Of a stretch of DNA of 64,000 nt, positions 1 through 64,000 are shown piece after piece. Positions within the stretch are counted from its first letter, which is position 1; every line of letters begins with the position of its first letter. The notes below the pieces were generated by a model. That model did not search any database and was not told where the DNA came from. It was given only the letters and a program-made list of their open reading frames with translations. Position numbers and translations under genes: made by a program. The DNA comes from Candidatus Pampinifervens sinense (GTDB taxonomy: Bacteria; Aquificota; Aquificia; Aquificales; Aquificaceae), in contig JAXSPP010000005.1 of NCBI GenBank assembly GCA_037927135.1, forward strand, positions 64,001 through 128,000, read 5' to 3'.

Positions 1-2
1 AC

Positions 3-80
3 AGTGCAGCCAAGAGTTTGGATATGTTAAGGGAGGGTGTGGTGGAGGTGGAGGCAAGGGTTATAAGGTGTGGAGACTAG
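3..80 (+). CDS. C-terminal fragment of a RlpA-like (DPBB) lytic transglycosylase, truncated by the window start
   Basis: Frame from nt 3 reads SAAKSLDMLREGVVEVEARVIRCGD*, resembling the RlpA C-terminal pattern (S.AA..L.....G...V). Confidence 0.55.
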   Translation, partial: SAAKSLDMLREGVVEVEARVIRCGD

Positions 81-562
81 TTGTGTGGTGGGTAGACGAT
101 GAGCATGACCCTGCCCATCTTGGACCAGACCTTATCTAAGGTGTCCGCTTTTATGGCCTTTGAGCTTTCATAGCCTGTGTGAACAAAAAAGTGATCGCCT
201 TTATAGCCAACAACTACCATATAGTGAGGCACGCTAAAGAAAAACCTTCCTAGATCCACAAGTATTATGGGTGGAATACCTTTATCTATCAGTTTTTTAA
301 GGTCTTCCAGCGTTCCTTGTCTTGTTTCTGCCTTCAAGCCCAAGTCTTTAACATAGCCTTCCATGTCCGTTATTAGTGCGCCCTTTAGCTTTGGACTGTA
401 AACCCTTTGGGCTATAACCTCTTGTGGTATATGAAGGCCATAGAAGGAAAGGACGGAGCTCAAAGAGGCTGGACCGCAGAACTCATCCCTTTGTTTTACA
501 AAAGGCACATCAAGGCTTTTGGAAAATACAAGAAGGGGGAAGAAAAGGAGAAGGAAGATCAC
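77..562 (-). CDS. Secreted C39-family cysteine peptidase (PA2778-like)
   Basis: Signal peptide, VPFVKQ..CGPASL catalytic Cys motif, HYMVVVGY His motif. Confidence 0.8.
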   Translation of the reverse strand: MIFLLLFFPLLVFSKSLDVPFVKQRDEFCGPASLSSVLSFYGLHIPQEVIAQRVYSPKLKGALITDMEGYVKDLGLKAETRQGTLEDLKKLIDKGIPPIILVDLGRFFFSVPHYMVVVGYKGDHFFVHTGYESSKAIKADTLDKVWSKMGRVMLIVYPPHN

Positions 563-948
563 CTTATGATGATCTCTTTATTGAGGAGCTTTAGAAGTAT
601 GACCAAAAGTATGGCTACCACCAATATGCCTATGGCTAAGCTAATACCATCGCCACCGGCCAAAACCTTTTCTGAAGCCTTTGCGAGCATATGAATCTGT
701 TCATCGCTAAGCTGAGAAAGCTTTTGTTCTATCTCCTCCTTGGTAAGACCGTAAGCCTTTAGCTTTTCTTGAAGCTCTTTGCTTTCAAGCACCCTTTGAA
801 TTTTGGCAAGCTCCTCTTCCCTATTTAGCAAGTTTTCGGAGGCAGGTTTGGACTCTACAAGACCTGCAAAGACGGGTGCTGAGTTAAAGGTAAAAAACCA
901 TCCTGCTATAGCTAGGACCAAAAGAGGTCTTCTAAGAAGCTCCAGCAT
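559..948 (-). CDS. PA2779-family protein (signal peptide, helical body, GG motif then TM helix)
   Basis: LSQLSDEQI...LAGGDG followed by a hydrophobic C-terminal helix; directly upstream of and overlapping the C39 peptidase gene; AGGAGGT-like RBS. Confidence 0.7.
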   Translation of the reverse strand: MLELLRRPLLVLAIAGWFFTFNSAPVFAGLVESKPASENLLNREEELAKIQRVLESKELQEKLKAYGLTKEEIEQKLSQLSDEQIHMLAKASEKVLAGGDGISLAIGILVVAILLVILLKLLNKEIIIR

Positions 949-977
949 GCCTTCACCTCCTTTTTGTCTTAATTATA

Positions 978-1625
978 TCAAAAGTCTTCAAGGCTTGGAT
1001 TGAAAGGCAGTGTGCCATACTGGGCACCCACCACTACCACCTTTCTCCCTTCCACCCTTACCCTACCTTCCACTATCCACTTTATGACCTGTGGTAGTAT
1101 TCTGTGCTCATAGGAAAGTATTCTTTGAGACAGGCTCTCTTCCGTATCTTCAGGAAGTACGGGAACACAGGCTTGAGCTATAACGGGACCGTTGTCAAGC
1201 TCCTCTGTAACGAAATGCACGGTGCATCCCGTTATCCTTGCTCCATAATCTATGGCCTGCTTTTGAGCCCTAAGGCCCTGAAAGGCGGGTATTAAGGAAG
1301 GATGTATGTTAATGATCCTCATAGGAAAGCTCTCAAGGAAGACAGAAGAGAGAAGGCGCATAAAGCCAGCAAGCACCACAAGGTCAACCTCCGCTTCCTT
1401 TAATGCATTTACCATGGCCCTTTCAAAGTCCTCCTTACTTTCAAAGTCCTTTCTCCTTATGACCTTATAGGGTACGTTGTGTTTTATGCATCTCTCTATG
1501 GCTGGCACACCTTCCCTGTCGGAAATGACCAAAGATATACGAGCCTTAAGCTTTCCCCTCTCTATGGCATCTATTATGGCTTGTAGGTTTGAGCCACGGC
1601 CCGATACTAGCACACCTAGATTCAT
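978..1625 (-). CDS. purN: Phosphoribosylglycinamide formyltransferase
   Basis: [36 protein letters not shown] motifs; start placed at ATG 1625. Confidence 0.97.
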
Positions 1626-1675
1626 GCTATTATATTCTATCATCCTAAAGAAGTAAGGTTTTAAGGAGGAGTGGA

Positions 1676-2278
1676 ATGAATGTGGAGTTTATAGGTAAGG
1701 GTATTGAATGGACGGATTCTATGAAGGCCTTTGTAGAAGGGAAGCTTGAAAGGTTTGCAAGGTTTTTAAAGGAAGCAGAGGAGGATCAGGTGGAGGTTGT
1801 AGTTACCCTATCTACATCTAGGGCAAAGCAGAAGGATTATGCAGGAGATAGCAGGCCAACCCTTTACAGGGTAGACTTGGACATATACCTTAAAACATGG
1901 GGTGGCGGTGCTTTGCATGCGTGGGATGAAGACATTGATCCATTCTCAGCCCTTGATAGGGTAATGGACGAGATAGAAAGGCAGCTTATAAAGCTAAAGC
2001 AAAGAAGACATGAACTGAGGAGAAAAGGTCATAAGATAAAGGAAGAGATGATTATGGAGGAGATATTGCCCCATGAGGAGAGAGAAAGACCTTTGATAAT
2101 TGAAGAGGATCTTGCCATAGAAAAGCCCATGAGTGTAGAAGATGCCATATTTGAGCTTCAAAGCTCTGGAATGTACTTTATACCCTTTGTGGATATAGAG
2201 ACGGGGACGCTAAAGATAGCCTACAGAAAAAGGGGTGGGAGCTTTGGAGTAATAAACACCAAGTGTAAAGGTATGTAA
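1676..2278 (+). CDS. hpf: Ribosome hibernation promoting factor (long HPF/RaiA)
   Basis: N-terminal S30AE-like domain plus C-terminal [12 protein letters not shown]...YRKR.G..G domain; AGGAGG RBS. Confidence 0.85.
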
Positions 2279-2289
2279 AAGGTGTGCCT

Positions 2290-2688
2290 TTAAGGGCACA
2301 CCTCCTTTTCTTCTACCTTGACCACTTTACCGTTTTGATAGTAGGTAGTCTTAACTATCCTACAGTTTCCCTTTGAAGCTACAGGTTGAGCCACAACCTT
2401 CTGCGTGCCATCCACCGATGTGTATTCTACAGGCTTGTTCTGCATAGCTGCTTCCCTTGAAGCCCTTGCGGCTATTTCAGTTATAGTTCCACCTATGACA
2501 GCTCCGATTGCACCACCTATAACGGCACCACGCCAACGGTTCTCCTTATCTAAAAGCGCACCAGCTATAGCACCGCCCACAGCTCCAACCGTTGCACCTT
2601 CATAGGTTCTCTGTGTAGTCACTTGACCACAAGAGAATAGAAAACCTACAGTAAATATTCCTAAAAGAGCTATAGCCTTCTTCCTCAT
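2290..2688 (-). CDS. Glycine-zipper lipoprotein
   Basis: Lipobox LFSC; GATVGAVGGAIAGA / GAVIGGAIGAVIGG glycine zipper. Confidence 0.8.
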   Translation of the reverse strand: MRKKAIALLGIFTVGFLFSCGQVTTQRTYEGATVGAVGGAIAGALLDKENRWRGAVIGGAIGAVIGGTITEIAARASREAAMQNKPVEYTSVDGTQKVVAQPVASKGNCRIVKTTYYQNGKVVKVEEKEVCP

Positions 2689-2709
2689 TTTCAAACCTCC
2701 TTAACTACA

Positions 2710-3441
2710 TTATACAGCCCTGTTTATTAAAAATTCATTAAAAAGCTTTAAAGATGTGATTGCTTCCTCATCAAGGTCATACTTCATACACGAGGTGAAG
2801 TATTCTAAAAGAAACTCCTGACTGAAGCCTTCAACAGATATATTCCCCTTGTATAGATTTTCAAAAAAATAGGCCTTTGACCTTTCACACTGTTCAGCTA
2901 TGTAGCTACATAGCCATTGTGGTGCATCTTTTCTTACCAAAAATAGAGCAAAGACAAAGGGAAGTTTATGATGCTTGAACCACTCTTCGCCTAAGTCATA
3001 GACATAAGGCCAGGTTCTGTAAAGGTTTTCCTTAAGAGCTTTATCCCCTATAAGCATTATAGCTTCTGCCCTGTTTTTATCTTTTTCAATCTTAGGCCTT
3101 CCTCCGTAGATGTGATTGATTACGTATAGGGCAAGCTCTTTTGAGGTTAACGATTCTGATGTAAGGTAAATACTTTCTAGGGCTTCAATAGGCTTTTTTG
3201 AAAATAGAAGCACAGAACAGGCTCTTTCTTTGGAGGCTATACAAACATTAGGAACGAGTAAATAGTCTTTGCCGTTCATAAGGTATTCTATGGAGGAAAC
3301 TATACCCGCTTGAATCTCTCCCTTCCTCAAAAGATCTACCAACTCCGATGGACTTCCTTCTATAAAGGAGACTTCCGATCCTTCCCATCTGTAGAAAAGG
3401 GGCATGGTGTTAAGATAGCTGACCTTACCTATCTTTATCAT
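2710..3441 (-). CDS. mqnA: Chorismate dehydratase (futalosine menaquinone pathway)
   Basis: IGKVSYLNTMPL, LIGDKAL, DLGEEW...LPFVFA motifs. Confidence 0.9.
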   Translation of the reverse strand: MIKIGKVSYLNTMPLFYRWEGSEVSFIEGSPSELVDLLRKGEIQAGIVSSIEYLMNGKDYLLVPNVCIASKERACSVLLFSKKPIEALESIYLTSESLTSKELALYVINHIYGGRPKIEKDKNRAEAIMLIGDKALKENLYRTWPYVYDLGEEWFKHHKLPFVFALFLVRKDAPQWLCSYIAEQCERSKAYFFENLYKGNISVEGFSQEFLLEYFTSCMKYDLDEEAITSLKLFNEFLINRAV

Positions 3442-4454
3442 TAGACCTTATGGGAGAGTTCTATAAAAGCCTGTAGCTTTTGGTATGCTTTCCCTGAATG
3501 AATGGACTCCTTTGCTATCTCAAAGGCTTCCTTTCTGTCTTCTGTTAAACCTGAAACGAGCACACCAAACATGGCATTTATTAACACCATATAATAGGCG
3601 GGTGAAACTTCACCTTGCAATACAGACAAAACCATCTTTGCACTCTCTTCCACCGATGAAACCTTTATGTAATCCAAAGGATAGGTTCTAAGGCCAAGCT
3701 CCTCTGGGTGAAAGTCATAGATGATCACCTCACCGTCCTTTAGTTCCGCTATACGCGTAGGTGCGCTAATAGAGACCTCATCAATGCCATCCTTTCCATG
3801 CACCACAAAAGCCCTTTTTATACCTAAACCTCTCAAAGCAAAGGCAACCTTATCCACAAAGCTATCGGAAAATACACCAAGAAGTTGCCTTTTGGCACCG
3901 GCTGGGTTTGAAAGAGGGCCAACAAGGTTGAATATGGAGCGTATGCCTACTTCTCTCCTTGGACCTATCACCCTTTTCATAGCTGGATGAAAATTGGGAG
4001 CAAACATAAAACCAATACCTATATCCTCTACCATCTTTTTTACTTGATCTGGACCCAGATCTATCTTTGCTCCCAGGTGTTCTAAAAGATCAGCACTACC
4101 GCTTTTGGAAGACACGGATCTGTTTCCATGCTTTGCCACCTTTATGCCCGCACCAGCCAGCACAAAGGCCACAGCGGTAGAAACGTTAAAGGTTTCCGAC
4201 ATATCCCCTCCCGTTCCACAGGTATCCACTAGGTTTTCTTTGTCCTCCACCTCCACCTTTGTAGCCCTTTCCCTGAAAAAGCTTGCAGCCCCTTCTATCT
4301 CCTCTGGTGTCTCCCCCTTCATCTTTGTGGCTATAATAAAAGCACCTATTTGGGCATCGGTAGCCCTACCCTCCGTTATATCCTCCAAGGCCCTTCTCAT
4401 CTCCTCTTTTGTAAGGTTTTCAAACTCTGAAAGCTTCCTTAAAACCTCTTTCAT
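3441..4454 (-). CDS. trpD: Anthranilate phosphoribosyltransferase
   Basis: DTCGTGGD, NVSTA, KHGNRSVSSKSGSAD, FNLVGPLSNP motifs. Confidence 0.98.
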   Translation of the reverse strand: MKEVLRKLSEFENLTKEEMRRALEDITEGRATDAQIGAFIIATKMKGETPEEIEGAASFFRERATKVEVEDKENLVDTCGTGGDMSETFNVSTAVAFVLAGAGIKVAKHGNRSVSSKSGSADLLEHLGAKIDLGPDQVKKMVEDIGIGFMFAPNFHPAMKRVIGPRREVGIRSIFNLVGPLSNPAGAKRQLLGVFSDSFVDKVAFALRGLGIKRAFVVHGKDGIDEVSISAPTRIAELKDGEVIIYDFHPEELGLRTYPLDYIKVSSVEESAKMVLSVLQGEVSPAYYMVLINAMFGVLVSGLTEDRKEAFEIAKESIHSGKAYQKLQAFIELSHKV

Positions 4455-5674
4455 GCTTTAAATTTTAACCCTTTTGAACCCAAAAGGAAGCATGTAAGTA
4501 GGAGATAATCCCTTAGGTGTCTTGGTATTAAAAACCTTTGCCTTACATACTCCTTTGCCCTTTTGCCCATCTGCTCCCTAAGTCTGGAATCGGCAAGAAG
4601 CTGTTTTGCTCTATAGGCAGCACCCTCTGGTGTGTTCACCAAGTAGCCCGTTATGCCCTCCACTATCTGGCTTTTTATACCACCTGTGTTTCCACCTATT
4701 ACCGCCTTCCCCTTCCACATGGCCTCTGCTACCACAAGGCCAAAGCCCTCTTTTATAGACTTTTGAAGGACTACCGTAGCATGTCTCTGCAAGGCATTGA
4801 TCTCTATATGGCTGTCGGGTGGTAAGTTAAGAACGTAAACATCCTTATCCTCTGCAGTAGCGTTTATTACCTCCGTATAGACCTCCTCACCTTCCGGATC
4901 ATCGGGGGCAAAGGATCCGGCCAATACAAGACAGCAATCATACTTCTCCTTTACTATCCTGTAAGCTCTGTATACACCTAAGGGATCCTTCAATCTGTCA
5001 AAGCGGGAAACCTGCAAAAGCACAGGTTTTTCCCTGTTTATTCCCAATTTTTCCAGAACCTCTTCTATCCTTTTAGCATCTAGTTCTACATTCTTGTGGT
5101 GAAGGGGATCTATGGAAGGTGGAATTATAAAGGTGGGGATTTTTATACCCTTATTGGCAAACTCTGGAAGATGAAAGACCACTGCATCATAAGCGTTCAA
5201 AAAGCCTTCTATAAACTCCCATGCTCTTCTTTCTGGTGTAGATGTATCTATATGACACCTCCAAACCCATCTTTGACCTTTTAGCTTTTTTACAACCAAG
5301 CCCATAGGCTGTGGATCATGTATAAAAACCACATCGTAGTTCTCTGTGTCAATTTCCCTTAAATTCTCATAGGTGGTCTGCAGGTAGTTTACAAGATCAT
5401 AGCTGTTTAAAGTATCTCCTTGAGGCAGATGTAGCAAATTATGAAGCTTTTTTGTAGTCCTAAAAAACTCCTTGTTTCCCTTTATAACCTTCCAATCCAC
5501 CTTTATCCCTAATTCTCTCATGAGGGGAACCAATCTCATAAGTATTTCGGCCACACCACCTCCCTCTTTTGTAGAGTTCACATGCAAAATTTTCACGTTC
5601 TCAAGCCTTTTTGCCAAGATTTCAATCTCCCTTATAATACTCTTATCAACATACTGTGAATATTCCTCTATCAT
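4451..5674 (-). CDS. treT: Trehalose glycosyl-transferring synthase TreT-like GT4 glycosyltransferase
   Basis: HVNST..GGGVAEIL, HDPQP, WRCHID, VSRFD..KD, DDPEG, QKSIKEGFGLVVAEAMWK motifs. Confidence 0.85.
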   Translation of the reverse strand: MIEEYSQYVDKSIIREIEILAKRLENVKILHVNSTKEGGGVAEILMRLVPLMRELGIKVDWKVIKGNKEFFRTTKKLHNLLHLPQGDTLNSYDLVNYLQTTYENLREIDTENYDVVFIHDPQPMGLVVKKLKGQRWVWRCHIDTSTPERRAWEFIEGFLNAYDAVVFHLPEFANKGIKIPTFIIPPSIDPLHHKNVELDAKRIEEVLEKLGINREKPVLLQVSRFDRLKDPLGVYRAYRIVKEKYDCCLVLAGSFAPDDPEGEEVYTEVINATAEDKDVYVLNLPPDSHIEINALQRHATVVLQKSIKEGFGLVVAEAMWKGKAVIGGNTGGIKSQIVEGITGYLVNTPEGAAYRAKQLLADSRLREQMGKRAKEYVRQRFLIPRHLRDYLLLTCFLLGSKGLKFKA

Positions 5675-6279
5675 CTTCTCTCTAATATCTCAAGTATCCG
5701 TTCTTTTAGCTTAAAAAGATCAATAGTATAAACATCCAATCTACCTATCTGGTATGCTTTTTCTACGTATCCCATGTGTATCAACCATTGAGAGTAATCA
5801 TTCCCAGAACTTTCCTTCTCTAGCCTTGATGAGATCATATGGTAGAAAACAGAATTTATGCTAGAGTTTTCAATTCCTTCTATAAGCTCTTCCAAGCTGC
5901 TTGCCACATAACCTGTTTCAAAAACCTCCCTATGGATGCTCATAAAATAAAAAGGTTCCACTTCTTTTTTAAGATCTTCCTTTCGTTCCTTTAGCACGCT
6001 AAGCATTTTTCTTCTTACATCTTCCAAACTACAGTAATTGGTTGGGTCTATAAAGGTAAGCTTTTCAGCTAGGCTTTTGTAGCCATTAATGTAGAGCCAG
6101 TGGGAAAAGCTGTTGAAGTAATAAACGTTAGGGTGGAAGAGGTGTATATAAAGGTGATAAAGTAAAGACCCCTCGTCTATTAGCTCAAGACAGTTTATAA
6201 ACTCTTCAAGGCTGGAGGCAGAAAGGCCTGTATATATGGGAACCCAAAGCTCTGTTTTGAAGACAAAGGCCCTTTTCAT
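5671..6279 (-). CDS. DUF5752 / OrfY-like protein (TreT-associated)
   Basis: Two internal repeats (A.SLEE...SL.YH...N.FS.WL); lies directly upstream of treT. Confidence 0.7.
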   Translation of the reverse strand: MKRAFVFKTELWVPIYTGLSASSLEEFINCLELIDEGSLLYHLYIHLFHPNVYYFNSFSHWLYINGYKSLAEKLTFIDPTNYCSLEDVRRKMLSVLKERKEDLKKEVEPFYFMSIHREVFETGYVASSLEELIEGIENSSINSVFYHMISSRLEKESSGNDYSQWLIHMGYVEKAYQIGRLDVYTIDLFKLKERILEILERR

Positions 6280-8459
6280 TCTTCCAAAAGCTGTTTTAAA
6301 AGGTTTATGGTTTCTTTGTAGGACTTTATGGTGTATTTGGCAAAGGTGGGGGCTGGTCCAACTTTAATGGTTATAGCCCTTTCTGGCAATGCCCTAAAAA
6401 GATCCTCATCTGTAACATCGTCGCCTATGGCCATCAGAAAGTCGCAGTCTTGGCAGAAGGAAAGGGAGGCTGTGCCCTTGTTTATACCAGCAGGCCTTAC
6501 CTCCACCACCTTGTTGCCTAAAAGCACATTAAGGTCTGTATTGGCCACAAGCATATGCAATTCTTCTACAAGCTCAGCCACTCTGCCTATGGCCATCTCT
6601 GGATCTGCGTTTCTGTAATGGAAGGCTATGGTAAAGCTTTTTTCTTCCACAAAGGCTTGAGGGAGCCTGTCTACGTATATCTCCATAACATTTCTTATCT
6701 TATCCTTTATATCGCTTGGCATGGTAGCCCTGGCCTCCCAATCCTTTCCAGCATACTTTATCCAGCATCCATGTTCCGCTATCATGTTTATGGGCAAGTC
6801 TGAAAACCAAGCTTCTAACTCCTCCTTTCTCCTCCCAGATATTAAAACCACCTGTGTGTTTTCCTTCAAAGCCAGCCTTTTAAGCAAGTCTTTCACCTCT
6901 TGGCTTGGCACAGCCAAGGAAGGTCTTTTTACCAATGGCACCAAGGTACCATCGTAATCTATAAAAATCACCCTCTTGCTTGCAGATTTAAACATCTCAA
7001 CTATCCTTCTCATCAGCTTCTCGTTGAGCTCCCTTGCCTTTAGCTTATCCCTTTCTCTGGTGGCTTCCTTCAAGGCCTCTATAAACTCCACACCCCATTT
7101 GAGTATGTTGTACCTTCTTAACCTTTCCTGCATTATCTTTAACCTGCTTTCCTGTTCCTCCGGGGGCATCTCCAGGGCCAACTCTATGGCTCTAGCCAGA
7201 TCCTCTATGGAGTTTGGGTTTACAAGGACTGCTTCTCCAAGCTCCTTCGCACTTCCAGCAAATTCGGAAAGGATGAGCACACCCCTTAGATCACTTCTAG
7301 AAGCAACAAACTCTTTGGCTATGAGGTTCATACCATCCTTTATGGGTGTAACCAGTATAACATCGCAGGCAAGATAGTGGGCCACAAGTTCATCCCAGTC
7401 TAGGGATCTATAGTGGTAGAGTATAGGCACCCAGTCCACAGATCCAAACCTTCCGTTTATCTCAGCCACCTTTTGTTCTATCTGCCTTTTCATACTCTGG
7501 TACTGTTCCACCTTTTCCCTTGAGGGAACCATATTGAGTATTAAGACCACCTTGCCATGCCATCCTTCATTTCTACTTAAGAATTTCTCATAGGCCAAAA
7601 GCCTATTGTAGATACCTTTAGTATAATCAAGCCTGTCCACAGAAAAGATGATCCTTTTCCCCTCAAGGTGCCTTTTTATCTCCCTCACCCTATCTTCCAC
7701 CCTATTAGCGTAAGAGTTAAAAAGTTCAAAATCTATGCCCATAGGGAAGGTATCCGCCTTTACCACCCTACCGTTGTATATAAAACTACCCATGATGGGC
7801 TCTATTCCCAAAAGTTTTGAGACACTCCTTATGAAGTTGTTGGTGTATTCATAGGTGTGGAAGCCTACCAGATCTGCTCCCAAAAGACCCTCTAACACCT
7901 CCCTCCTCCAGGGGAGCTGGGAGAAGGTCTCCGGTGGTGGAAAGGGTATATGTAAGAAAAAGCCTATGCTTATGTTTGGCAATGCTTCTCTTAACATACC
8001 TGGCAATAGCATAAGATGGTAATCATGGATCCATACAAGTATGTCCCTCTCATCCTTCCAGTCAACGGATGAAAGTATGGTGTTTAAAAACAACCTATTG
8101 ACTTCCACGTAGCTATGCCAAAACTCTTGACTGTATACGGCCAAAGGTGCCAGGTTATGGAATAGGGGCCAAAGGGTTTTGTTGCAAAAGCCATTGTAGA
8201 ACCTATCCATGAGCCTATCGGGTACATAAACTGGCACGCAGGAAAGCTTTTTATCCTCTATAATTCTTTCCAGCTCTTTTGTCTCCTTTTTGTTCAAGCT
8301 CGCTCCAGGCCAGCCAAACCATAGGAACTCCACATCATACTTTTTTAAAAAGGTTTCAAGGCCAGATACCAATCCGCCAGGACTCTTTTTTAGCTTAATG
8401 CCATGACCATCCTTAGAGAGGCTGAAGGGTAGTCTGTTGGCTACTATTATTAACTTCAT
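6276..8459 (-). CDS. Bifunctional trehalose-6-phosphate synthase/phosphatase (TPSP)
   Basis: VANRLP, GGLVSGL, WIHDYHL, FFLHIPFP, VDRLDYTKGI, DGMNLIAKE plus C-terminal HAD DYDGTL...GDDVTDED. Confidence 0.95.
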   Translation of the reverse strand: MKLIIVANRLPFSLSKDGHGIKLKKSPGGLVSGLETFLKKYDVEFLWFGWPGASLNKKETKELERIIEDKKLSCVPVYVPDRLMDRFYNGFCNKTLWPLFHNLAPLAVYSQEFWHSYVEVNRLFLNTILSSVDWKDERDILVWIHDYHLMLLPGMLREALPNISIGFFLHIPFPPPETFSQLPWRREVLEGLLGADLVGFHTYEYTNNFIRSVSKLLGIEPIMGSFIYNGRVVKADTFPMGIDFELFNSYANRVEDRVREIKRHLEGKRIIFSVDRLDYTKGIYNRLLAYEKFLSRNEGWHGKVVLILNMVPSREKVEQYQSMKRQIEQKVAEINGRFGSVDWVPILYHYRSLDWDELVAHYLACDVILVTPIKDGMNLIAKEFVASRSDLRGVLILSEFAGSAKELGEAVLVNPNSIEDLARAIELALEMPPEEQESRLKIMQERLRRYNILKWGVEFIEALKEATRERDKLKARELNEKLMRRIVEMFKSASKRVIFIDYDGTLVPLVKRPSLAVPSQEVKDLLKRLALKENTQVVLISGRRKEELEAWFSDLPINMIAEHGCWIKYAGKDWEARATMPSDIKDKIRNVMEIYVDRLPQAFVEEKSFTIAFHYRNADPEMAIGRVAELVEELHMLVANTDLNVLLGNKVVEVRPAGINKGTASLSFCQDCDFLMAIGDDVTDEDLFRALPERAITIKVGPAPTFAKYTIKSYKETINLLKQLLEE

Positions 8460-8578
8460 GCTTAAATTATATAATCCCATACTTCACAACCTTGTATTTT
8501 GAAGATTTCAAAGCTTGAGAAATAAAGGTTCTAAAAATCCAAAAATTGGATGACAATGATTCTGTATGATATTAGACT

Positions 8579-9592
8579 ATGGAGCTTTTGAGGCTTGTAA
8601 GGGCTTCGGGGTGAGCTAGTAAGGTAGGTCCGGCGGACCTAGAGAACTTAATAAGGGGGCTGGACCTTTATGTGGATGAACACACCCTTGTGGGTGTGGG
8701 CGACGATGCGGGAGTCTATGCGTACGGAGGGGAAGTCTACGTGCATACGGTGGACTTCATCACACCCATACTAAACGATCCTTACCTGTGGGGTGCTATA
8801 TCTACTGTCAATTCTTTGAGCGATGTTTATGCTATGGGATGCAAGCCTCTTAATGCCCTTGCTATTGTGGGCTTCAATAGTTGCGACCTTGACATAGGGG
8901 TGTTAAGGGAGGTTATGAGAGGTTGTGCAGACAAGCTAAGAGAGGCAAAAACGGTGCTTTTGGGAGGCCATACTATTGATGATAAAGAGCCTAAGTTTGG
9001 TCTTGCTGTGATGGGGGTATGCGAAGGTGGTAAGTATATTACACAGGCTGGGGCAAAGCCTGGTGAGCTTTTGGCACTTACAAAACCCATAGGTGTAGGT
9101 ATCCTTACAAAGGCTATAAAGGAAAGAAGGCTAAAGGAGGGAGATATTAAACATGCTATTGATTATATGCTTATGCTTAACGAGAGGGCCTCTTTACTTG
9201 TAAGAGAGTTTGCTAGCGCTTGCACGGATGTGACTGGCTTTGGCCTTTTGGGCCACGCTTACAACATAGCAAGAAGATCTAAAGTAAGACTCTGCATAGA
9301 CTTTTCAAAGGTTCCAATCTATGAGGAATCTATAAGGTTTGTAAAGGAGGGCATATATCCCAAAGGGGCGATGGACAATTACAGCTTTGTAAAGGATCAC
9401 CTTGTGGCCGAAGGCCTTCAAAGGTGGGAGCTTTTACTCCTTTCTGATCCTGTCACCTCCGGTGGACTGCTCTTTAGCTTTCCAGAGGAAAGGTTGAAAG
9501 ATCTTGAGGAAAGATCAAAAGACCTTGGCGTAAAGGTTTGGATAATAGGAAAAGTGGAAAAGGGGGAAGGGCTCATGGTATATAAGGGTTAA
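8579..9592 (+). CDS. selD: Selenide, water dikinase, selenocysteine-containing (in-frame TGA at 8612-8614)
   Basis: ATG 8579 reads [21 protein letters not shown], in frame with the ORF-track protein ([36 protein letters not shown]). The TGA falls at the catalytic G-C/U-x-x-K position. Confidence 0.95.
8625..8641 (+). promoter_or_regulatory. Candidate bacterial SECIS hairpin of selD
   Basis: TAGGTCC-GGC-GGACCTA perfect stem; the G-containing apical loop starts about 18 nt after the TGA. Confidence 0.75.
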
Positions 9593-11148
9593 ACGGTCCC
9601 TTCCCTTCTTAAGCTTTCCCTTGATATTATGTAGCTTTTTCTAAGCAGGGCTCTATTCAAAGCATCTACAAAGCCGTTTACACTTGCCCTTATTATGTCT
9701 ACATCCACACCCCTTCCGCTTGCCCTCACGCCATCTAGCTCAATAACAAGCCTTGATTCAGCTTGGGCATCTGTATTGGGTGTGAGGGCCTTTATGGAGA
9801 AGTCTAGCAGTTTGGGCTCTATTTCTAGGGCCTTCTGTATGGCCTTTATTACCGCATCCACAGGACCATTGCCTGTAGATGTGGCCGTCCTCTCTTCACC
9901 TTTAAAGCTCAAGACTACAGTGGCTGTAGGAAGGAGTTTGTCGCCAGTTTGAACTTGATAGTGTAATATCTTTATGGGTTCATCCTCTTCAGGCTTCATA
10001 AACTCTTCATAAACAAGGGCTTCAATATCTTCTTCGTATACTTCCTTTTTCTTGTCTGCCAAGGCCTTAAACCTTTCAAAGATCCTGTCAAGATCCTCTT
10101 CAGAAACCTCAAACCCTAGCTCTTTTAGCTTGCTTTTTAGCGCATGCCTACCTGAGTGCTTTCCTAGAACTATCCTGTTGGAAGGAAAGCCCACATCCTC
10201 TGGAGACATGATCTCATAGGTTAAAGGATTTGCCAAAACACCATGCTGGTGTATGCCCGACTCATGGGCAAAGGCATTGTCTCCCACCACAGCCTTATTA
10301 GGTTGTACAAAGCTTCCCGTTATCCTACACAATAGCCTACTGGTTTTGTAAATCTCCTTCGTGTTTATGTTGGTGTATAGGCCGCCAAAGAAGTCCTTCC
10401 TTACCTTAAGGGCCATAACTATCTCTTCTAAGGCTGCATTTCCTGCCCTTTCGCCTATACCGTTTATGGTGCACTCCACCTGCCTTGCACCGTGCTTTAT
10501 GGCCATAAGGGAGTTTGCCACAGCCATCCCAAGATCATCATGACAATGTACGCTTATTATGGCCTTGTCTATGTTTGGCACATTGTTCCTTATATCCTCT
10601 ATAAGCTTTGCGAACTCCTCTGGCACCGCATAACCAACCGTGTCCGGTATGTTTATCACCGTAGCTCCAGCCTTTATGGCAGTCTCTATAACCCTATAGA
10701 GGAACTCCCTTTGACTTCTGGTGGCATCCTCACAAGAAAACTCCACATCATCGGTAAACTTCCTTGCAAACTCTACAGCCTTCCTTGCCCTCTCTAGAAC
10801 CTCCTCTGGAGACATCCTTAGCTTGTACTTCATGTGTATCTCGGATGTGGCTATAAAGGTGTGTATCCTCTTTCTTTCTGCAGGCTTTAACGCTTCAGCG
10901 GCAAGCTCTATATCCTTCTCTAAGGCTCGCGCCAAGGAACATATCACTGGACCTTTCACTTCCCTTGCTATAGTCTCAATGGCTTCAAAGTCTCCCCTTG
11001 ATGCGGCTGCAAAGCCAGCTTCTATGATATCCACACCCAGCTTTGCAAGCTGATAGGCCATCTGTAGCTTTTCTTCTGTGGTCATAGAAAAGCCAGGAGC
11101 CTGTTCTCCATCCCTTAGGGTGGTATCAAAAATATAAACCCTTTCCAT
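9589..11148 (-). CDS. leuA: 2-isopropylmalate synthase
   Basis: [39 protein letters not shown] regulatory domain. Confidence 0.97.
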
Positions 11149-11168
11149 AGTTTTCCTCCTGCTAATTG

Positions 11169-11197
11169 ATAATAATTCGCAATTTAATCTTTGTCAA
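11169..11197 (-). promoter_or_regulatory. sigma70 promoter of leuA
   Basis: Minus strand TTGACA (11197-11192), 17-nt spacer, TATTAT. Confidence 0.75.
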
Positions 11198-11206
11198 GGC
11201 CTTTCT
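11197..11206 (+). repeat. Left copy of 10-bp target-site duplication AGGCCTTTCT
   Basis: Identical to 12753-12762. Confidence 0.9.
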
Positions 11207-12752
11207 GAGGGTGTTCCCAAAATCCACTTTACTTACCGGTTATGTTAAAATACCAAAAGATGATAACCATAAGCGCTAAGCTTTTATTCTCAAGCTATCA
11301 AGATAAGGAAAAGGTCTTAGACCTCATGAGAATATGGTCCTCGGCTATGAGATATGCTTACAAAAGACTTCTGGAAGGCATGGAAATAAACACTTTAAGA
11401 AAGTTAATCCAAAATGTGTTTGGACTAAACTCAAGATATTCACACTCAGCCATTGTTAAAGCCCAAGCCTTGATGAAAGTAAGAGAAGAGAAAGGAGAAA
11501 GCTTAAGGAAGGTTATATTTGGTGGAAGGGATATTTTCAGAAAACTGCAAAAGAGACATATAAACGGGAAAGACTATCAAAGGTTAAAAATACAGTTCCA
11601 AGAAAAGAGAAAAGGCAATCTCTATTCCATAGGACAAAAACACTCAAAAGGAAATCAAAACACAAGTATAGAGGTAAAAGAAGATGGAGCTTATCTTAGG
11701 ATAAACACAGGAGAAAGGCAATATGTATATGCCTTGATAAGTGCGGGGGATAGGATAGAGAAGATTAAAGAGATAGCCTTTTCTGGGAAGGCTTACTCTG
11801 TAGAACTAAAGCTAAGAGATAGCAATGTGTATGCTTACTTTACCATAGAGGAAGAATATCCACAGATAGAGATTACAAAAGCATATGGAGTAATAGGTAT
11901 AGACTTAAACGCCTATCCAAACCACATAGCTTGGGCAGAGACGGATGAGTATGGAAATCTCCTAAGCTATGGTGAAATAGCTATGCCAGAACTGGGAAGT
12001 GGAAATGGCAATAAAAGAGATTATTACACATGGATATACGCACATAAGGTTATAAGCTTAGCTAAAGAAAAGGGAAAGGCTATAGTGATAGAAAAGCTAA
12101 AGCTAACCAAAAACAAAAGAGGGGACTACTCTGGGAGAAAGGTAAGGAGAATACAGCATAACTTTGCCTATAGGAAGCTATTAGAAAGGATAAAGCTACT
12201 TGCAAAAAGAAACTGTATAGAGGTGATAGAAGTAAATCCAGCCTATACATCCATCGTAGGCATGTTAAAGTATGCACCACAATACATGGTAAGTAAGGAT
12301 ATAGCTTCTGCCTATGTGATAGCAAGAAGGGGCTTAGGACTAAAGGAAAAGGTGCCAAAGAATTATATGGAGCTTATAAGAAGGCTAAGTGTAGAAGGAC
12401 TGATGGAACTGAAAGAGTATGTAAAAGAGAAAGTAAAGAATGCCTATTTAAAAGCCAAGCATATTAAAGAGATAGAAGCTTTGATAAAGGTTTTAAGCCT
12501 TGGGAGTGAGCCATGGAAGGTATCTGAGCCTCTGGAAGGAACAAGCTTAGGTATCCGATTTAATCCATGGCGAGTTCTCAAGGTAGTGGTGCTAACCGCA
12601 CTCTCTCCTGAGAGGATCCTTAGAGACCTCTCTGTCCTGAAAGGGAAACTCTTTCAGGGCTTGTGGGGAGACCCGATATGGGCGCGAGCTCCTACTGCAG
12701 GGGGTGGGGGCGTAGTCTGTGTGAAAACACAGGCTATTTTTGAAACACCCTG
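11207..12752 (+). mobile_element. Non-autonomous TIR-bounded element carrying only a TnpB-like nuclease
   Basis: Left end GAGGGTGTTCCCAAAAT vs reverse complement of right end CAGGGTGTTTCAAAAAT (14/17 match); flanked by a perfect 10-bp direct repeat AGGCCTTTCT; no transposase gene inside. Confidence 0.85.
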
Positions 12753-12753
12753 A
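11242..12753 (+). CDS. tnpB: TnpB-related (Cas12f-like) RuvC RNA-guided nuclease; true start may be ATG 11260
   Basis: N-terminal SSAMRYAYKRL helix, RuvC-I GVIGIDLNAYP, RuvC-II AIVIEKL, VNPAYTS, RuvC-III SKDIASAYVIARRGLG. No CxxC zinc ribbon. An extended -10 (TGtTAAAAT, 11243-11251) lies 8 nt before ATG 11260. Confidence 0.88.
   Translation: MLKYQKMITISAKLLFSSYQDKEKVLDLMRIWSSAMRYAYKRLLEGMEINTLRKLIQNVFGLNSRYSHSAIVKAQALMKVREEKGESLRKVIFGGRDIFRKLQKRHINGKDYQRLKIQFQEKRKGNLYSIGQKHSKGNQNTSIEVKEDGAYLRINTGERQYVYALISAGDRIEKIKEIAFSGKAYSVELKLRDSNVYAYFTIEEEYPQIEITKAYGVIGIDLNAYPNHIAWAETDEYGNLLSYGEIAMPELGSGNGNKRDYYTWIYAHKVISLAKEKGKAIVIEKLKLTKNKRGDYSGRKVRRIQHNFAYRKLLERIKLLAKRNCIEVIEVNPAYTSIVGMLKYAPQYMVSKDIASAYVIARRGLGLKEKVPKNYMELIRRLSVEGLMELKEYVKEKVKNAYLKAKHIKEIEALIKVLSLGSEPWKVSEPLEGTSLGIRFNPWRVLKVVVLTALSPERILRDLSVLKGKLFQGLWGDPIWARAPTAGGGGVVCVKTQAIFETP
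12656..12752 (+). ncRNA. Putative omegaRNA-like scaffold overlapping the tnpB 3' end and right TIR (5' boundary unknown)
   Basis: Hairpins GCTCCTACT/GGTGGGGGC (12688-12711) and TAGTCTGTGT-GAAA-ACACAGGCTA (12713-12736) rely on G-U pairs and covary with the copy at 47512-47608. Confidence 0.65.
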
Positions 12754-12762
12754 GGCCTTTCT
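12753..12762 (+). repeat. Right copy of 10-bp target-site duplication AGGCCTTTCT
   Basis: Identical to 11197-11206. Confidence 0.9.
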
Positions 12763-14071
12763 AACACTTCACCTCCAAAAGCTCACACTCCATGCTGAAG
12801 GGTTTAGAACTTACCACTTTGACTTTTACTATTTTCCCAAGCAGATCTTCGCTTCCCTTCAGGCTTGCCCACCTGTTTGTCCTTGTCCTTCCGATGAGCT
12901 TGCCCTTTTCATATCCTTCAATAAGCACCTCTTGCTCAGTCCCTTCGTAGGACTTGGCTATCTCACCAAGTATTTTCTTTTGAAGCTCTAAGAGTCTTGT
13001 CATCCTTTGAGTTTTTATCTCGTCTGGCACCTGACCCTCCATGGAGTAGGCTGGTGTGTCTGGCCTTGGAGAGAACTTAAAGGAAAAGACCTGTTCAAAC
13101 CTCACCTTTTCCAAAAGGTCCAGCGTTTCTTCAAAGTCTTCTTCTGTCTCTGTTGGAAAGCCTACTATTATGTCTGTGGAGAAGGTGATGCCCTTCACAT
13201 AATGCCTCAACATATCTATCTTCTCAAGGTATTCCTCCTTTGTATAACCCCTGTCCATAAGTTTTAATATTCTTGTGGAGCCAGATTGCACAGGAAGGTG
13301 AAGGTGTTCACATACCTGAGGTATCTCTCCCATGGCCTTTGCTATGTTTTCTGTTAGGTCCTTAGGATGTCCTGTGGTGAACCTTATCCTTTCTACTCCT
13401 GGCACCTCTGCTACCCTGTAGAGGAGTTCCTCAAAAGGTATGCCAAGGTCTTGACCCCATGCGGTTACATTCTGACCTAAAAGGTGTATCTCCTTTACGC
13501 CATCCTCCACCAAGAACTTCACTTCAGAGAGGATGCTCTCTAGGCTTCTTGATCTTTGCCTCCCTCTTGTCTTTGGCACAACGCAATAAGTACAGTTCTT
13601 ATCACAACCCTTCATAACGGTCACATAGGCACAAAACTGGTTATCTCTTACTGTAGGATACTCCCATAGCTTGTCTTCATCCTCCGGTGGGCTTTCCAAT
13701 ATGGCTATGGCCTTGTAGCCCGCTTGGGCCTGGTGGATAAGCTCTGGAAGCTGGTGCATGTTAAAGCTGGAGAACATTATATCTACCATAGGAGCCTTTT
13801 CCAGAAGCTTTTCTCCCATCCTTTGGGCAAGACAACCGCACACACCTATGAGGGCTTTAGGATTCTTCTCCTTTATCTTCTTGTATTCTCCCAAATGGGA
13901 ATAGACCTTTTGATCTGGCTTTTCCCTAATGGTGCATGTGTTTATAAGGATAATGTCCGCCTCTTCCCAGCTTTTGGCAGGCTCATAGCCCATGCTTTGT
14001 AGTATGCCCCTAAGCCTTTCCGAATCGTTAAAGTTCATCTGACATCCAAAAGTTTTTATATAGTACTTCAT
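12761..14071 (-). CDS. miaB: tRNA-2-methylthio-N6-dimethylallyladenosine synthase
   Basis: TFGCQMN..DSE, NTCTIRE, GCDKNCTYCVVP radical-SAM motif, C-terminal TRAM domain; start at ATG 14071. Confidence 0.97.
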   Translation of the reverse strand: MKYYIKTFGCQMNFNDSERLRGILQSMGYEPAKSWEEADIILINTCTIREKPDQKVYSHLGEYKKIKEKNPKALIGVCGCLAQRMGEKLLEKAPMVDIMFSSFNMHQLPELIHQAQAGYKAIAILESPPEDEDKLWEYPTVRDNQFCAYVTVMKGCDKNCTYCVVPKTRGRQRSRSLESILSEVKFLVEDGVKEIHLLGQNVTAWGQDLGIPFEELLYRVAEVPGVERIRFTTGHPKDLTENIAKAMGEIPQVCEHLHLPVQSGSTRILKLMDRGYTKEEYLEKIDMLRHYVKGITFSTDIIVGFPTETEEDFEETLDLLEKVRFEQVFSFKFSPRPDTPAYSMEGQVPDEIKTQRMTRLLELQKKILGEIAKSYEGTEQEVLIEGYEKGKLIGRTRTNRWASLKGSEDLLGKIVKVKVVSSKPFSMECELLEVKC

Positions 14072-14089
14072 AGTGATAAAATTTAACAC

Positions 14090-16215
<2,126 letters not shown>

Positions 16216-16247
16216 TATAATATCTAATTTTTTGAAGGAGGTCTAAA

Positions 16248-16451
16248 ATGGCGAAGTGTTATGTTTGTGGAAAGACTACAAAGTTTGGAAAGAGTGTGAC
16301 CTTCTCTGGAGAGAGGAACCCAAGGAAGTTTAAGCCAAACCTGCAAAAGGTCAGAGTGGTCCTTGAGGATGGAAGGGTAAAGAGGGTCTATGTATGCACC
16401 AAGTGTCTTAAGGCTGGTAAGGTGGTAAAGGCGGTAAGCATAAGGCAATAA
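16248..16451 (+). CDS. rpmB: 50S ribosomal protein L28 (Zn-binding type)
   Basis: CYVCGK...RKFKPNLQ...[16 protein letters not shown]. Confidence 0.95.
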
Positions 16452-17614
16452 TGCCAATAAGGTTTTTAACCGCTGGAGAGTCTCATGGAAAGGCACTCCT
16501 CTGCATTTTAGAGGGTATACCAGCCAACCTTGACCTTTCCTCTGAGTATATAAACAAAGAGCTTCAAAGAAGGCAAAGGGGCTATGGAAGAGGGGGGAGG
16601 ATGAAGATAGAAAGCGACAGAGTAGAATTCCTCTCTGGCCTGCGCTTTGGGAAGACCATTGGAAGCCCTATAGCCATGGTCATCTGGAACAAGGATTGGG
16701 AAAACTGGTCTGAAAAGATGGCCTATGAGGGTGAGGTGCCAGAGAGTGTTGTGCCTTTTAGCAGGCCAAGGCCAGGCCATGCAGACCTTGCAGGTGGAAT
16801 AAAATACAATCAGAGGGATCTTAGAAACATACTTGAAAGAGCTTCTGCAAGGGAAACGGCCGCAAGGGTAGCGGTGGGGGCTGTATGTAAAAGATTTCTT
16901 GAAGAGTTTGGCATAAGGATAGGAAGCTATGTGATAAGCATAGGGCCTTTGAGGCCTAAGATAGAGGAGGAGGACCTATTAAAGAGGCACGAGCTGGCTG
17001 AAAATTCGCAAGTGAGGTTTCCAGACCCTTCAAAGGATGAGGAGTTTATAAAGCTTATAGATGAGGCGAGGGAAAAGGGGGAGAGTTTGGGTGGTGTTTT
17101 TGAGGTCTTTGCCATAGGTGTGCCGCCTGGCCTTGGAAGTCATATCCAATGGGACAAGCGGATAGACGGTAGGATAGCCCAAGCCATGATGAGCATACAA
17201 GCCATAAAGGGTGTGGAGATAGGCTTGGGCTTTGAAAGCGCCAGAAGGTTTGGATCTGAAGTGCATGATGAGATAGGCTGGTCCGAAGAGAAGGGATATT
17301 TTAGATACAGCAACAACCTTGGTGGAACGGAGGGTGGCATTACCAACGGCATGCCCATATTGGTAAGGTGTGCTATGAAGCCCATACCAACCCTTACCAA
17401 GCCCTTGAGAAGCGTGGATATAAATACAAAGGAAAGTGTAAAGGCTGGCAAAGAGAGGAGCGATGTGGTAGCTGTTTCGGCAGCCTCTGTGGTAGGCGAG
17501 GCCATGCTGGCCATAGTGCTTGCAGATGCCCTCCTTGAAAAGCTCGGCGGAGACTATATGGAAGAGGTAAAGGAGAGGTTCAAGAGGTATATGGAGCATG
17601 TTAAAGCTTTTTGA
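16451..17614 (+). CDS. aroC: Chorismate synthase
   Basis: [39 protein letters not shown]. Confidence 0.98.
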
Positions 17615-18335
17615 AGAGGTAGGGAAGGCCACCCTTTTGACCCTTTGGGGACTCATTTACATGTTTAAAAAGCCACCAAAAGCAAAGCATTTTATAAAAC
17701 AGCTTTCTTACCTTGCCTCAGAGACCATTCCTGTGGTAGTGATTACCTCCTTTTTTTCCGGCGGTGTTATAGCTCTTCAAACCTATAGCACTTTTCACAG
17801 GTTCAATGCGGAGTTTTTAATAGGTGCAGTAGTAGCCCTTTCTATGGGTAGAGAGCTTGCACCCGTCTTGACCTCTCTTATGGTGGTGGCAAGAGTAGGC
17901 TCTGCCATGACAGCCAGCATAGGCACTATGAGGATAACAGAACAGATAGATGCCCTGGAAGTTATGGGTATAAACCCAAGGAGCTACCTTGTATCACCAA
18001 GGCTTTTTGCCGGCATAGTAGGTGTCCCCATGCTTACAGTGATATCCAACCTTTCTGGCATTTTGGGTGGCTGGTTTGTTGCTGTAAAACTCTTTGGAGT
18101 AAATGAGCACCTCTTCTGGGAAAAGATGAGGGACCTTGTGGAGCTCTACGACTTTATAGGCGGTCTTTATAAGGCTGTATTTTTTGGCTTTATCATCTCC
18201 TCTGTTAGCTGTTATTTTGGCTTTTATACGCAAGGTGGCACAGAGGGGGTGGGAAGGGCAACCACCAACAGCGTGGTGACATCTTCCATGCTTATTTTGA
18301 TTTCTGACTACTTTTTGACAGCGATAATATTTTGA
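17598..18335 (+). CDS. mlaE: MlaE-family ABC transporter permease
   Basis: [33 protein letters not shown]. Confidence 0.92.
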
Positions 18336-18356
18336 AGTGCTAAAATTTTATAAGCT

Positions 18357-18854
18357 ATGAAAAAGCTGGAAAAGAAGGATGGAAGCACTGAAAGGTTTAA
18401 AAAGGCTCTTTTTAAGACCTTACCCAAACTGCTTGAAAAGGATGAGAGCTTTAGAGCCCAATTTATAACTTACTTTGCAGAGAAGGAAAAAACAGAAGAT
18501 AGGTTTAATATACTCCTTGAGGAGATAAGAATATTAAGGGAGGAAGGGGAAAGAAGATGGCAGGAGGCCATAAGAAGGCTTGATGAGCAAGAAGGAAGGC
18601 TTGAGGAACATTCAAAGAAACTTGAGATTTTCACACAAGATGTGCATATAGGCGCTTTGGGAGCAGCATGGAGCTTGAAAACGGAAAGGTCCTTCAGAAA
18701 TGCGGTAAAAGGTCTTATGGAGGAATACCTTCCTGTTAAAGTGGAAAGGTATGAGGCTATAGATTATGAGGGAGAGTTTTTTGATGGAAGGCCAGGAATT
18801 GTAGTGTATACAGATGTGCCCATATGGGAGGAAGAATTTAATGAAGGTTTATAG
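18357..18854 (+). pseudogene. Probably internally deleted DUF3782 / coiled-coil PD-(D/E)XK nuclease-like gene
   Basis: Coiled coil, then IGALGA.W....E..FRNA and D.EG..F.GRP, then jumps to a C-terminal-like IVVYTD without a recognisable nuclease core. Confidence 0.5.
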
Positions 18855-19269
18855 GCTATGGCTGTTATCTCTATTTTTTACAGCTGGATGCCAATTCTTG
18901 CCATGGAACAATCCTTGCTCTTCTGATCATGCTTTAAAAGAGGTAAAAAAAGGATTGGCTATACAGATATATTTAGAAAACAATCCAGAAAAGGTACTTA
19001 CCCATTTCTTTATATCCATGCTTTCGGTCTTTAGCGGACAGAATAATATAGAAAAAGCCTTTGAAGGTGAAATAGAACCAATAGTTAAAAAGCTTGAGTT
19101 AAAAGATGTGAGTAAGCCTACAAAGAAGTCAGAAAAAGAGTATATGTGTAGTGCAGTCTTTGAGTATGAAGGACAAAAAAGAGTGGTAGAGTATGCAGTA
19201 AAGGAAATTCATTCTGGAAAAGAAAAGCTTTATAAGGTGGAGATAATTGATACTAACAAGGTGGAGTGA
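18841..19269 (+). CDS. Hypothetical lipoprotein
   Basis: MKVYRLWLLSLFFTAGC lipobox; start at ATG 18841. Confidence 0.7.
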   Translation: MKVYRLWLLSLFFTAGCQFLPWNNPCSSDHALKEVKKGLAIQIYLENNPEKVLTHFFISMLSVFSGQNNIEKAFEGEIEPIVKKLELKDVSKPTKKSEKEYMCSAVFEYEGQKRVVEYAVKEIHSGKEKLYKVEIIDTNKVE

Positions 19270-20087
19270 TGAATAAGATTGAACTTTGGAAAAACTTAGT
19301 AGAGGCAAGGCTTAGAGAACTTCTAAAACCCTTTGAACCACAGATACTATATGAGGCTATGTCCTATTATCTTTTTCAAGAAGGCAAGCGCATAAGGCCA
19401 CTCTTTTTGTGCACCGTTTGTAATGCCCTTGGTGGTCCCATAGAGGATGCTGTTACTGTGAGTTGTGCGGTTGAGATGGTGCATAACTATTCTCTCATCC
19501 ACGATGACCTTCCTGCCCTTGATAACGATAGCTTCAGAAGGGGAAAACCCTCCTGTCATGTGGTCTTCGGTGAAGATTTGGCCATACTGGCCGGAGATGC
19601 CCTCCTTACCTATGCCTTTGAGGTTTTATCAAGTAAAGAAAACTTTAGGTATTTGGAAGATACTCAACTTCTTTCTTTGATAGGCCTTTTGGCAAAAAAG
19701 GCTGGCTTTCTAGGTATGGTGGGGGGCCAAGTTTTGGACATCAGAAAACTCTCAGACCAAAAAGAGATAAGCCTCAAAAAGACTGCTGAACTTTTTTCTT
19801 TTTGCTTTGTTGCCGGTGGGATAGTGGCAAAAAGGTATGACCTTTTGATGGATCTTGAGGACTTAGGCCTTAAGGTAGGCCTCCTTTTCCAAATGGTGGA
19901 TGACTACAAAGACAAGGATGGCTTTTATCTATCTTTGGGTGAAAGGCTCTTAGAAAGGATTGAAGATCTTAGAGAGGAGTGTGAGTCAAAGGCTAAAGAT
20001 ATTGGAGTTTTTGTAGAGGAGTTTGAGAGGTTGCTTGAGCTGGTCGTTGGCGGAGGGGGAGGGATTCGAACCCCCGGTGGGCTGTGA
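19266..20087 (+). CDS. ispA: Polyprenyl (geranyl/farnesyl) diphosphate synthase
   Basis: GKRIRP, SLIHDDLPALD..RRGKP, GMVGGQ.LD, KT, FQMVDD. Confidence 0.9.
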   Translation: MMNKIELWKNLVEARLRELLKPFEPQILYEAMSYYLFQEGKRIRPLFLCTVCNALGGPIEDAVTVSCAVEMVHNYSLIHDDLPALDNDSFRRGKPSCHVVFGEDLAILAGDALLTYAFEVLSSKENFRYLEDTQLLSLIGLLAKKAGFLGMVGGQVLDIRKLSDQKEISLKKTAELFSFCFVAGGIVAKRYDLLMDLEDLGLKVGLLFQMVDDYKDKDGFYLSLGERLLERIEDLREECESKAKDIGVFVEEFERLLELVVGGGGGIRTPGGL

Positions 20088-20138
20088 ACCCACAGGTGAT
20101 TTCAAATCACCCGCCTTCGGCCGCTCGGCCACCCCTCC
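20048..20138 (-). tRNA. tRNA-Ser(TGA)
   Basis: Minus strand GGAGGGGTGGCCGAGCGG...GGTGA-TT-TGA-AA-TCACC, long variable arm, GGTTCGAATCC, GCCA end. Confidence 0.96.
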
Positions 20139-20164
20139 TACCAACACAATATTATTATAGCTTT

Positions 20165-20641
20165 TTATAACTTTATTTTGCCTTCCTTCAACTCTCTTCT
20201 TAGCTGTCTTTCCAAATCTCTTTGCTTTAGCTCCTCCCTTCTATCGTAGGCCTTCTTTCCTCTTGCCAGTGCTATCTCTACCTTAGCCTTTCCATTTTTG
20301 AAGTAAATCCTCAGAGGTATGATAGTATAACCCTTCTCCTTTACCTTTCCCATAAGCCTCAAAATTTCCCTCTTGTGAAGAAGGAGCTTCCTTGTCCTCA
20401 ATGGATCCGGTGGTCTTATAGTGGCGTATTTATAAGGAGCTATGTAGAGGTTATAGAGCCAAGCTTCACCATCCTCAATCCTTACAAAGCTGTCTTTGAA
20501 GGATACAGTTTGCTTGTTCCTTAGGGCCTTTACCTCAGGCCCTTCAAGGACTATACCAGCTTCATAAGTCTCTATAATCTCATAATCCGCCTTCGCTTCT
20601 TTATTATAAGCTACCGTGAGCTCTCCAAGTTGCTTTGCCAT
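20165..20641 (-). CDS. smpB: SsrA-binding protein
   Basis: YEAGIVL.G.EVKALR, RKLLLHKREI, GKK.YDRRE. Confidence 0.97.
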   Translation of the reverse strand: MAKQLGELTVAYNKEAKADYEIIETYEAGIVLEGPEVKALRNKQTVSFKDSFVRIEDGEAWLYNLYIAPYKYATIRPPDPLRTRKLLLHKREILRLMGKVKEKGYTIIPLRIYFKNGKAKVEIALARGKKAYDRREELKQRDLERQLRRELKEGKIKL

Positions 20642-20645
20642 TCTA

Positions 20646-21125
20646 TTAGTTTAACATAGCCAATATTTGATGTTTGAGTATATGGGCTGGCTTGTAGTCT
20701 GGAGCTAGCCTTATGGCGTTTTCTATTTCCAATAGAGCGTCTTTAAACATGCCCTTCATAAGGTAGACCTTGGCCAGGTTCATATGAGGATAGTGCCTAG
20801 GCTCATACCTTTTGGCCGATATGGCTCTTTTGAGCCAAGGAATGGCTTCATCCAACCTTCCCAAAGCTATAAGATAGGACCCTATGTCGTTGTAGGGATT
20901 TCCAAACTCTGGGTCTATCTCTATGGCCTTAAGGCAAAGCTCTATGGCCTTTTCAAAATCTCCGAGCATGCTGTAAGCCCATCCCATGTATGTATAGGCC
21001 TCTGCTGTAGGCTGTATCTCTATAGACTGCTGATAGAGTTCAATGGCCTTTTTATAGTTGCCAGACATATGCTCCTTTAGAGCCTTCTCTAAAAGTTCCT
21101 TTGCATCCTTCCTTATGTCCCGCAT
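20646..21125 (-). CDS. TPR-repeat protein
   Basis: About four TPR-like helical repeats (AEAYTYMG, AIEIDP.FGNPYNDIG). Confidence 0.85.
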   Translation of the reverse strand: MRDIRKDAKELLEKALKEHMSGNYKKAIELYQQSIEIQPTAEAYTYMGWAYSMLGDFEKAIELCLKAIEIDPEFGNPYNDIGSYLIALGRLDEAIPWLKRAISAKRYEPRHYPHMNLAKVYLMKGMFKDALLEIENAIRLAPDYKPAHILKHQILAMLN

Positions 21126-21180
21126 ATATTTAAATTTATTCCTATCAAAAAACCTTACAATGGTATGCTAAATTGTAGCC

Positions 21181-21975
21181 TCACTCCCATTCCTTCTCTT
21201 TTAAGGAGTTTTCTAAACTCCTAGGAATCTCTGCCTTTATGCCGAAGAGGATCTTAAACTGTAAAGCATTAAGCACAGCTTTTGCCCTAACCGTGTTATT
21301 AAAGAACACATACGTATCCTTATCTCCCTCAAGCTTTTTGATCTTATCCCTTATCTTTTTGAGCTCTTCCAAGGAGTAAAGGTAGTCATGAGGTCTTTCT
21401 GGATCCTTTCCATGCAATCTAATATAGTTTATAGTTCCTACACTCACCCATGGCCCTATTAGAAATTTGCTACCTTTAGGCGCATCTGTGTTTACCAAAG
21501 AAAAGCCTAACTCCTCCAACATTTGATAGAAATCCACCTTTTTAAAGCTCCTATTTCTCACCTCTATCACCCTCGGTATCTCACTAAAGTCTTTAGAGAG
21601 CTTACGAAGGTATTCAAGATTCTCTTCTTTATAGCCAAAGCTTTCTGGAAACTGGAAGAGTAAGGCTATAAACCTGTCCTCTTCAAGGACAGGCTCAATG
21701 CTATACAAGAATTTCTTCACATCCTCTTGCGTATATGTTCTTATATGGGTGAATATTCTATAGGCTTTAAAGGCAAACCTTAAGGTGGAAGTTCTTGACA
21801 ACATGCTTTTAATATTTCCTCTGTTTGGTATGTTATAAAAGGAAGAGTTTATCTCTACAACTTCAAAGTATTTGGAGTAGAATCTGATGTAATCTTCCCT
21901 TTTTAGAAGTGGGGGGTAAAAGCCCCCCACCCAGTCTCTGTAAAAGAAGCCACTACATCCTACATAGACCTTCAA
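21181..21975 (-). CDS. DUF72 family protein
   Basis: [38 protein letters not shown]. Confidence 0.9.
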
Positions 21976-23480
21976 GGTATAAACTTGGACTTAAAGTCCT
22001 TCAAGGCTTGATCTATCTTAGCCTTAAGTTCATCATCAAGGGCTTTTTTCTCCTTTATTTCCTTCAAGATGTCAGGTCTTTCCCTGTCAAGGTAGGCATA
22101 AAGTTCTTTTTCAAACTTTCTTACAGCCTCCACAGGAAGGTCATCTAGGTATCCGTTAGTTCCAGCGTATATAGCTACTATTTGCTTTTCCACAGGTATA
22201 GGATTGTAAGGCTCTTGCTTTAGGAGCTCTACAAGCCTTAGACCCCTGTTTATAACTTGTTGCGTAGCCTTATCTAGCTCTGAAGCGAACTGAACAAAGG
22301 CCTCAAGCTCTCTAAACTGGGCCAAATCTAACCTCAAACTTCCAGCCACTTGCTTCATAGCCTTTATCTGAGCTGCACCACCAACCCTTGAAACGGAAAG
22401 TCCAACGTTTATAGCTGGCCTTATGCCTTTGTTGAAGAGATCTGGCTCAAGATAGATCTGGCCGTCGGTTATGGATATGACGTTGGTGGGAATGTAAGCC
22501 GCCACGTCTCCAGCCTTTGTCTCTATAATTGGCAAGGCTGTAAGGGATCCAGCACCAAGTTCATCGTTTAGCTTTGCAGCACGCTCCAAAAGCCTTGAGT
22601 GAAGATAGAAAACGTCTCCTGGGTATGCTTCCCTACCTGGTGGCCTTCTCATAAGCAAAGAGAGCTGTCTGTAAGCTTCCGCATGCTTAGAAAGGTCATC
22701 GTAGATGATTAGCGCATGCTTTCCGTTATCTCTGAAGTATTCACCTATGGTGCATCCTACAAAGGGCGCAAGGTATTGCAAGGAAGCTGGATCCGTTGCA
22801 GATGCTACCACAACGCACGTATACTCCATAGCACCGCTCTTTTCAAGAAGCTCTATAATTCTAGCCGTTGTTGACCTCTTTTGTCCTATTGCCACATAGA
22901 TACAATAGACGTCTGTGTCCTTCTGGTTTAATATGGTGTCTATACATATGGTTGTCTTTCCTGTAGATCTATCACCTATGATCAGCTCACGCTGACCCCT
23001 CCCTATAGGAATCATAGCATCTATGGCTTTTATACCCGTTTGAAGGGGCTCATGCACAGACTTCCTCTTTACAACACCCGGCGCTATCTTCTCTACAGGA
23101 GACCTGTATTCATACTTTATGGGACCCTTACCATCCAGAGGATTTCCTAAAGGATCTATCACCCTTCCTATAAGACCCTCTCCCACCGGTGCATCCAATA
23201 TTCTTCCCGTCCTTTTCACTATAGAACCTTCCCTTATTCCCGTTTCACGACCAAGGATTATGATACCTACATTATCCTCCTCTAGGTTGAAGGCAAGGCC
23301 CATAGTACCGTCCTCAAACTCCACAAGCTCGTTGGCCATCACATTGTCAAGGCCGTAGGCCCTTGCCACACCATCACCAACATAGTAGACCACACCCACC
23401 TCTTCCATCTTAGCGGAGGCTTCAAACCCCTTTATCTGCTCCCTTAAAAGCTGCAAGGCCTCCTCGTAGGTTATAGCCAT
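21972..23480 (-). CDS. atpA: F0F1 ATP synthase subunit alpha
   Basis: [52 protein letters not shown]. Confidence 0.99.
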
Positions 23481-23491
23481 AATAAACCTCC

Positions 23492-23998
23492 TTAAGGTTT
23501 TGGTAATATTTTAATACAATCTTCGCAGAAGAACCTGCCCTTGTTATCCACTTCCCATAAGCTGTTGGAAAAGTTCATAACACAGCCTGGATTTTTGCAA
23601 TGTGTGAGTCCAAAGGTATGTCCAAGCTCATGGTTTACCTCTTTTAACACCCTACTGAAGTAGATATTCTCCCTTTTATCGTAAAGCCTGTATGTGCTGA
23701 CTAAGGCATACCTTCCACCTAGCTGTGCCAGACCGAAGACAAAGTTCAAACCCTCCTCATAAAGGTCAAAAGGAAAGATAGCTATAAGCTTTAGCATATC
23801 TGGATAGTATACCCTTGATATATACTCTAAAAGGGCCTGTGCCTTGTATTGCCTTCTATAGGGGTTGTAGCCAAGGGAAGGTGGAAGGGCCACATGACAA
23901 AATCTCACTTCAAAGTGAAAGACCTCCTTTACATTTTTTGCAACGGCTAAAAGAAGCCTTTTTTCTATAGAAAACCCCGCTATGTATATGTACATCAA
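23492..23998 (-). CDS. Archaemetzincin-family Zn metalloprotease
   Basis: [21 protein letters not shown]....[15 protein letters not shown]. Confidence 0.9.
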
Positions 23999-24972
23999 TA
24001 TCTGCTCCTCAAGCTTCTATACTCCTGAACCTTTCTGTTGTGCTCTTTAAGGTCCTTGCTAAAATGGTGTCCTCCAAAGCCATCGGCTACAAAGTAAAGA
24101 TAATCTACCTTAGCAGGTTCAAGGGCAGCTTTTAGAGATTCTAGGCCTGGATTGCATATGGGGGATGGTGGAAGGCCAAAGTAATAGTATGTGTTGTATG
24201 GATCATCAATGCTTAAGTCTCTTAGGCTTAGCCTACCGTCCCACAAGCCTCTCCTCTTCAAAGCGTATATGACAGTAGGATCTATTTGAAGCTTCATACC
24301 TTTCTTTATCCTATTGTAAATAACCGCAGCCACGAGAGGTCTTTCTTCTGGCCTTGAAGTCTCCTTCTCTATCATAGATGCTATAGCTACCCATTCCTCA
24401 AGGGTAAGGTTTTTCTCATCCAGCCTTTCTCTAAGCTCCTTCGTCCTTCTTAAAAAGTTTTTATGCATAACATCTATTACCCTTAGGGGATGGGTGTTCT
24501 TTGAGAAGAAGTAAGTGTCTGGAAATAGAAAGCCTTCCATTGTGTGGGTCTTTAGACCATATTTCTTTGCCACCTCTTCAGAGTTGGCATACCTTAGAAA
24601 ATCTTCAGAAGAACATATGAGATTTTCTTCAAGGATCCTAGCAATATCATAGATATCCGAGCCTTCCGGTATGGTGATCTTGTATAACTTTTTAAGACCT
24701 TTGCTTATCTTTTCATAAACATCCCAAGGGAAGACTAAACCTTCAAATTCATACTCTCCAGCCTCAAGCTTTCCCTTTTTTAAGCTATGGATAAAAAGAA
24801 AAGAAAGGGGATTTCTTATAAGACCTTCTTCATATAGAGTGAAAGAGATTTCTAAAGTGGATGTTCCATAAGCAATCTCTACAGTCTTCCTCTCTACCTT
24901 TACAGGTGAGAAGGAGTAAGCTATAAGCGAAAAAAGAATAGTCAATAAAAAGGCTAATCTAAGCCTCCTCAT
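23995..24972 (-). CDS. mltG: Endolytic transglycosylase
   Basis: TIPEG, EGFLFPDTY, ASMIEKE, LQIDPTV.Y, PYNTY...GLPP.PI.NPG. Confidence 0.95.
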   Translation of the reverse strand: MRRLRLAFLLTILFSLIAYSFSPVKVERKTVEIAYGTSTLEISFTLYEEGLIRNPLSFLFIHSLKKGKLEAGEYEFEGLVFPWDVYEKISKGLKKLYKITIPEGSDIYDIARILEENLICSSEDFLRYANSEEVAKKYGLKTHTMEGFLFPDTYFFSKNTHPLRVIDVMHKNFLRRTKELRERLDEKNLTLEEWVAIASMIEKETSRPEERPLVAAVIYNRIKKGMKLQIDPTVIYALKRRGLWDGRLSLRDLSIDDPYNTYYYFGLPPSPICNPGLESLKAALEPAKVDYLYFVADGFGGHHFSKDLKEHNRKVQEYRSLRSRY

Positions 24973-25373
24973 AAGCTCTCCAGATATTCCAAAAGTATAG
25001 CATAAGCAGAAAGACTATCCTTTAGCTCCTTCTTCTTCCTCCAGCTTAACCCCTCCATTATACTATAGGCTTCTAGCGTAGTGTATCTCTCATCCCATAG
25101 CTTTATCTCCACATCCTCAGGCAGGTGTTTCCTTAAAGCTTCATAAAAGCTTTTTACTTCCTTGACCCTCTCCCCTTCCCTTCCGGAAGGTGTCAATGGA
25201 AGACCTAAAAGGATTATAGAGATCCCCTGTTCTCTTACCTTCTTTGATATCTCCTCAAATACCTTATTCTCCTTGTTTTCAATACTACCTATAGGTACGG
25301 CTATCTTTAGGTTGGTATCTCCAAGGGCTAGGCCTATACGCCTTTTACCATAATCAATGGCCAGTACTTTCAA
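24969..25373 (-). CDS. ruvX: YqgF/RuvX RNase H-fold protein
   Basis: LAIDYG.RRIG.A, GLP, WDERYTT, DS.SA..IL. Confidence 0.92.
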   Translation of the reverse strand: MKVLAIDYGKRRIGLALGDTNLKIAVPIGSIENKENKVFEEISKKVREQGISIILLGLPLTPSGREGERVKEVKSFYEALRKHLPEDVEIKLWDERYTTLEAYSIMEGLSWRKKKELKDSLSAYAILLEYLESL

Positions 25374-25555
25374 CCCGTTTTTATACCCACCACCTTATAG
25401 AGTGGGCAAAAGCCTATGACGGAAGTGCCTATAAAGATTATCCCAAGTATACCCAGTATCCACCAAGCACCACCCTTTGTAATGGCTAGCCAGAGGAAGA
25501 TAATACCTAACACTATCCTTATTGCCCTGTCCCACATTGCCATGTTCTTTTCCAT
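25370..25555 (-). CDS. DUF2892 (YgaP-like) small membrane protein
   Basis: N...DR.IR, two TM helices, GFCPLY; AGGAGG RBS. Confidence 0.88.
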   Translation of the reverse strand: MEKNMAMWDRAIRIVLGIIFLWLAITKGGAWWILGILGIIFIGTSVIGFCPLYKVVGIKTG

Positions 25556-25585
25556 AGCCTCACCTCCTTAATAAAATAATAAAGC

Positions 25586-26341
25586 ATGAGATCTGTCATT
25601 GCAATGCTTACAGATTTTGGAACAAAAGATGGCTTTGTGGGTGCAATGAAGGGTGTCATACTTACCATAAACCACGAGGCAAAGATAGTTGACATAAGCC
25701 ATGAGGTGGAGCCTTTTAACATCTTACATGGTGCACTTCTTTTAAGGGCTCACTTCTCCTTCTTTCCAAAAGGTACAATCTTCCTGGGTGTGGTGGATCC
25801 TGGCGTAGGCTCCCAAAGGCTTCCCATAGTGGTAAAAACCAAGGAATATATCTTTGTAGGGCCATACAACGGCCTCTTTGACCTTGCCATAAGGGAGATA
25901 GATGGACCAATAGAAGCCTATAGGATTGAAAGGTATACCTTACCGCGTATAAGTCAGACTTTTCATGGTAGAGATGTTTTTGCTTCTGTAGCTGGCCATC
26001 TTAGCATGGGTATAGACCCAAAGGATGTGGGAAGCGCCATAGAGTATAAGCCAATTTTAAAGTGGGAAGATCCGGAGAAAGAGGGAGATATTATAAAGGG
26101 TAAAGTGGTATACTTTGATCGTTTCGGCAATTGTATAACGAATATACCCTGTGGCCATTATAAGGATGGCCTATTTAGGGGAAAGAAACTAAGGATATAC
26201 TCTTACTATCTTGAAGCCAAGGAAGGTGAGCTATCGCTCATATGCGGTAGCTTTGGATTTATGGAACTTTTCATCCCTATGGAGAATGCCAAAGAAAGAT
26301 TAGGTATAAGGCTAGGAGAAGAAGTGTGCGTAAGATGTTGA
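25586..26341 (+). CDS. SAM hydrolase / SAM-dependent halogenase family (DUF62)
   Basis: LTDFG..D.FVG.MKGVI, VVDPGVGS.R, TFHGRDVFA, DRFGNCITN. Confidence 0.92.
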   Translation: MRSVIAMLTDFGTKDGFVGAMKGVILTINHEAKIVDISHEVEPFNILHGALLLRAHFSFFPKGTIFLGVVDPGVGSQRLPIVVKTKEYIFVGPYNGLFDLAIREIDGPIEAYRIERYTLPRISQTFHGRDVFASVAGHLSMGIDPKDVGSAIEYKPILKWEDPEKEGDIIKGKVVYFDRFGNCITNIPCGHYKDGLFRGKKLRIYSYYLEAKEGELSLICGSFGFMELFIPMENAKERLGIRLGEEVCVRC

Positions 26342-26357
26342 AAAAGAACTTAGAATT

Positions 26358-26365
26358 TCCGATAA
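26358..26365 (+). promoter_or_regulatory. Possible sigma28 -10 element upstream of flgM
   Basis: TCCGATAA (consensus GCCGATAA) 7 nt before the flgM ATG; -35 element is weak. Confidence 0.5.
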
Positions 26366-26372
26366 TATAGTT

Positions 26373-26630
26373 ATGATTGATAGGGTAGAGATTCAAAGGA
26401 TATTAAGCAACCTGTTTGAAAGGGAGGAGAAGGTCAAACAGAGAGCATACAGAAGGGAAGAGGGTGTAAAGGTAGAGGTTCAAAAGGAGCTTACAGAAGT
26501 TCACAAGGTAGATTATGAGGACATAAACAAAAAGGTGGAAAGGATAAGGGAGATGTTGGAAAAGGGTGTCTATGATGTGTCTCCTGAAAAGATTCTTATA
26601 GGTCTTGAAAAGTATCTGCTCTCTAAATAG
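26373..26630 (+). CDS. flgM: Anti-sigma28 factor FlgM
   Basis: C-terminal KVERIRE.LEKGVY.V..EKI...L motif; 85 aa. Confidence 0.8.
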   Translation: MIDRVEIQRILSNLFEREEKVKQRAYRREEGVKVEVQKELTEVHKVDYEDINKKVERIREMLEKGVYDVSPEKILIGLEKYLLSK

Positions 26631-27375
26631 CCTCTAGTAGCTCTTTGGTGTATGGATGCTGTGGGTTGTCAAATATCTTTAGAACATCCCCTTCTTCTAC
26701 AATCTGACCATCCTTTAACACTATTACCCTATCTGCTACTTCTGCAACTACACCAAAGTCATGGGTTACAAGAATAACGCTTTTCCCCTCTTCCTTCATA
26801 TCCCTAAACAGCTTCAATATCCTGCTCTGTATTGACACATCCAAAGCGGTTGTTGGCTCATCCGCCAAAACTATTTCAGGATTACACACGGTGGCTATGG
26901 CGATGCATACCCTCTGTTTTAGACCGCCGGAAAGATGGTGGCTATAGCTATTGTATACCCGTTCCGCATCTTGTATGCCAGCCTTCCTTAAAGCCCGCAG
27001 GGCTATCTCTTTTAGCTCCTTACCCTTGACGTTAAAGTGTGCCCTGTAGGCTTCCTCTATTTGCGTGCCTATCTTAAAAAGGGGGTCCAAGTAAGCTGAA
27101 GGCTCTTGAAAAACCATAGAGATATGCCTTCCTCTTATCCTTCTGAACTCACCCTCTGATAGGCCTACAAGCTCCTTTCCCCTGTATTTTATTGATCCAG
27201 TAATCCTCGCATTCTCTGGCAGTAGACCAAGTATAGCATGAAGTATGGAGCTCTTACCAGATCCAGACTCACCAACTATGCACAACACCTCACCCTCTTT
27301 TAGATAAAAGCTTATATCCTTTAGCACATGCCTGCTGTCATACCACAGGTTAAGGTTCTTCACTTCTAGTAGCAT
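26623..27375 (-). CDS. Oligopeptide/nickel-type ABC transporter ATP-binding protein
   Basis: GESGSGKS, SMVFQEP, LSGGLKQR, ADEPTTALD, HPYT. Confidence 0.92.
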   Translation of the reverse strand: MLLEVKNLNLWYDSRHVLKDISFYLKEGEVLCIVGESGSGKSSILHAILGLLPENARITGSIKYRGKELVGLSEGEFRRIRGRHISMVFQEPSAYLDPLFKIGTQIEEAYRAHFNVKGKELKEIALRALRKAGIQDAERVYNSYSHHLSGGLKQRVCIAIATVCNPEIVLADEPTTALDVSIQSRILKLFRDMKEEGKSVILVTHDFGVVAEVADRVIVLKDGQIVEEGDVLKIFDNPQHPYTKELLEAI

Positions 27376-27866
27376 ATGAATTTATCAAAAACGGGCTTCA
27401 TCCTATCGTAAAGTTCATAAAGGTCTTGAGATATTACTTTGGTATCCGCCAGAGTGCCCATAAAGTTCGTATCGCCGAACCATCTTGGAACAAGGTGGAG
27501 GTGTATATGTCCTTCCAAGCCAGCTCCAGCAGCCCTTCCAAAGTTATACCCCATGTTAACGCCATGAGGCCTCATAACTTCTCTTATAGTAAGCAGGCAC
27601 ACCTTGGTAAGTTTGTGTATCTCCATAAGGGTCTCATCGTCCACAGAAAGGTAATCTCCTACATGTTCTATTGGTGCTATCATGAGATGTCCAGGGTTGT
27701 ATGGATATTTGTTGAATATAACGAAGGCCCTTTTGCCCCTATACAGGACAAGATATTCTCTTAGCTTCTCTTCTGGCTGGCTTGCCGCTACACACAAAAA
27801 GCATTCACTTTGCTGATCCACCTTTTCCACATATTGACTCCTCCAAGGTGCCCATAGCAACCTCAT
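27366..27866 (-). CDS. HIT-family protein (Ap4A phosphorylase-like)
   Basis: LWAPWR, CFLC, NKYPYNPGHL, HIHLHLVPRW.GD.NF. Confidence 0.92.
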   Translation of the reverse strand: MRLLWAPWRSQYVEKVDQQSECFLCVAASQPEEKLREYLVLYRGKRAFVIFNKYPYNPGHLMIAPIEHVGDYLSVDDETLMEIHKLTKVCLLTIREVMRPHGVNMGYNFGRAAGAGLEGHIHLHLVPRWFGDTNFMGTLADTKVISQDLYELYDRMKPVFDKFICY

Positions 27867-28192
27867 AACCTTAACAACCTCCTTATAGCCCTCTCTACTT
27901 CCTCTTCAGAGGGCATATAATCGTGCCTCTCTAGTTCCATGGTGTCTCTAAAGTAAAGGATTGTCGGAAAGCTAAAGACTCCTAAGTCTTCCGCGCTTGT
28001 ATTCTTGCTCACATCAAGCCAGTAGAAGTTTACCTTATCACCGTAAAGCCTTTGGTATTTGAGAAGGAGGTTGTAGAATGCCTCGTTTTGTGGATTGTCC
28101 GGTGTAGTAAGTAAGACTACAGCAGGCTTCTCTCCAGCCATAGCCTTATCATAAAAATCTTTATCTTGAAGCTCTTCAAACCCTTCAAACAT
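27863..28192 (-). CDS. Thioredoxin-fold protein without CxxC
   Basis: Thioredoxin-like pattern (GV.SFPTILYF cis-Pro loop) but no cysteine; AGGAGG RBS. Confidence 0.65.
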   Translation of the reverse strand: MFEGFEELQDKDFYDKAMAGEKPAVVLLTTPDNPQNEAFYNLLLKYQRLYGDKVNFYWLDVSKNTSAEDLGVFSFPTILYFRDTMELERHDYMPSEEEVERAIRRLLRL

Positions 28193-28245
28193 GCCTACCT
28201 CCTTGCCTAAAATTATATTACCTCTTTTGCTTTAATATTATTCTT

Positions 28246-29109
28246 ATGAGGTTAAAGGAGTTTTTAAAGGAAAACAACCTAAGCATTGGGGACAATGTAC
28301 GCTTTCTTCTTGATAAGTTGGGTATGTTATCGGAGGATTATCTTAGATTTTTGGAAAACAGCATAGGTGAGGCTGCAAAAATGTCTAAATCTAAGGCCAA
28401 TACGGTGGACCCGGAGGAGGTTGTAAATAAATACGGTGCAGATACTATAAGGTTGTATATACTTTTTGCTGGACCGGTGGAAAAGGATTTTGAATGGACG
28501 GAGGAGGGGCTTCAAGGTGCTTACAGGTTCCTAAGAAGGCTTTGGAACTTTTTTCACACACATCTTGACAGCATAAAGGATATAACCTATACTAGGGAAG
28601 ACTTTAAAGGACTTTCTGGAACTGCCAAGGATATAAGGCGTAAGGTCCATCAAACGTTAAAGAGGTATACTTCTAGCATGGAGGACCTTTCCTTTAATAC
28701 AGCCATAGCGGGCATAATGGAACTGTTAAACGATCTTCAAGAGTTTAACCCAAGCTCACCTCTGGATTATAAGGTACTCAGAGAGGCTCTAGAGATCATC
28801 CTATTTATGCTCTATCCTATCACACCCCATATCTGTGAAGAGCTTTGGCATAAGCTGGGCTACCAACAATCTATGATGTTCTATGCTTTTCCTGATCCTG
28901 ATGAGAAGGCACTTACCCTTGATGAGATAGACTTACCCGTTCAAATAAACGGTAAGCTTAGGGCTGTTATAAGGGTGCCTGTTAATGCGGAAGAGGAGGT
29001 GGTAAAGGAGATAGCTCTAAAGGACCAGAGGGTTGCCCAGTGGGTAAACGGTAAGGAGATAAAGAGGGTAATTTATATAAAGAACAAACTACTTAATCTG
29101 GTGGTGTAG
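28246..29109 (+). CDS. leuS: Leucyl-tRNA synthetase beta subunit (split LeuRS)
   Basis: KMSKSK, YGADTIRLY, FNTAIA, PHICEELW, VQINGKLR; only the C-terminal part of LeuRS, with its own start. Confidence 0.93.
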   Translation: MRLKEFLKENNLSIGDNVRFLLDKLGMLSEDYLRFLENSIGEAAKMSKSKANTVDPEEVVNKYGADTIRLYILFAGPVEKDFEWTEEGLQGAYRFLRRLWNFFHTHLDSIKDITYTREDFKGLSGTAKDIRRKVHQTLKRYTSSMEDLSFNTAIAGIMELLNDLQEFNPSSPLDYKVLREALEIILFMLYPITPHICEELWHKLGYQQSMMFYAFPDPDEKALTLDEIDLPVQINGKLRAVIRVPVNAEEEVVKEIALKDQRVAQWVNGKEIKRVIYIKNKLLNLVV

Positions 29110-29110
29110 G

Positions 29111-29299
29111 ATGGAGGCTCTTGTAGCTCTTCTGATCTTTCTAGGAAAGCTCCTATTGCTTATGATTGCAATAGGTCTTCCTCTCCTGCTTTTGATAGTC
29201 TTCATAGCAGACAAGGTGTATAAAAGGCTTGAACCAAAGTATGAAGAGTGGAGAGAGAAGAAGATCAAGGAACTGGAAAAGGAGGAGAAAAGGATATGA
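29111..29299 (+). CDS. Small hypothetical membrane protein
   Basis: Long hydrophobic N-terminus, charged C-terminus; starts 1 nt after the leuS stop. Confidence 0.6.
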   Translation: MEALVALLIFLGKLLLLMIAIGLPLLLLIVFIADKVYKRLEPKYEEWREKKIKELEKEEKRI

Positions 29300-29320
29300 T
29301 GTTTGTCATAGCTTTTCCTC

Positions 29321-29348
29321 TTGACAGACTTTAAGCACATGCTAATTT
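29321..29348 (+). promoter_or_regulatory. sigma70 promoter of the for operon
   Basis: TTGACA, 16-nt spacer, extended -10 TGcTAATTT. Confidence 0.6.
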
Positions 29349-29379
29349 GTTAATAACCTAAGCTTTAAGGAGGTAAGGC

Positions 29380-30093
29380 ATGCCTGCGGAAGTGTTGCCA
29401 GGTCCAGTGGGTTATATACCAACTCCTGCAGCCTTTGAGGGAGTAGAGCTACCACCACCAGGTAAGGCCTTGCTCTATGGAAGGATAGTGGATGAAGAGA
29501 CTGCTATGAGAGAGGCTGCAAAGGCCTTGCTCACAAGGAGGAATCCTACCATATTCCCTGGTCCACTGGTCCTTTGGGGGTGGAACGCCAGTGCCATGGA
29601 AAAGGCAAAGGCAGTTCTTGAGCTAGCTATGGAGATACCAAACTGCAGGATCATACCTATGCCAGACTACAGGCCCAAGTATCCTAAGATAGACCCTGAA
29701 GCGGAGATCAACCCAAACCATCCAAACCTTACCATACTACACAATAAGATAGAAGTTTGTATCTTTGTAGGAGTTCACTGTCATTATGCAAACCTGTCTT
29801 TGAGGATGATAAGGGCTGGAACCAATTGTTTTACCATAGCCATGTGTGCAGAGATGGGTCATGAGGATGCTATGGTCTCTTTGAGGGATGTGCATGCCGA
29901 TGAGATAAGAAGGTTCAGGGATGTGGTAGTTCAGGTAAGGGAGGAGATGGGTATAAAGTGGGAGCCCAAGCTTCCACCGGAGAACCCATCTTTACCAAAG
30001 GAAGAGTATCAAACCCTTTCTCCCCTTGATTACGGTGAGTATGCTTACCTACTTATCCCCAGAAGGGGAGAACAGATAACAGAAACGGAATAA
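29380..30093 (+). CDS. forD: 2-oxoglutarate:ferredoxin oxidoreductase (For) delta subunit
   Basis: PTIFPGPLVLW, NHPNLTI, GVHCHYAN; first gene of the D-A-B-G-E-F order known from Hydrogenobacter for. Confidence 0.82.
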   Translation: MPAEVLPGPVGYIPTPAAFEGVELPPPGKALLYGRIVDEETAMREAAKALLTRRNPTIFPGPLVLWGWNASAMEKAKAVLELAMEIPNCRIIPMPDYRPKYPKIDPEAEINPNHPNLTILHNKIEVCIFVGVHCHYANLSLRMIRAGTNCFTIAMCAEMGHEDAMVSLRDVHADEIRRFRDVVVQVREEMGIKWEPKLPPENPSLPKEEYQTLSPLDYGEYAYLLIPRRGEQITETE

Positions 30094-30111
30094 AAGTTTG
30101 GAGGTGGTACC

Positions 30112-31281
30112 ATGCCTGAGCAGAGGGTTGTAGATCCAGATTACCTTTTGCTTGAGGCGCCAAGAGAGAGAAAGTTTATAACTGGCGCCCAAGCGATGGC
30201 AGAAGCTGTAAAGCGTGCCAATGTAGATATAGCCATAGCCTACCCTATTACACCCCAGTCGGAGGTTATGCACCTAGTAGGAGATCTATGGGCTCAGGGC
30301 TATTTGAGAGATTACTATAGAGCGGAGGAAGAATACGGTGCTATGTCCGCCATAGCGGGTGCTGTAAGGGGTGGTGCAAGGGCCTTTACAGCTACCTCCG
30401 GTCCTGGTCTTCTGAGGGGGCTTGAGGCTATAGCATCCTGGCCAGGCCACAGAATACCCGCAGTGCTTGGAGTCCTCACAAGGGTCGTCAATGCACCCCT
30501 CTCCATACAGCCAGACAACATAGAGATAGCTTATCTTTTGAACTGTGGAATAATCGTTCTTCATGCGGAAAACCAGCAAGATGTCTTTGACTTTACCCTT
30601 GCGGGCTTTGTCATATCCGAAAAGGTGGACGTATACATACCTGTAGCCGTCTGCACGGAAGGCTTCTTTGTTACACACGCCAAGGGCTATGTGAACATGA
30701 CACCGGAGGATATGAAGCTTCCTCCAAGGGATCCTTACAAGGCACCCGTGCCACCAACGGACTGTGAAATACCTCCCGCAAGGATTCAGAGGGATGCACC
30801 AGTTCAAAAATCCAACTTTATGAGCTATCTTATACACGCCGTATGGCAACAGGAGGTTTGGGCTTCCAACCTTCGTGCCATGAAATACATTTATAAGTAC
30901 TTGGGTGGACCAATAGAGGTGGTGAACCCAGATGCAGAGGTCTTTATAGTAGCCTCTGGATGTGCTGCAGCTCAGGGAAGGGAAGCTGTAAGGTATGCTC
31001 AGATGGAAGGACTTAACGTGGGCCTTGTTAAGGTGAAATCTATAAGGCCCTTCCCAGAGAAGGAGATAAGGCAGATACTCTCAAAGGCTAAGGCAGTGAT
31101 AGTGCCGGAGCACAACATAATAGGATGGCTTGCAAAGGAGATAAAGGCATGCATACCGGATAACGATAAGGTGATAGGTGGTCCAAGGGTGTACGGTGGC
31201 ATGACCTTGCCTGTGGAGCTTATCATGGAGAAGATTTATGAAGTCTTTGGCATAAAGAAGGAAAAGAAGGTAGTTGTGTAA
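30112..31281 (+). CDS. forA: 2-oxoacid:ferredoxin oxidoreductase alpha subunit
   Basis: AYPITPQSE, E.E..AMSA, TATSGPG. Confidence 0.88.
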   Translation: MPEQRVVDPDYLLLEAPRERKFITGAQAMAEAVKRANVDIAIAYPITPQSEVMHLVGDLWAQGYLRDYYRAEEEYGAMSAIAGAVRGGARAFTATSGPGLLRGLEAIASWPGHRIPAVLGVLTRVVNAPLSIQPDNIEIAYLLNCGIIVLHAENQQDVFDFTLAGFVISEKVDVYIPVAVCTEGFFVTHAKGYVNMTPEDMKLPPRDPYKAPVPPTDCEIPPARIQRDAPVQKSNFMSYLIHAVWQQEVWASNLRAMKYIYKYLGGPIEVVNPDAEVFIVASGCAAAQGREAVRYAQMEGLNVGLVKVKSIRPFPEKEIRQILSKAKAVIVPEHNIIGWLAKEIKACIPDNDKVIGGPRVYGGMTLPVELIMEKIYEVFGIKKEKKVVV

Positions 31282-31304
31282 AAAAACTTTAAGGAGGTGT
31301 AAAG

Positions 31305-32171
31305 ATGGGCTTGGAATATGTTAGGATTTCACCCGGCTTTGAGAGGTATATGCCAAAGGACTACGTGGACCTTGTAAACTACGGTCCTTTTGGCAGGCAG
31401 ATAGATGTACAGCAGCTAGGACAGTTCAAGGAGCTTGTGGAAGAGCATCCTATGTGTGCAGGATGCTTTATGGCCTACTTCATCAGGGTCTTCTACGCCG
31501 CCTTGCCCAATCCGGAAGACACAATAGTGATAGGGACAGCTGGCTGTGCAAGGCTTGCTCTATCTCAGGCTGCAGTACCCTTCATATATGGAAACTACGG
31601 TGATACAAACGCTGTAGCCTCCGGACTCAAAAGGGCTCTTACTATAAGATTCCCAGATAAGGTAAAGGATGTGGTGGTCATAGCTGGAGACGGTGGACTT
31701 ATAGACATAGGCTTTGGAATGACCATGCACTCCTGGTTTAGAAAAGAGAAGTTTACAACCATAATGGTGGATAACGAAGTCTATGGAAACACGGGTGGTC
31801 AAGAAAGTGGTATGTCTCCAAAGGGTGTTCAGCTAAAAATGGCTCCAAAGGGTAAGCAGTTTGATAAGATAAACGCTGTGGAGCTTGCAAAGGTAGCTGG
31901 ATGCGTGTATGTGGCCAAACTTGCTCCTACAAATCCTAAGAGGATAGCTAGGACTGTGAGGAGGGCCATACTTGCCGCAAGACACTTTGGACCTACCTTT
32001 ATCCACGCCTACACATCTTGTAACATAGAGTATTCAATTCCTACCGATAAGGTTCTTGAGGATGCAAGGAAGAGAGAAAAGCAAGACTTTGCCTTCTATG
32101 AGTGGATGACGGATGAAGTAAGGGAGTTCTTTGAAGAGATAGAGAAGAAGCAGGAGGAGGTAAAGGTATGA
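31305..32171 (+). CDS. forB: 2-oxoacid:ferredoxin oxidoreductase beta subunit
   Basis: CAGC, TAGC, TPP motif GDGG...DNEVYGNTGGQ. Confidence 0.88.
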   Translation: MGLEYVRISPGFERYMPKDYVDLVNYGPFGRQIDVQQLGQFKELVEEHPMCAGCFMAYFIRVFYAALPNPEDTIVIGTAGCARLALSQAAVPFIYGNYGDTNAVASGLKRALTIRFPDKVKDVVVIAGDGGLIDIGFGMTMHSWFRKEKFTTIMVDNEVYGNTGGQESGMSPKGVQLKMAPKGKQFDKINAVELAKVAGCVYVAKLAPTNPKRIARTVRRAILAARHFGPTFIHAYTSCNIEYSIPTDKVLEDARKREKQDFAFYEWMTDEVREFFEEIEKKQEEVKV

Positions 32172-32851
32172 AAAGGTATAACATTAGGATATCTGGAGTT
32201 GGTGGGCAGGGGGTTGTGACCTCTGCCCATATCCTTGGTAATGCTATGTCTGCCGCTGGAAAGTATGCCACACTGGTTCCTTTCTTCGGTTCTGAAAAGA
32301 GGATGGCTCCCGTGGAGGCCTATGTGAGGGTTTCTGATCAGCCCATATACGAAGTGGGTGAAGTGGTCTACCCTAATGTGATCATGATATACCATCCGCA
32401 GGTCATAACCCATGGAAAGTCTTACACCATGCCCTTCTACTCTGGTCTAAAGGAGAACGGTATAGTTATAATCAATACGGAGGTGGATATAATCCCTCCA
32501 GAGGATTGGGCTGTGCTCAAAGAGCTCAACGCAAGGGTGTATATGTTTCCGGCTACCAGGGTGGCTTTAGAAGTAGCTGGCACAGAGCTTGCAACCAACA
32601 TGGCCATGGTAGGCCTCTTTTTCGGAATAACCAGGTTGGTGGGTTTTGAACATATAGAGCAGGCCGTAAGGGAGAGGTTCCTAGGAAACACCTTTGTAGC
32701 CTCCGGTGGTACCACAGCCCTAGACAGCGCTATAGAGAAGAAGTTCAAAAAGAAGATGGAGCTCCTAGAGAAGAACATGCAGGTTATAAAAGAAGCCTTT
32801 AGAATAGCGGAGGAAAGGGGCTGGGTATTGGAAGAGGCTCTTACAGGCTAA
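32168..32851 (+). CDS. forG: 2-oxoacid:ferredoxin oxidoreductase gamma subunit
   Basis: G.GGQGVVT, FGSEKR.APV, NMAM.G. Confidence 0.88.
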   Translation: MKRYNIRISGVGGQGVVTSAHILGNAMSAAGKYATLVPFFGSEKRMAPVEAYVRVSDQPIYEVGEVVYPNVIMIYHPQVITHGKSYTMPFYSGLKENGIVIINTEVDIIPPEDWAVLKELNARVYMFPATRVALEVAGTELATNMAMVGLFFGITRLVGFEHIEQAVRERFLGNTFVASGGTTALDSAIEKKFKKKMELLEKNMQVIKEAFRIAEERGWVLEEALTG

Positions 32852-32881
32852 GGTAAAATTTTAATAAGGAGGCAAGGCGGA

Positions 32882-33106
32882 ATGTACTATGTGGCCGATG
32901 TGAAGGAGTCTGAATGTGCCAAGTATAACTGTAAACAGTGCGTGCTCTTCTGTCCAGAACCCAACACACTTATGTATCATGCTTCAAAGCATGTAGCATG
33001 GGTGAATTATTCAAGGTGTAAAGGCTGTGCCATATGTGTTTACGTTTGTTCAGACCTTTTGAAAAGAAACTGTATAGAAATGGTTATGATAACGCCTAAA
33101 GAATAA
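32882..33106 (+). CDS. forE: Ferredoxin-like epsilon subunit
   Basis: C....C..C...CP and CKGCAICVYVC motifs. Confidence 0.85.
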   Translation: MYYVADVKESECAKYNCKQCVLFCPEPNTLMYHASKHVAWVNYSRCKGCAICVYVCSDLLKRNCIEMVMITPKE

Positions 33107-33121
33107 GGAAGGGGGTAAGGC

Positions 33122-33418
33122 ATGAATTTGGAAGAGAAGTTCAAGCTCCTCTCTGAAGAGGTAATTAGAAATATGGCAAACCCGGATATAGACCTGGAGC
33201 TGTGCTTTCCCAACGAAAGGGATGAGAGTTGTGAAGTAAAGAAGTATCCTTACATAAAGGTGAGATACGTTATAGAGGGGCACGATGTCTATGAGAAGGA
33301 GATAGATATTGATCCAGAGTATTGGGAAAAGGATGTAAAGGACCTTGCCAACTTTGTTGCCTTTCAGATACAGCAGTTCATGGAGGAGATAGACTCGGTA
33401 GAGTACGGCGGTGAATGA
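33122..33418 (+). CDS. forF: Small acidic protein, ForF-like by position
   Basis: 98 aa acidic ORF directly after forE; assigned by synteny only. Confidence 0.55.
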   Translation: MNLEEKFKLLSEEVIRNMANPDIDLELCFPNERDESCEVKKYPYIKVRYVIEGHDVYEKEIDIDPEYWEKDVKDLANFVAFQIQQFMEEIDSVEYGGE

Positions 33419-34299
33419 TGCTCCCTTCCCTTATAATCACAGGTTTTTTAGGAAGCGGTAAGACTACCCTTTTGATAAACTCTGCCAGGGAATACTTTAG
33501 GGATAAGAGGGTAGCTATTATAGTAAACGAGCTTGGAGAGGTTGGTGTAGACGGGAAGGTGCTGAAGAACGTTTATTCTGAGGTTTTGGAGCTACCAGAG
33601 GGTTGTATATGCTGCACTCTTCATGCTGAGTTTGAAAAGGCTATTGGTGAGATAAAGGAAAAGTACAGTCCAGAGGTTCTACTCGTGGAGACTTCTGGTG
33701 GTGCGGTGCCCTTCCCTGTAATACTTAGCCTTCAGGCACTGAGTTGTTCTGTGGATGGTGTAATATGCCTTGTGGACTGTGCCAATTTTGAAAAATACAA
33801 AGAGGACAGTACGGCCAAATACCAAATAGGAAGTTCTAATGTGATCGTCTTAAACAAAATTGACTTGGTAGATGAAGACAAGGTAAAGAAGGTTGAAGAA
33901 GAGGTAAAGGAAATATGGAGCCTATACAGGCCTGTAAATGCTTTTACCGGCGAGCCTTATTACACAAAGGTAAAGGTCTACAGAACACAGTATGGAAGGT
34001 TGCCAAAAGAAGTCTTTGAAGGACTCTACACAATTCCAGAGCTAAAAGACTTCCCTCAACATCATGAGCACAAATATAAGCAAAGAGTAATAAACCTTAT
34101 AGAGCCTGTTGATTATGAAGAGCTTGAAAAGAGGCTTAAAAGCTTACCAGAAAACGTAATAAGGGCAAAGGGTATTGTCAGGTTGAAGCATTATCCTAAA
34201 CCTGTGGCCATAAACTACTCCTTTGGCCACTTGGACTACCCTATGGAGTTGGATGGCTACGACGGGCCCTCCTTTCTAGTCCTGATTGAAGGAGGATAG
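33415..34299 (+). CDS. CobW/COG0523-family GTPase metallochaperone
   Basis: TGFLGSGKTT, NE.GE, GCICC, VETSG, LNKID, C-terminal R.KG. Confidence 0.92.
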   Translation: MMLPSLIITGFLGSGKTTLLINSAREYFRDKRVAIIVNELGEVGVDGKVLKNVYSEVLELPEGCICCTLHAEFEKAIGEIKEKYSPEVLLVETSGGAVPFPVILSLQALSCSVDGVICLVDCANFEKYKEDSTAKYQIGSSNVIVLNKIDLVDEDKVKKVEEEVKEIWSLYRPVNAFTGEPYYTKVKVYRTQYGRLPKEVFEGLYTIPELKDFPQHHEHKYKQRVINLIEPVDYEELEKRLKSLPENVIRAKGIVRLKHYPKPVAINYSFGHLDYPMELDGYDGPSFLVLIEGG

Positions 34300-34302
34300 G
34301 CC

Positions 34303-35274
34303 ATGGGTCTTGACCTTCTCTTACAGAACATCCTCAACCCTCCCGTTTTAATGTTTATGCTTGGGCTTTTGGCTGTGCTTTTGAAGACTGAGTTAGAGAT
34401 ACCTCAACCTTTACCTAAGCTCTTCTCTTTGTATCTTTTGATAGCCATAGGGCTTCACGGTGGCTATGAGCTTTCCAAGAGTGGCCTTACCCTTGATGTG
34501 CTCAAAGTGCTTCTTTTAGCTATACTTATGGCCATAGCCGTTCCCATATACGCCTTTTTCATACTTAGGCTAAAGCTTGACGTTTATAATGCGGTAGCCA
34601 TTGCAGCTACCTACGGATCCATAAGCGCAGTCACTTTTATAACCGCTGGCTCTTTTCTAAACAGCTTGGGCCAAAGCTATGGTGGTTATATGATAGCAGC
34701 CATGACTCTTATGGAATCACCCGCCATAATTATAGGCCTTATACTTTTAAGCCTTTTTGCCAAAAGGAACAGCAACTCACAGATAGAATGGAAGGAGGTC
34801 TTTAGAGAATCCTTCCTTAATCCGTCTGTATACATACTTATGGGAACACTCCTTATAGGCTTTATAACTGGAGAAAAGGGATGGAAGGCTATGGAGCCCC
34901 TTTTTGGAACACTTTTTAAAGGCATGCTAGCCTTCTTCCTTCTAGATATGGGTATAGTAGCTGGACGCAGGCTTGGTGAGATAAAAAAGGTGGGGACCTT
35001 CCTTGTGGCCTTTGGAATACTTTTGCCCATCTTTAACGCCTCTTTGGCCATAGCCCTTGCTAAGCTCTTTGGTCTATCTAAGGGTGATGCCTTTATGTTT
35101 TCTGTTCTCTGTGCAAGTGCCTCTTATATAGCTGTACCGGCTGCCATGAGGTTGTCGGTGCCCGAAGCCAATCCCAGCCTCTACGTTACCATGTCATTGG
35201 CCATCACCTTCCCATTCAACATAGCCGTAGGCATACCTTTATACTACTTTCTTATAGACCAGCTTTGGGGGTAG
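34303..35274 (+). CDS. sbtA: Sodium-dependent bicarbonate transporter SbtA family
   Basis: YGSISAVTF, MESPA, FFLLDMG, SASYIAVPAAMR, FPFNI. Confidence 0.9.
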   Translation: MGLDLLLQNILNPPVLMFMLGLLAVLLKTELEIPQPLPKLFSLYLLIAIGLHGGYELSKSGLTLDVLKVLLLAILMAIAVPIYAFFILRLKLDVYNAVAIAATYGSISAVTFITAGSFLNSLGQSYGGYMIAAMTLMESPAIIIGLILLSLFAKRNSNSQIEWKEVFRESFLNPSVYILMGTLLIGFITGEKGWKAMEPLFGTLFKGMLAFFLLDMGIVAGRRLGEIKKVGTFLVAFGILLPIFNASLAIALAKLFGLSKGDAFMFSVLCASASYIAVPAAMRLSVPEANPSLYVTMSLAITFPFNIAVGIPLYYFLIDQLWG

Positions 35275-35280
35275 GATAAG

Positions 35281-35574
35281 ATGGAGCCTATGAAGAAGGT
35301 GGAAGTAGTCATTGACAGTGTGCATCTTAACAAAGTTCTTGAAATCTTGGAAAAGCAAGGAGTAAGTGGCTATACCGTTATAAGGGATGTGTGGGGTAAA
35401 GGGGAGAGGGGTATTATGGCCGGGGACGAGCTCACCGATGTGTTTAAAAACAGCTATATATTCACCGTGTGTACGGAGGAGGTGGCCAAGAGGGTGGCGG
35501 AGAGCCTTAGGCCTTTGTTGAGTAAGGTGGGGGGTGTGTGCATCATCTCCGATGTGCTGTGGTTGGTGCATTAG
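35281..35574 (+). CDS. sbtB: PII-like SbtB regulator
   Basis: KKVEVVI...GVSGYTVI..V.G.G.RG, GG.CIISD; directly follows sbtA. Confidence 0.85.
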   Translation: MEPMKKVEVVIDSVHLNKVLEILEKQGVSGYTVIRDVWGKGERGIMAGDELTDVFKNSYIFTVCTEEVAKRVAESLRPLLSKVGGVCIISDVLWLVH

Positions 35575-36610
35575 CTAAGACGCTTCTGTAGACCTCTTCA
35601 TACCTGTCTGCCATTATACTGCTTGAGAAGTTTTGCTCCACATGTCTCCTACATGCTCTTCTGTCTAGTCTGTCTACTTTTTTGACAGCCTGAGCCATCT
35701 CTTCTGTGGTGCGCGAGAAGCATATAAAGCCAGTGATACCATGGATCACTACCTCCTCTACAGAGCCTCCTGGGAAGGCTATAACTGGCGTTCCGCAGGC
35801 CATGGCTTCTACCATTACAAGGCCAAAGGGTTCAGGCCAGTCAATGGGAAAGAGCAAAGCCAATGCTCCACCCAAAAGTTCAGCCTTTGTCTTTTCATCC
35901 ACCTCACCTAAATACTCCACACCTGGTGTGTCTAAAAGTGGAAGGAAGTTCCTTTCAGCCCAAAGAAGGTCCGCTGGGTCTATCTTTGCCGCTATCTTCA
36001 AAGGAAGGCCAACCTTCTTAGCTACTTCTATAGCCTGTATAGGTCCCTTCTCTGGGGAGATCCTTCCTAGAAAAACAAGGTAAGGAGGGTCGGAAGGATT
36101 TGATCTGAAGGAGAAATGTTCTAAGCGTATGCCATTGTAAACTGTAGCTACCCAATTTAACGGAAGGTCGCTCACTGGAGCCCTTTGGCTATTGCTTATG
36201 CTTACTAAAGGCTGTTCTGGAAAACGGGAAAGTACCCTGCGTGTTTCGGGCAAGTCAAGCCTTCCATGAAGGGTGGTAACGGTTGGTGTAGGACTATAGC
36301 GAGCAAAAGGGAAGGTGAGATAATCCACATGAGAGTGAATAATATCAAAGCTCTCCGCCTGTGAATAAACTTCTTCCAACATGGCCATATGTAAGGCAAT
36401 AGGGTCTTTTGTATTTCTGGACAGCCTTAGTCCTGCCTCTGCCATAGGTATAAGCCTTGCGCTTGTCTTTGAATCACCAGTAGCAAAGAGTGTCACATCA
36501 TGACCTCTTTTTACAAGCTCTTCCACAAGGGCATAAACTACCCTTTCCGTACCTCCGTAAAGTCTGGGTGGAACAGCCTCATAAAGAGGAGCAATCATAG
36601 CTATCCTCAT
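35543..36610 (-). CDS. Glycosyltransferase family 4
   Basis: VPP..YGGTERVV, TTLHG, FLGRISPEKG, W.EPFGLVM.EAMACGTPV. Confidence 0.93.
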   Translation of the reverse strand: MRIAMIAPLYEAVPPRLYGGTERVVYALVEELVKRGHDVTLFATGDSKTSARLIPMAEAGLRLSRNTKDPIALHMAMLEEVYSQAESFDIIHSHVDYLTFPFARYSPTPTVTTLHGRLDLPETRRVLSRFPEQPLVSISNSQRAPVSDLPLNWVATVYNGIRLEHFSFRSNPSDPPYLVFLGRISPEKGPIQAIEVAKKVGLPLKIAAKIDPADLLWAERNFLPLLDTPGVEYLGEVDEKTKAELLGGALALLFPIDWPEPFGLVMVEAMACGTPVIAFPGGSVEEVVIHGITGFICFSRTTEEMAQAVKKVDRLDRRACRRHVEQNFSSSIMADRYEEVYRSVLANAPTTAHRR

Positions 36611-36723
36611 GCCATAGCCCTCCTAATGAGTTTGTGGTTGTATGGAGACGGAAAAGGCAGAGGTCGGTTTGAGTAGTATTAACAGAATATATTTATATGC
36701 ACCTTTTCATAGATTGCAATGTG

Positions 36724-36740
36724 TATAAGAAGGGCTTATA
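36724..36740. promoter_or_regulatory. Palindromic operator TATAAG-N5-CTTATA upstream of the tusA promoter
   Basis: Perfect 6-bp arms, T-N11-A geometry; related copies at 38076-38090 and 38120-38134. Confidence 0.65.
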
Positions 36741-36760
36741 GTATTTATCACAATTACTAA

Positions 36761-36789
36761 TTGCATGTCCTATGATAGGAAATTATAAT
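36761..36789 (+). promoter_or_regulatory. sigma70 promoter of tusA-dsrE
   Basis: TTGCAT, 17-nt spacer, TATAAT; the spacer contains a perfect inverted repeat TCCTAT-G-ATAGGA. Confidence 0.7.
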
Positions 36790-36820
36790 AGGATGATAAT
36801 TCTGTGAGGAGGTGATTAGG

Positions 36821-37057
36821 ATGGCGACCATTACACCAGATAAGACTTTAGATGCTTCTGGTCTTAACTGTCCATTGCCTGTTTTGAAAACAAAGAAGGC
36901 TCTTGAAGAGCTACAATCTGGGCAAATTCTGGAGGTTATAACTACAGACCCAGGTGCAAAGGCGGATATACCAGCCTTTTGCAACAGAACGGGCCATGAA
37001 CTTTTGGAAACGGTGGAAGAGGGTGGTAAGATAATCTTTTACATCAGGAAAAAGTAA
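36821..37057 (+). CDS. tusA: Sulfur carrier TusA
   Basis: LDASGLNCPLP, TDPG...DIP; start at ATG 36821 after GGAGG. Confidence 0.93.
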   Translation: MATITPDKTLDASGLNCPLPVLKTKKALEELQSGQILEVITTDPGAKADIPAFCNRTGHELLETVEEGGKIIFYIRKK

Positions 37058-37069
37058 GGGGGGGATAGC

Positions 37070-37603
37070 ATGGCTACAGAAAGGCTTGCCATAATAGCCA
37101 CAAAGGGAACGCTTGACATGGCCTATCCACCACTGATCCTTGCTTCTACAGCTGCCTCCCTTGGGATAGAAACGGCCATCTTCTTTACCTTTTATGGTCT
37201 CAATATCATACATAAAAAGAAGATGAATGAACTCAAGATAGCACCTATTGGAAACCCAGCCATGCCTATGGCCTTCCCACCCTCTATGCAAAACCCTATA
37301 ACAAATACCATATCTTCCATATTCCCTGGGCCACCACAACTTTTGGGTATAATTCCTGGAATGACAGACCTTATGACTTTTATGATGAAAAAGACGATAA
37401 AGGAGCATGGGGTAGCTACAATCCCTGAGTTGATAGAGGCATGTAAGGAGGCTGGTGTGAAGCTAATCCCCTGCCAGATGACTATGGAACTCTTTGGCTA
37501 TAAGTACGAGGACCTTATAGATGGTTTGGAGCCACCAGCTGGCGCAGCCACCTTTATAAACTATGTGATTGAGGCCGACAAACCTATGATAATCTTTGTT
37601 TAA
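37070..37603 (+). CDS. DsrE2-family sulfurtransferase
   Basis: GTLDMAYPPLILA, FFTFYGL, CQMTMELFG, GAATF. Confidence 0.88.
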   Translation: MATERLAIIATKGTLDMAYPPLILASTAASLGIETAIFFTFYGLNIIHKKKMNELKIAPIGNPAMPMAFPPSMQNPITNTISSIFPGPPQLLGIIPGMTDLMTFMMKKTIKEHGVATIPELIEACKEAGVKLIPCQMTMELFGYKYEDLIDGLEPPAGAATFINYVIEADKPMIIFV

Positions 37604-37614
37604 GGAGGATAGAT

Positions 37615-38031
37615 ATGGCCTATGAGAAGTTGCTCTTTTATATTCTGACTGTACCCTTCTTTGAAAGGGCTGAACCTACCACTGGAGAGCTTATTAACCC
37701 TCAAGCGGGAGCTCCTTTCTTCCTAGCCACGGCGGCCACCACCATGGACTATGAGGTGGAAATGGTCATAACATCGGAAGCGGGCTTCCTTCTTATGAGG
37801 GATAATGCCAAGAAGGTGAAGGTAAGACCAGGTGTGGAGCAAACGGTGTATGACTTTATAAAGATGGCGAAGGATGCGGGGGTTAAGATATATCTCTGTG
37901 TGCCCTCTTTGGACCTAACGGATATATATAAGAAGGAGGATGTAAATCCGGAGCTCTGTGATGGTATTATAGGTGGAGCGGCCTTCCTTGACAAGCTTAT
38001 GAGTGGCGAGTATGCGGTCATTACCCTTTAA
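37615..38031 (+). CDS. DsrE3-family sulfurtransferase
   Basis: APFFLA.AA, F..MAK.AGVKIY.C.PS, GGAAF. Confidence 0.85.
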   Translation: MAYEKLLFYILTVPFFERAEPTTGELINPQAGAPFFLATAATTMDYEVEMVITSEAGFLLMRDNAKKVKVRPGVEQTVYDFIKMAKDAGVKIYLCVPSLDLTDIYKKEDVNPELCDGIIGGAAFLDKLMSGEYAVITL

Positions 38032-38150
38032 CCCCTTTTTTGTCCATGGGTTTATAAGCATATACTTAAATCACCATAAGAATAACTTATTTGACTTTAA
38101 TGAATTATGTCATACTTTTATAAGAAGAACTTAGGTTAGGAGGTGTAGAG

Positions 38151-38879
38151 ATGGACGGGCACCCTTATGGATACAATATACCCATATCTGAAAAGACCAA
38201 GGCAGTGCCTTGGGAAGAAAAGGTCCGTGTTATAGAGGAAGTAAAATCAGACTTTCGCTTTAAAGAATACATATTTGGCTGTCTTAACTGCGGTGTGTGT
38301 ACAGCATCCTGTCCATCCAACAGGTTCTTTGATTACTCTCCAAGGGAGATAGTCCAAAGGTTCTTGGAAGATGATGTGGAAGTTCTTTACGATATGATGC
38401 ATGAGTACATATGGGCTTGCTCTCAGTGCTTTACATGTTGGATAAGGTGTCCCTTTGTCAACAACCCTGGTGGCCTTGTGGCCATAATGAGAGAGGTAGC
38501 AGTAAGAAATGCCTTTGAAGCCACAAAGGACCTTCTTAAGCCTTACGGAAGGGTTCTACTTAAGGTTATGACCACAGGAAACCAGCTTTCTGCAGATATG
38601 CTCCAGCCAGACTTCTTCCCAGACTGGGGTCCAAAGATGGCGGACAATATGGAAAACCTTAGGGCAAAAAGGCTTGCCATACCCTTTGACGTAGGAAAGT
38701 CTGTGAAGACCGCTTGGGAAGTATCCTTGGAAACTGCTATAGAGATGTACACCATTTGGAGAGAGACGGGCATCTTTGAAATGCTTGAAAAGCTTGATCC
38801 TAACCTCTACAACGTCATAATGGACATAGTAGAAGAGAACGAGGAGAGATATGCTGAACTTTATGAGGAGGAAGAGTGA
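38151..38879 (+). CDS. hdrC1: Sulfur-oxidizing heterodisulfide reductase-like subunit C1
   Basis: CLNCGVCTASCP and CSQCFTCWIRCP Fe-S motifs; first gene of the C1-B1-A-H-C2-B2 order. Confidence 0.9.
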   Translation: MDGHPYGYNIPISEKTKAVPWEEKVRVIEEVKSDFRFKEYIFGCLNCGVCTASCPSNRFFDYSPREIVQRFLEDDVEVLYDMMHEYIWACSQCFTCWIRCPFVNNPGGLVAIMREVAVRNAFEATKDLLKPYGRVLLKVMTTGNQLSADMLQPDFFPDWGPKMADNMENLRAKRLAIPFDVGKSVKTAWEVSLETAIEMYTIWRETGIFEMLEKLDPNLYNVIMDIVEENEERYAELYEEEE

Positions 38880-38927
38880 GCTAACAAAAGGGGCTAAAAC
38901 CCCAAAAAACTTTAAGGAGGTGTAACC

Positions 38928-40280
38928 ATGGCACACGGAGGTTTTGGGCATAACAGCCCAGGAGGGCTTTTAAGGTATCCAGAAAAGCCACCTTTCCCAC
39001 TCAAAGAGTACAACTCCCACTATGACCACATCTTTGAGATGATGGAAGAACTTGAAGCAAAGGGAGAGATACTCATATACAGGATAACGGAGGAGCACCA
39101 GCCCATACCCGTCTACACCAGAACTGGAAGGATAAAGCTAATACCCACCAATAAGCTTTGGCACCACAAATCCTGTGGCCAATGTGGAAACATACCAGGA
39201 TATCCAGCTTCACTCTTCTGGTTTATGAATAAGTTTGGCCTAGATTACCTTAACGAGCCACATCAAACTTCCTGTACTGCATGGAACTATCACGGTTCTG
39301 GTACATCAAACCCAGTAGCCCTTGCAGCAGTTTGGCTCAGAAACATGCACCAAGCTTGGAAAACGGGCTACTATCCTCTCATCCACTGCGGAACATCCTT
39401 CGGATCTTACAAAGAGACGAGGGAACAGCTCATTATGAACAAGGAGCTAAGGGATGCAGTAAAGCCAATCCTTAAGAAGCTTGGAAGGCTTACAGAGGAT
39501 GGAAGGATAGTTATACCTCAGGAGATAGTGCATTACTCTGAATGGGTCCACGCTATGAGGTATAAGATTGCGGAGCTCTATGAAAAGGAAGGAAAGCCAA
39601 AGGGTATAGACGTTTCCAATGTAAGGGTGGCTATACACAACGCTTGCCACACTTACAAGATGATAGCGGATGACTACCCTTACGATCCGGAGGTCTTCAA
39701 TGGTCAAAGGCCAGCAGCATCTACGGCGGTTATAAAGGCCCTTGGTGCGCAGGTGGTAGATTACTCCACATGGTATGACTGTTGTGGTTTTGGTTTCAGG
39801 CACATTCTCACAGAGAGGGAGTTTACAAGATCCTTTGCCATACAGAGGAAGCTAAAGGTTATAGCCGAAGAAGTAAAGGCTGATGTTATCATAACTCACG
39901 ATACGGGTTGCACCACAACCTTTGAAAAGAACCAGTGGATAGGAAAGGCCCATGGTATGTACCATCCTGTGGCCGTAATGTCTGATGTGATGTTTGCAGC
40001 TTTGGCATGCGGAGCCCATCCATTTAAGGTAGTCCAGCTCTACTGGAACTGCTCCAACTACGAGCCACTTCTTGAGAAGATGGGTATAACCAACTGGAGA
40101 GAGCTAAAGAAGGAGTGGGAAGACACGGTCAAGTACATAGCGGAGCTTGAAAAGGCAGGAAAGTATGATGAGCTCATGGAGTTCTTCAAGGAGTATGACC
40201 TGTATGAGCCTTACAGCAAGACCTCTACAGGAAAGCCTAAGGCTTCTGCTACTTCCAACATACCACTGTTTAAGTCTTAA
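38928..40280 (+). CDS. hdrB1: sHdr subunit B1
   Basis: HHKSCGQCGNIPGY, SCTAWNYH, CCGFGFRH CCG-type motifs. Confidence 0.9.
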   Translation: MAHGGFGHNSPGGLLRYPEKPPFPLKEYNSHYDHIFEMMEELEAKGEILIYRITEEHQPIPVYTRTGRIKLIPTNKLWHHKSCGQCGNIPGYPASLFWFMNKFGLDYLNEPHQTSCTAWNYHGSGTSNPVALAAVWLRNMHQAWKTGYYPLIHCGTSFGSYKETREQLIMNKELRDAVKPILKKLGRLTEDGRIVIPQEIVHYSEWVHAMRYKIAELYEKEGKPKGIDVSNVRVAIHNACHTYKMIADDYPYDPEVFNGQRPAASTAVIKALGAQVVDYSTWYDCCGFGFRHILTEREFTRSFAIQRKLKVIAEEVKADVIITHDTGCTTTFEKNQWIGKAHGMYHPVAVMSDVMFAALACGAHPFKVVQLYWNCSNYEPLLEKMGITNWRELKKEWEDTVKYIAELEKAGKYDELMEFFKEYDLYEPYSKTSTGKPKASATSNIPLFKS

Positions 40281-40288
40281 GCTTTTGT

Positions 40289-40305
40289 GGGGGCCTTGCG
40301 CCCCC
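40289..40305 (+). other. Intergenic GC hairpin between hdrB1 and hdrA
   Basis: GGGGGC-CTTGC-GCCCCC, no long U-tract. Confidence 0.55.
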
Positions 40306-40331
40306 TTAAATTTCATTAAAGGAGGTATAAG

Positions 40332-41390
40332 ATGGCTAAGAGTGTGCTGGTGATAGGTGGTGGTCCTGCTGGTCTTTCGGCGGCCAGAGCCCTAGGTATG
40401 CTAGGCATACCCACCATACTGGTGGAAAAGGATGGCCAGCTTGGTGGAAACCCAATCAAAAACCACTACCACACCCTAATACCCAGGAAGCTAAAGCCCT
40501 CTCAGGTGATAGACCCCTACATAAAGGAAGTGGAGAGCAACCCTAATATTAAGGTTTTGCTAAACACAGAGCTTACCGCCTGTGAGGGTGAGCCTGGAGC
40601 CTATAGGGTAACCTTGTCCAACGGAGAGAAATACGAGGTGGGTGCCATCATAGTTGCCACAGGCTTTGAACACTTTGACCCAAGAAGAAAGGGAGAGCTA
40701 GGCTATGGCCTCTACCCCGATGTGATAACAAACCTTGAGCTAGAAAGGATGTTCTCTCAAGAGGGTAAACTTTATAGGCCTTCTAATGGACAACTGCCAA
40801 AGAGAGTGGCCTTTGTGTTCTGTGTAGGTTCAAGGGACAGACAGCTAGGTGTTACAAACGTGCATTGCTGTAGGTATGGCTGTGCCCTTTCTGGCCTTCA
40901 GGCTATGGAGATAAAGGAACACTATCCCGATGTGGATGTATTCTGCTATTACATGGACGTTAGAACCTATGGCACATGGGAGTATCCCTTCTACTGGGCA
41001 CCCCAAGAGAAGTATGGTGTGAGGTATGTAAGGGGTAGGATAGCGGAGATCACATACAGCCCAGCGGATGGAAGACTTAGGGTAAAGCATGAAGATACCA
41101 TAGTGCAAAGGCCTGCAGAGGTGCCCATGGACCTTGTGGTTCTTGTGCTTGGTATGGAGCCATCTGCTGGAACGAAGAAAGTGGCCAAAATACTAGGCCT
41201 TGCCCAAGATCCAGATAGCCAATTCCTCATACCTTCAGACGAATCTGGCTCAAACATCATATCCAATAAGCCCGGAATCTTCATAGCTGGTGCATGTAAG
41301 GGACCCATAGATATAGAGTCCTCCTTCTCTGAAGGAGAGGCGGCGGCGGCAGAAGCGGCAGCCTTCATAGGTGCAAAGGTGACCGTATGA
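40332..41390 (+). CDS. hdrA: sHdr flavoprotein subunit A
   Basis: VIGGGPAG FAD motif, CVGSRD, CCRYGC, AG.C.GP.DI..S. Confidence 0.92.
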   Translation: MAKSVLVIGGGPAGLSAARALGMLGIPTILVEKDGQLGGNPIKNHYHTLIPRKLKPSQVIDPYIKEVESNPNIKVLLNTELTACEGEPGAYRVTLSNGEKYEVGAIIVATGFEHFDPRRKGELGYGLYPDVITNLELERMFSQEGKLYRPSNGQLPKRVAFVFCVGSRDRQLGVTNVHCCRYGCALSGLQAMEIKEHYPDVDVFCYYMDVRTYGTWEYPFYWAPQEKYGVRYVRGRIAEITYSPADGRLRVKHEDTIVQRPAEVPMDLVVLVLGMEPSAGTKKVAKILGLAQDPDSQFLIPSDESGSNIISNKPGIFIAGACKGPIDIESSFSEGEAAAAEAAAFIGAKVTV

Positions 41391-42121
41391 AGAAACCAGT
41401 CTCCTTAGACGACTTTCTTGTTAGGGACTATTTGATAAAGATACTAGGAGAAGGCGAGGAGTTTATCCAAGATTTTTATAAGGACCTCCTCGCCAAATCC
41501 CTCCTTTTCCAACAGGCCTTTAGCAAAGAAAGGCTACCATCTTTGACAGAGGAGGATTTAGACCTTATCCTTGAGAAGATCTTTGCCTCCAGGAGGAGAA
41601 GGAAGAAGATACTTGAAGAGACGGGTGTAGAAAGGTTGAAAAAGGCTATAAGCGACCTGCTTTACAAGGAGGCACAAAGCTGGGAAGAAAGGGTGGAAAG
41701 GTTTGTCAAAGAGATAAGGGGTGTGGACAGAAAAATGGCCAGAGACGTAGCCAGTGAGATCTTGCATTTTACCTTTCCTGAGGAGTATGTGCTTTGGACA
41801 AGCTGGATTTGGGACCCTGAAAGCGAGAGCGGTGCGGTAGTTTTCCTAAAAGAGGAGCCACCAAAGAGGAGTATGTACGGGGAGACCTATGAGGAGTTTT
41901 CTCAGGTGTACAGACAGATCCAAGAGAAGCTTTTGGACTTTGGTATAAAAGCAAAGGGCTACCTTTTTGTAGACATATTCCTAGCTATGATATACGCTAC
42001 CTACGTAGACTACATGACTCTATCTACTATGCATAGCGCCAAGGGCTTCTTTCCCCCTGCTGGAGTGATGGCAAGGAGGCTCCTTGGCGTGATTAGAAAG
42101 GAAGACCTTTTGGAGGTGTAA
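41387..42121 (+). CDS. sHdr-associated conserved protein (sHdrH/Hyp)
   Basis: Position between hdrA and hdrC2; SEILHF..PE.Y.LWT.W.WD motif. Confidence 0.8.
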   Translation: MKKPVSLDDFLVRDYLIKILGEGEEFIQDFYKDLLAKSLLFQQAFSKERLPSLTEEDLDLILEKIFASRRRRKKILEETGVERLKKAISDLLYKEAQSWEERVERFVKEIRGVDRKMARDVASEILHFTFPEEYVLWTSWIWDPESESGAVVFLKEEPPKRSMYGETYEEFSQVYRQIQEKLLDFGIKAKGYLFVDIFLAMIYATYVDYMTLSTMHSAKGFFPPAGVMARRLLGVIRKEDLLEV

Positions 42122-42124
42122 GCC

Positions 42125-42883
42125 ATGGCTATACATGAGAGAAGCCTTGTAGAACCAGAAAGAATTTTAAGAAAGGAAAGGCTTGTCATTGATGGTGTAG
42201 ATGTATCTGGAGACTGGAACCTTATCATACTTCCCAGAGTTATAAACGACTACGATCTAGACTTTGCCAAGGAGATAATCAACTCTCCAGACGGTAAAAC
42301 CATAGTCCAATGCTATCAATGTTCTTATTGTACAGCCTCTTGTCCTGTTCACAACTACTGGGATGAAAGGTACAACCCAAGGCACTTTATCTACCTTGCA
42401 AGGCTTGGCCTCATAGATGAGCTTCAAAAGAGAGCTGATGTAATGTGGAGATGCGTCTCTTGCCACAAGTGCACACACAGATGTCCGAAAGGCGTCTTGG
42501 TAGAGGAGGTGCTAAAGGTTATTCTAAGGGTAATGGCCAAGAGGGGCCTTATAGATGAGTATCCTTCTAAGAAGTTTGACAAGTTCTTTACTGAGTCTGT
42601 GCTTGAGTATGGAAGAATAGAGGATGGTGAGCTTCTCTTCGGATGGATAGAAAAGCAAGGCTACAGAGTCTTCAAAGATCCCATACTCAAAAAGCCTATA
42701 CCTTTCATAGGAGAAACGCCCGAGTGGCTAAAACAGCTTGCCATAAAACCTATCAAGTCAATGAACATAAGCTTTTTGGTTCTTAATGCAAAGCATATGC
42801 TCTTCCACCCAAGGACCAAAAACTGGAGCAAGTTCAAGCAAGTACTACGTAAAGTGATGCAAGAGGAAGGAGCACTACAATAA
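42125..42883 (+). CDS. hdrC2: sHdr subunit C2
   Basis: MAIHERSL start, CYQCSYCTASCP and CVSCHKCTHRCP. Confidence 0.9.
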   Translation: MAIHERSLVEPERILRKERLVIDGVDVSGDWNLIILPRVINDYDLDFAKEIINSPDGKTIVQCYQCSYCTASCPVHNYWDERYNPRHFIYLARLGLIDELQKRADVMWRCVSCHKCTHRCPKGVLVEEVLKVILRVMAKRGLIDEYPSKKFDKFFTESVLEYGRIEDGELLFGWIEKQGYRVFKDPILKKPIPFIGETPEWLKQLAIKPIKSMNISFLVLNAKHMLFHPRTKNWSKFKQVLRKVMQEEGALQ

Positions 42884-42896
42884 GGAGGTTAGAAAG

Positions 42897-43856
42897 ATGG
42901 GTGTGATAGGAAAGAGGGTAGCCTATTACCCTGGCTGTTCCCTTGAGGGTGCAGCTAGGGCTTATGACGTATCCACAAGGATAGTAGCCAAAGAGCTAGG
43001 TCTAGAGCTTGATTATCTGGAGGACTATAACTGTTGCGGTGCTATGGAATCAAAGAATGTTACCTTTATGGGCACACTTCTTCTGAACGCAAGGAATATG
43101 TCTTTGGCCAGAAAGCAAGGCCATACGGTAATAGTGGCTCCATGCAACGGCTGTTCCTTCTCTCTTCAAAGGGCTGAATACTTCCTGGAAACAGATAAGG
43201 CCTTGTTTGAAAAGGTGAACGCATTGTTAAGAGAGGGTGGTGTGGACCCCCTTGATCAAATTCCTCAAACCTACCATATACTTGAATGGTTCTACCATGA
43301 GGCTGGACCTCAAAAGGTAAAGGAGAAGACAAGGAAGCCTCTAAAGGGTCTTAAGGTGGCCAACTACTATGGATGCCTGTACACAAGGCCCCACTTTTAC
43401 GCAAGAACTTACTCCCATGCAGGCGGTCAGCAAGAGGAGGCAAGGCCAAGAAGGAGAGAGACTGCCGATGACGATGAGCATCCCTATTACATGAACGCTC
43501 TTCTTGAGGCGGCTGGCGCAACAAGTGTAGATTTTGAGCCTATGCATACACAGTGCTGTGGCGGGCCTCACTCCTTGTCCGACGAACAGGTTTCAGAAAA
43601 GTTTGTGATGATGATACTCCAGACCGCTAAGAGGAACGGTGCAGACATCATAGCCACCGAATGCCCTCTATGTCATGCCTCTCTTGAGATGTACAGGCAT
43701 AGGTTGATGATGAAGGGTGTGCCAGACGTAGATGTACCAGCAGCCTACTTTACACAGCTTTTGGGAATAGCTTTTGGCTATAGTGTTAATGATGTCAAGC
43801 TAAAGGATAACCTTTCCGATCCTATACCCGTTCTCAAGAGGCTTGGCTTGGTGTAA
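42897..43856 (+). CDS. hdrB2: sHdr subunit B2
   Basis: YYPGCSL, NCCGA, YYGC, CCGG, CPLC. Confidence 0.9.
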   Translation: MGVIGKRVAYYPGCSLEGAARAYDVSTRIVAKELGLELDYLEDYNCCGAMESKNVTFMGTLLLNARNMSLARKQGHTVIVAPCNGCSFSLQRAEYFLETDKALFEKVNALLREGGVDPLDQIPQTYHILEWFYHEAGPQKVKEKTRKPLKGLKVANYYGCLYTRPHFYARTYSHAGGQQEEARPRRRETADDDEHPYYMNALLEAAGATSVDFEPMHTQCCGGPHSLSDEQVSEKFVMMILQTAKRNGADIIATECPLCHASLEMYRHRLMMKGVPDVDVPAAYFTQLLGIAFGYSVNDVKLKDNLSDPIPVLKRLGLV

Positions 43857-43868
43857 GGAGGTAAGGGT

Positions 43869-44348
43869 ATGGGGCTTGTGCAGGAGCCTCAAAGCACAAA
43901 CGAATGGGAATACAACGGATGTATAATACCCTTGGATCTTTATTACGATATAGAAACGCAGACGTGGCTTAGGGTCAATGAGGATGGTACGGTTACCATG
44001 GGCCTTACCGATGTGGGACAGGTAAGAGCCGGGAGGCTCCTGCACGCCAGGATAAAGGATGTGGGAAAGGTTATAAAGAAGGGAAAGCCTGTAGCCTCGC
44101 TGGAGAGTGGTAAATGGGCTGGGCCTATAAATGCCTTGGTGGAAGGTGAGGTGGTAGAGAGGAACGAAAAGGTTTTAGAGCAACCCGATATAATAAACTA
44201 TGATCCTTATGGAGAGGGTTGGATAGTTAAGATGAAGCCTTTTGACCTTGAAAGGGATATAAAGGACCTGCTTTATGGCAAGGATGCTATAGAGGAGATG
44301 AAAAGGTATATTGATGAATGGGATATTATCTGTATGAGGTGCACGTGA
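43869..44348 (+). CDS. lbpA: Lipoate-binding protein LbpA (GcvH-like)
   Basis: GC..P.DL.Y, ESGKWAGP lipoyl-Lys motif, DPYGEGW, C-terminal Cys; sHdr context. Confidence 0.88.
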   Translation: MGLVQEPQSTNEWEYNGCIIPLDLYYDIETQTWLRVNEDGTVTMGLTDVGQVRAGRLLHARIKDVGKVIKKGKPVASLESGKWAGPINALVEGEVVERNEKVLEQPDIINYDPYGEGWIVKMKPFDLERDIKDLLYGKDAIEEMKRYIDEWDIICMRCT

Positions 44349-44605
44349 TGGCGGCAAAAGATAAACATGTAATACTTTTGGTCTCTCAGTGGTGTGCCAC
44401 TTGTCCAGATGCGGATGCCCTTTGGAGAAAGTTGCAAGCGGAATATGGCTTTAAGTATGAGGTTTTGGATGTGGCACAGCCTGAGGGCAGAATGTGGGCC
44501 AAAAAGCTGCTCATAAGGGCTGTTCCCTCCACCATAATAGACGGTAAGCTAGCCTTCGTTGGAGTGCCAGACGAGGCGGAAGCAAGGAGGGCTATAGAGT
44601 CGTGA
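44348..44605 (+). CDS. Thioredoxin/glutaredoxin-like protein
   Basis: WCATC, AVPST.IDG; ATG 44348 overlaps the upstream TGA. Confidence 0.85.
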   Translation: MAAKDKHVILLVSQWCATCPDADALWRKLQAEYGFKYEVLDVAQPEGRMWAKKLLIRAVPSTIIDGKLAFVGVPDEAEARRAIES

Positions 44606-44991
44606 AGGTGATAATACTTATGACCAGCGGGCCAAGAACGCCTTGGCGCTGTGCAGCTCCCTTTTACATAGCGGCCCTAATGGCCTCCAATGAGGCGGAT
44701 GTGGAGATATTCTTTAATATGGATGGAACAAGGCTTTTGAAGAAGGGTGTGGCAGAAAGGATAATACCTGGGGAGCCAAACTGCCTATCTCCCGATGGTA
44801 AAAAGCTAAAGACGGTGTACGATTTTATGAAGGATGCAAAGCAAGCTGGTGTTAAATTTTACTCCTGTAAGCAGGCCATAGATTCCTTGGGCTACAAGCC
44901 CGAGGACCTTATACCCGAACTGGACGGCATATTTCCAGCTAGTGAGTTTGCTATAAGAGCTATGGAGGCTGATAAAGTGCTAACATTTTAA
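44602..44991 (+). CDS. DsrE-family sulfurtransferase
   Basis: TSGP.TP.RCA.PF, FF.MDG, AGVKFYSC. Confidence 0.85.
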   Translation: MKVIILMTSGPRTPWRCAAPFYIAALMASNEADVEIFFNMDGTRLLKKGVAERIIPGEPNCLSPDGKKLKTVYDFMKDAKQAGVKFYSCKQAIDSLGYKPEDLIPELDGIFPASEFAIRAMEADKVLTF

Positions 44992-45014
44992 AAATCTCAT
45001 AAAGGAGGGTAGAG

Positions 45015-45461
45015 ATGGCTGTAGTTAACGGATGCAACATACCAGAGGACCTTTTGTATGATGTGGACCCAGAGGCAAACGCCTTCACTTGGGCCAAAGA
45101 CAACGGAGATGGCACATACACGGTAGGCCTTACCTCTGTAGCTGCTGCCATGGCTGGAAGGCTTGTAGCTTACACACCCAAAAAGGTGGGAAAGGTAATA
45201 GAAAGACGCAAAAGCATAGCTACCATAGAGAGCGGTAAGTGGGTTGGACCAGTGCCTACACCCCTTACGGGAGAGATAGTGGAGGTAAACGAGGCTCTCA
45301 AAGGTAATCCCGCTTTGGTAAATGATGATCCTTACGGTGCTGGTTGGATAGCAAAGATAAAGCCCACCAATCCAGAAGAGGTAAAAAGCTTGCTAACAGG
45401 CCAGGCGGCGGTAGAAGCTCTTACCAAGGTCATAAACGAGAAGGGCATAAAATGCGGATAA
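45015..45461 (+). CDS. lbpA: Second lipoate-binding protein LbpA (GcvH-like)
   Basis: NGC.IPEDL.Y, IESGKWVGP, NDDPYGAGW, C-terminal KCG. Confidence 0.88.
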   Translation: MAVVNGCNIPEDLLYDVDPEANAFTWAKDNGDGTYTVGLTSVAAAMAGRLVAYTPKKVGKVIERRKSIATIESGKWVGPVPTPLTGEIVEVNEALKGNPALVNDDPYGAGWIAKIKPTNPEEVKSLLTGQAAVEALTKVINEKGIKCG

Positions 45462-46471
45462 TGGACCTGAGGGGTGGGCTTCTCCACCCCTCCTTAGAAG
45501 ATGTTAAGCTGGATGAAGATCTTCTTGAAGAGTTAAAAGAAGGCTTTGAGATAAGGCTAAAAAACTTTGGCAAAGATATCCTTTTTCATAGTCCAGGCTT
45601 TAAGCACTATGAAGTGGATGATTTTTCAATAAAAAGTGGTCCAAAATTTGTGGATATATCTATAACTGGTAGAAACTGTGAGCTCATGTGCGATCATTGC
45701 GCCTCCAAAATCCTCTGGCATATGATACCCGCCATAACTCCAGAAGAACTGTGGAAGGTGGCCAATGAGCTAAAAACAAAGGGTATAGACGGTGTGCTCA
45801 TATCCGGTGGATCTAACAAGGATGGAGTGGTAGAGCTGTATCCTTTCTTTGATGTGATGAGGAGGATAAAGGAAGAGTTGGGTATGTTTGTAAGCTGTCA
45901 TGTGGGCCTTGTGGACAAAAGACTGGCAGAAGGGTTGAAAGAGGCAAAAGTGGATGCTGTGCTTTTGGATATAATAGGGGATGACAGAACAATAGCGGAG
46001 GTTTACAAGCTTCCCCATAAGACCACCAAGGATTATGAAGAGTCCCTAAGGCTTTTAAAAGAAGCTGGACACAACATAGTTCCCCATGTGATAATAGGAT
46101 TGCACTATGGACAGATTAGGGGTGAATACAAAGCTATAGATATGATCTCCCAGTTTGATCCCTCTGCCCTAGTAATAGTCATCATAATGCCTTACTATGG
46201 AAAGGCTCGCTTTCAGCTTTTGCCACCACCCAAAGCAGAAGAGAGCGCAAGGGTAGTTTTGTATGCTAGAAAGGCCCTTCCTAAAAGGCCTGTGGTTATA
46301 GGCTGTGCTAGGCCAGCTGGACCAGAAAGGGTAAAGTTTGACCTCTATGCCCTGCATGCTGGGGTAAACGGTATAACCTTCCCAGCGGAAGGAATATTCA
46401 CCTACGCCAAAAGCCTTGGATTGAAACCTATAATTTCACCTAACTGTTGCTCAACCATATTCTTGCACTAA
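45461..46471 (+). CDS. lipS1: Radical-SAM lipoyl synthase, LipS1-type
   Basis: TG..CELMCDHC, PHVIIGLHYG, GCARP and C-terminal CC motifs; ATG 45461 overlaps the lbpA stop (TAATG). Confidence 0.8.
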   Translation: MDLRGGLLHPSLEDVKLDEDLLEELKEGFEIRLKNFGKDILFHSPGFKHYEVDDFSIKSGPKFVDISITGRNCELMCDHCASKILWHMIPAITPEELWKVANELKTKGIDGVLISGGSNKDGVVELYPFFDVMRRIKEELGMFVSCHVGLVDKRLAEGLKEAKVDAVLLDIIGDDRTIAEVYKLPHKTTKDYEESLRLLKEAGHNIVPHVIIGLHYGQIRGEYKAIDMISQFDPSALVIVIIMPYYGKARFQLLPPPKAEESARVVLYARKALPKRPVVIGCARPAGPERVKFDLYALHAGVNGITFPAEGIFTYAKSLGLKPIISPNCCSTIFLH

Positions 46472-46482
46472 ATTTATAAGCT

Positions 46483-46860
46483 ATGAAGCTCTTTGACTTA
46501 GAGACGGCAAGAGAACTTATCACTTTGATAAAGCCTATAGTGGAGGAGATAAACCTAAAAAGGGAGGAATTAAGGGAGTGCCTTTTAAGGCTAGAAGAAG
46601 AGGAGGATCCTTTAGAGAAGATGTATCTGGAAAGTCATATAAAGGACCTGGATGAAGGTATAAGAAGGCTTTTTCAAAAGATAGAGGCCCTCGGTGGTGT
46701 CATTAAGGGTGTGGACCCCATCCTTGTAGACTTCCTCTCCTTTCACAAAAACAGGTATATATGGCTGTGCTGGAAGGAGGATGAGGACACGATCATGTAT
46801 TGGCATGAGCTGGATGAAGGCTTTGCGGGAAGGAAGCCTGTAGACTTGCTTTATGAATAG
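46483..46860 (+). CDS. DUF2203 family protein
   Basis: G.IK....LVDF, LCWK..E..I.YWHE...GFAGRKP. Confidence 0.88.
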   Translation: MKLFDLETARELITLIKPIVEEINLKREELRECLLRLEEEEDPLEKMYLESHIKDLDEGIRRLFQKIEALGGVIKGVDPILVDFLSFHKNRYIWLCWKEDEDTIMYWHELDEGFAGRKPVDLLYE

Positions 46861-47384
46861 AAGTCCATGAATATCTTTGAAGGTGTGGCTCCTCTCTGCC
46901 CCTGATACTTTCCTCTATAGGGCCTTTCTGCCTTTCTGTCTAGCTTTGCCAAAACTATTTGACATATGCGCACACCCTTGTAAATCCTTATAGGACAGCT
47001 GTTGGCGTTATAAAGCTCAAGGGTAATCTGTCCTTCAAAGCCCGCATCCACCCACCCCGCATTTTCTATAAAAAGCCCAAGCCGCCCAAGGGAAGATCTA
47101 CCCTCTACGAAGGCTGTAACATCCTCGGGAAGTTTTATATACTCTTCTGTTGTGGCAAGCATAAAGGCCTTTGGGGGTATAAGCAAGCCTTCTTCTGGTA
47201 TGATAACCTTTTCCACAGGCAAATGAGGGCTTTTTATATCTATGCACTCTGACCTGTAGAAGAGCACTTCCCCGCTCAAAGTAAGGTCTATAGAAGATGC
47301 TTGAACGTTTTCTTCCCTGTAGGGTTCTATAACAAGCCTTCCCGACCTTATAAGCTCTTTAATGCTTCTGTCACTCAGTATCAT
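46851..47384 (-). CDS. dcd: dCTP deaminase
   Basis: MILSDR, SIDLTL, EGRSSLGRLGL, AGWVD.GF.GQITLEL, Y.GKYQGQ; start at ATG 47384. Confidence 0.95.
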   Translation of the reverse strand: MILSDRSIKELIRSGRLVIEPYREENVQASSIDLTLSGEVLFYRSECIDIKSPHLPVEKVIIPEEGLLIPPKAFMLATTEEYIKLPEDVTAFVEGRSSLGRLGLFIENAGWVDAGFEGQITLELYNANSCPIRIYKGVRICQIVLAKLDRKAERPYRGKYQGQRGATPSKIFMDFYS

Positions 47385-47390
47385 GGCTTT

Positions 47391-47476
47391 TGGTGGGGGT
47401 GGAGGGACTCGAACCCTCACGGCTCATCGCCGGCGGATTTTAAGTCCGCTGCGTCTACCAGTTCCGCCACACCCCC
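47391..47476 (-). tRNA. tRNA-Leu(TAA)
   Basis: Minus strand GGGGGTGTGGCGGAACTGGTAGACGCA-GCGGA-CT-TAA-AA-TCCGC, variable arm, GGTTCGAGTCC, ACCA end. Confidence 0.96.
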
Positions 47477-47511
47477 AATCTAATAATAATTATAGGCAAT
47501 TATTCTTCCCT

Positions 47512-47608
47512 CAGGGTGTTTCAGAAATAGTCTGCACCTTCACACAGACTACATTCCCGCTCCCTAAAGCGGGAACTGGTGCCCACAGAGGGTCTCCCCA
47601 CAAGCCCT
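47512..47608 (-). mobile_element. Orphan right end / omegaRNA-like scaffold of the TnpB element family
   Basis: Ungapped match to 12656-12752 (75/96 identical over 12657-12752 by manual count); ends in the same TIR (...GAAACACCCTG); hairpins conserved by compensatory changes. Confidence 0.88.
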
Positions 47609-47635
47609 TGACAAAAAATTTTGGGATTGTATATT
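47608..47635 (+). promoter_or_regulatory. sigma70 promoter of feoAB, overlapped by a palindrome
   Basis: TTGACA, 16-nt spacer, TATATT; inverted repeat TTTTGGGATT-N7-AATACCAAAA at 47619-47645. Confidence 0.65.
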
Positions 47636-47663
47636 AATACCAAAAATGTTTTGGAGGTAGAAA

Positions 47664-47876
47664 ATGAAGCTTGAGGAAGTGAAGCCAGGACAAGAGGTTA
47701 TAATAATGTCCTTTTCTGGAAAGGATGAGGTGTTGGAAAAGGTGCAGGCAATGGGTTTAAGGAAGGGCAGAAGGGTGGCCCTTCTTCAAAAGCTCGGAAG
47801 GAATCTACTTCTAAAGGTAGACAATTCAAGGATAGTTATAAGCAAGGATTTAGCGCGGAACATAGAGGTTCAATGA
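47664..47876 (+). CDS. feoA: Ferrous iron transport protein A
   Basis: 70 aa SH3-like, MGL..G, A..I.V; GGAGG RBS; upstream of feoB. Confidence 0.9.
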   Translation: MKLEEVKPGQEVIIMSFSGKDEVLEKVQAMGLRKGRRVALLQKLGRNLLLKVDNSRIVISKDLARNIEVQ

Positions 47877-49948
47877 AAAAAATAGAAGTAGCCCTTGTAG
47901 GAAATCCTAATGTAGGGAAAACCAGCATACTCAACCATCTTGCAGGCACACATTTAAAGGTAGGCAACTGGCCAGGGGTTACGGTAGAAAAGAGGGAAGG
48001 CAAGGTCAAGTTCTGGGATTATGAGATACATCTTGTGGACCTTCCCGGCATATATACCCTTGAGCCCATATCTGATGATGAATGGATAGCCTACAGATAC
48101 ATAACTGAAGAAAAACCAGATCTGATACTCAATATCATAGAAACACCCAACATGGAAAGAGACCTCCTTCTCACTGTAGAACTATTAGAGTATGAGATAC
48201 CTATCATACTGGTTTTAAACATGGTTGATGAGGCTCAAAAGTTGGGAATAAATGTCAATGATAGGTGGCTCTCAGATATTTTGGGTGTAAGGGTTATAAA
48301 GACAAACGGTAGGACTGGAGAAGGTGTAAAGGCCCTACTTCCCCATATAGTGGAGGTATTCAATTCAAAGGAAAGACCAAAGGTGATCAAATACAACAAA
48401 GAGTTTGAAGAGTTTTTGGAAAAGGTAAGGGAGAGAGGTGATGAAAGTAAAGCACAGCTTATAAAAAAGCTTCTTGAAGATGAGAGGTTTAAACATTACA
48501 GAGAGGAGGTAAGGAAGGTTTTTGGAAAGGATGTGCTTGAGGTGATAAAGGATGAGAGGTATGCATTGGCCCACGGCATATACAAGGAGGTTGTAGAAAA
48601 GAGGTCCTACACTTCAAGGGATATTACCGACTCCATTGATAGGATACTTCTTCATCCAACCTTTGGCATTCCCATCTTCTTGCTTGTAATGTTTTTCGTC
48701 TTTAAGGTGTCCTTTGACCTTTCAAGCCCCTTTATGGATTGGATAGATGGTTTTATAAATGGCTTTGTGGCACCCCTTGTGGCAACCCTTCTTACTTACC
48801 TAGGAGCTGAAGAGTTCATAAGAAAGGTCTTTTCAGAGGCTGTTGTGGGTGGTGTGGGCTTTGTGCTTACCTTTGTTCCCCTTATTGCAACCATATACTT
48901 CATGCTTGCCCTTCTTGAGTTTTCTGGATACTTACCACGTATAGCCTTTTTGATGGACAGGTTTATGCATAGGCTTGGACTTCATGGTAAAAGCCTTGTC
49001 CCACTGCTTTTAGGCTTTGGATGCAATGTACCAGCTATAGTGGCCACAAGGACCCTTGAAACAAAAAGGGACAAGCTTTTGGTAATTGCCATGATCCCTT
49101 TTATGAGCTGTCCTGCAAGGCTTGTAGTTTTCTCCTTCTTCGCAGCGATATTTTTCCCGAACCCAGCTCTTATCATCTTCTCCCTATATCTTCTAGGTAT
49201 CCTTACCGCCTTGATAACGGCCCTTATTCTGAGGCATACAGCCTTCAAAGGCACCCTGTATCACTTTGTTATGGAATTGCCCCCTTATAGGCTACCTACC
49301 CTTAGGCTCCTATTGAAAGTGGTATGGGTCTATGTTAAAGACTTCCTCTACAGGGCTGGTACCCTCATCTTTGGTGCATCCATATTCATCTGGCTTTTAC
49401 TAAACCTACCACCCGGTATAAAAAGTCCATCTGAAAGCTTGGCAGCGCACATAGGAAAGGCCATAGCACCCGCATTTTCTCCCCTTGGCCTTGAAGACTG
49501 GAGGATCTCCACCTCATTAATACCGGCCTTTTTGGCCAGAGAGATAGTCTTGAGCTCCATGGCCACCATATACGCAACAGAGATGTCCAAACCATCTGAG
49601 GAGGGGTTTGATTTAGTCAAGGCTTCAAAAGAGCAAGTTCATGCTTTAGGCCAGGCCTTCAAAGAAGCCTTTGTGAACCTATTCAAACCTGTGCCTACTG
49701 TTTTTGAAGTAGAAGAAGAGAGTGAGCAAAGTCTTAGAAGTATTATGGCAAAAAGCTTGTCTCCCGCTTCCGCTTTGGCCTTCATGGTATTTATACTCCT
49801 TTATACATCTTGCCTTGGCACGGTGGCTACCATGTGGAGGGAGGTGGGTAAAAAGTTTGCCCTGCTATTCCTAGTTTATAGCTTTCTTGTAGGCTGGTTC
49901 TTAGGCCTTCTAGCCTATAGGATAGGCGTCTTGTTATGGAGTATGTGA
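47873..49948 (+). CDS. feoB: Ferrous iron transport protein B
   Basis: GNPNVGKT, GNWPGVTVE, DLPG.Y, NMVD, GFGCNVPA, PFMSC.AR, FVMELP.Y. Confidence 0.97.
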   Translation: MKKIEVALVGNPNVGKTSILNHLAGTHLKVGNWPGVTVEKREGKVKFWDYEIHLVDLPGIYTLEPISDDEWIAYRYITEEKPDLILNIIETPNMERDLLLTVELLEYEIPIILVLNMVDEAQKLGINVNDRWLSDILGVRVIKTNGRTGEGVKALLPHIVEVFNSKERPKVIKYNKEFEEFLEKVRERGDESKAQLIKKLLEDERFKHYREEVRKVFGKDVLEVIKDERYALAHGIYKEVVEKRSYTSRDITDSIDRILLHPTFGIPIFLLVMFFVFKVSFDLSSPFMDWIDGFINGFVAPLVATLLTYLGAEEFIRKVFSEAVVGGVGFVLTFVPLIATIYFMLALLEFSGYLPRIAFLMDRFMHRLGLHGKSLVPLLLGFGCNVPAIVATRTLETKRDKLLVIAMIPFMSCPARLVVFSFFAAIFFPNPALIIFSLYLLGILTALITALILRHTAFKGTLYHFVMELPPYRLPTLRLLLKVVWVYVKDFLYRAGTLIFGASIFIWLLLNLPPGIKSPSESLAAHIGKAIAPAFSPLGLEDWRISTSLIPAFLAREIVLSSMATIYATEMSKPSEEGFDLVKASKEQVHALGQAFKEAFVNLFKPVPTVFEVEEESEQSLRSIMAKSLSPASALAFMVFILLYTSCLGTVATMWREVGKKFALLFLVYSFLVGWFLGLLAYRIGVLLWSM

Positions 49949-50019
49949 TAATTTTTATCCTTGGACTTGTCCTATTTTATCTTTGGTGGAGGCAAAGGAA
50001 AAGATCTTGCTGTAGTTAG
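49936..50019 (+). CDS. 27-aa FeoB-associated Cys-containing membrane peptide (missed by ORF track)
   Basis: MEYVIIFILGLVLFYLWWRQRKRSCCS*: TM helix, basic patch, CC; overlaps the feoB 3' end. Confidence 0.7.
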   Translation: MEYVIIFILGLVLFYLWWRQRKRSCCS

Positions 50020-50044
50020 TTTATAGTCTATAATTTTTAATGTC

Positions 50045-52840
50045 ATGATAGAATGGATCTTTAGGAAGCTTTTGGGAACAAAGAGTGAAAGGGAGGTAAA
50101 GAGGCTTCGTAAGGTTGTAGATAGGATAACAAGGAGGGAACAAGAGCTTGATAGCCTTTCAAACTTGGAAATAAGACAGTTGGCCTTTGATTTACATAAA
50201 AAAATATCCCAAGACCAAGACCTAAAAGAGAGGATATTGAAGGGGGAGATAACGGAGGAAGTAGAGCTTGTATTCGCTATAGTTAGGGAGGCGGGCAAAA
50301 GAACGTTAGGCCTTAGGTTTTTTGATGTTCAGCTAATAGGTGGCTTGGTTTTGCATGAGGGAAAGATTGCGGAGATGAAGACGGGAGAAGGCAAGACGCT
50401 GGTGGCCACTTCCGCCACTGCGGTAAACGCTATGACTGATGAAGGGGTTCATGTGGTGACTGTAAACGACTACTTGGCCAGAAGGGATGCCCAATGGATG
50501 GGGCCCATATACCTCTTCCTCGGTTTGGAAGTGGGTGTTATAAACTCGGACTATTCATCCTATAGGGTAGAATGGGCTGATCCCAACTTGGCCAGCAGGG
50601 CTATAGAAGAGGATATTAGGGTATGGCCCAAGGGATACTTTGAAGAGATCCTTCCATCGGAGCTCATAAATGTGCAGGCAAAAAAGGCCTTTTATACAAA
50701 GCTTGTTCCATGCACAAGAAGGGAGGCCTATCAATGTCATATAACCTACGGCACAAACAATGAGTTTGGTTTTGACTACCTTAGGGACAATATGGCCTTC
50801 TCCCTTGAGGAGATAGTTCAAGTAAAGGGGCACAACTTTGCCATAGTGGACGAGGTAGATTCTATACTCATTGATGAGGCAAGGACACCCCTGATAATCT
50901 CCGGCCCAGCGGAGATGGATACTTCCATCTACTATAAGGCGGATGAGGTGGTAAGAAGGCTCAAACCTGAGGAAGATTACACGGTGGATGAGAAGAACAG
51001 GACTGTACAGCTTACAGAAAAGGGCATTAGAAAGGTGGAAAAGATCCTTGGCATAGACAACCTTTATGACATAAGGCATATAGACCTTTTGCATGCCATA
51101 AATCAGGCCCTCAAGGCCCATAACCTCTTCAAGAGGGATGTGCACTATATAGTAAAGGATGGGGAGGTCCTTATAGTTGATGAGTTTACAGGAAGGGTAT
51201 TGCCAGGTAGAAGATGGAGCGATGGCCTACATCAGGCCATAGAGGTGAAGGAGGGTGTGCCCATTCAAAGGGAGAATCAGACCTTGGCAAGCATAACCTT
51301 TCAAAACTACTTTAAGCTGTACAGAAAGCTGGCTGGTATGACGGGAACTGCAGAAACGGAGGCCTTAGAATTCAAAGAGATATACGGCCTTGAGGTGGTT
51401 GTAATACCTACACACAAGCCCATGAGAAGGATAGACCATCCAGACTTGGTCTATAAGACGAAGGAAGAAAAGTGGAAGGCGGTGGTTGAGATCATAAAGC
51501 AGGAGCATGCTAAGGGAAGGCCCATACTGGTAGGCACCGTATCCATTGAGGATTCAGAACACCTATCAAGGCTGTTGCAAAAGGAGAACATACCGCACAA
51601 TGTGCTTAACGCAAAGCATCATGAGAGGGAGGCTGAGATCATAGCTCAGGCTGGGAGGCTTGGGGCAGTCACCATATCAACAAACATGGCTGGAAGGGGT
51701 ACAGATATACTCTTGGGTGGAAATCCGGAATATCTAGCTAGGGAGATTCTAAGGTCAAAGGGGAAGCCTATAGAGGAGGCCACGGAGGAAGAGTGGAAGG
51801 AGGCTTTGGAAAAGGCATATAGGATAACGGAGGAAGAAAAGAAAAAGGTGGTGGAGCTAGGTGGGCTTTTGGTGATAGGTACAGAAAGGCACGAATCAAG
51901 AAGGATAGATAACCAGCTCAGAGGAAGGGCTGGCAGGCAAGGTGATCCAGGTGAATCTAGGTTTGTTATCTCTTTAGAGGATGATCTTATGAGGATCTTT
52001 GGCGGTGATAAGGTAAAGAGGCTTATGGATATGCTAAAGATCCCACCTGGTGAGCCCATAGAAAGCAGGATGGTTACAAAGGCTATAGAGAACGCTCAAA
52101 AGAGGGTTGAAGCCCAAAACTTCCAAATAAGAAAAAGGCTTTTAGAGTATGACATGGTTATGAACACTCAAAGGCTCACCGTCTACTCTATTAGAAGGGA
52201 TATACTTGAATCAAAGGGACTAGAAGAGTACCTAAAGGAGTTTATACATGACCTTTTGGCTCAAAAGGTGGACGAGTTTATAAAGGAGGATGAACCAGAG
52301 CTTTGGGATCTGGAGCCTTTAAAAGACTACCTTAGAGAGCTGACAGGACGCTCCTTTGAAGTACCTCAAGTAAGGGACAAAGAAGATCTTGTGAATGCCC
52401 TATCTGAGATGATATGGTCTGCCGTGGAAGAAAAAAGGGAACAGCTTGGCCAGGAGGTATTTGGAGAGCTTCTAAAGATAATCATGCTATCCAACCTTGA
52501 TCATCTTTGGAGGGAACATCTCCACACTATGGACAGGTTGAGGGAAGGCATATACCTGCGTGGCTATGCTTCAAAGGATCCTCTTGTAGAGTACAAAAAG
52601 GAAGCCTTTTATCTCTTTGAAGATATGCTAAACAGGTTCAGGGAAAGAACCCTCTATGACCTTATGCATATGCAGGTAAGGTCTCAGGAGGAGGTTCAAG
52701 AGGAGATAGATAGAGAGGCCAGAGAGAGGGAAAGGCTTTTGAGTATGGCCATATTTAGCGGTGTGGAGGGTAAGGCCGATCAAAAGGGTCCAAAGAGGAA
52801 AACCTTGAAAGAAAGGCTTCAGTCCAAAAGAAGGAAATAG
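50045..52840 (+). CDS. secA: Preprotein translocase subunit SecA
   Basis: EMKTGEGKT, VTVNDYLA.RD, VDEVDSILIDEARTPLIISG, TNMAGRGTDI, QLRGRAGRQGDPG. Confidence 0.99.
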   Translation: MIEWIFRKLLGTKSEREVKRLRKVVDRITRREQELDSLSNLEIRQLAFDLHKKISQDQDLKERILKGEITEEVELVFAIVREAGKRTLGLRFFDVQLIGGLVLHEGKIAEMKTGEGKTLVATSATAVNAMTDEGVHVVTVNDYLARRDAQWMGPIYLFLGLEVGVINSDYSSYRVEWADPNLASRAIEEDIRVWPKGYFEEILPSELINVQAKKAFYTKLVPCTRREAYQCHITYGTNNEFGFDYLRDNMAFSLEEIVQVKGHNFAIVDEVDSILIDEARTPLIISGPAEMDTSIYYKADEVVRRLKPEEDYTVDEKNRTVQLTEKGIRKVEKILGIDNLYDIRHIDLLHAINQALKAHNLFKRDVHYIVKDGEVLIVDEFTGRVLPGRRWSDGLHQAIEVKEGVPIQRENQTLASITFQNYFKLYRKLAGMTGTAETEALEFKEIYGLEVVVIPTHKPMRRIDHPDLVYKTKEEKWKAVVEIIKQEHAKGRPILVGTVSIEDSEHLSRLLQKENIPHNVLNAKHHEREAEIIAQAGRLGAVTISTNMAGRGTDILLGGNPEYLAREILRSKGKPIEEATEEEWKEALEKAYRITEEEKKKVVELGGLLVIGTERHESRRIDNQLRGRAGRQGDPGESRFVISLEDDLMRIFGGDKVKRLMDMLKIPPGEPIESRMVTKAIENAQKRVEAQNFQIRKRLLEYDMVMNTQRLTVYSIRRDILESKGLEEYLKEFIHDLLAQKVDEFIKEDEPELWDLEPLKDYLRELTGRSFEVPQVRDKEDLVNALSEMIWSAVEEKREQLGQEVFGELLKIIMLSNLDHLWREHLHTMDRLREGIYLRGYASKDPLVEYKKEAFYLFEDMLNRFRERTLYDLMHMQVRSQEEVQEEIDREARERERLLSMAIFSGVEGKADQKGPKRKTLKERLQSKRRK

Positions 52841-53445
52841 TTTTTGTACTCTTTCAGGAGATCTTCAAAGGGTATGTTTCCTTTCCTTACAAGCCTTAGG
52901 CCTTTGGGGTAGATGGCCCTCACTATGGTGGAGGGCACTGAACGAATAGTGCCCGCATCTATGTAAAGGTCTACTTTATCACCAAAGTACTCTATAGCCT
53001 TCCTTATGTTCACCGCTGGTCTTAAACCTTCAGGGTTTGCGCTTGGTGCCACAAGGGGTTCTCCAACGTAGTTTAAAAGCTTATATACGTGGCTCTCTTG
53101 AGGTGGAATTCTAAGGGCAAGGCTTCTTCTTCCCCTTGTAAGATATAAAGGTATGGAGTTTTTCTTGTAAAAGATAAAGGTTGCATTGTATTTATCCATG
53201 AGGTATCTATGGGCCTTTCCCGCAAGTAGGCCAAGCATATCAACCCAACCCATATGTGGTACAAGCATCAAAAAAGGCCTTCCAGAAGGCCTCCTAATGG
53301 TAAAAAGCCTCTCTACTGCTTTTTTGTTTGTAGCCACAGCCAAAAGGCCATAGATGGTATCCGTAGGAAAGCATACTATACCACCCTCCTTTAAAACCTT
53401 GGCGGCCTTCTCTATGGCCTTTTTACTAAGCTTTAAGACCTTCAT
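52819..53445 (-). CDS. L-threonylcarbamoyladenylate synthase (TsaC/YrdC/Sua5 family)
   Basis: FPTDTIYGL, APSANP, PSTIV. Confidence 0.85.
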   Translation of the reverse strand: MKVLKLSKKAIEKAAKVLKEGGIVCFPTDTIYGLLAVATNKKAVERLFTIRRPSGRPFLMLVPHMGWVDMLGLLAGKAHRYLMDKYNATFIFYKKNSIPLYLTRGRRSLALRIPPQESHVYKLLNYVGEPLVAPSANPEGLRPAVNIRKAIEYFGDKVDLYIDAGTIRSVPSTIVRAIYPKGLRLVRKGNIPFEDLLKEYKNYFLLLD

Positions 53446-54500
53446 GTGTCAATCACTTCCATCACCTTGTCCACATCGGGTGGCAAAGTTATAGGCTCCT
53501 CACAGACCTTTATGGCTGTATCTGGATCTTTTAGGCCGTTGCCAGTGAGGGTGCATACCACAAGCTCTCCACCTTTAAAATACCCTTCCCGCGTAAGCTT
53601 TATAAGGCCTGCAACGGAAGCTGCCGATGCTGGCTCACAAAATATACCCTCTGTGGAAGCTACAAGTTTATAAGCGTAAAGGATTTCCTCATCGCTTACC
53701 GCATCTATAAGTCCTCCAGACTCGTGCATAGCCTGAAGGGCAGACTGCCAGCTGTAGGGATTTCCTATCTTTATGGCCGTTGCTATAGTCTGTGGATTCT
53801 TTATAGGATAGCCCTTAACTATGGGTGCTGCTCCCTCCGCTTGCCAACCCATCATCTTAGGAAGGTTGTTTATCTTCCCCACTTGGTAATACTCTTTATA
53901 TCCCTTCCAATAGGCAGTTATGTTGCCCGCATTGCCTACGGGTATAAAATGATAATCCGGTGCTCTCCCTAAGGCATCACATACCTCAAAGGCTCCAGTC
54001 TTTTGCCCCTCTATCCTATACGGATTTACCGAGTTGACTATCTCTACAGGCAGTATTTCTCCTATCTTCCTCACTATGTACAAGGCATCATCAAAGTTTC
54101 CCTGTATGGCTATCACCTTGGCACCGTATATAACAGCTTGGGAAAGCTTTCCGAGGGCAACCGCACCTTTTGGAAGAAGTACATAGGCCTTGAGGCCAGC
54201 CTTTGCTGCATAAGCTGCCGCCGATGCAGAGGTGTTCCCGGTGGAGGCACATATGACGGCCTTTTTGCCCGCCTCAACAGCCTTAGATATAGCTACAGTC
54301 ATGCCTCTGTCTTTAAAAGAGCCGGTTGGATTAAGACCTTCATACTTCAAAAATATGTCTCCCTTGAAGCCTATAGCCCTTGCCAGGTTTTCCGCATAGA
54401 TAAGGGGTGTATTTCCTTCATGTAGTGTTATTATAGGTGTCTTATCTGTTATAGGTAAAAACTCTCTGTATTGATGTATTATACCTCGCCAGTAGCTCAT
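53442..54500 (-). CDS. thrC: Threonine synthase
   Basis: EGNTPL, EGLNPTGSFKDRG, CASTGNTSAS, PVGNAGN, TGNGLKD. Confidence 0.97.
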   Translation of the reverse strand: MSYWRGIIHQYREFLPITDKTPIITLHEGNTPLIYAENLARAIGFKGDIFLKYEGLNPTGSFKDRGMTVAISKAVEAGKKAVICASTGNTSASAAAYAAKAGLKAYVLLPKGAVALGKLSQAVIYGAKVIAIQGNFDDALYIVRKIGEILPVEIVNSVNPYRIEGQKTGAFEVCDALGRAPDYHFIPVGNAGNITAYWKGYKEYYQVGKINNLPKMMGWQAEGAAPIVKGYPIKNPQTIATAIKIGNPYSWQSALQAMHESGGLIDAVSDEEILYAYKLVASTEGIFCEPASAASVAGLIKLTREGYFKGGELVVCTLTGNGLKDPDTAIKVCEEPITLPPDVDKVMEVIDT

Positions 54501-54551
54501 AACCCTTACGAAATTATTATACTTTAATGTGTAGGGCGCATGCTATATAAG

Positions 54552-56099
54552 CTACCTTATGGTCTTAAAGTTTGCTGAAGCCTCTTTTAGCCTTTTAACA
54601 ACCTCTAAAAGTAGATTCACTTCTCTTAGAACTTCTTCGGCCACTCTTTCCATATCTTCAGCTACAGATGATACATCTTCTATATTTTTTGCTATTTCAT
54701 AAGAAAGTTTTGAATGCTCTCTTACAGCAACTGTTATTTTGGATATCTGATCCTTTACCTTTTGAAAAGCATTAACTATATGATTTAATGAATCGTCAAT
54801 GCGCTTTATATAATTGGACACTTTCGCTATTTCATTAAGTGCTTCTTCTATAGAGTTAACAGTTTGATCGGAATCTGCTTGTACAGCTTCTATTCTCTCC
54901 GTTATTTCAACAGTAGCTTTTATAGTCCTTTCCGCTAACTTTCTCACTTCATCAGCTACAACCGCAAAACCTCTACCATGTTCTCCTGCTCGTGCAGCTT
55001 CTATAGCAGCATTTAATGCCAAAAGGTTTATTTGATCAGCTATATCTTTTATTACTGTTACAACGCTTCCTATCTCCATAGTTCGCTCGCTAAGTCTGTA
55101 TGCCATAGCAACAAGGTCAGTAGCCACCAAATTTACGTTGCTTACAGCAGAAAGTGCTTCTTCAGCTATGTTTTTGCCTTCAATGGCTATTTGCATGGCT
55201 TCTGTTGAAGAGTTCAAAGCATAAGATGCATTTTGGACAATTTCTGTCATTGCTTTGTCCATTTCCTCTGAAGCACTTTTTATTTGCTGTATACGCATTA
55301 GCTGTTTTTTTGCACCATCTGCTATTTTTTCTGCACTAACTCTAGCTACTTCTGCTGCTGATATAACCTTATTGGCTTCAATAAGTATAGTATTTATCAT
55401 ATCACTAAGTGATTGTACCATTTTATTCATGCTTTGTGCCAATGTTCCAATCTCATTATTACTTTTAATTTCTACATTTATTGTTAAATCACCTTTTGCT
55501 ATTTCTTGAAATTTTGTAGATAACTTTGACAAAGGCTTTGATATCATTCTTGTACTTAAAATCCATATTAGCGTTAAAAATAAAATACCTAAGAAAAAGA
55601 TTGCTATTTGCAGAAGTTTTAACCTACCGATAGCATATTCTAGAGTGTATGAAGCAACTTGTATAGGCTCCTCAGCAATTCTGGAAAATTTTTCACCCCT
55701 TTCATGTAGCTCTTTCAGATAAGCAGGATTGTCTATAGCTCTATACAGAACATCTTTAAACTTGTTCCATTCCTCTTTAACTTTTTGCATCTTCATAATA
55801 AACTCTCTATTTTTAGTTCCTGATAAACCCAAATCTTTATCTCCATTTATAAGGCCATTTACAATCTTGTCCATAAAGGCTATAAGTTTATTTATCTCAG
55901 TTAATGAATCTTGCCCTGCATGTTTTATATGCACAAGATTTATAATACGATGAATTATTTCTATCTGTTTTTCCGTATAACGCACTTCTTTAGCATATGT
56001 TTCTACCATATTTAGCTGCGAATGTAATACCAGTAGATTTATCAAAGCAAAGGAGAAAAGTATAGCAACCAGGATTTTCAAAGCTGTGCTTACCTTCAT
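54552..56099 (-). CDS. Methyl-accepting chemotaxis protein
   Basis: TM-periplasmic-TM-HAMP (GDLT...NEIG.LA..N.M) and signalling domain [38 protein letters not shown]. Confidence 0.96.
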
Positions 56100-56135
56100 T
56101 TTATCCTCCCTTCCTCAATTTTACAATCATTGCCT

Positions 56136-56164
56136 ATAATATTTCAACTGAAGTGAAATGTCAA
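56136..56164 (-). promoter_or_regulatory. sigma70 promoter of the MCP gene
   Basis: Minus strand TTGACA (56164-56159), 17-nt spacer, TATTAT. Confidence 0.7.
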
Positions 56165-56168
56165 GCTG

Positions 56169-56382
56169 TTGTTAAAGCCCAAGCCTTGATAAGAAAATTA
56201 CAAAGGAGGCATATAAACGGAAAAGGTCTATCAAAGATTAAAAGTCCAGTTTAGGAAGGTAGGATTACGTTTATGCTTTGAAATGTGCCAAAAATTATAT
56301 GGAGCCTATAATATAGGCTAAGCATAGATGAGTTAAGGAAATGTGTAAGGGAAAGGTAAAGATAAAGGAAATAGAAACATTC
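56169..56382 (+). pseudogene. Heavily deleted relic of the same tnpB family
   Basis: 56169-56190 is identical to 11453-11474 (22 nt); following blocks resemble 11538-11598, about 11711-11741 and 12352-12482 in collinear order. Confidence 0.8.
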
Positions 56383-56402
56383 CGAGTGTTGGAGGAAGCG
56401 TT

Positions 56403-57104
56403 ATGAAAATATTGGAGATTTTTTCCAGAAAGGTGCTGGTAGGACACAGAGGGCATCCTGCAAAGGAGCTTGAAAACACCCTAGAATCCATAGAAAGTGC
56501 TATAAAGCATGGTGCAGACATTGTGGAGGTAGACATTCAAAAAACAAAAGATGGTGTGCTTGTATTGAGCCATGATGAAAGTTTGGTAAGGACCTTTGGT
56601 ATAGACCAAAACATAAGGGAGAGCTTATGGGAGGATTTAAGAAGGGTTAATAAGGATGGATACAGGCTTGCAAGACTTGATGAAGCCCTTGATCTTGTAA
56701 ATGGTAGAGTTGGTATGTTTTTGGAGATAAAACATCCAGAGGACACAGAAGAGGTGCTAAGGCTATTGGAAGAGAAAAAGGCCACAGAGTGGACGGCCAT
56801 TATAAGCTTTTATCCTGAGGCTCTTAAGATGGTAAAAGGTAAGGTGGCTACAGGCCTGGTCTATGCAAAGCCACCTGGTATGATACCTGAAGCTAAAAAG
56901 CTTGGATGTTCTCTTGTATTGCCCAAATACCCACTTGCAACCCAAAAGGCTGTAGACTTTGCCCACAAGTTAAAGCTTAAGGTGGTTGCCTGGACTGTAA
57001 ACGATGTAAATAAGGCAAAGGAGCTTTTTGAGAGGGGGGTGGACGCCATAGCCACTGATGATATAGAGCTTTTAAGGTCTATATTTTATTCCTATGCTGG
57101 TTGA
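56403..57104 (+). CDS. Glycerophosphodiester phosphodiesterase
   Basis: GHRG...ENT, E.DIQ.TKDG..V..HD, EIK, WTVN, GVD.I.TD. Confidence 0.93.
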   Translation: MKILEIFSRKVLVGHRGHPAKELENTLESIESAIKHGADIVEVDIQKTKDGVLVLSHDESLVRTFGIDQNIRESLWEDLRRVNKDGYRLARLDEALDLVNGRVGMFLEIKHPEDTEEVLRLLEEKKATEWTAIISFYPEALKMVKGKVATGLVYAKPPGMIPEAKKLGCSLVLPKYPLATQKAVDFAHKLKLKVVAWTVNDVNKAKELFERGVDAIATDDIELLRSIFYSYAG

Positions 57105-58938
57105 AGAGTTTGATGTGGCGGTTATAGGTGGTGGGCACGCAGGCATAGAGGCCGCTTTGGCTTCTGCCCGTATGGGTGCAAAGACGGTAATGTTCGTTTT
57201 GAACGCAGACACCATAGGCCAGATGTCTTGTAATCCGGCCATAGGTGGCATAGCAAAGGGTATAGTGGTAAGAGAAATAGATGCCCTTGGTGGAGAGATG
57301 GGCAAGGCCATAGATCATACGGGTATACAGTTCAAGATGCTAAACACAAGAAAGGGCAAGGCTGTATGGTCTCCAAGGGCTCAAGCGGACAAAAAGCTAT
57401 ACAGAGAATACATGAAAAGAGTCTGCGAAAATCAGGAAAACCTTTACATAAAACAGGATGAGGTGGTGGATATAATCGTAGAAGACAATAGGGTAGTGGC
57501 GGTAAAGACCAAGCTGGGGCTTGAATACAGGGTAAAGGCTGTGGTGGTTGCCACAGGGACCTTTTTAAACGGAGTGATATACATAGGTGATAAGACCTTT
57601 CCAGCGGGTAGGGCTTGGGAGCCACCCTCTACAGGTTTGGCCGATTTTTACAAAAGGCATGGTTTCCCCCTTGTCCGGTTTAAGACCGGCACGCCAGCAA
57701 GGCTTGACAAAAGGACCATAGACTTTTCTGTGTTAGAGCCCGCTCCGGGCGATGACCCACCACCAAAGTTCTCCTTCTGGACCGAGCCTGTCGGCACCTA
57801 TTGGTTTGAAAAGGGTAAAAAACAGGCTCTCTGTTGGATAACTTATACCACGCCAAAGACCCATGAGATCATAAGGAAGAACCTTCACAGGACTGCCCTC
57901 TATGGTGGTCTTATAAAAGGCATAGGTCCAAGGTATTGCCCTTCCATAGAGGACAAGGTGGTAAAGTTTGCGGACAAGGACAGGCACACAGTCTTTTTGG
58001 AGCCCGAAGGCTGGGACACCATAGAGATATACCCCAACGGCCTTTCCACCTCTTTGCCAGAGGAAGTTCAATGGGAGATGTACAGAAGCATACCGGGCCT
58101 GGAAAAGGTGGAGCTCATAAGGCCAGCCTATGCCATAGAGTACGATGTGGTGCCACCAACCGAGCTGTATCCTACCCTTGAGACAAAAAAGATAAGAGGA
58201 CTATTTCATGCTGGGAACCTGAATGGAACTACGGGCTATGAAGAGGCTGCAGGCCAAGGTATACTGGCTGGCATAAATGCAGCCCTAAGGGCCTTTGGAA
58301 AGGAGCCTATATACTTAAGAAGGGATGAAAGCTACATAGGCATAATGGTGGATGACCTTGTTACCAAGGGTGTGATGGAGCCCTACAGGCTCTTTACCTC
58401 AAGGTCTGAATACAGATTGCAACTGAGACAAGACAATGCCATCTTGAGGCTTGCAGAGCTTGGCTACAACCTTGGCCTTTTGAGCCACGAGCAGTATAAA
58501 CTGGTAAAAGAGTTGAAGAAAGAGATAGAGAGCTGGATAGAGTTTTATAAGAGTCAAAGGGTCTCTGTGGCCATAGGTTCAGACATAAAGAGCTATACAC
58601 CATCACAGCTTCTTACCGCAGAGTACTCCATAGAGGACCTAAGGAGCTTTGGCTTTGAAGTTCCAGAACATCCCTATGTAAAAGAAGAGGTGGAGATACA
58701 GCTAAAGTACGAACCGTACATAGAGAGGGAGAAAAAGCTAAACGAGAGATTAAAAAAGCTTGAAGACATTCCTCTGGATCCAAACCTGGACTACGATAAG
58801 ATACCCGGCCTTACCAACGAGGCAAAAGAGAAGTTAAAGAAGTTTAGGCCCCTTACGGTGGGACAAGCGGCAAGGATTGACGGCATTACACCGGCCACCA
58901 TAACGGCCATATTGGCCTACCTTGGAAAGCTGGATTAA
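57094..58938 (+). CDS. mnmG: tRNA uridine-5-carboxymethylaminomethyl modification enzyme
   Basis: GGGHAG.EAA, MSCNPAIGG, FKTGTPAR, GPRYCPSIEDK, NGTTGYEEAAGQG. Confidence 0.98.
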   Translation: MLVEEFDVAVIGGGHAGIEAALASARMGAKTVMFVLNADTIGQMSCNPAIGGIAKGIVVREIDALGGEMGKAIDHTGIQFKMLNTRKGKAVWSPRAQADKKLYREYMKRVCENQENLYIKQDEVVDIIVEDNRVVAVKTKLGLEYRVKAVVVATGTFLNGVIYIGDKTFPAGRAWEPPSTGLADFYKRHGFPLVRFKTGTPARLDKRTIDFSVLEPAPGDDPPPKFSFWTEPVGTYWFEKGKKQALCWITYTTPKTHEIIRKNLHRTALYGGLIKGIGPRYCPSIEDKVVKFADKDRHTVFLEPEGWDTIEIYPNGLSTSLPEEVQWEMYRSIPGLEKVELIRPAYAIEYDVVPPTELYPTLETKKIRGLFHAGNLNGTTGYEEAAGQGILAGINAALRAFGKEPIYLRRDESYIGIMVDDLVTKGVMEPYRLFTSRSEYRLQLRQDNAILRLAELGYNLGLLSHEQYKLVKELKKEIESWIEFYKSQRVSVAIGSDIKSYTPSQLLTAEYSIEDLRSFGFEVPEHPYVKEEVEIQLKYEPYIEREKKLNERLKKLEDIPLDPNLDYDKIPGLTNEAKEKLKKFRPLTVGQAARIDGITPATITAILAYLGKLD

Positions 58939-58948
58939 AATAGAATAC

Positions 58949-59263
58949 ATGTTTGGCTACTATGTGGTTTTGATCACCGTTCCTGTGGAGAAGGGTCAGG
59001 AGCTTGCGGAGTTTATAATCCAAAACAAGCTTGGTGCTTGTGTAAATGTGGTACCAGAGGTAAATTCTATCTACTGGTGGAAGGGCAATATAGAGAGGGA
59101 TAAAGAAGCCCTCCTTGTGGTCAAAACCTCAGCCAAAAAGTTTGAAGAGCTTTTAAAGGGTGTGAAATCTGTCCATCCATACACCGTTCCAGAGATAATA
59201 GCCCTGCCCATAGTGGCGGGTAATGAAGATTACCTTAAATGGATAGATGATTCCATAGGGTGA
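58949..59263 (+). CDS. cutA: Divalent-cation tolerance protein CutA
   Basis: ACVN, SIYWW.G.I..D.E, HPY.VPEII; start at ATG 58949. Confidence 0.92.
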   Translation: MFGYYVVLITVPVEKGQELAEFIIQNKLGACVNVVPEVNSIYWWKGNIERDKEALLVVKTSAKKFEELLKGVKSVHPYTVPEIIALPIVAGNEDYLKWIDDSIG

Positions 59264-59317
59264 AAATAGGTGAGTTCTCTCATGCATCCTTAAAGGCTTA
59301 AAAACTATAATTTTTCT

Positions 59318-60208
59318 ATGGTTTGTAAGCATGAGCATGACTTTTATACACCGGAAGGCAAGGCCCAAAGAAAGGTTCTGATAGTTCTCCTTATCACCCT
59401 TGCCACCATGTTTTTAGAGATAGTTGCGGGCTATATATTCAATTCTGTTGCTCTTTTGGCCGATGGCATACATATGGCCACTCATGTACTGGCCTTTGGT
59501 ATAGCCTATATGGCCTATTATCTTGCCAAAAAGTGGTCAAGGGAGAGGAGCTTTACCTTTGGAACCTGGAAGATTGAAGTTTTGGGAGCATATACGAGCG
59601 GTATTTTGCTCTTTTTTGTCTCCTTTTTAGTGTTACAAGAGGCTCTTTCAAAGCTTATCAAAGGAGGAGAAACAAAGTACGATGAGGCCCTTCTTGTAGC
59701 CTTTATAGGACTGGGGGTGAACCTTTTGAGTGCATACCTTTTACACGATGGACATCACCATGAGCATCCGCACCACCACGATCTTAACTTGCGTGGAGCC
59801 TATCTCCATGTGTTGGCTGATGCCCTCACTTCCCTTCTTGCCATAGGAGGCCTTCTTTCTGGAAAGCTCTTAGGCCTTTGGTTCATGGATCCAATCATGG
59901 GCTTTTTAGGCTTTTTGCTCATAGCCAAGTGGTCTATAGGCCTTGTAAGGGAGACTGCACCCATACTTTTGGATAGGGAAGGGAAGAACCCACTTGTGGA
60001 TCAGATAATAGAGGCAGTAGAAAAAGACGGTAAGAGTAGAGTTTATGATATACACCTTTTGAGGATCACTAAGAACGGATACGCCTGCATACTGGGTATA
60101 GAAACGGAAGAAGGCCTATCCGTAGAGTATTATGAGGAGATAATATCAAGGTTTGAAAACATCTTGCATGCTACTTTGGAGGTACGTATTTGTTCCCAGA
60201 AAGGGTAA
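59318..60208 (+). CDS. CDF-family metal efflux transporter (DmeF-like)
   Basis: S.ALLADG.HM.TH, His-rich loop, NLRGAYLHVLADALTS, DP.MG. Confidence 0.9.
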   Translation: MVCKHEHDFYTPEGKAQRKVLIVLLITLATMFLEIVAGYIFNSVALLADGIHMATHVLAFGIAYMAYYLAKKWSRERSFTFGTWKIEVLGAYTSGILLFFVSFLVLQEALSKLIKGGETKYDEALLVAFIGLGVNLLSAYLLHDGHHHEHPHHHDLNLRGAYLHVLADALTSLLAIGGLLSGKLLGLWFMDPIMGFLGFLLIAKWSIGLVRETAPILLDREGKNPLVDQIIEAVEKDGKSRVYDIHLLRITKNGYACILGIETEEGLSVEYYEEIISRFENILHATLEVRICSQKG

Positions 60209-60239
60209 ACAATTTTACAATTTTGTAAACAATTTGACA
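60204..60239 (+). promoter_or_regulatory. Tandem NifA-type upstream activator sites
   Basis: GGT-N10-ACA (60204-60219) and TGT-N10-ACA (60224-60239) with a shared core GTAAACAATTT, 20 bp apart. Confidence 0.65.
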
Positions 60240-60303
60240 TAACTCTGGGAGTGTACCACTCCTGTAAAGTAGTAAAATTAACTCTTAGCCAGCGTATATG
60301 TGC

Positions 60304-60319
60304 TGGCATTTTTTTTGCA
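60304..60319 (+). promoter_or_regulatory. sigma54 (-24/-12) promoter of glnB-glnA-amtB
   Basis: TGGCA-TTTTTT-TTGCA with exact GG-N10-GC spacing. Confidence 0.85.
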
Positions 60320-60327
60320 AAAATTAA

Positions 60328-60681
<354 letters not shown>

Positions 60682-60705
60682 AATCTTATAAAAGGAGGTG
60701 TGGCA

Positions 60706-62115
60706 ATGCCTAAGTATTCGCCGGAAGAGGTTTTAAGCCTCATTGAACAGGAAGGGGTCCAGTATGTGGACCTGAGGTTTTCAGACCTGTTTGGACAGTG
60801 GCAACATTTGACCATCCCAGCCTATGAGATCTCTCGTGAGACTTTTGAAGATGGAAGAGGCTTTGATGGCTCTTCCATAAGAGGTTGGCAATCAATCCAT
60901 GAGTCCGATATGCTGGCCGTTCCAGACCCTACCACCGCATTCATAGATCCTTTTATGGAGCCAAAAACACTGGTTATGATATGTGATATCTACGATCCTG
61001 TAACGAGGGAGAGGTATGGTAGGGACACACGCTATATAGCCCAAAAGGCTGAACAGTACCTAAGGCAGACGGGAATCGGTGACACAGCTTACTTTGGTCC
61101 AGAGGCAGAGTTCTTCATACTTGACTCTGTGGAGTTTGGAACGAGTGCAAATTATGCCTTCTGGAGGGTGGACTCTGAGGAAGGTTGGTGGAACAGGGAA
61201 ATTGCTTCTTCAGGATATAAGATACCACACAAGAGGGGTTACTTTCCAGTGCCACCGCTGGATAAGATGCACCAGCTGAGGAGTGAAATGGTCTCCATAA
61301 TGTCCCAGCTTGGTATTGTGGTAGAGCTCCATCACCATGAGGTGGCAACAGCTGGACAGGGTGAGATAGACATAAGGTATGACTCTTTGGTAAACCAAGC
61401 GGATAAGCTTTTTATCTACAAGTATGTGGTCCGTATGGTAGCCCACAAGCATGGAAAGTATGCCACCTTTATGCCAAAGATCCTTCCAAACGACAACGGT
61501 TGCGGTATGCACACCCACTTCTCCATATGGAAGGATGGTCAAAACCTCTTTGCGGGTTCTGAATATGCAGGTGTGTCAGAGCTTTGCCTTTACGCCATAG
61601 GTGGTATTTTAAAGCATGGTCCAGCCCTCACAGCCTTTACAAACCCAACTATAAACTCCTACCACAGGCTTGTGCCTGGCTTTGAGGCACCGGTAAGGCT
61701 TGCCTACTCTGCAAGAAACAGGTCTGCCGCCATACGTATACCCATGTATTCACCCTCTCCAAAGGCCAAAAGGATAGAGATAAGGTTCCCAGACCCCACA
61801 TGCAACCCATACCTTGCCTTTGCTGCCATACTTATGGCTGCCATAGACGGTATAGAAAACAAGATCCATCCAGGAGAACCCCTTGACAAGGACATTTACT
61901 CCTTGCCACCAGAAGAGCTAAAGGATATACCACAGCTTCCAGGATCCTTGGAGGAATCCCTCAAAGCCTTGGAAAACGACTATGAGTTCCTTTTGAAGGG
62001 TGGTGTGTTCACCGAGGAGATAATAGAGCTGTGGATAGAGTCCAAGCGTAAAGAGATAGATGAGATAAGGTTTATACCACATCCTAAGGAGTTTGAACTC
62101 TACTTTGATATCTAA
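60706..62115 (+). CDS. glnA: Glutamine synthetase type I
   Basis: FDGSSIRGW, GPEAEFF, HHEVA, FMPK...NG.GMH.H, NSY.RLVPGFEAP, RNRSA.IRIP. Confidence 0.98.
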   Translation: MPKYSPEEVLSLIEQEGVQYVDLRFSDLFGQWQHLTIPAYEISRETFEDGRGFDGSSIRGWQSIHESDMLAVPDPTTAFIDPFMEPKTLVMICDIYDPVTRERYGRDTRYIAQKAEQYLRQTGIGDTAYFGPEAEFFILDSVEFGTSANYAFWRVDSEEGWWNREIASSGYKIPHKRGYFPVPPLDKMHQLRSEMVSIMSQLGIVVELHHHEVATAGQGEIDIRYDSLVNQADKLFIYKYVVRMVAHKHGKYATFMPKILPNDNGCGMHTHFSIWKDGQNLFAGSEYAGVSELCLYAIGGILKHGPALTAFTNPTINSYHRLVPGFEAPVRLAYSARNRSAAIRIPMYSPSPKAKRIEIRFPDPTCNPYLAFAAILMAAIDGIENKIHPGEPLDKDIYSLPPEELKDIPQLPGSLEESLKALENDYEFLLKGGVFTEEIIELWIESKRKEIDEIRFIPHPKEFELYFDI

Positions 62116-62133
62116 TTAAGTTAATAAAAGCAT

Positions 62134-62157
62134 GCCCGGCCCACTTAGGAGCCGGGC
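62134..62157 (+). other. Intergenic GC hairpin between glnA and amtB
   Basis: GCCCGGC-N10-GCCGGGC directly before the amtB RBS; no U-tract on the + strand. Confidence 0.55.
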
Positions 62158-62173
62158 TAAAGGAGGAGGTAAA

Positions 62174-63448
62174 ATGCGTCGCGTGTGGAGTATTATACCA
62201 CTACTTTTGGTAAGTTTGTCTTTTGCTCAGGATCAGACTCCAAAGCTTGATACGGGTGATACGGCCTGGATGATAGTGGCCACAGCCCTTGTTATGCTTA
62301 TGACCCTTCCGGGCCTTGCCATGTTCTACGGTGGCATGGCAAAAAGGAAGGACACTTTAAACACCATAGCCATGTCCTTTGTGGCATATTGCATAGCCTC
62401 TGTAATCTGGATCGTCTATGGCTATACTCTGGCTTTTAACACAGACATAGGTGGTATTATAGGAAGTCCATCTAAGATCTTTCTAAACGGTGTGGAGGTC
62501 AAAAGCCTTCAAGGAACCATACCGGAGTTCATCTTTGTAGTCTTCCAGCTTACTTTTGCAGCCATAACGGTGGCCCTTGTGAGTGGCTCTTACATAGAGA
62601 GGATGAAGTTTTCCGCATGGGTTTTGTTCGTTATTCTGTGGGTGAGCTTGGTCTATGTTCCCATAGCCCACTGGGTATGGGGTGGTGGCTTTCTTATGAA
62701 GCTTGGAGCCCTTGACTTTGCAGGTGGAACGGTGGTGCATATAAACGCTGGTATTGCTGGCCTTGTGGGTGCTTTGTTCTTGGGCAGGCGAAAAGAGGCT
62801 ACCCTTGTGCCCAATAACCTCCCTCTTGTGGTAATAGGCGCTGGTCTTTTGTGGTTTGGATGGTTTGGCTTTAATGCGGGTTCTGCTTTGGGTGCCAATG
62901 GGCTTGCCTCTGCAGCTTTTATAAACACCAACACAGCTGCGGCCATGGCAGCCCTCTCTTGGATGTTTACAGAGTGGATCTACTCAAAAAAGCCTACACT
63001 TTTGGGTTTAGCTTCTGGTGCCGTTGCTGGCCTTGTGGCCATCACACCAGCGGCCGGCTTTGTAGACATAAAGGGAAGCCTTATAATAGGCCTTCTTGCT
63101 GGCATAATACCCTTCTTTGCGGTGGCATACCTCAAACCAAAGCTTGGTTATGATGATGCCCTTGATGCCTTTGGCATTCACGGCGTGGCAGGAATCCTTG
63201 GAGCCATACTTACTGGCATTTTTGCCAACCCAGCTATAAACGAAGCTGGGAAGGGCCTCCTCTATGGAAATCCCTCCCAGCTACTCATACAGCTCATAGC
63301 GGTAGGTGTAACCATTGTCTATGTGGCCATAGCTACAGCCATCATCCTATTCATCATAAAGGCCCTAGTAGGTCTGAGGGTAGAACAAGATAGCGAAGTG
63401 TTTGGTCTTGATGAGAGCCAGCATGGAGAAAAGGCTTACAACCTGTAA
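62174..63448 (+). CDS. amtB: Ammonium transporter
   Basis: [45 protein letters not shown]; start at ATG 62174 after AGGAGG. Confidence 0.97.
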
Positions 63449-63458
63449 GGAGAAAGCC

Positions 63459-64000
63459 ATGAGGGTACTAATCGTAAAAAATGCACCTATTGAGGGGCCA
63501 GGCACCATAGAGGAGTTCTTAAGAGAAAACAAGGCAAGCTACAAAATAGTGGAGGCTGGCCTTGGAGAAGAGATACCACCCCTTGAGGGCTATGACTACT
63601 TGGTGGTTCTTGGTGGGCCTATGGGTGTTTATGAGATGGACAAATATCCCTTCCTTAAAAAGGTGACCTTGGCCATGGAGGATGCCCTAAAAAGGGGTAT
63701 TAAGGTTCTTGGCATATGTCTTGGAGCCCAGCTCTTTGCCCATGTGCTTGGCTCTAGAGTATATCCGGGAAAGGCCAAGGAAATAGGATGGTGTGAAATT
63801 GAGGCAACGCCCGAAGGCATGAAGGATGATGTCTTTAAAACTCTATTTGACCCATCGGGAAAGGCCATGGTCTTCCAATGGCATGGGGACACCTACGACC
63901 TTCCCTCTGGAGCTATAAGGCTTGCCTCTTCAGGCCTTTTCCAAGAGCAGGCCTTCAGATATGAAGATTCCTTTGCCTTGCAATTTCATATAGAGGTAAC
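63459..64000 (+). CDS. Type 1 glutamine amidotransferase, truncated by window end (not in ORF track)
   Basis: MRVLIVKNAPIEGPG...VVLGGPMGVYE...LGICLGAQL...EIGW...FQWHGDT...ALQFHIEV. Confidence 0.9.
   Translation, partial: MRVLIVKNAPIEGPGTIEEFLRENKASYKIVEAGLGEEIPPLEGYDYLVVLGGPMGVYEMDKYPFLKKVTLAMEDALKRGIKVLGICLGAQLFAHVLGSRVYPGKAKEIGWCEIEATPEGMKDDVFKTLFDPSGKAMVFQWHGDTYDLPSGAIRLASSGLFQEQAFRYEDSFALQFHIEV

Follow-up and report, generated by a model that had tools for sequence, protein, structure and literature searches.

Most of what is understood about TnpB nucleases comes from IS605 and IS607 elements, whose excision leaves no scar and which make no duplications. IS607 elements are described as having no inverted ends and no duplications and as ending in GG (PMC6188088), and the serine recombinases associated with them carry out exchange at a 2-bp core, with no 9-10 bp duplications (PMC6188088; PMC13565253). 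A second setting is given by Altae-Tran et al. (2023, PNAS; PMC10691335), who describe six TnpB branches that are associated with DDE transposases and have inverted terminal repeats, along with solo TnpBs inside such ends 'mobilized by transposases in trans'. Examples with a DDE gene beside tnpB are IS630 and, by the account of a 2026 review, ISL2 and IS1031 (PMC13565253). The same review raises two questions: what keeps OMEGA modules rare among the DDE transposons of bacteria, and in what way a TAM and guide can be reconciled with a duplication (PMC13565253).

The locus studied here combines features of both settings. It lies in a window of 64,000 nucleotides, the whole stretch of DNA that was analysed, and its gene sits between leuA and miaB, just upstream of the leuA promoter. 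On an annotation view it is an ordinary mobile-element gene. Read directly from the sequence, the element occupies 11207-12752 (1546 bp) and is bounded by 17-bp imperfect terminal inverted repeats agreeing at 14 of 17 positions, with an exact 10-bp duplication outside them; length, ends and duplication are all as the initial annotation had given them. The features of the element, and two further remnants of its family in the window, are as follows.

11191 to 11196, plus strand: TTGTCA target motif, abutting the left duplication copy on its 5' side; candidate TAM
11197 to 11206, no strand: left copy of the 10-bp target-site duplication, AGGCCTTTCT, an exact match to the right copy
11207 to 11223, plus strand: left terminal inverted repeat, GAGGGTGTTCCCAAAAT, matching the ends of the IS5-like partner family
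11260 to 12753, plus strand: TnpB-related gene, zinc-finger-less, from the family-consensus start at 11260; the reading frame is open from 11242
12581 to 12752, plus strand: conserved structured RNA core, candidate omegaRNA scaffold, overlapping the 3' end of the gene and taking in the right inverted repeat
12736 to 12752, minus strand: right terminal inverted repeat, ATTTTTGAAACACCCTG (reverse complement CAGGGTGTTTCAAAAAT)
12753 to 12762, no strand: right copy of the duplication, AGGCCTTTCT, exact
47512 to 47608, minus strand: isolated right-end fragment from this element family, matching element positions 1450-1546 at 78% identity
56169 to 56371, plus strand: short internal element fragments, corresponding to element positions 247-391 and 1142-1231

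Copies elsewhere indicate that the duplication belongs to the insertion. The complete genome G016 has seven full-length copies bounded by matching ends, and exact 9-10 bp repeats, each different, flank five of them, the copy-by-copy variation that the initial annotation had proposed to look for. A miniature copy in G016 (L075, a MITE) carries AGAGGTTTTA on both flanks, and its counterpart site in the genome of the window (C8) has AGGGGTTTTA once, as an empty site; the site matching another copy, L066, is contiguous and uninterrupted. Because other copies carry different 9-10 bp repeats and the empty site has the target once, the duplication is taken to be real, and the flanks vary rather than forming a shared part of the element. 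Repeats of TnpB elements are 9-10 bp overall, with one of 12 bp, and clean duplications are missing in many copies (2 of 7 in G016, most in G087 and G089). At the window locus itself an empty leuA-miaB site is unobtainable for comparison, since the two genes neighbour each other in none of 30 other genomes searched. The leuA TTGTCA has nevertheless been hit independently in the genome of the window and in G016, by insertions in opposite orientations.

Intact frames of ~500 aa are kept by five of the seven G016 copies, two of which are 97% identical, a pattern suggestive of fairly recent movement although no transposase is in evidence. Miniature derivatives occur in both genomes (C6 in that of the window; L075 and L068 in G016), and they retain the RNA end. 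In a scan of G016 for the ends, all but one (916630) of the hits with 0-1 mismatches were traced, to TnpB copies, miniature copies or solo ends, and about a dozen 2-mismatch matches were judged by spacing alone; no other cargo between such ends was found in G016. Loci in G006 with a variant left end were set aside as solo ends adjoining host genes. When metagenomes were scanned with a 16-mer taken from the end, most sequences among the matches listed were unrelated, those of use being a soil IS5-like element (L166) and a copy of the G016 miniature element (L118).

The element has one long open reading frame, at 11242-12753 on the plus strand (503 aa), and no tnpA. The initial annotation's sole TnpB-like gene of about 500 aa thus stands as to the single frame; the true product is probably shorter. 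Translation probably starts at the ATG at 11260, and, judging from most homologues, which stop near residue 478, the ~25 residues past that point represent read-through that extends into the region of the RNA and the right end. The TGA stop codon spans the boundary between the right end and the duplication. All three acidic RuvC motifs reported at the outset are intact, and the triad (D221, E284 and D353, numbered from 11242) is invariant in 33 aligned homologues. At least 1275 homologues were found, under the NCBI name 'TnpB-related protein'; among them, at 59-63% identity, are proteins of Caldanaerobacter, Thermoanaerobacter and Caldicellulosiruptor. The named elements ISCbe4 and ISCahy1 of Caldicellulosiruptor are possible relatives.

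Among the curated models TIGR01765, TIGR01766, NF040570 and Pfam OrfB/TNB, only the NCBIfam domain models TIGR01765 (1.2e-17) and TIGR01766 (4e-16) are passed; with NF040570 (guided_TnpB) the protein reaches 48.4 bits where the cut-off is 100, and with PF07282 15.8 bits where it is 26.3, the Pfam TNB match spanning profile positions 1-28 of 60. In the alignment, the segment between RuvC-II and RuvC-III, NPAYTSIVGMLKYAPQYMVSKD, has no cysteine pairs of a C4 zinc finger. Some TnpB branches are reported to have lost the finger (PMC10691335), so it is not strictly a defining feature. An AF2 model (pLDDT 72.4; residues 423-503 mostly below 50) predicts a Cas12f/TnpB-type fold with WED, REC and RuvC parts. 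Foldseek returned 58 chains at E <= 0.001, nearly all Cas12, TnpB or Fanzor, with Cas12f, Cas12k, TnpB and Fanzor2 as the top structural matches (AsCas12f 8j12_A, E 3e-11; ISFba1 TnpB, 2.8e-6; ISDra2 TnpB 8exa_A, 4.8e-5).

The protein's nearest relatives belong to elements of the IS607 type, which encode a serine recombinase and show neither inverted ends nor duplications. Caldanaerobacter copies encode tnpA (a MerR-HTH together with a serine recombinase), lack inverted ends and terminate in ..CCAGG, and IS607-type elements within the order make up 16 of 51 rows of the protein tree. Rows with inverted ends fall into two clades, and forcing them into one costs 99.6 lnL (AU test, p-AU 0.0037) in a quick IQ-TREE search in which the clade to test was chosen with the tree already known. 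By this phylogeny, the inverted-end type appears to have arisen at least twice. The family association raises the question of whether the window element is still IS607-type, moved in trans by a serine recombinase, its flanking repeats and inverted ends being incidental; G016 does encode a pair of TnpA-like serine recombinases, and one lies 1.6 kb away from a TnpB copy (L065). We consider this reading extremely improbable. Serine recombinases make no 9-10 bp duplications, and exact, varied repeats of that length are found in the window, at the five G016 copies and at L075, where the target is single at the empty site; duplications and empty site already contradict it. No Resolvase-domain match occurs in the genome of the window, and the ends match those of an IS5-like insertion sequence, not ..CCAGG, so that the match to IS607 ends, named at the outset as evidence against capture, was not seen. 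With no tnpA, no Resolvase match, inverted ends and 9-10 bp duplications, the element falls outside both IS200/IS605 and IS607.

The insertion sequence sharing these ends is an IS5-like family of 850-1010 bp within the same bacterial order, which encodes a transposase of Pfam family DDE_Tnp_1 and no tnpB. The transposase hits PF01609 (4e-17) and, under that model's cut-off, NCBIfam IS5_2 (1e-27), and a search with a 145-aa fragment of it is positive in 38 of 148 genomes from the order. Partner and TnpB elements have near-identical ends, GAGGSTGTTYNAAAAAT: the TnpB elements of the window and G016 show GAGGGTGTTTCAAAAAT, GAGGCTGTTTCAAAAAT or GAGGCTGTTCCAAAAAT, and the partner GAGGCTGTTCTAAAAAT, GAGGCTGTTTTAAAAAT or GAGGGTGTTTGAAAAAA. 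Duplications are exact in 5 of 12 partner copies (9, 10, 9, 9 and 10 bp), and the partner inserts beside TTGTCA, the motif adjoining 9 of 25 ends. An intact partner (L235) is present in G089, where eight of the nine TnpB loci examined have the identical ends GAGGCTGTTCTAAAAAT. The partner also occurs in G061, and these two genomes hold the second clade of inverted-end TnpB elements. No copy holding both the transposase gene and tnpB was seen.

The initial annotation had proposed capture by a DDE-type element and mobilisation in trans, with an IS256/Mutator-like source. Shared ends, duplications and target, together with the co-occurrence in G089, support capture of the TnpB module by a DDE-type inverted-repeat element and its mobilisation in trans, as judged from sequence comparison. 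The DDE character of the ends and duplications stands; the IS256/Mutator-like assignment does not, the insertion sequence with these ends encoding a PF01609/IS5_2-like transposase. The only IS256-like gene seen, recognised by eye, belongs to a separate insertion sequence with its own ends, nested in L225. An autonomous partner with matching ends, which the initial annotation had suggested seeking, was found in the order (G089, G061) and not in the genome of the window (G000) or G016.

That absence has a defined scope. PF01609 has no matches in G000 or G016, the 145-aa query none in G000, G016 or G006, and a partner profile built from seven sequences finds nothing in G000, G016 or G083 up to E 0.1. 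Weak N-terminal DDE fragments in G006 and G082 belong to a different IS type that does not carry these ends. The G000 assembly is a draft of 12 contigs that end in repeats, so a hidden partner copy is possible there. Trans-mobilisation is accordingly argued from relatives, since neither this genome nor G016 yielded a partner, and for the same reason the window copy may currently be stranded. Two other candidate partners were rejected. An abundant 958-bp insertion sequence, with a 282-aa transposase (weak IS982 match, E 1e-6), ~22 copies in G016 and a place at most contig ends of the window genome, is bounded by ends of its own, ACGCCGRGTGAGAAATT, and by repeats of 24-36 bp; at L074 it lies between TnpB-type ends through nesting in a miniature element. 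ISAs1 elements have CAGGG ends and an 8-10 bp duplication. Their model NF033564 matched in none of 31 genomes, with the control positive in 2 of 14 named genomes.

The same observations bear on another proposal, that the element is autonomous and the TnpB-like RuvC (RNase H-fold) protein itself binds the inverted ends and performs cut-and-paste with a 9-10 bp stagger and no DDE partner. The protein is the element's only gene, and G016 has its seven copies, two of them 97% identical, and five intact frames across diverged copies (86-93%) with neither partner transposase nor elements carrying other cargo between such ends. Even so, we judge this very unlikely. The ends, duplication length and target motif also belong to a tnpB-free DDE_Tnp_1 insertion sequence, and IS607-type homologues that depend on a serine recombinase share 60% identity with the protein. 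The fold of the protein, moreover, matches RNA-guided nucleases over ~450 columns, and a guide-RNA-like structure is conserved beside it. To our knowledge, no TnpB has been shown to transpose DNA.

This structure lies at the 3' end of the element, where GC climbs from ~0.35 to 0.50-0.56. Folding gives an MFE of -123.9 kcal/mol, with z -7.15 on the plus strand against -2.03 on the minus strand, and the RNA model has 54 pairs in 8 helices. Compensatory changes were counted at 13 pairs, compared with 4.3 in shuffles (0 of 500 reaching 13) and 1-4 in slid controls. In helix 1, the last bases of the right end, CACCCT, pair with AGG..GTG at 12581-12588, with 96.7% of cells paired. The last ~170 nt are probably an omegaRNA, as judged from covariation and position, and the conserved 3' region is homologous to that of the IS607-type relatives. 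No Rfam family matched, a sub-threshold snoRNA on the opposite strand being the sole hit. A hairpin upstream of the core, at 12490-12580, is less conserved. Three hot-spring metatranscriptomes gave no matching reads, and one contig from another run covers 147 bases at 90-95% likeness; neither result says anything on expression. Stand-alone omegaRNAs have been described (PMC10691335), and the miniature copies, in keeping the RNA end, resemble them.

Taken together, these data make it likely that the element is a non-autonomous transposon in which an IS607-lineage OMEGA module lies between IS5-like ends, is moved in trans and has a nuclease with a homing role. The steps we infer (trans-mobilisation, RNA transcription, a guide, TTGTCA as TAM, and homing) would run as follows. 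The nuclease gene and its candidate 3' guide-RNA scaffold derive from a serine-recombinase IS607-type lineage and now occupy the space between the inverted ends, 17 bp each, of an IS5-like (DDE_Tnp_1) insertion sequence. The element would move, or have moved, when an IS5-like transposase comes in trans, recognises the ends they have in common and directs insertion to a site next to a TTGTCA-like hexamer, a 9-10 bp staggered target cut producing the duplication. The nuclease would not be the transposase; its likely role is the published OMEGA one. RNA would be transcribed outward through the right end, so that the guide would equal the right flank, that is, one duplication copy plus downstream DNA. 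On the published OMEGA mechanism (PMC10691335), the right duplication copy would supply the first 10 nt of a guide extending to ~12772. If TTGTCA serves as TAM, the nuclease would cut an element-free site, because such a site consists of TTGTCA, one duplication copy and the right flank, and an occupied site would match the guide for 9-10 nt only before running into the left end.

The orientation of the motif relative to the elements is consistent with TTGTCA acting as a TAM. With end classes and some left/right assignments set by eye, [TA]G[TGA]CA ends 9-11 bp from the element end at 21 of 37 left and 2 of 40 right ends of TnpB elements (Fisher 6e-7), and the genome background of this pentamer is 0.017. 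The TnpB-free partner has no such bias (4 of 13 left, 5 of 12 right), and the two distributions, 21:2 and 4:5, differ (Fisher 0.010). A bolder version of this reading is that DDE transposon and OMEGA module are matched partners, the TAM being the transposase's own target hexamer TTGTCA, which doubles as a promoter -35 box, and the duplication the first part of the guide target. Homing could then defend an insertion only where its left end adjoins the hexamer, and this would account for the difference in bias. On this version the module was captured at least twice by the same IS family and may sustain elements after transposase loss. We hold this version tentatively and consider it rather doubtful as a whole. 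If true, it would be a natural bacterial answer to RNA-guided homing with a duplication-making transposon.

An alternative that accepts capture and past trans-mobilisation as real takes TTGTCA as the transposase's target only, the left-end bias as host selection and the module as an inert fossil or as having another role. In the window, minus-strand positions 11197-11192 read TTGACA, followed by a 17-nt spacer and TATTAT at 11174-11169, so the motif there would be the -35 box of the leuA promoter. Host selection at promoters could then yield the bias, because the motif is a -35 box: insertions with the right end and the outward RNA facing the promoter would be lost. The sole clear right-end case (L064) aims its RNA into leuA. 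Target choice needs no TnpB, since the partner alone shows the motif beside its ends, and no partner was found in this genome. Against host selection, the partner is unbiased despite facing the same promoters. An inert module is hard to square with an open frame and RNA pairs conserved across diverged copies (86-97%), which argue for a working nuclease-RNA pair, or with miniature copies that keep the RNA end in the manner of the published stand-alone omegaRNAs. We therefore rate this alternative as unlikely, while giving it more weight than either autonomy or IS607 movement, and retain the captured, trans-mobilised OMEGA module as the preferred reading.

The family offers a compact natural test case: its partner insertion sequence is defined, the hexamer is fixed and lies outside a duplication of 9-10 bp that varies, the orientation bias is seen only with the nuclease module aboard, and the module appears to have been captured twice, separately. 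A thermophile-derived, zinc-finger-less TnpB of ~480 aa with a candidate RNA scaffold of ~170-260 nt may also interest those screening for compact nucleases. In the literature searched, TnpB was not found treated together with Aquificales, and no transposon mention was found in a 2014 paper on Aquificales ncRNAs.

The arrangement itself was already described in 2023, and the element is a good example of it, not a new class. As in the DDE branches of Altae-Tran et al. (PMC10691335), the 3' end of tnpB lies within 250 bp of the transposon end, the inverted repeats are DDE-type and a solo TnpB would move in trans. By their description, those branches carry the DDE gene beside tnpB, whereas the partner here is tnpB-free; the window family further has a 9-10 bp duplication and serine-recombinase-associated nearest kin. 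With IS607 elements it shares the protein family (59-63% identity) and a homologous 3' RNA region, and it differs in having no tnpA and in its 17-bp inverted ends and 9-10 bp duplications. The protein resembles miniature Cas12f and ISDra2/ISFba1 TnpB in fold (~420-470 columns, TM 0.5-0.6 by target length) and RuvC triad, yet lacks their CxxC...CxxC zinc ribbon and has a sequence identity of 12-15%.

Compared with IS5-family MITEs and cargo derivatives, the element is alike in having the ends, duplication length and target of an autonomous insertion sequence and no transposase gene. Its cargo, in contrast, is a nuclease and guide RNA plausibly acting for the element, and its miniatures keep the RNA end. 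Fanzor provides the eukaryotic parallel drawn by the initial annotation: in both cases a TnpB homologue is cargo in duplication-making DDE-type transposons, as described by Bao and Jurka (2013, PMC3627910) and in the review (PMC13565253). For Fanzor1, a short fixed duplication is said to be part of the TAM, with its 3' copy in the RNA scaffold (PMC13565253). The duplication of the window element is instead 9-10 bp long and variable in sequence, with the fixed motif outside it, and would for that reason have to be guide or target.

The transposon is defined by imperfect inverted ends around a single gene. It starts with GAGGGTGTTCCCAAAAT and finishes with ATTTTTGAAACACCCTG, whose reverse complement shares 14 of 17 bases with the start, and 1546 bp separate two exact copies of AGGCCTTTCT, which bears out the anatomy of inverted ends, a 10-bp duplication and one gene proposed in the initial annotation. 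The reading frame's stop codon combines the element's final two bases with the opening base of the right-hand duplication copy.

The element, its flanks and related copies in the same draft genome (G000)
9589-11148, minus strand: leuA, one flank of the reading frame
11191-11196: TTGTCA target motif
11197-11206 and 12753-12762: target-site duplication AGGCCTTTCT, two exact copies, read from the sequence
11242-12753: sole long reading frame of the element, 503 aa
12761-14089, minus strand: miaB, other flank of the reading frame
47512-47608: solo right end
56169-56371: internal scraps of the element
Contig C9: near-full second copy, 89% identical, left end lost
Contig C6: miniature copy with flanks AGTTAAAGGG and AGTTAGAGGA
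Contig C1: miniature copy

The flanking duplications are real. G016, a complete genome of the same genus, holds seven full copies, five with exact flanking repeats that all differ (AAATTTATC(A), AGAAGGTAGG, CCTTCCCCT, ATCACATAA and AGTAAGCTT) and two with none. Copies share 86-97% pairwise identity, and seven of the nine full copies of the two genomes retain open frames of at least 489 aa. A miniature copy in G016 (L075) reads TTTGTCA-AGAGGTTTTA-element-AGAGGTTTTA-TAATATT; the matching G000 site, TTTGTCA AGGGGTTTTA TAATATT, carries the target once, and the G000 site corresponding to copy L066 is likewise uninterrupted. Other copies thus have distinct duplications, for which the initial annotation proposed a check, and a clean empty site is present, but the empty leuA-miaB site it proposed was not found, as these genes are not neighbours in the 30 other genomes searched. 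This adjacency, compared over 10500-13500, is unique to G000, and G016 DNA past the leuA-side insertion corresponds to G000 contig C7, which places a rearrangement breakpoint at or near the element. That G016 insertion (L064, C1:226000-229800) is independent, lying at the same leuA-proximal TTGTCA as the element here (compared with 11191-11206) in the opposite orientation with a 9-bp duplication, CCTTCCCCT.

Other copies depart from this arrangement. At L065 in G016 the duplication is absent and the matching G000 region (C7 78280-78309) has 30 extra bases, part of which faintly resembles an element end; the difference may reflect deletion at insertion or a remnant. Head-to-tail pairs in G006 and G016 (L072 and L063) have one duplication copy in common, as in CACCCTG-AGTTATACT-GAGGCTG, and represent insertion adjoining a resident copy's end.

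Family matches, invariant residues and fold place the encoded protein in a divergent, zinc-finger-less branch of the TnpB/Cas12f-type nucleases. NCBIfam models TIGR01765 (N-terminal domain, 1.2e-17) and TIGR01766 (TnpB-related domain, 4e-16) match it, the only Pfam hit, to the Cas12f1-like TNB domain, is weak (E 0.016) and covers profile positions 1-28 of 60, and scores against the NCBIfam guided_TnpB and Cas12f2 models fall far under the cut-offs. Aligning 33 homologues shows D221, E284 and D353 to be invariant and reveals no zinc-finger cysteine pattern; loss of the zinc finger is reported for some TnpB branches (PMC10691335). The AlphaFold2 model (mean pLDDT 72.4; residues 423-503 mostly <50) matches AsCas12f (E 3e-11, with TM reaching 0.61 when normalised to the target), Cas12k, ISFba1 TnpB, ISDra2 TnpB and Fanzor2. 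The initial reading of a TnpB/Cas12f-like protein with RuvC acidic residues therefore holds. At least 1275 homologues exist, labelled by NCBI 'IS200/IS605 family accessory protein TnpB-related protein', many of them of ~478 aa and 59-63% identity from Caldanaerobacter, Thermoanaerobacter and Caldicellulosiruptor. One 592-aa metagenome protein (P0112) fuses the C-terminal part of a serine recombinase and a TnpB-like protein in one frame.

In Caldanaerobacter, the gene is housed in IS607-type elements, with an upstream tnpA encoding a MerR-type HTH and serine recombinase, often internally deleted. These elements finish ...GTTTGGGTAACCAGG at the right end and lack inverted ends, and no flanking repeats were seen in the copies checked; both features are described as absent from IS605 and IS607 elements (PMC6188088; PMC13565253). 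Such relatives in one Caldanaerobacter genome (L022-L028 in G001) lie directly after GGAGG, a few bases before ATG, and finish CCAGG; they seem to insert between ribosome-binding site and start codon, rebuilding the site. Within the window's order, the protein family is present in 61 of 148 genomes (E ≤ 1e-10), many copies having an upstream serine recombinase motif or an IS607-type right end. In a quick IQ-TREE analysis of 51 proteins, with end type set from flanks before tree building, the inverted-end type forms two clades (support 100 each). IS607-type Caldanaerobacter proteins form the sister group of the clade that holds the window's protein (support 98), and the second clade is nested among IS607-type Aquificales proteins. 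Constraining both to a single clade is 99.6 log-likelihood units worse (p-AU 0.0037, with the AU test run after the tree was seen), and the pattern suggests that the TnpB module was captured twice, separately.

The inverted ends match those of an IS5-like family. A DDE_Tnp_1 search led to an insertion sequence in G023 with ends AAGGTGTTCTAAAAAT encoding such a transposase, whose N-terminal 145 aa have matches in 38 of the order's 148 genomes. Intact members span 796-1010 bp and encode proteins of 258-337 aa that match PF01609 (4e-17 and 1.6e-12) and, under the cut-off, NCBIfam IS5_2 (1e-27). Their ends are GAGGCTGTTCTAAAAAT, GAGGCTGTTTTAAAAAT, GAGGGTGTTTGAAAAAA or GAGCCTGTTGAAAAAAT, exact flanking repeats of 9 or 10 bp occur at 5 of 12 copies, and 9 of 25 ends have a TTGTCA-like pentamer at a distance of 9-11 bp. 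The partner and the TnpB element agree in ends, duplication length and target motif. A partner of the kind that the initial annotation proposed to look for, a DDE transposase between such ends, is thus present in the order, and it is IS5-like rather than IS256-like.

TnpB elements of the second clade, 1633-1653 bp long and carried by genomes of two other genera, encode proteins 41-45% identical to that of the window and have GAGGCTGTTCTAAAAAT at each end. Among fetched loci, both ends occur in 4/7 from G087 (right end only in 2 more) and 8/9 from G089; G061 contributes 3/5 and G086 one locus. Among the repeats that flank them, many of which are decayed, are ACCTGCTCTA, ATATGATCTT and TACCCACGCCTA. 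G089 also carries an intact partner (L235) that has these same ends and is flanked by a 10-bp duplication, and this co-occurrence gives mobilisation in trans its best support. A 7-sequence profile did not find the partner transposase in G000, G016 or G083, even at E 0.1, and gave only fragments of another IS type in G006 and G082.

Other candidates were considered. A 958-bp insertion sequence is abundant in G016 and G000 and in one case sits between TnpB-type ends (L074); as that copy is nested, and has ends of another type and repeats of 24-36 bp, this insertion sequence was rejected. It encodes a 282-aa transposase (weak IS982 match, E 1e-6), has ends ACGCCGRGTGAGAAATT and unusually long direct repeats of ~24-36 bp, numbers ~22 copies in G016 (e.g. 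L079, L081, L083, L085, L087) and breaks the G000 assembly, lying at most contig ends (C1, C2, C3, C4, C5, C6, C9). ISAs1-type transposases were not found in the 31 genomes searched, and G000 has no Resolvase-domain gene. In G016, sequences closely resembling the element's ends, traced for all 0-1-mismatch hits but one, are TnpB copies, miniature copies or solo ends.

Further members of the end type were observed. An 892-bp IS5-like element on a soil metagenome contig (L166), with a two-frame transposase, shares the 16-nt end core AGGGTGTTTCAAAAAT, so this end type is not confined to hot-spring bacteria. In G023 (C1, L225/L229) a partner copy is split by an IS256-type insertion sequence with its own 25-bp inverted ends. 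A palindromic partner target in G032 (C2, L306), TTGTAA-ACCTTGGTT-TACAA, hints that the transposase may read two inverted half-sites spaced by the duplication.

The right end also appears to serve an RNA. The final 250 nt are richer in GC (0.50-0.56, up from about 0.35), and for 12490-12752 the predicted fold of the plus strand has an energy of -123.9 kcal/mol (z -7.15; 0/200 shuffles as good), with z -2.03 for the minus strand. The consensus of twenty 3' regions anchored at the right end, taken from G000, G016, G006 and an additional MAG (L015), has 8 helices comprising 54 pairs, and 98.2% of cells are paired. Both-side changes occur in 13 pairs, compared with 4.3 ± 1.5 in shuffles (0/500 reach 13) and 1-4 in slid controls. 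Helix 1 joins CACCCT, the last bases of the right inverted repeat, to AGG..GTG ~170 nt upstream, so that the right end belongs to the predicted RNA. In Caldanaerobacter, similarity to the window's frame extends beyond the stop codon, indicating conservation there at the nucleotide level. Rfam has no family matching the 3' region, which looks like a candidate omegaRNA scaffold.

Target motifs are distributed unevenly between the two ends of TnpB elements. Left flanks carry the consensus T-G-T/G-C-A-A-G at positions -15 to -9.

Motif beside element ends: pentamer [TA]G[TGA]CA ending 9-11 bp from the end (genome background 0.017; ends abutting another element and unclassable hits excluded; some left/right calls by eye)
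TnpB elements: left 21/37, right 2/40
Partner insertion sequences: left 4/13, right 5/12

Left and right ends of TnpB elements differ (Fisher 6e-7), as do TnpB elements and the partner (21:2 versus 4:5; Fisher 0.010). Most likely, the IS5-like transposase would bind the ends and make a 9-10 bp staggered insertion next to the hexamer. The TnpB-RNA pair may take its guide from the right flank, like published OMEGA systems (PMC10691335). An empty site would then consist of hexamer, single duplication copy and right flank and, if the hexamer is the TAM and on the left-end side, would present a TAM with a full guide match; at an occupied site the match would be limited to 9-10 nt. This difference would explain a motif bias only where the nuclease module is present. 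Selection by the host at promoters is a serious alternative source of the left-end bias: on the opposite strand 11197-11192 reads TTGACA and, after a 17-nt spacer, 11174-11169 reads TATTAT, a putative leuA promoter by sigma-70 consensus.

The concept of TnpB within DDE-type ends is already published. Altae-Tran et al. 2023 report DDE transposase-associated TnpB branches, and solo TnpBs inside such ends that transposases move in trans (PMC10691335), so this kind of element was known, and a review names ISL2, IS630 and IS1031 as DDE partners (PMC13565253). Among the papers listed in a literature search, none connects TnpB with Aquificales. The proposal of capture and mobilisation in trans was largely right, with the partner family now identified and IS5-like instead of IS256-like. 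To the known systems, the present case may add a purely non-autonomous form, two separate captures, a right end built into the predicted RNA, and an orientation pattern of the motif through which the TAM question can be tested.

Follow-up and report, generated by a model that had tools for sequence, protein, structure and literature searches.

A TnpB-like insertion element beside promoter –35 hexamers, probably placed by an IS5-like DDE transposase

TnpBs are especially common in Aquificae according to the portions of Altae-Tran et al. (PNAS 2023, PMC10691335) used here, which also describe prokaryotic TnpB homologues lying inside the inverted repeats of DDE transposons, with the 3′ end of the TnpB gene at the transposon end and with solo copies apparently mobilised in trans, an arrangement that the element described below resembles. 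For the IS200/IS605 family, the relevant part of PMC13565253 gives no terminal repeats, no target duplication and a Y1 TnpA as partner. The same part describes Fanzors in eukaryotic DDE transposons, that is, TnpB-type nucleases carried by cut-and-paste transposons that generate duplications, together with the idea of a TAM identical with the target site; both points have a counterpart here. DDE elements standing upstream of σA/σ70 promoters, as the present element does, are known from the TnGBS/ISLre2/ISKra4 group, in which orientation was ascribed to the dissymmetry of the two repeats in the sections consulted of Guerillot et al. (2014, PMC3942029); a tendency to one orientation and two differing repeats are likewise seen in the present TnpB element. 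A related protein, ~60% identical over 94% of the length, is encoded by IS607-family elements of Caldanaerobacter and Thermoanaerobacter, which share the TIGR01765/TIGR01766 family, the architecture and an ORF that reaches the 3′ end.

The window, the whole 64,000-nucleotide stretch of the Candidatus Pampinifervens sinense contig analysed here, is probably best explained as holding a non-autonomous insertion element, with a TnpB/Cas12f-like gene as its only one, in one complete copy and two remnants. It is considered likely, on the sequence comparisons given below, that an IS5-like DDE transposase acting in trans targets the –35 hexamer of promoters, the TnpB-like element being its non-autonomous passenger.

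Structure of the element and its copies

The features on which the argument rests are as follows.

11169–11197, minus strand: leuA promoter-like site, TTGACA-17-TATTAT, 11 of 12 consensus positions
11197–11206, no strand: left copy of the 10-bp target-site duplication AGGCCTTTCT, 10/10 identical to 12753–12762
11207–11223, plus strand: left terminal inverted repeat GAGGGTGTTCCCAAAAT; the alignment of related copies begins at 11207
11242–12753, plus strand: single ORF of 503 aa, TnpB-related (TIGR01765 and TIGR01766)
12622–12752, plus strand: omegaRNA-like structured 3′ region, overlapping the ORF end and running to the element tip
12736–12752, minus strand: right terminal inverted repeat, read on this strand as CAGGGTGTTTCAAAAAT
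12753–12762, no strand: right copy of the duplication AGGCCTTTCT, with which the putative guide would begin
47512–47607, minus strand: site 2, solo right-end remnant (~96–100 nt, RNA-like part and right repeat)
56165–56390, plus strand: site 3, fragments from the interior of the element, neither end being preserved, fused directly to TGTCAA (56159–56164)

The full copy (site 1) occupies 11207–12752 and is bounded by 17-bp terminal inverted repeats; left and right repeats are unlike each other in the TnpB element, whereas those of the DDE element discussed below are alike. At its left junction, CTTTGTCA is followed by AGGCC (11189–11201). The initial annotation had the element abut TGTCA directly at this site, but the duplication (11197–11206) lies between TGTCA and the tip at 11207, so that the motif is set off from the element. 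The hexamer TGTCAA and the left duplication overlap by one base, the last of the hexamer and the first of the duplication.

That annotation had also set the three junctions of the window side by side as left flanks, noting that the left end of site 3 is deleted. As sequence, TGTCAAG is indeed present at sites 1, 2 and 3, but a true left end exists at site 1 only, sites 2 and 3 being left-truncated remnants with internal junctions. At site 2, TTTTGTCA is followed by AGGG on the minus strand (47616–47605); TGTCAA is retained on the left side at 47613–47608, AGGG represents a microhomology, and TGTCA+AGGG is fused to an internal element position ~100 nt from the right end. The 3′ RNA-like region survives alone there, and the right flank AGGGAAGAAT (47511–47502) corresponds to the expected duplication. 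At site 3, ATGTCA is followed by AG (56158–56165), and TGTCA+AGC is fused to an internal position ~240 nt into the element. The genome of the window carries six copies in all. The fourth (C6) shows CTTTGTCAAG with a spacing equal to that of site 1, the fifth (C1) has the motif at the opposite end, and the sixth (C9) has TGGCA, which in C9, as in L044, lies within a gene 3′ end.

In an alignment of 20 sequences, the D-E-D triad of the split RuvC domain (D221/E284/D353) of the 503-aa protein was invariant, and no conserved cysteines of a C4 zinc finger were found between NPAYTS and KDIA. This absence does not exclude membership in TnpB/Cas12, because some large TnpB branches are also without the C4 zinc finger in the portions of PMC10691335 cited above. 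A profile search returned Cas12f1/TnpB matches over RuvC-II (E 1e-9), and the AF2 model (pLDDT 77.6) gave, among its best 45 Foldseek matches (E<=1e-3), almost exclusively Cas12f, Cas12k, Cas12g, TnpB and Fanzor2 structures, with TM up to 0.58, in agreement with the WED/REC/RuvC fold of this superfamily. A single-sequence phmmer search against the PDB yielded no match, and a Pfam search assigned no family to the protein. In the database homologue comparison, PF27229 occurs as a precomputed label. The ORF showed dN/dS values of 0.11–0.31, pointing to purifying selection.

The 3′ region forms consensus hairpins with compensatory changes in 4 of 18 pairs, and a GGG...CCC closing stem extends to the last bases. 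An Rfam scan of 11000–13000 (E<=1) returned only a chance snoRNA match. Among four RNA runs, the raw-read runs had 0 reads on the element and two short contig pieces were found, which does not bear on expression. Judged from its predicted structure, this region would be the source of an omegaRNA-like guide RNA. Since the motif precedes the duplication on its 5′ side, and since the RNA-like 3′ end is followed directly by the duplication and right flank, it is also plausible that TGTCA may serve as TAM of the TnpB-like nuclease.

The target motif and the adjacent promoters

It had been proposed from the window alone that (T)GTCA may be the insertion motif. This was borne out by further copies, with (T)GTCA(A) as the motif. 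In 90 genomes, the pattern TGKCA-N8-11-repeat had 37 matches and the reversed pattern 0; among 113 unselected element ends of related genomes, whose relatedness makes these samples non-independent, 32 carried TGKCA at the expected distance and 0 did so when the search interval was shifted by 20 nt. These 32 had TGKCA at a gap of 9–12, and for 30 of them the gap was 10–12 nt. With the loose motif NGNCA, 49 ends were recovered versus 4 in the shifted control (n=113). The enrichment of TGTCA predicted for additional copies by the initial annotation thus holds. The motif was present on a flank in 34 of 38 paired elements, 10 of the 38 coming from motif-selected loci, and duplications of 9–11 bp were found in 12 of 16 full-length copies from five genomes. 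Against this, 21 of the 38 paired elements, mostly miniature ones, had no duplication, the strict motif was absent from 6 of the 16 full-length copies, and the copies of one genome (G074) mostly showed GGCA or no motif.

The side on which the motif stands is not random in the full-length TnpB copies. Under the loose definition, 14 of 16 had it to the left of tnpB and 1 on the right only, whereas ends of the DDE element in genome G030 had the motif on one side or the other (about 5 vs 10). A symmetric target rule is by itself not enough to account for this. The contrast is not taken as proof of a TAM function, since the two kinds of ends may not correspond and the counts are small.

On the opposite strand, the motif reads TTGACA and belongs to promoter-like sites, all called by consensus-match scans. 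The hexamer of the leuA site is TGTCAA at 11192–11197 of the plus strand, and leuA itself was identified by its HMGL-like and LeuA_dimer domains. At site 2, TTGACA-16-TATATT (47608→47635; 11/12 consensus) faces feoA/feoB, and at site 3, TTGACA-17-TATTAT (56164→56136; 11/12 consensus) faces an MCP/HAMP gene, TGTCAA at 56159–56164 being its predicted –35. The earlier claim that TTGACA is accompanied by a well-spaced –10 at all three sites (17 nt for leuA, 16 nt for feoA and 17 nt for the MCP gene) was therefore confirmed, each site matching 11 of 12 consensus positions. So was the claim that the element lands just upstream of outward-facing, consensus-predicted σ70-type promoters and keeps the –35 hexamer whole, with which further copies agree.

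The leuA promoter-like site is conserved, and in most of 14 genus relatives it is free of the element. In G050, the leuA promoter is also occupied, in reverse orientation and with its own 9-bp duplication. G050 further contains a re-insertion at one and the same site. Across independent TTGACA flanks, TAnnnT was found at 16–18 nt in 27 of 41, and no –10 in the other 14. As a baseline, drawn from the window's genome only, 43 of 108 intergenic TTGACA and 78 of all 728 TTGACA were promoter-like; ~90% of this genome lies in long ORFs.

The mobility partner and alternative explanations

The element encodes no IS5-like transposase, and candidate partners were sought by profile in the window's genus (PF01797, PF01609 and PF00239). 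A Y1 transposase was ruled out as partner, PF01797 being absent from five genomes while control genomes were positive. A serine recombinase was likewise rejected for this genus: PF00239 had no match in the window's genome and two in G050, neither of them adjoining a copy. Another gene behind the same repeat was also considered, and solo repeats (L078, L060, L055 and L056) proved to be followed by host genes. PF01609 matches were confined to G030, where they lie just inside repeats of the TnpB-element type. There and in G076, a 934-bp DDE_Tnp_1 element with a single transposase of ~290 aa has the ends GAGGSTGTTYYAAAAAT, which are also the ends of TnpB elements; the sequence common to both is only ~17 nt long. 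The best families for this transposase are IS5 models, none of which reached its curated cut-off (best 76.2 bits vs 140), and more distant IS5-like relatives have related repeats. The ends of the G030 element adjoin TGTCAAG, one DDE element (L174) has a 10/10 duplication, and the DDE element of G001 shows three 9/9 duplications beside TTGACA, AGTCA followed by A, and TTGTA followed by A. A TnpB-like query had no match in G001. The DDE-only element thus shows the motif where no TnpB-like match exists; therefore, the motif is most likely first of all the target site of the DDE transposase, for which the TnpB element would be a non-autonomous passenger. A Mutator-like (ISLre2/TnGBS) enzyme, the parallel drawn in the initial annotation, does not fit, since the ends correspond to the IS5-like DDE_Tnp_1 elements of sister genera, whose enzyme is not encoded in the window's element.

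In the window's genome (G000) and in G050, G069 and G065, all of one genus, the searches recovered no close homologue of this DDE transposase. Movement in this genus is therefore either historical or due to an enzyme outside the profiles searched, and how its copies moved is inferred from other genera.

Several other explanations were weighed against targeting by a DDE transposase. TGTCA could be primarily a TAM, its enrichment reflecting RNA-guided retention of copies with a left TAM rather than site-specific integration. Such a reading would account for the tnpB-left bias (14 of 16 full-length copies under the loose definition, 1 right only), for the duplication and right flank directly after the RNA-like 3′ end, and for a nuclease under purifying selection with an intact triad. 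However, the same motif and spacing occur in the DDE-only element, in miniature derivatives and in the three G001 copies, where there is no TnpB-like match, and retention cannot produce a fixed distance between motif and duplication. As a replacement for transposase targeting, this is unlikely, whereas as an addition to it the two can be compatible. The position of the sole gene raises a different possibility, in which the TnpB-like protein is itself the transposase, its RuvC domain (RNase H fold) making the staggered cut in an autonomous element. The invariant triad, the purifying selection and the lack of any Y1 or IS5-like transposase match in G000, G050, G069 and G065 despite 6 to dozens of copies would agree with it. 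Nevertheless, in sister genera these repeats, this duplication length and this motif belong to an ordinary DDE element, the fold and profile matches are RNA-guided nucleases, and the relatives of ~60% identity are found in IS607-type elements, in which mobility depends on a serine recombinase gene, which makes an autonomous element very improbable.

Random integration, followed by purifying selection that leaves copies upstream of promoters, with TGTCA as a by-product of the consensus, would be in line with a genome that is ~90% long ORFs, with the promoter-like share of intergenic TTGACA (43/108) and with the –10 in 27 of 41 motif flanks. It leaves the single-base precision unexplained (a gap of 10–12 nt in 30 of 32 ends, and 0/113 in the control), and the motif also occurs without a –10 (14/41) and inside a gene 3′ end (TGGCA in C9 and L044); there is accordingly little to recommend it, and its probability is judged to be slight. 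Finally, TGTCAAG might be part of a longer element end and not a target, as CTTTGTCAAG is identical at site 1 and in C6 at the same distance to the repeat, and as the miniature copy L068 has TTTGTCAAGGGGG inverted on both sides. Against this, the 8–10 nt between motif and repeat differ from copy to copy and recur as a duplication beyond the opposite end, and past the motif neither the spacer nor the –10 is related from one site to the next. Where relatives lack the element, TTTGTCAAG stands before leuA, which refutes the longer end for site 1, and elsewhere it has almost no probability left.

Under the preferred explanation, targeting of the –35 hexamer by an IS5-like DDE transposase, this enzyme would be, or would formerly have been, supplied in trans to move the TnpB element. 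It would cut the target with a 9–10 bp stagger starting at the last base of TGTCAA, which would give the duplication and leave the hexamer (TTGACA on the opposite strand) intact at one end of the element. Since these genomes are compact, a TTGACA between genes would usually be a –35 box, so surviving insertions would stand directly upstream of outward-facing promoters. With TGTCA as putative TAM and the duplication plus right flank as putative guide, the nuclease would cut its own unoccupied site and spare the occupied one, where the match ends after 10 nt. A broader scenario, held less likely than not, is that a TnpB lineage left its IS607 partner and now rides on IS5-like DDE ends that target the –35, that its TAM converged on TGTCA, and that its RNA (duplication plus right flank) marks the empty allele of the promoter-adjacent site, which is then cut and re-copied. 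Bacteria would in that case have an equivalent of Fanzors in DDE transposons, with promoters as safe harbour. As a corollary, the TAM and the 10-nt duplication at an occupied left junction would make a weak self-target, and the loss of exactly the left repeat in 3 of the 6 genome copies, with TGTCA and the start of the duplication kept, would be because of this self-targeting.

If these readings are true, transposons would have a second, mechanistically distinct route to the space upstream of promoters, in which the –35 hexamer is read directly. There would also be a concrete bacterial TnpB whose mobility partner changed from serine recombinase to DDE transposase, a step assumed towards Fanzors, and a TGTCA TAM could be predicted for a nuclease that is compact, lacks the zinc finger and comes from a thermophile. 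In annotation, such elements would point to promoters, in the window's genome to those predicted for leuA, feoAB, the MCP gene and one further gene, and to one at a site upstream of 16S rRNA.

Comparison with known systems

A literature search found no report of a mobile-element target abutting TTGACA. With the IS5 family, the presumed mobilising element shares its size (~0.93 kb), a DDE_Tnp_1 protein of ~290 aa, inverted repeats and a duplication; it differs in that the IS5 models stay below their cut-offs and that the window's element is without this transposase. The 17-bp repeats, the 10-bp duplication and the absence of PF01797 from five genomes set the element apart from IS200/IS605, including the IS1341 group. 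IS607 features, that is, a serine recombinase and neither repeats nor duplication, are lacking in the window's element and present in its Firmicute relatives, which differ from it by a serine-recombinase TnpA upstream (NF033518, 226.8 bits) and around which no terminal inverted repeats were found. In the window's bacterial family, this amounts to a change of mobility partner, from an IS607 serine recombinase to IS5-like repeats with a duplication.

The defining features of the p-MULT promoter-targeting elements (TnGBS/ISLre2/ISKra4), a Mutator-like enzyme and an offset of 15–17 bp, were not found here. In the sections consulted of PMC3942029, TnGBS-group insertions lie 15–17 bp upstream of the –35, whereas the cut of the present element begins inside the hexamer, and the Mutator-like TnGBS group contrasts with an element of IS5-like (DDE_Tnp_1) ends and TnpB-like cargo. 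The portions of PMC10691335 used here name an IS630-type partner for one TnpB branch and contain nothing IS5-like and no target motif or promoter link, although the window's lineage may already be among the DDE branches described there. From Fanzors, the present element differs in its bacterial host and in its long, variable duplication (9–10 bp), which would hence be read by the guide and not by the TAM or the scaffold.

The insertion site and its anatomy

The element at site 1, by leuA, was delimited from the sequence of both junctions. On the + strand, the left junction (11186-11225) reads ...AATCTTTGTCA AGGCCTTTCT GAGGGTGTTCCCAAAATCC... and the right one (12736-12767) reads ...ATTTTTGAAACACCCTG AGGCCTTTCT AACAC...; therefore, on the basis of the inverted repeats and the flanking direct repeat, its bounds are:

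11207-12752, + strand: element proper at site 1

The inverted repeats are 17 bp long (left, GAGGGTGTTCCCAAAAT; right, on the complement, CAGGGTGTTTCAAAAAT), and the 10-bp direct repeat AGGCCTTTCT flanks the element perfectly on both sides. The initial annotation had placed the element end at TGTCA, which has to be revised, since the inverted repeat starts at 11207, after the 10-bp duplication from 11197, the last base of TGTCAA (11192-11197) being the first of the duplication. On the opposite strand, the complement of TGTCAA is the -35 of a promoter-like match, TTGACA-17-TATTAT (11/12 consensus positions), and the gene behind it carries HMGL-like, HCS_D2 and LeuA_dimer domains. The same arrangement occurs upstream of feoA/feoB at site 2 (TTGACA-16-TATATT, 47608-47635) and of the MCP/HAMP gene at site 3 (TTGACA-17-TATTAT, 56164-56136), so that the TTGACA and -10 boxes first described on the opposite strand, spaced by 17, 16 and 17 nt, were confirmed. 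All strings noted for the three TGTCA|AG junctions are also present; however, sites 2 and 3 are not left ends. Site 2 retains the final ~100 nt of the element alone, linked to TGTCA by AGGG, which doubles as the start of the expected duplication (right flank AGGGAAGAAT) and as internal element sequence, while site 3 is a chain of internal scraps that lost both ends.

If the site-2 remnant were removed, TTGTCA, 17 nt (AGGGAAGAATAATTGCC) and TATAAT would follow one another on the minus strand, just upstream of tRNA-Leu(taa) (47476-47391; region 47391-47613). Therefore, this insertion parted the -35 of a likely tRNA promoter from its -10, and it spared the divergent feoA promoter, with which that promoter shares a near-palindromic hexamer.

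Six copies were found in the window's genome, G000: the full one at site 1, sites 2 and 3, and the copies C9, C6 and C1. C9 has a full-length ORF interrupted by two stops and no left repeat, its left flank reading TGGCA|GAGTCAGTCT and its right flank GAATCAGTCC. Both ends are kept in the miniature C6 (CTTTGTCA|AGTTAAAGGG|repeat; right side AGTTAGAGGA; G000:C6:69932-70265, locus L003), whose hexamer is part of TTGACA-17-TATAAT. This site precedes a 16S rRNA gene (Rfam SSU match, 948.7 bits) by ~340 nt; therefore, an rRNA-operon promoter region is among the harbours of the element. C1 is an old miniature with TTGACA-17-TATGAT pointing away from its right end.

Three of these six copies (47512-47607, 56165-56390 and G000:C9:4330-4400) lost precisely the left inverted repeat; the hexamer is still present in them, together with the initial 3-10 nt of the duplication, and the junctions show microhomology of 3-4 nt (AGGG, AGC). 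Simple decay may account for this loss, as may self-cutting at the putative TAM plus duplication. Additionally, several left repeats (among those of C6, L042, L045, L046 and window 11207-11223) read GAGGGTGTGTCAAAAAT and thus contain TGTCAA themselves, and an IS5-like element of the relative G001 has TTGACAC 19 nt from its own tip; the target motif may mimic a portion of the element end that is bound by the transposase.

The hexamer as the probable target and its promoter context

Of 90 genomes from the window's family, Aquificaceae, 42 gave matches to the TnpB-like protein. The junctions of seven full copies were read in G050, a single-contig genome of the same genus as the window.

Junctions of the seven full copies in G050
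Copy 1: TGTCA|AGAAGGTAGG, 10/10 duplication; placed beside the repeat of an older copy (L042, G050:C1:660800-663400)
Copy 2: CGTCA|AAATTTATC
Copy 3: AGGCA|AGTAAGCTT; complement TTGCCT, then 17 nt, then TATAAT
Copy 4: TGACA|ATCACATAA
Copy 5: TGTCA, then 10 nt, of which 4/10 alone recur on the right
Copy 6: TGGCA, without duplication
Copy 7: right end adjoins AGGGGAAGG|TGACAAAG, the leuA promoter of G050

At L042 the full copy lies directly against the left repeat of the older remnant, and therefore the same TGTCA was used twice. The leuA promoter with TTTGTCAAG is kept across the genus and is empty in the majority of 14 retrieved loci; a single AGGGGAAGG is present at one of them (L194). Therefore, the insertions in the window and in G050 were independent events at one and the same hexamer, with opposite orientations. 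The same anatomy was observed in distant subfamilies with 40-45% protein identity, as in G035 (TTGTCA|ATTTGAAGTA) and G030 (TGGCA|ATATGATCTT), both with 10/10 duplications.

Two arrangements stand apart. L068 (G069:C18:10631-13437) is a 214-bp miniature with inverted TTTGTCAAGGGGG on each side and no duplication, an arrangement suggestive of either recombination of one copy with another or a double site that is palindromic. In G030, a ~25-nt stretch, ATAGTCCAAAATAnGAnnnCTGTCAAGTCTT, is common to the insertion flanks of L141, L146 and L148, so that the flank itself is repeated, whether as a promoter present more than once or as some other small repeat, and the three sites are not independent.

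The pattern TGKCA-N8-11-repeat was found at 37 places in 11 of the 90 genomes and never in reverse, the repeat alone occurring 256 times (both element ends counted), against 6 for its reversed pattern. In a motif-blind sample of 113 unique ends, with both ends of elements counted and distances measured to the AGG of the repeat, the 9-12 nt interval contained TGKCA 32, NGTCA 36 and NGNCA 49 times, versus 0, 0 and 4 in a control window moved by 20 nt, and hence the proposed TGTCA enrichment holds in further copies. The loose motif was present on a flank in 34 of 38 paired elements (none in 4), 10 of the 38 being drawn from motif-chosen loci, and a 9-11 bp duplication in 17 of 38 (12/16 among full-length ones).

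The proposal that the element lands upstream of an outward promoter and leaves it intact was borne out and extends well beyond three sites. Whether promoter or hexamer is the target was weighed against the genomic background. G000 has 728 TTGACA, 108 of them outside ORFs of at least 150 aa, and 43 of these 108 have TAnnnT at 16-18 nt. Such a -10 is present at 5/5 TTGACA-bearing element sites in G000 and in 27 of 41 TTGACA flanks over all genomes (merged from 46 by similarity; 14 lack it), exceeding the 40% intergenic baseline, which comes from one genome, the kin not being independent. Additionally, two copies lie at TGGCA within a gene 3' end. From these sequences it is concluded that the hexamer, consensus TGKCA|A, is what is recognised, that its promoter context mostly reflects survival of the insertions, and that a residual preference for true promoters on top of the hexamer is possible.

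The TnpB-like gene and its proposed mobility partner

A scan against a local copy of Pfam assigned no family to the 503-aa ORF of the element. The ORF scored above cut-off with TIGR01765 and TIGR01766 ('TnpB-related') and below cut-off with guided_TnpB and Cas12f2. The residues D221, E284 and D353 do not vary across an alignment of 20 family members, which lack a zinc finger, and the profile of these members matches Cas12f1 and TnpB structures at RuvC-II. An AF2 model (pLDDT 77.6) has Cas12f, Cas12k, TnpB and Fanzor2 as fold matches. Six intact copies showed dS of 0.18-0.54 and dN/dS of 0.11-0.31; therefore, the protein is maintained by selection. The final ~130 nt of the element form conserved hairpins (4/18 pairs compensatory), with a stem closing on the terminal CCC, and remain alone at site 2; no Rfam family matched this region, which appears omegaRNA-like.

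As regards the mobilising enzyme, Y1 transposase (PF01797) is absent from G000, G050, G069, G065 and G074, and resolvase matches occur in G050 only, none adjacent to a copy. L044, a copy without duplication, has one such ORF (G050:C1:292872-293246) in the same orientation, 1.7 kb outside its left end. PF01609 (DDE_Tnp_1) was matched in G030 only among five genomes searched, at positions immediately internal to these same inverted repeats. A ~934-bp element is present in G030 and G076; it has GAGGCTGTTCTAAAAAT at each end, a ~290-aa DDE_Tnp_1 transposase and a 10/10 duplication, GCGAAACAGT. The highest-scoring NCBIfam models belong to the IS5 family, with scores below cut-off. (T)GTCAAG lies beside the ends of the G030 element and of its miniature derivatives, on either side. 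Close homologues of the transposase (at least 60% identity) were found in G030, G076, G073, G075, G082, G077 and G078, and none in G000, G050, G069 or G065. The repeats of relatives with 31-35% identity are of a related type (GAGCCYGTT..AAAAAAT). G001, which gave no TnpB-like match in the family-wide protein search, has three DDE copies with 9/9 duplications adjoining TTGACA, AGTCA|A and TTGTA|A. Therefore, repeats, duplication and motif are properties of the IS5-like DDE lineage, to which the shared ends belong, and not to a Mutator-like transposase as initially suggested. Judging from these ends, the TnpB element is a probable borrower of them and would be mobilised in trans, its cognate enzyme apparently missing from the window's genus.

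The nearest proteins outside the family, ~60% identical, are from Caldanaerobacter, Thermoanaerobacter and Caldicellulosiruptor. Upstream of these genes lies a serine transposase of the IS607 family (NF033518, 226.8 bits), and a search of the loci for inverted repeats found none. This partner, as opposed to IS5-like ends here, indicates a change, pointing to a TnpB-like lineage that may have switched mobility partner.

Orientation, putative TAM and known systems

Among 16 full-length copies, 9 have the strict motif on the left, 1 has it on the right and 6 lack it; for the loose motif the figures are 14, 1 (right only) and 1. Geometry and orientation suggest TGTCA as putative TAM. The orientation could equally stem from the TnpB element's left repeat being unlike its right one, the explanation given for TnGBS-type elements in PMC3942029.

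In three solo IS607-type relatives from Caldanaerobacter (L208, L213 and L214), inter-copy similarity starts at GTCAAAACAGTTGA, with GGAG, GGAA and GGGAG in front of it. Thus, the serine-recombinase-type relatives also have GTCAA at their left boundary, a point of possible relevance to the TAM of the nuclease.

The literature search returned no report of an IS5-like or TnpB element targeting TTGACA itself. PMC10691335 describes TnpB branches associated with DDE and inverted terminal repeats, solo TnpBs sharing those ends, zinc finger loss in some branches and abundant TnpBs in Aquificae. According to the review PMC13565253, IS200/IS605 and IS607 elements are without repeats or duplications, and Fanzors occur inside DDE transposons. 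For TnGBS-type elements, PMC3942029 places the insertion point 15-17 bp upstream of the -35.
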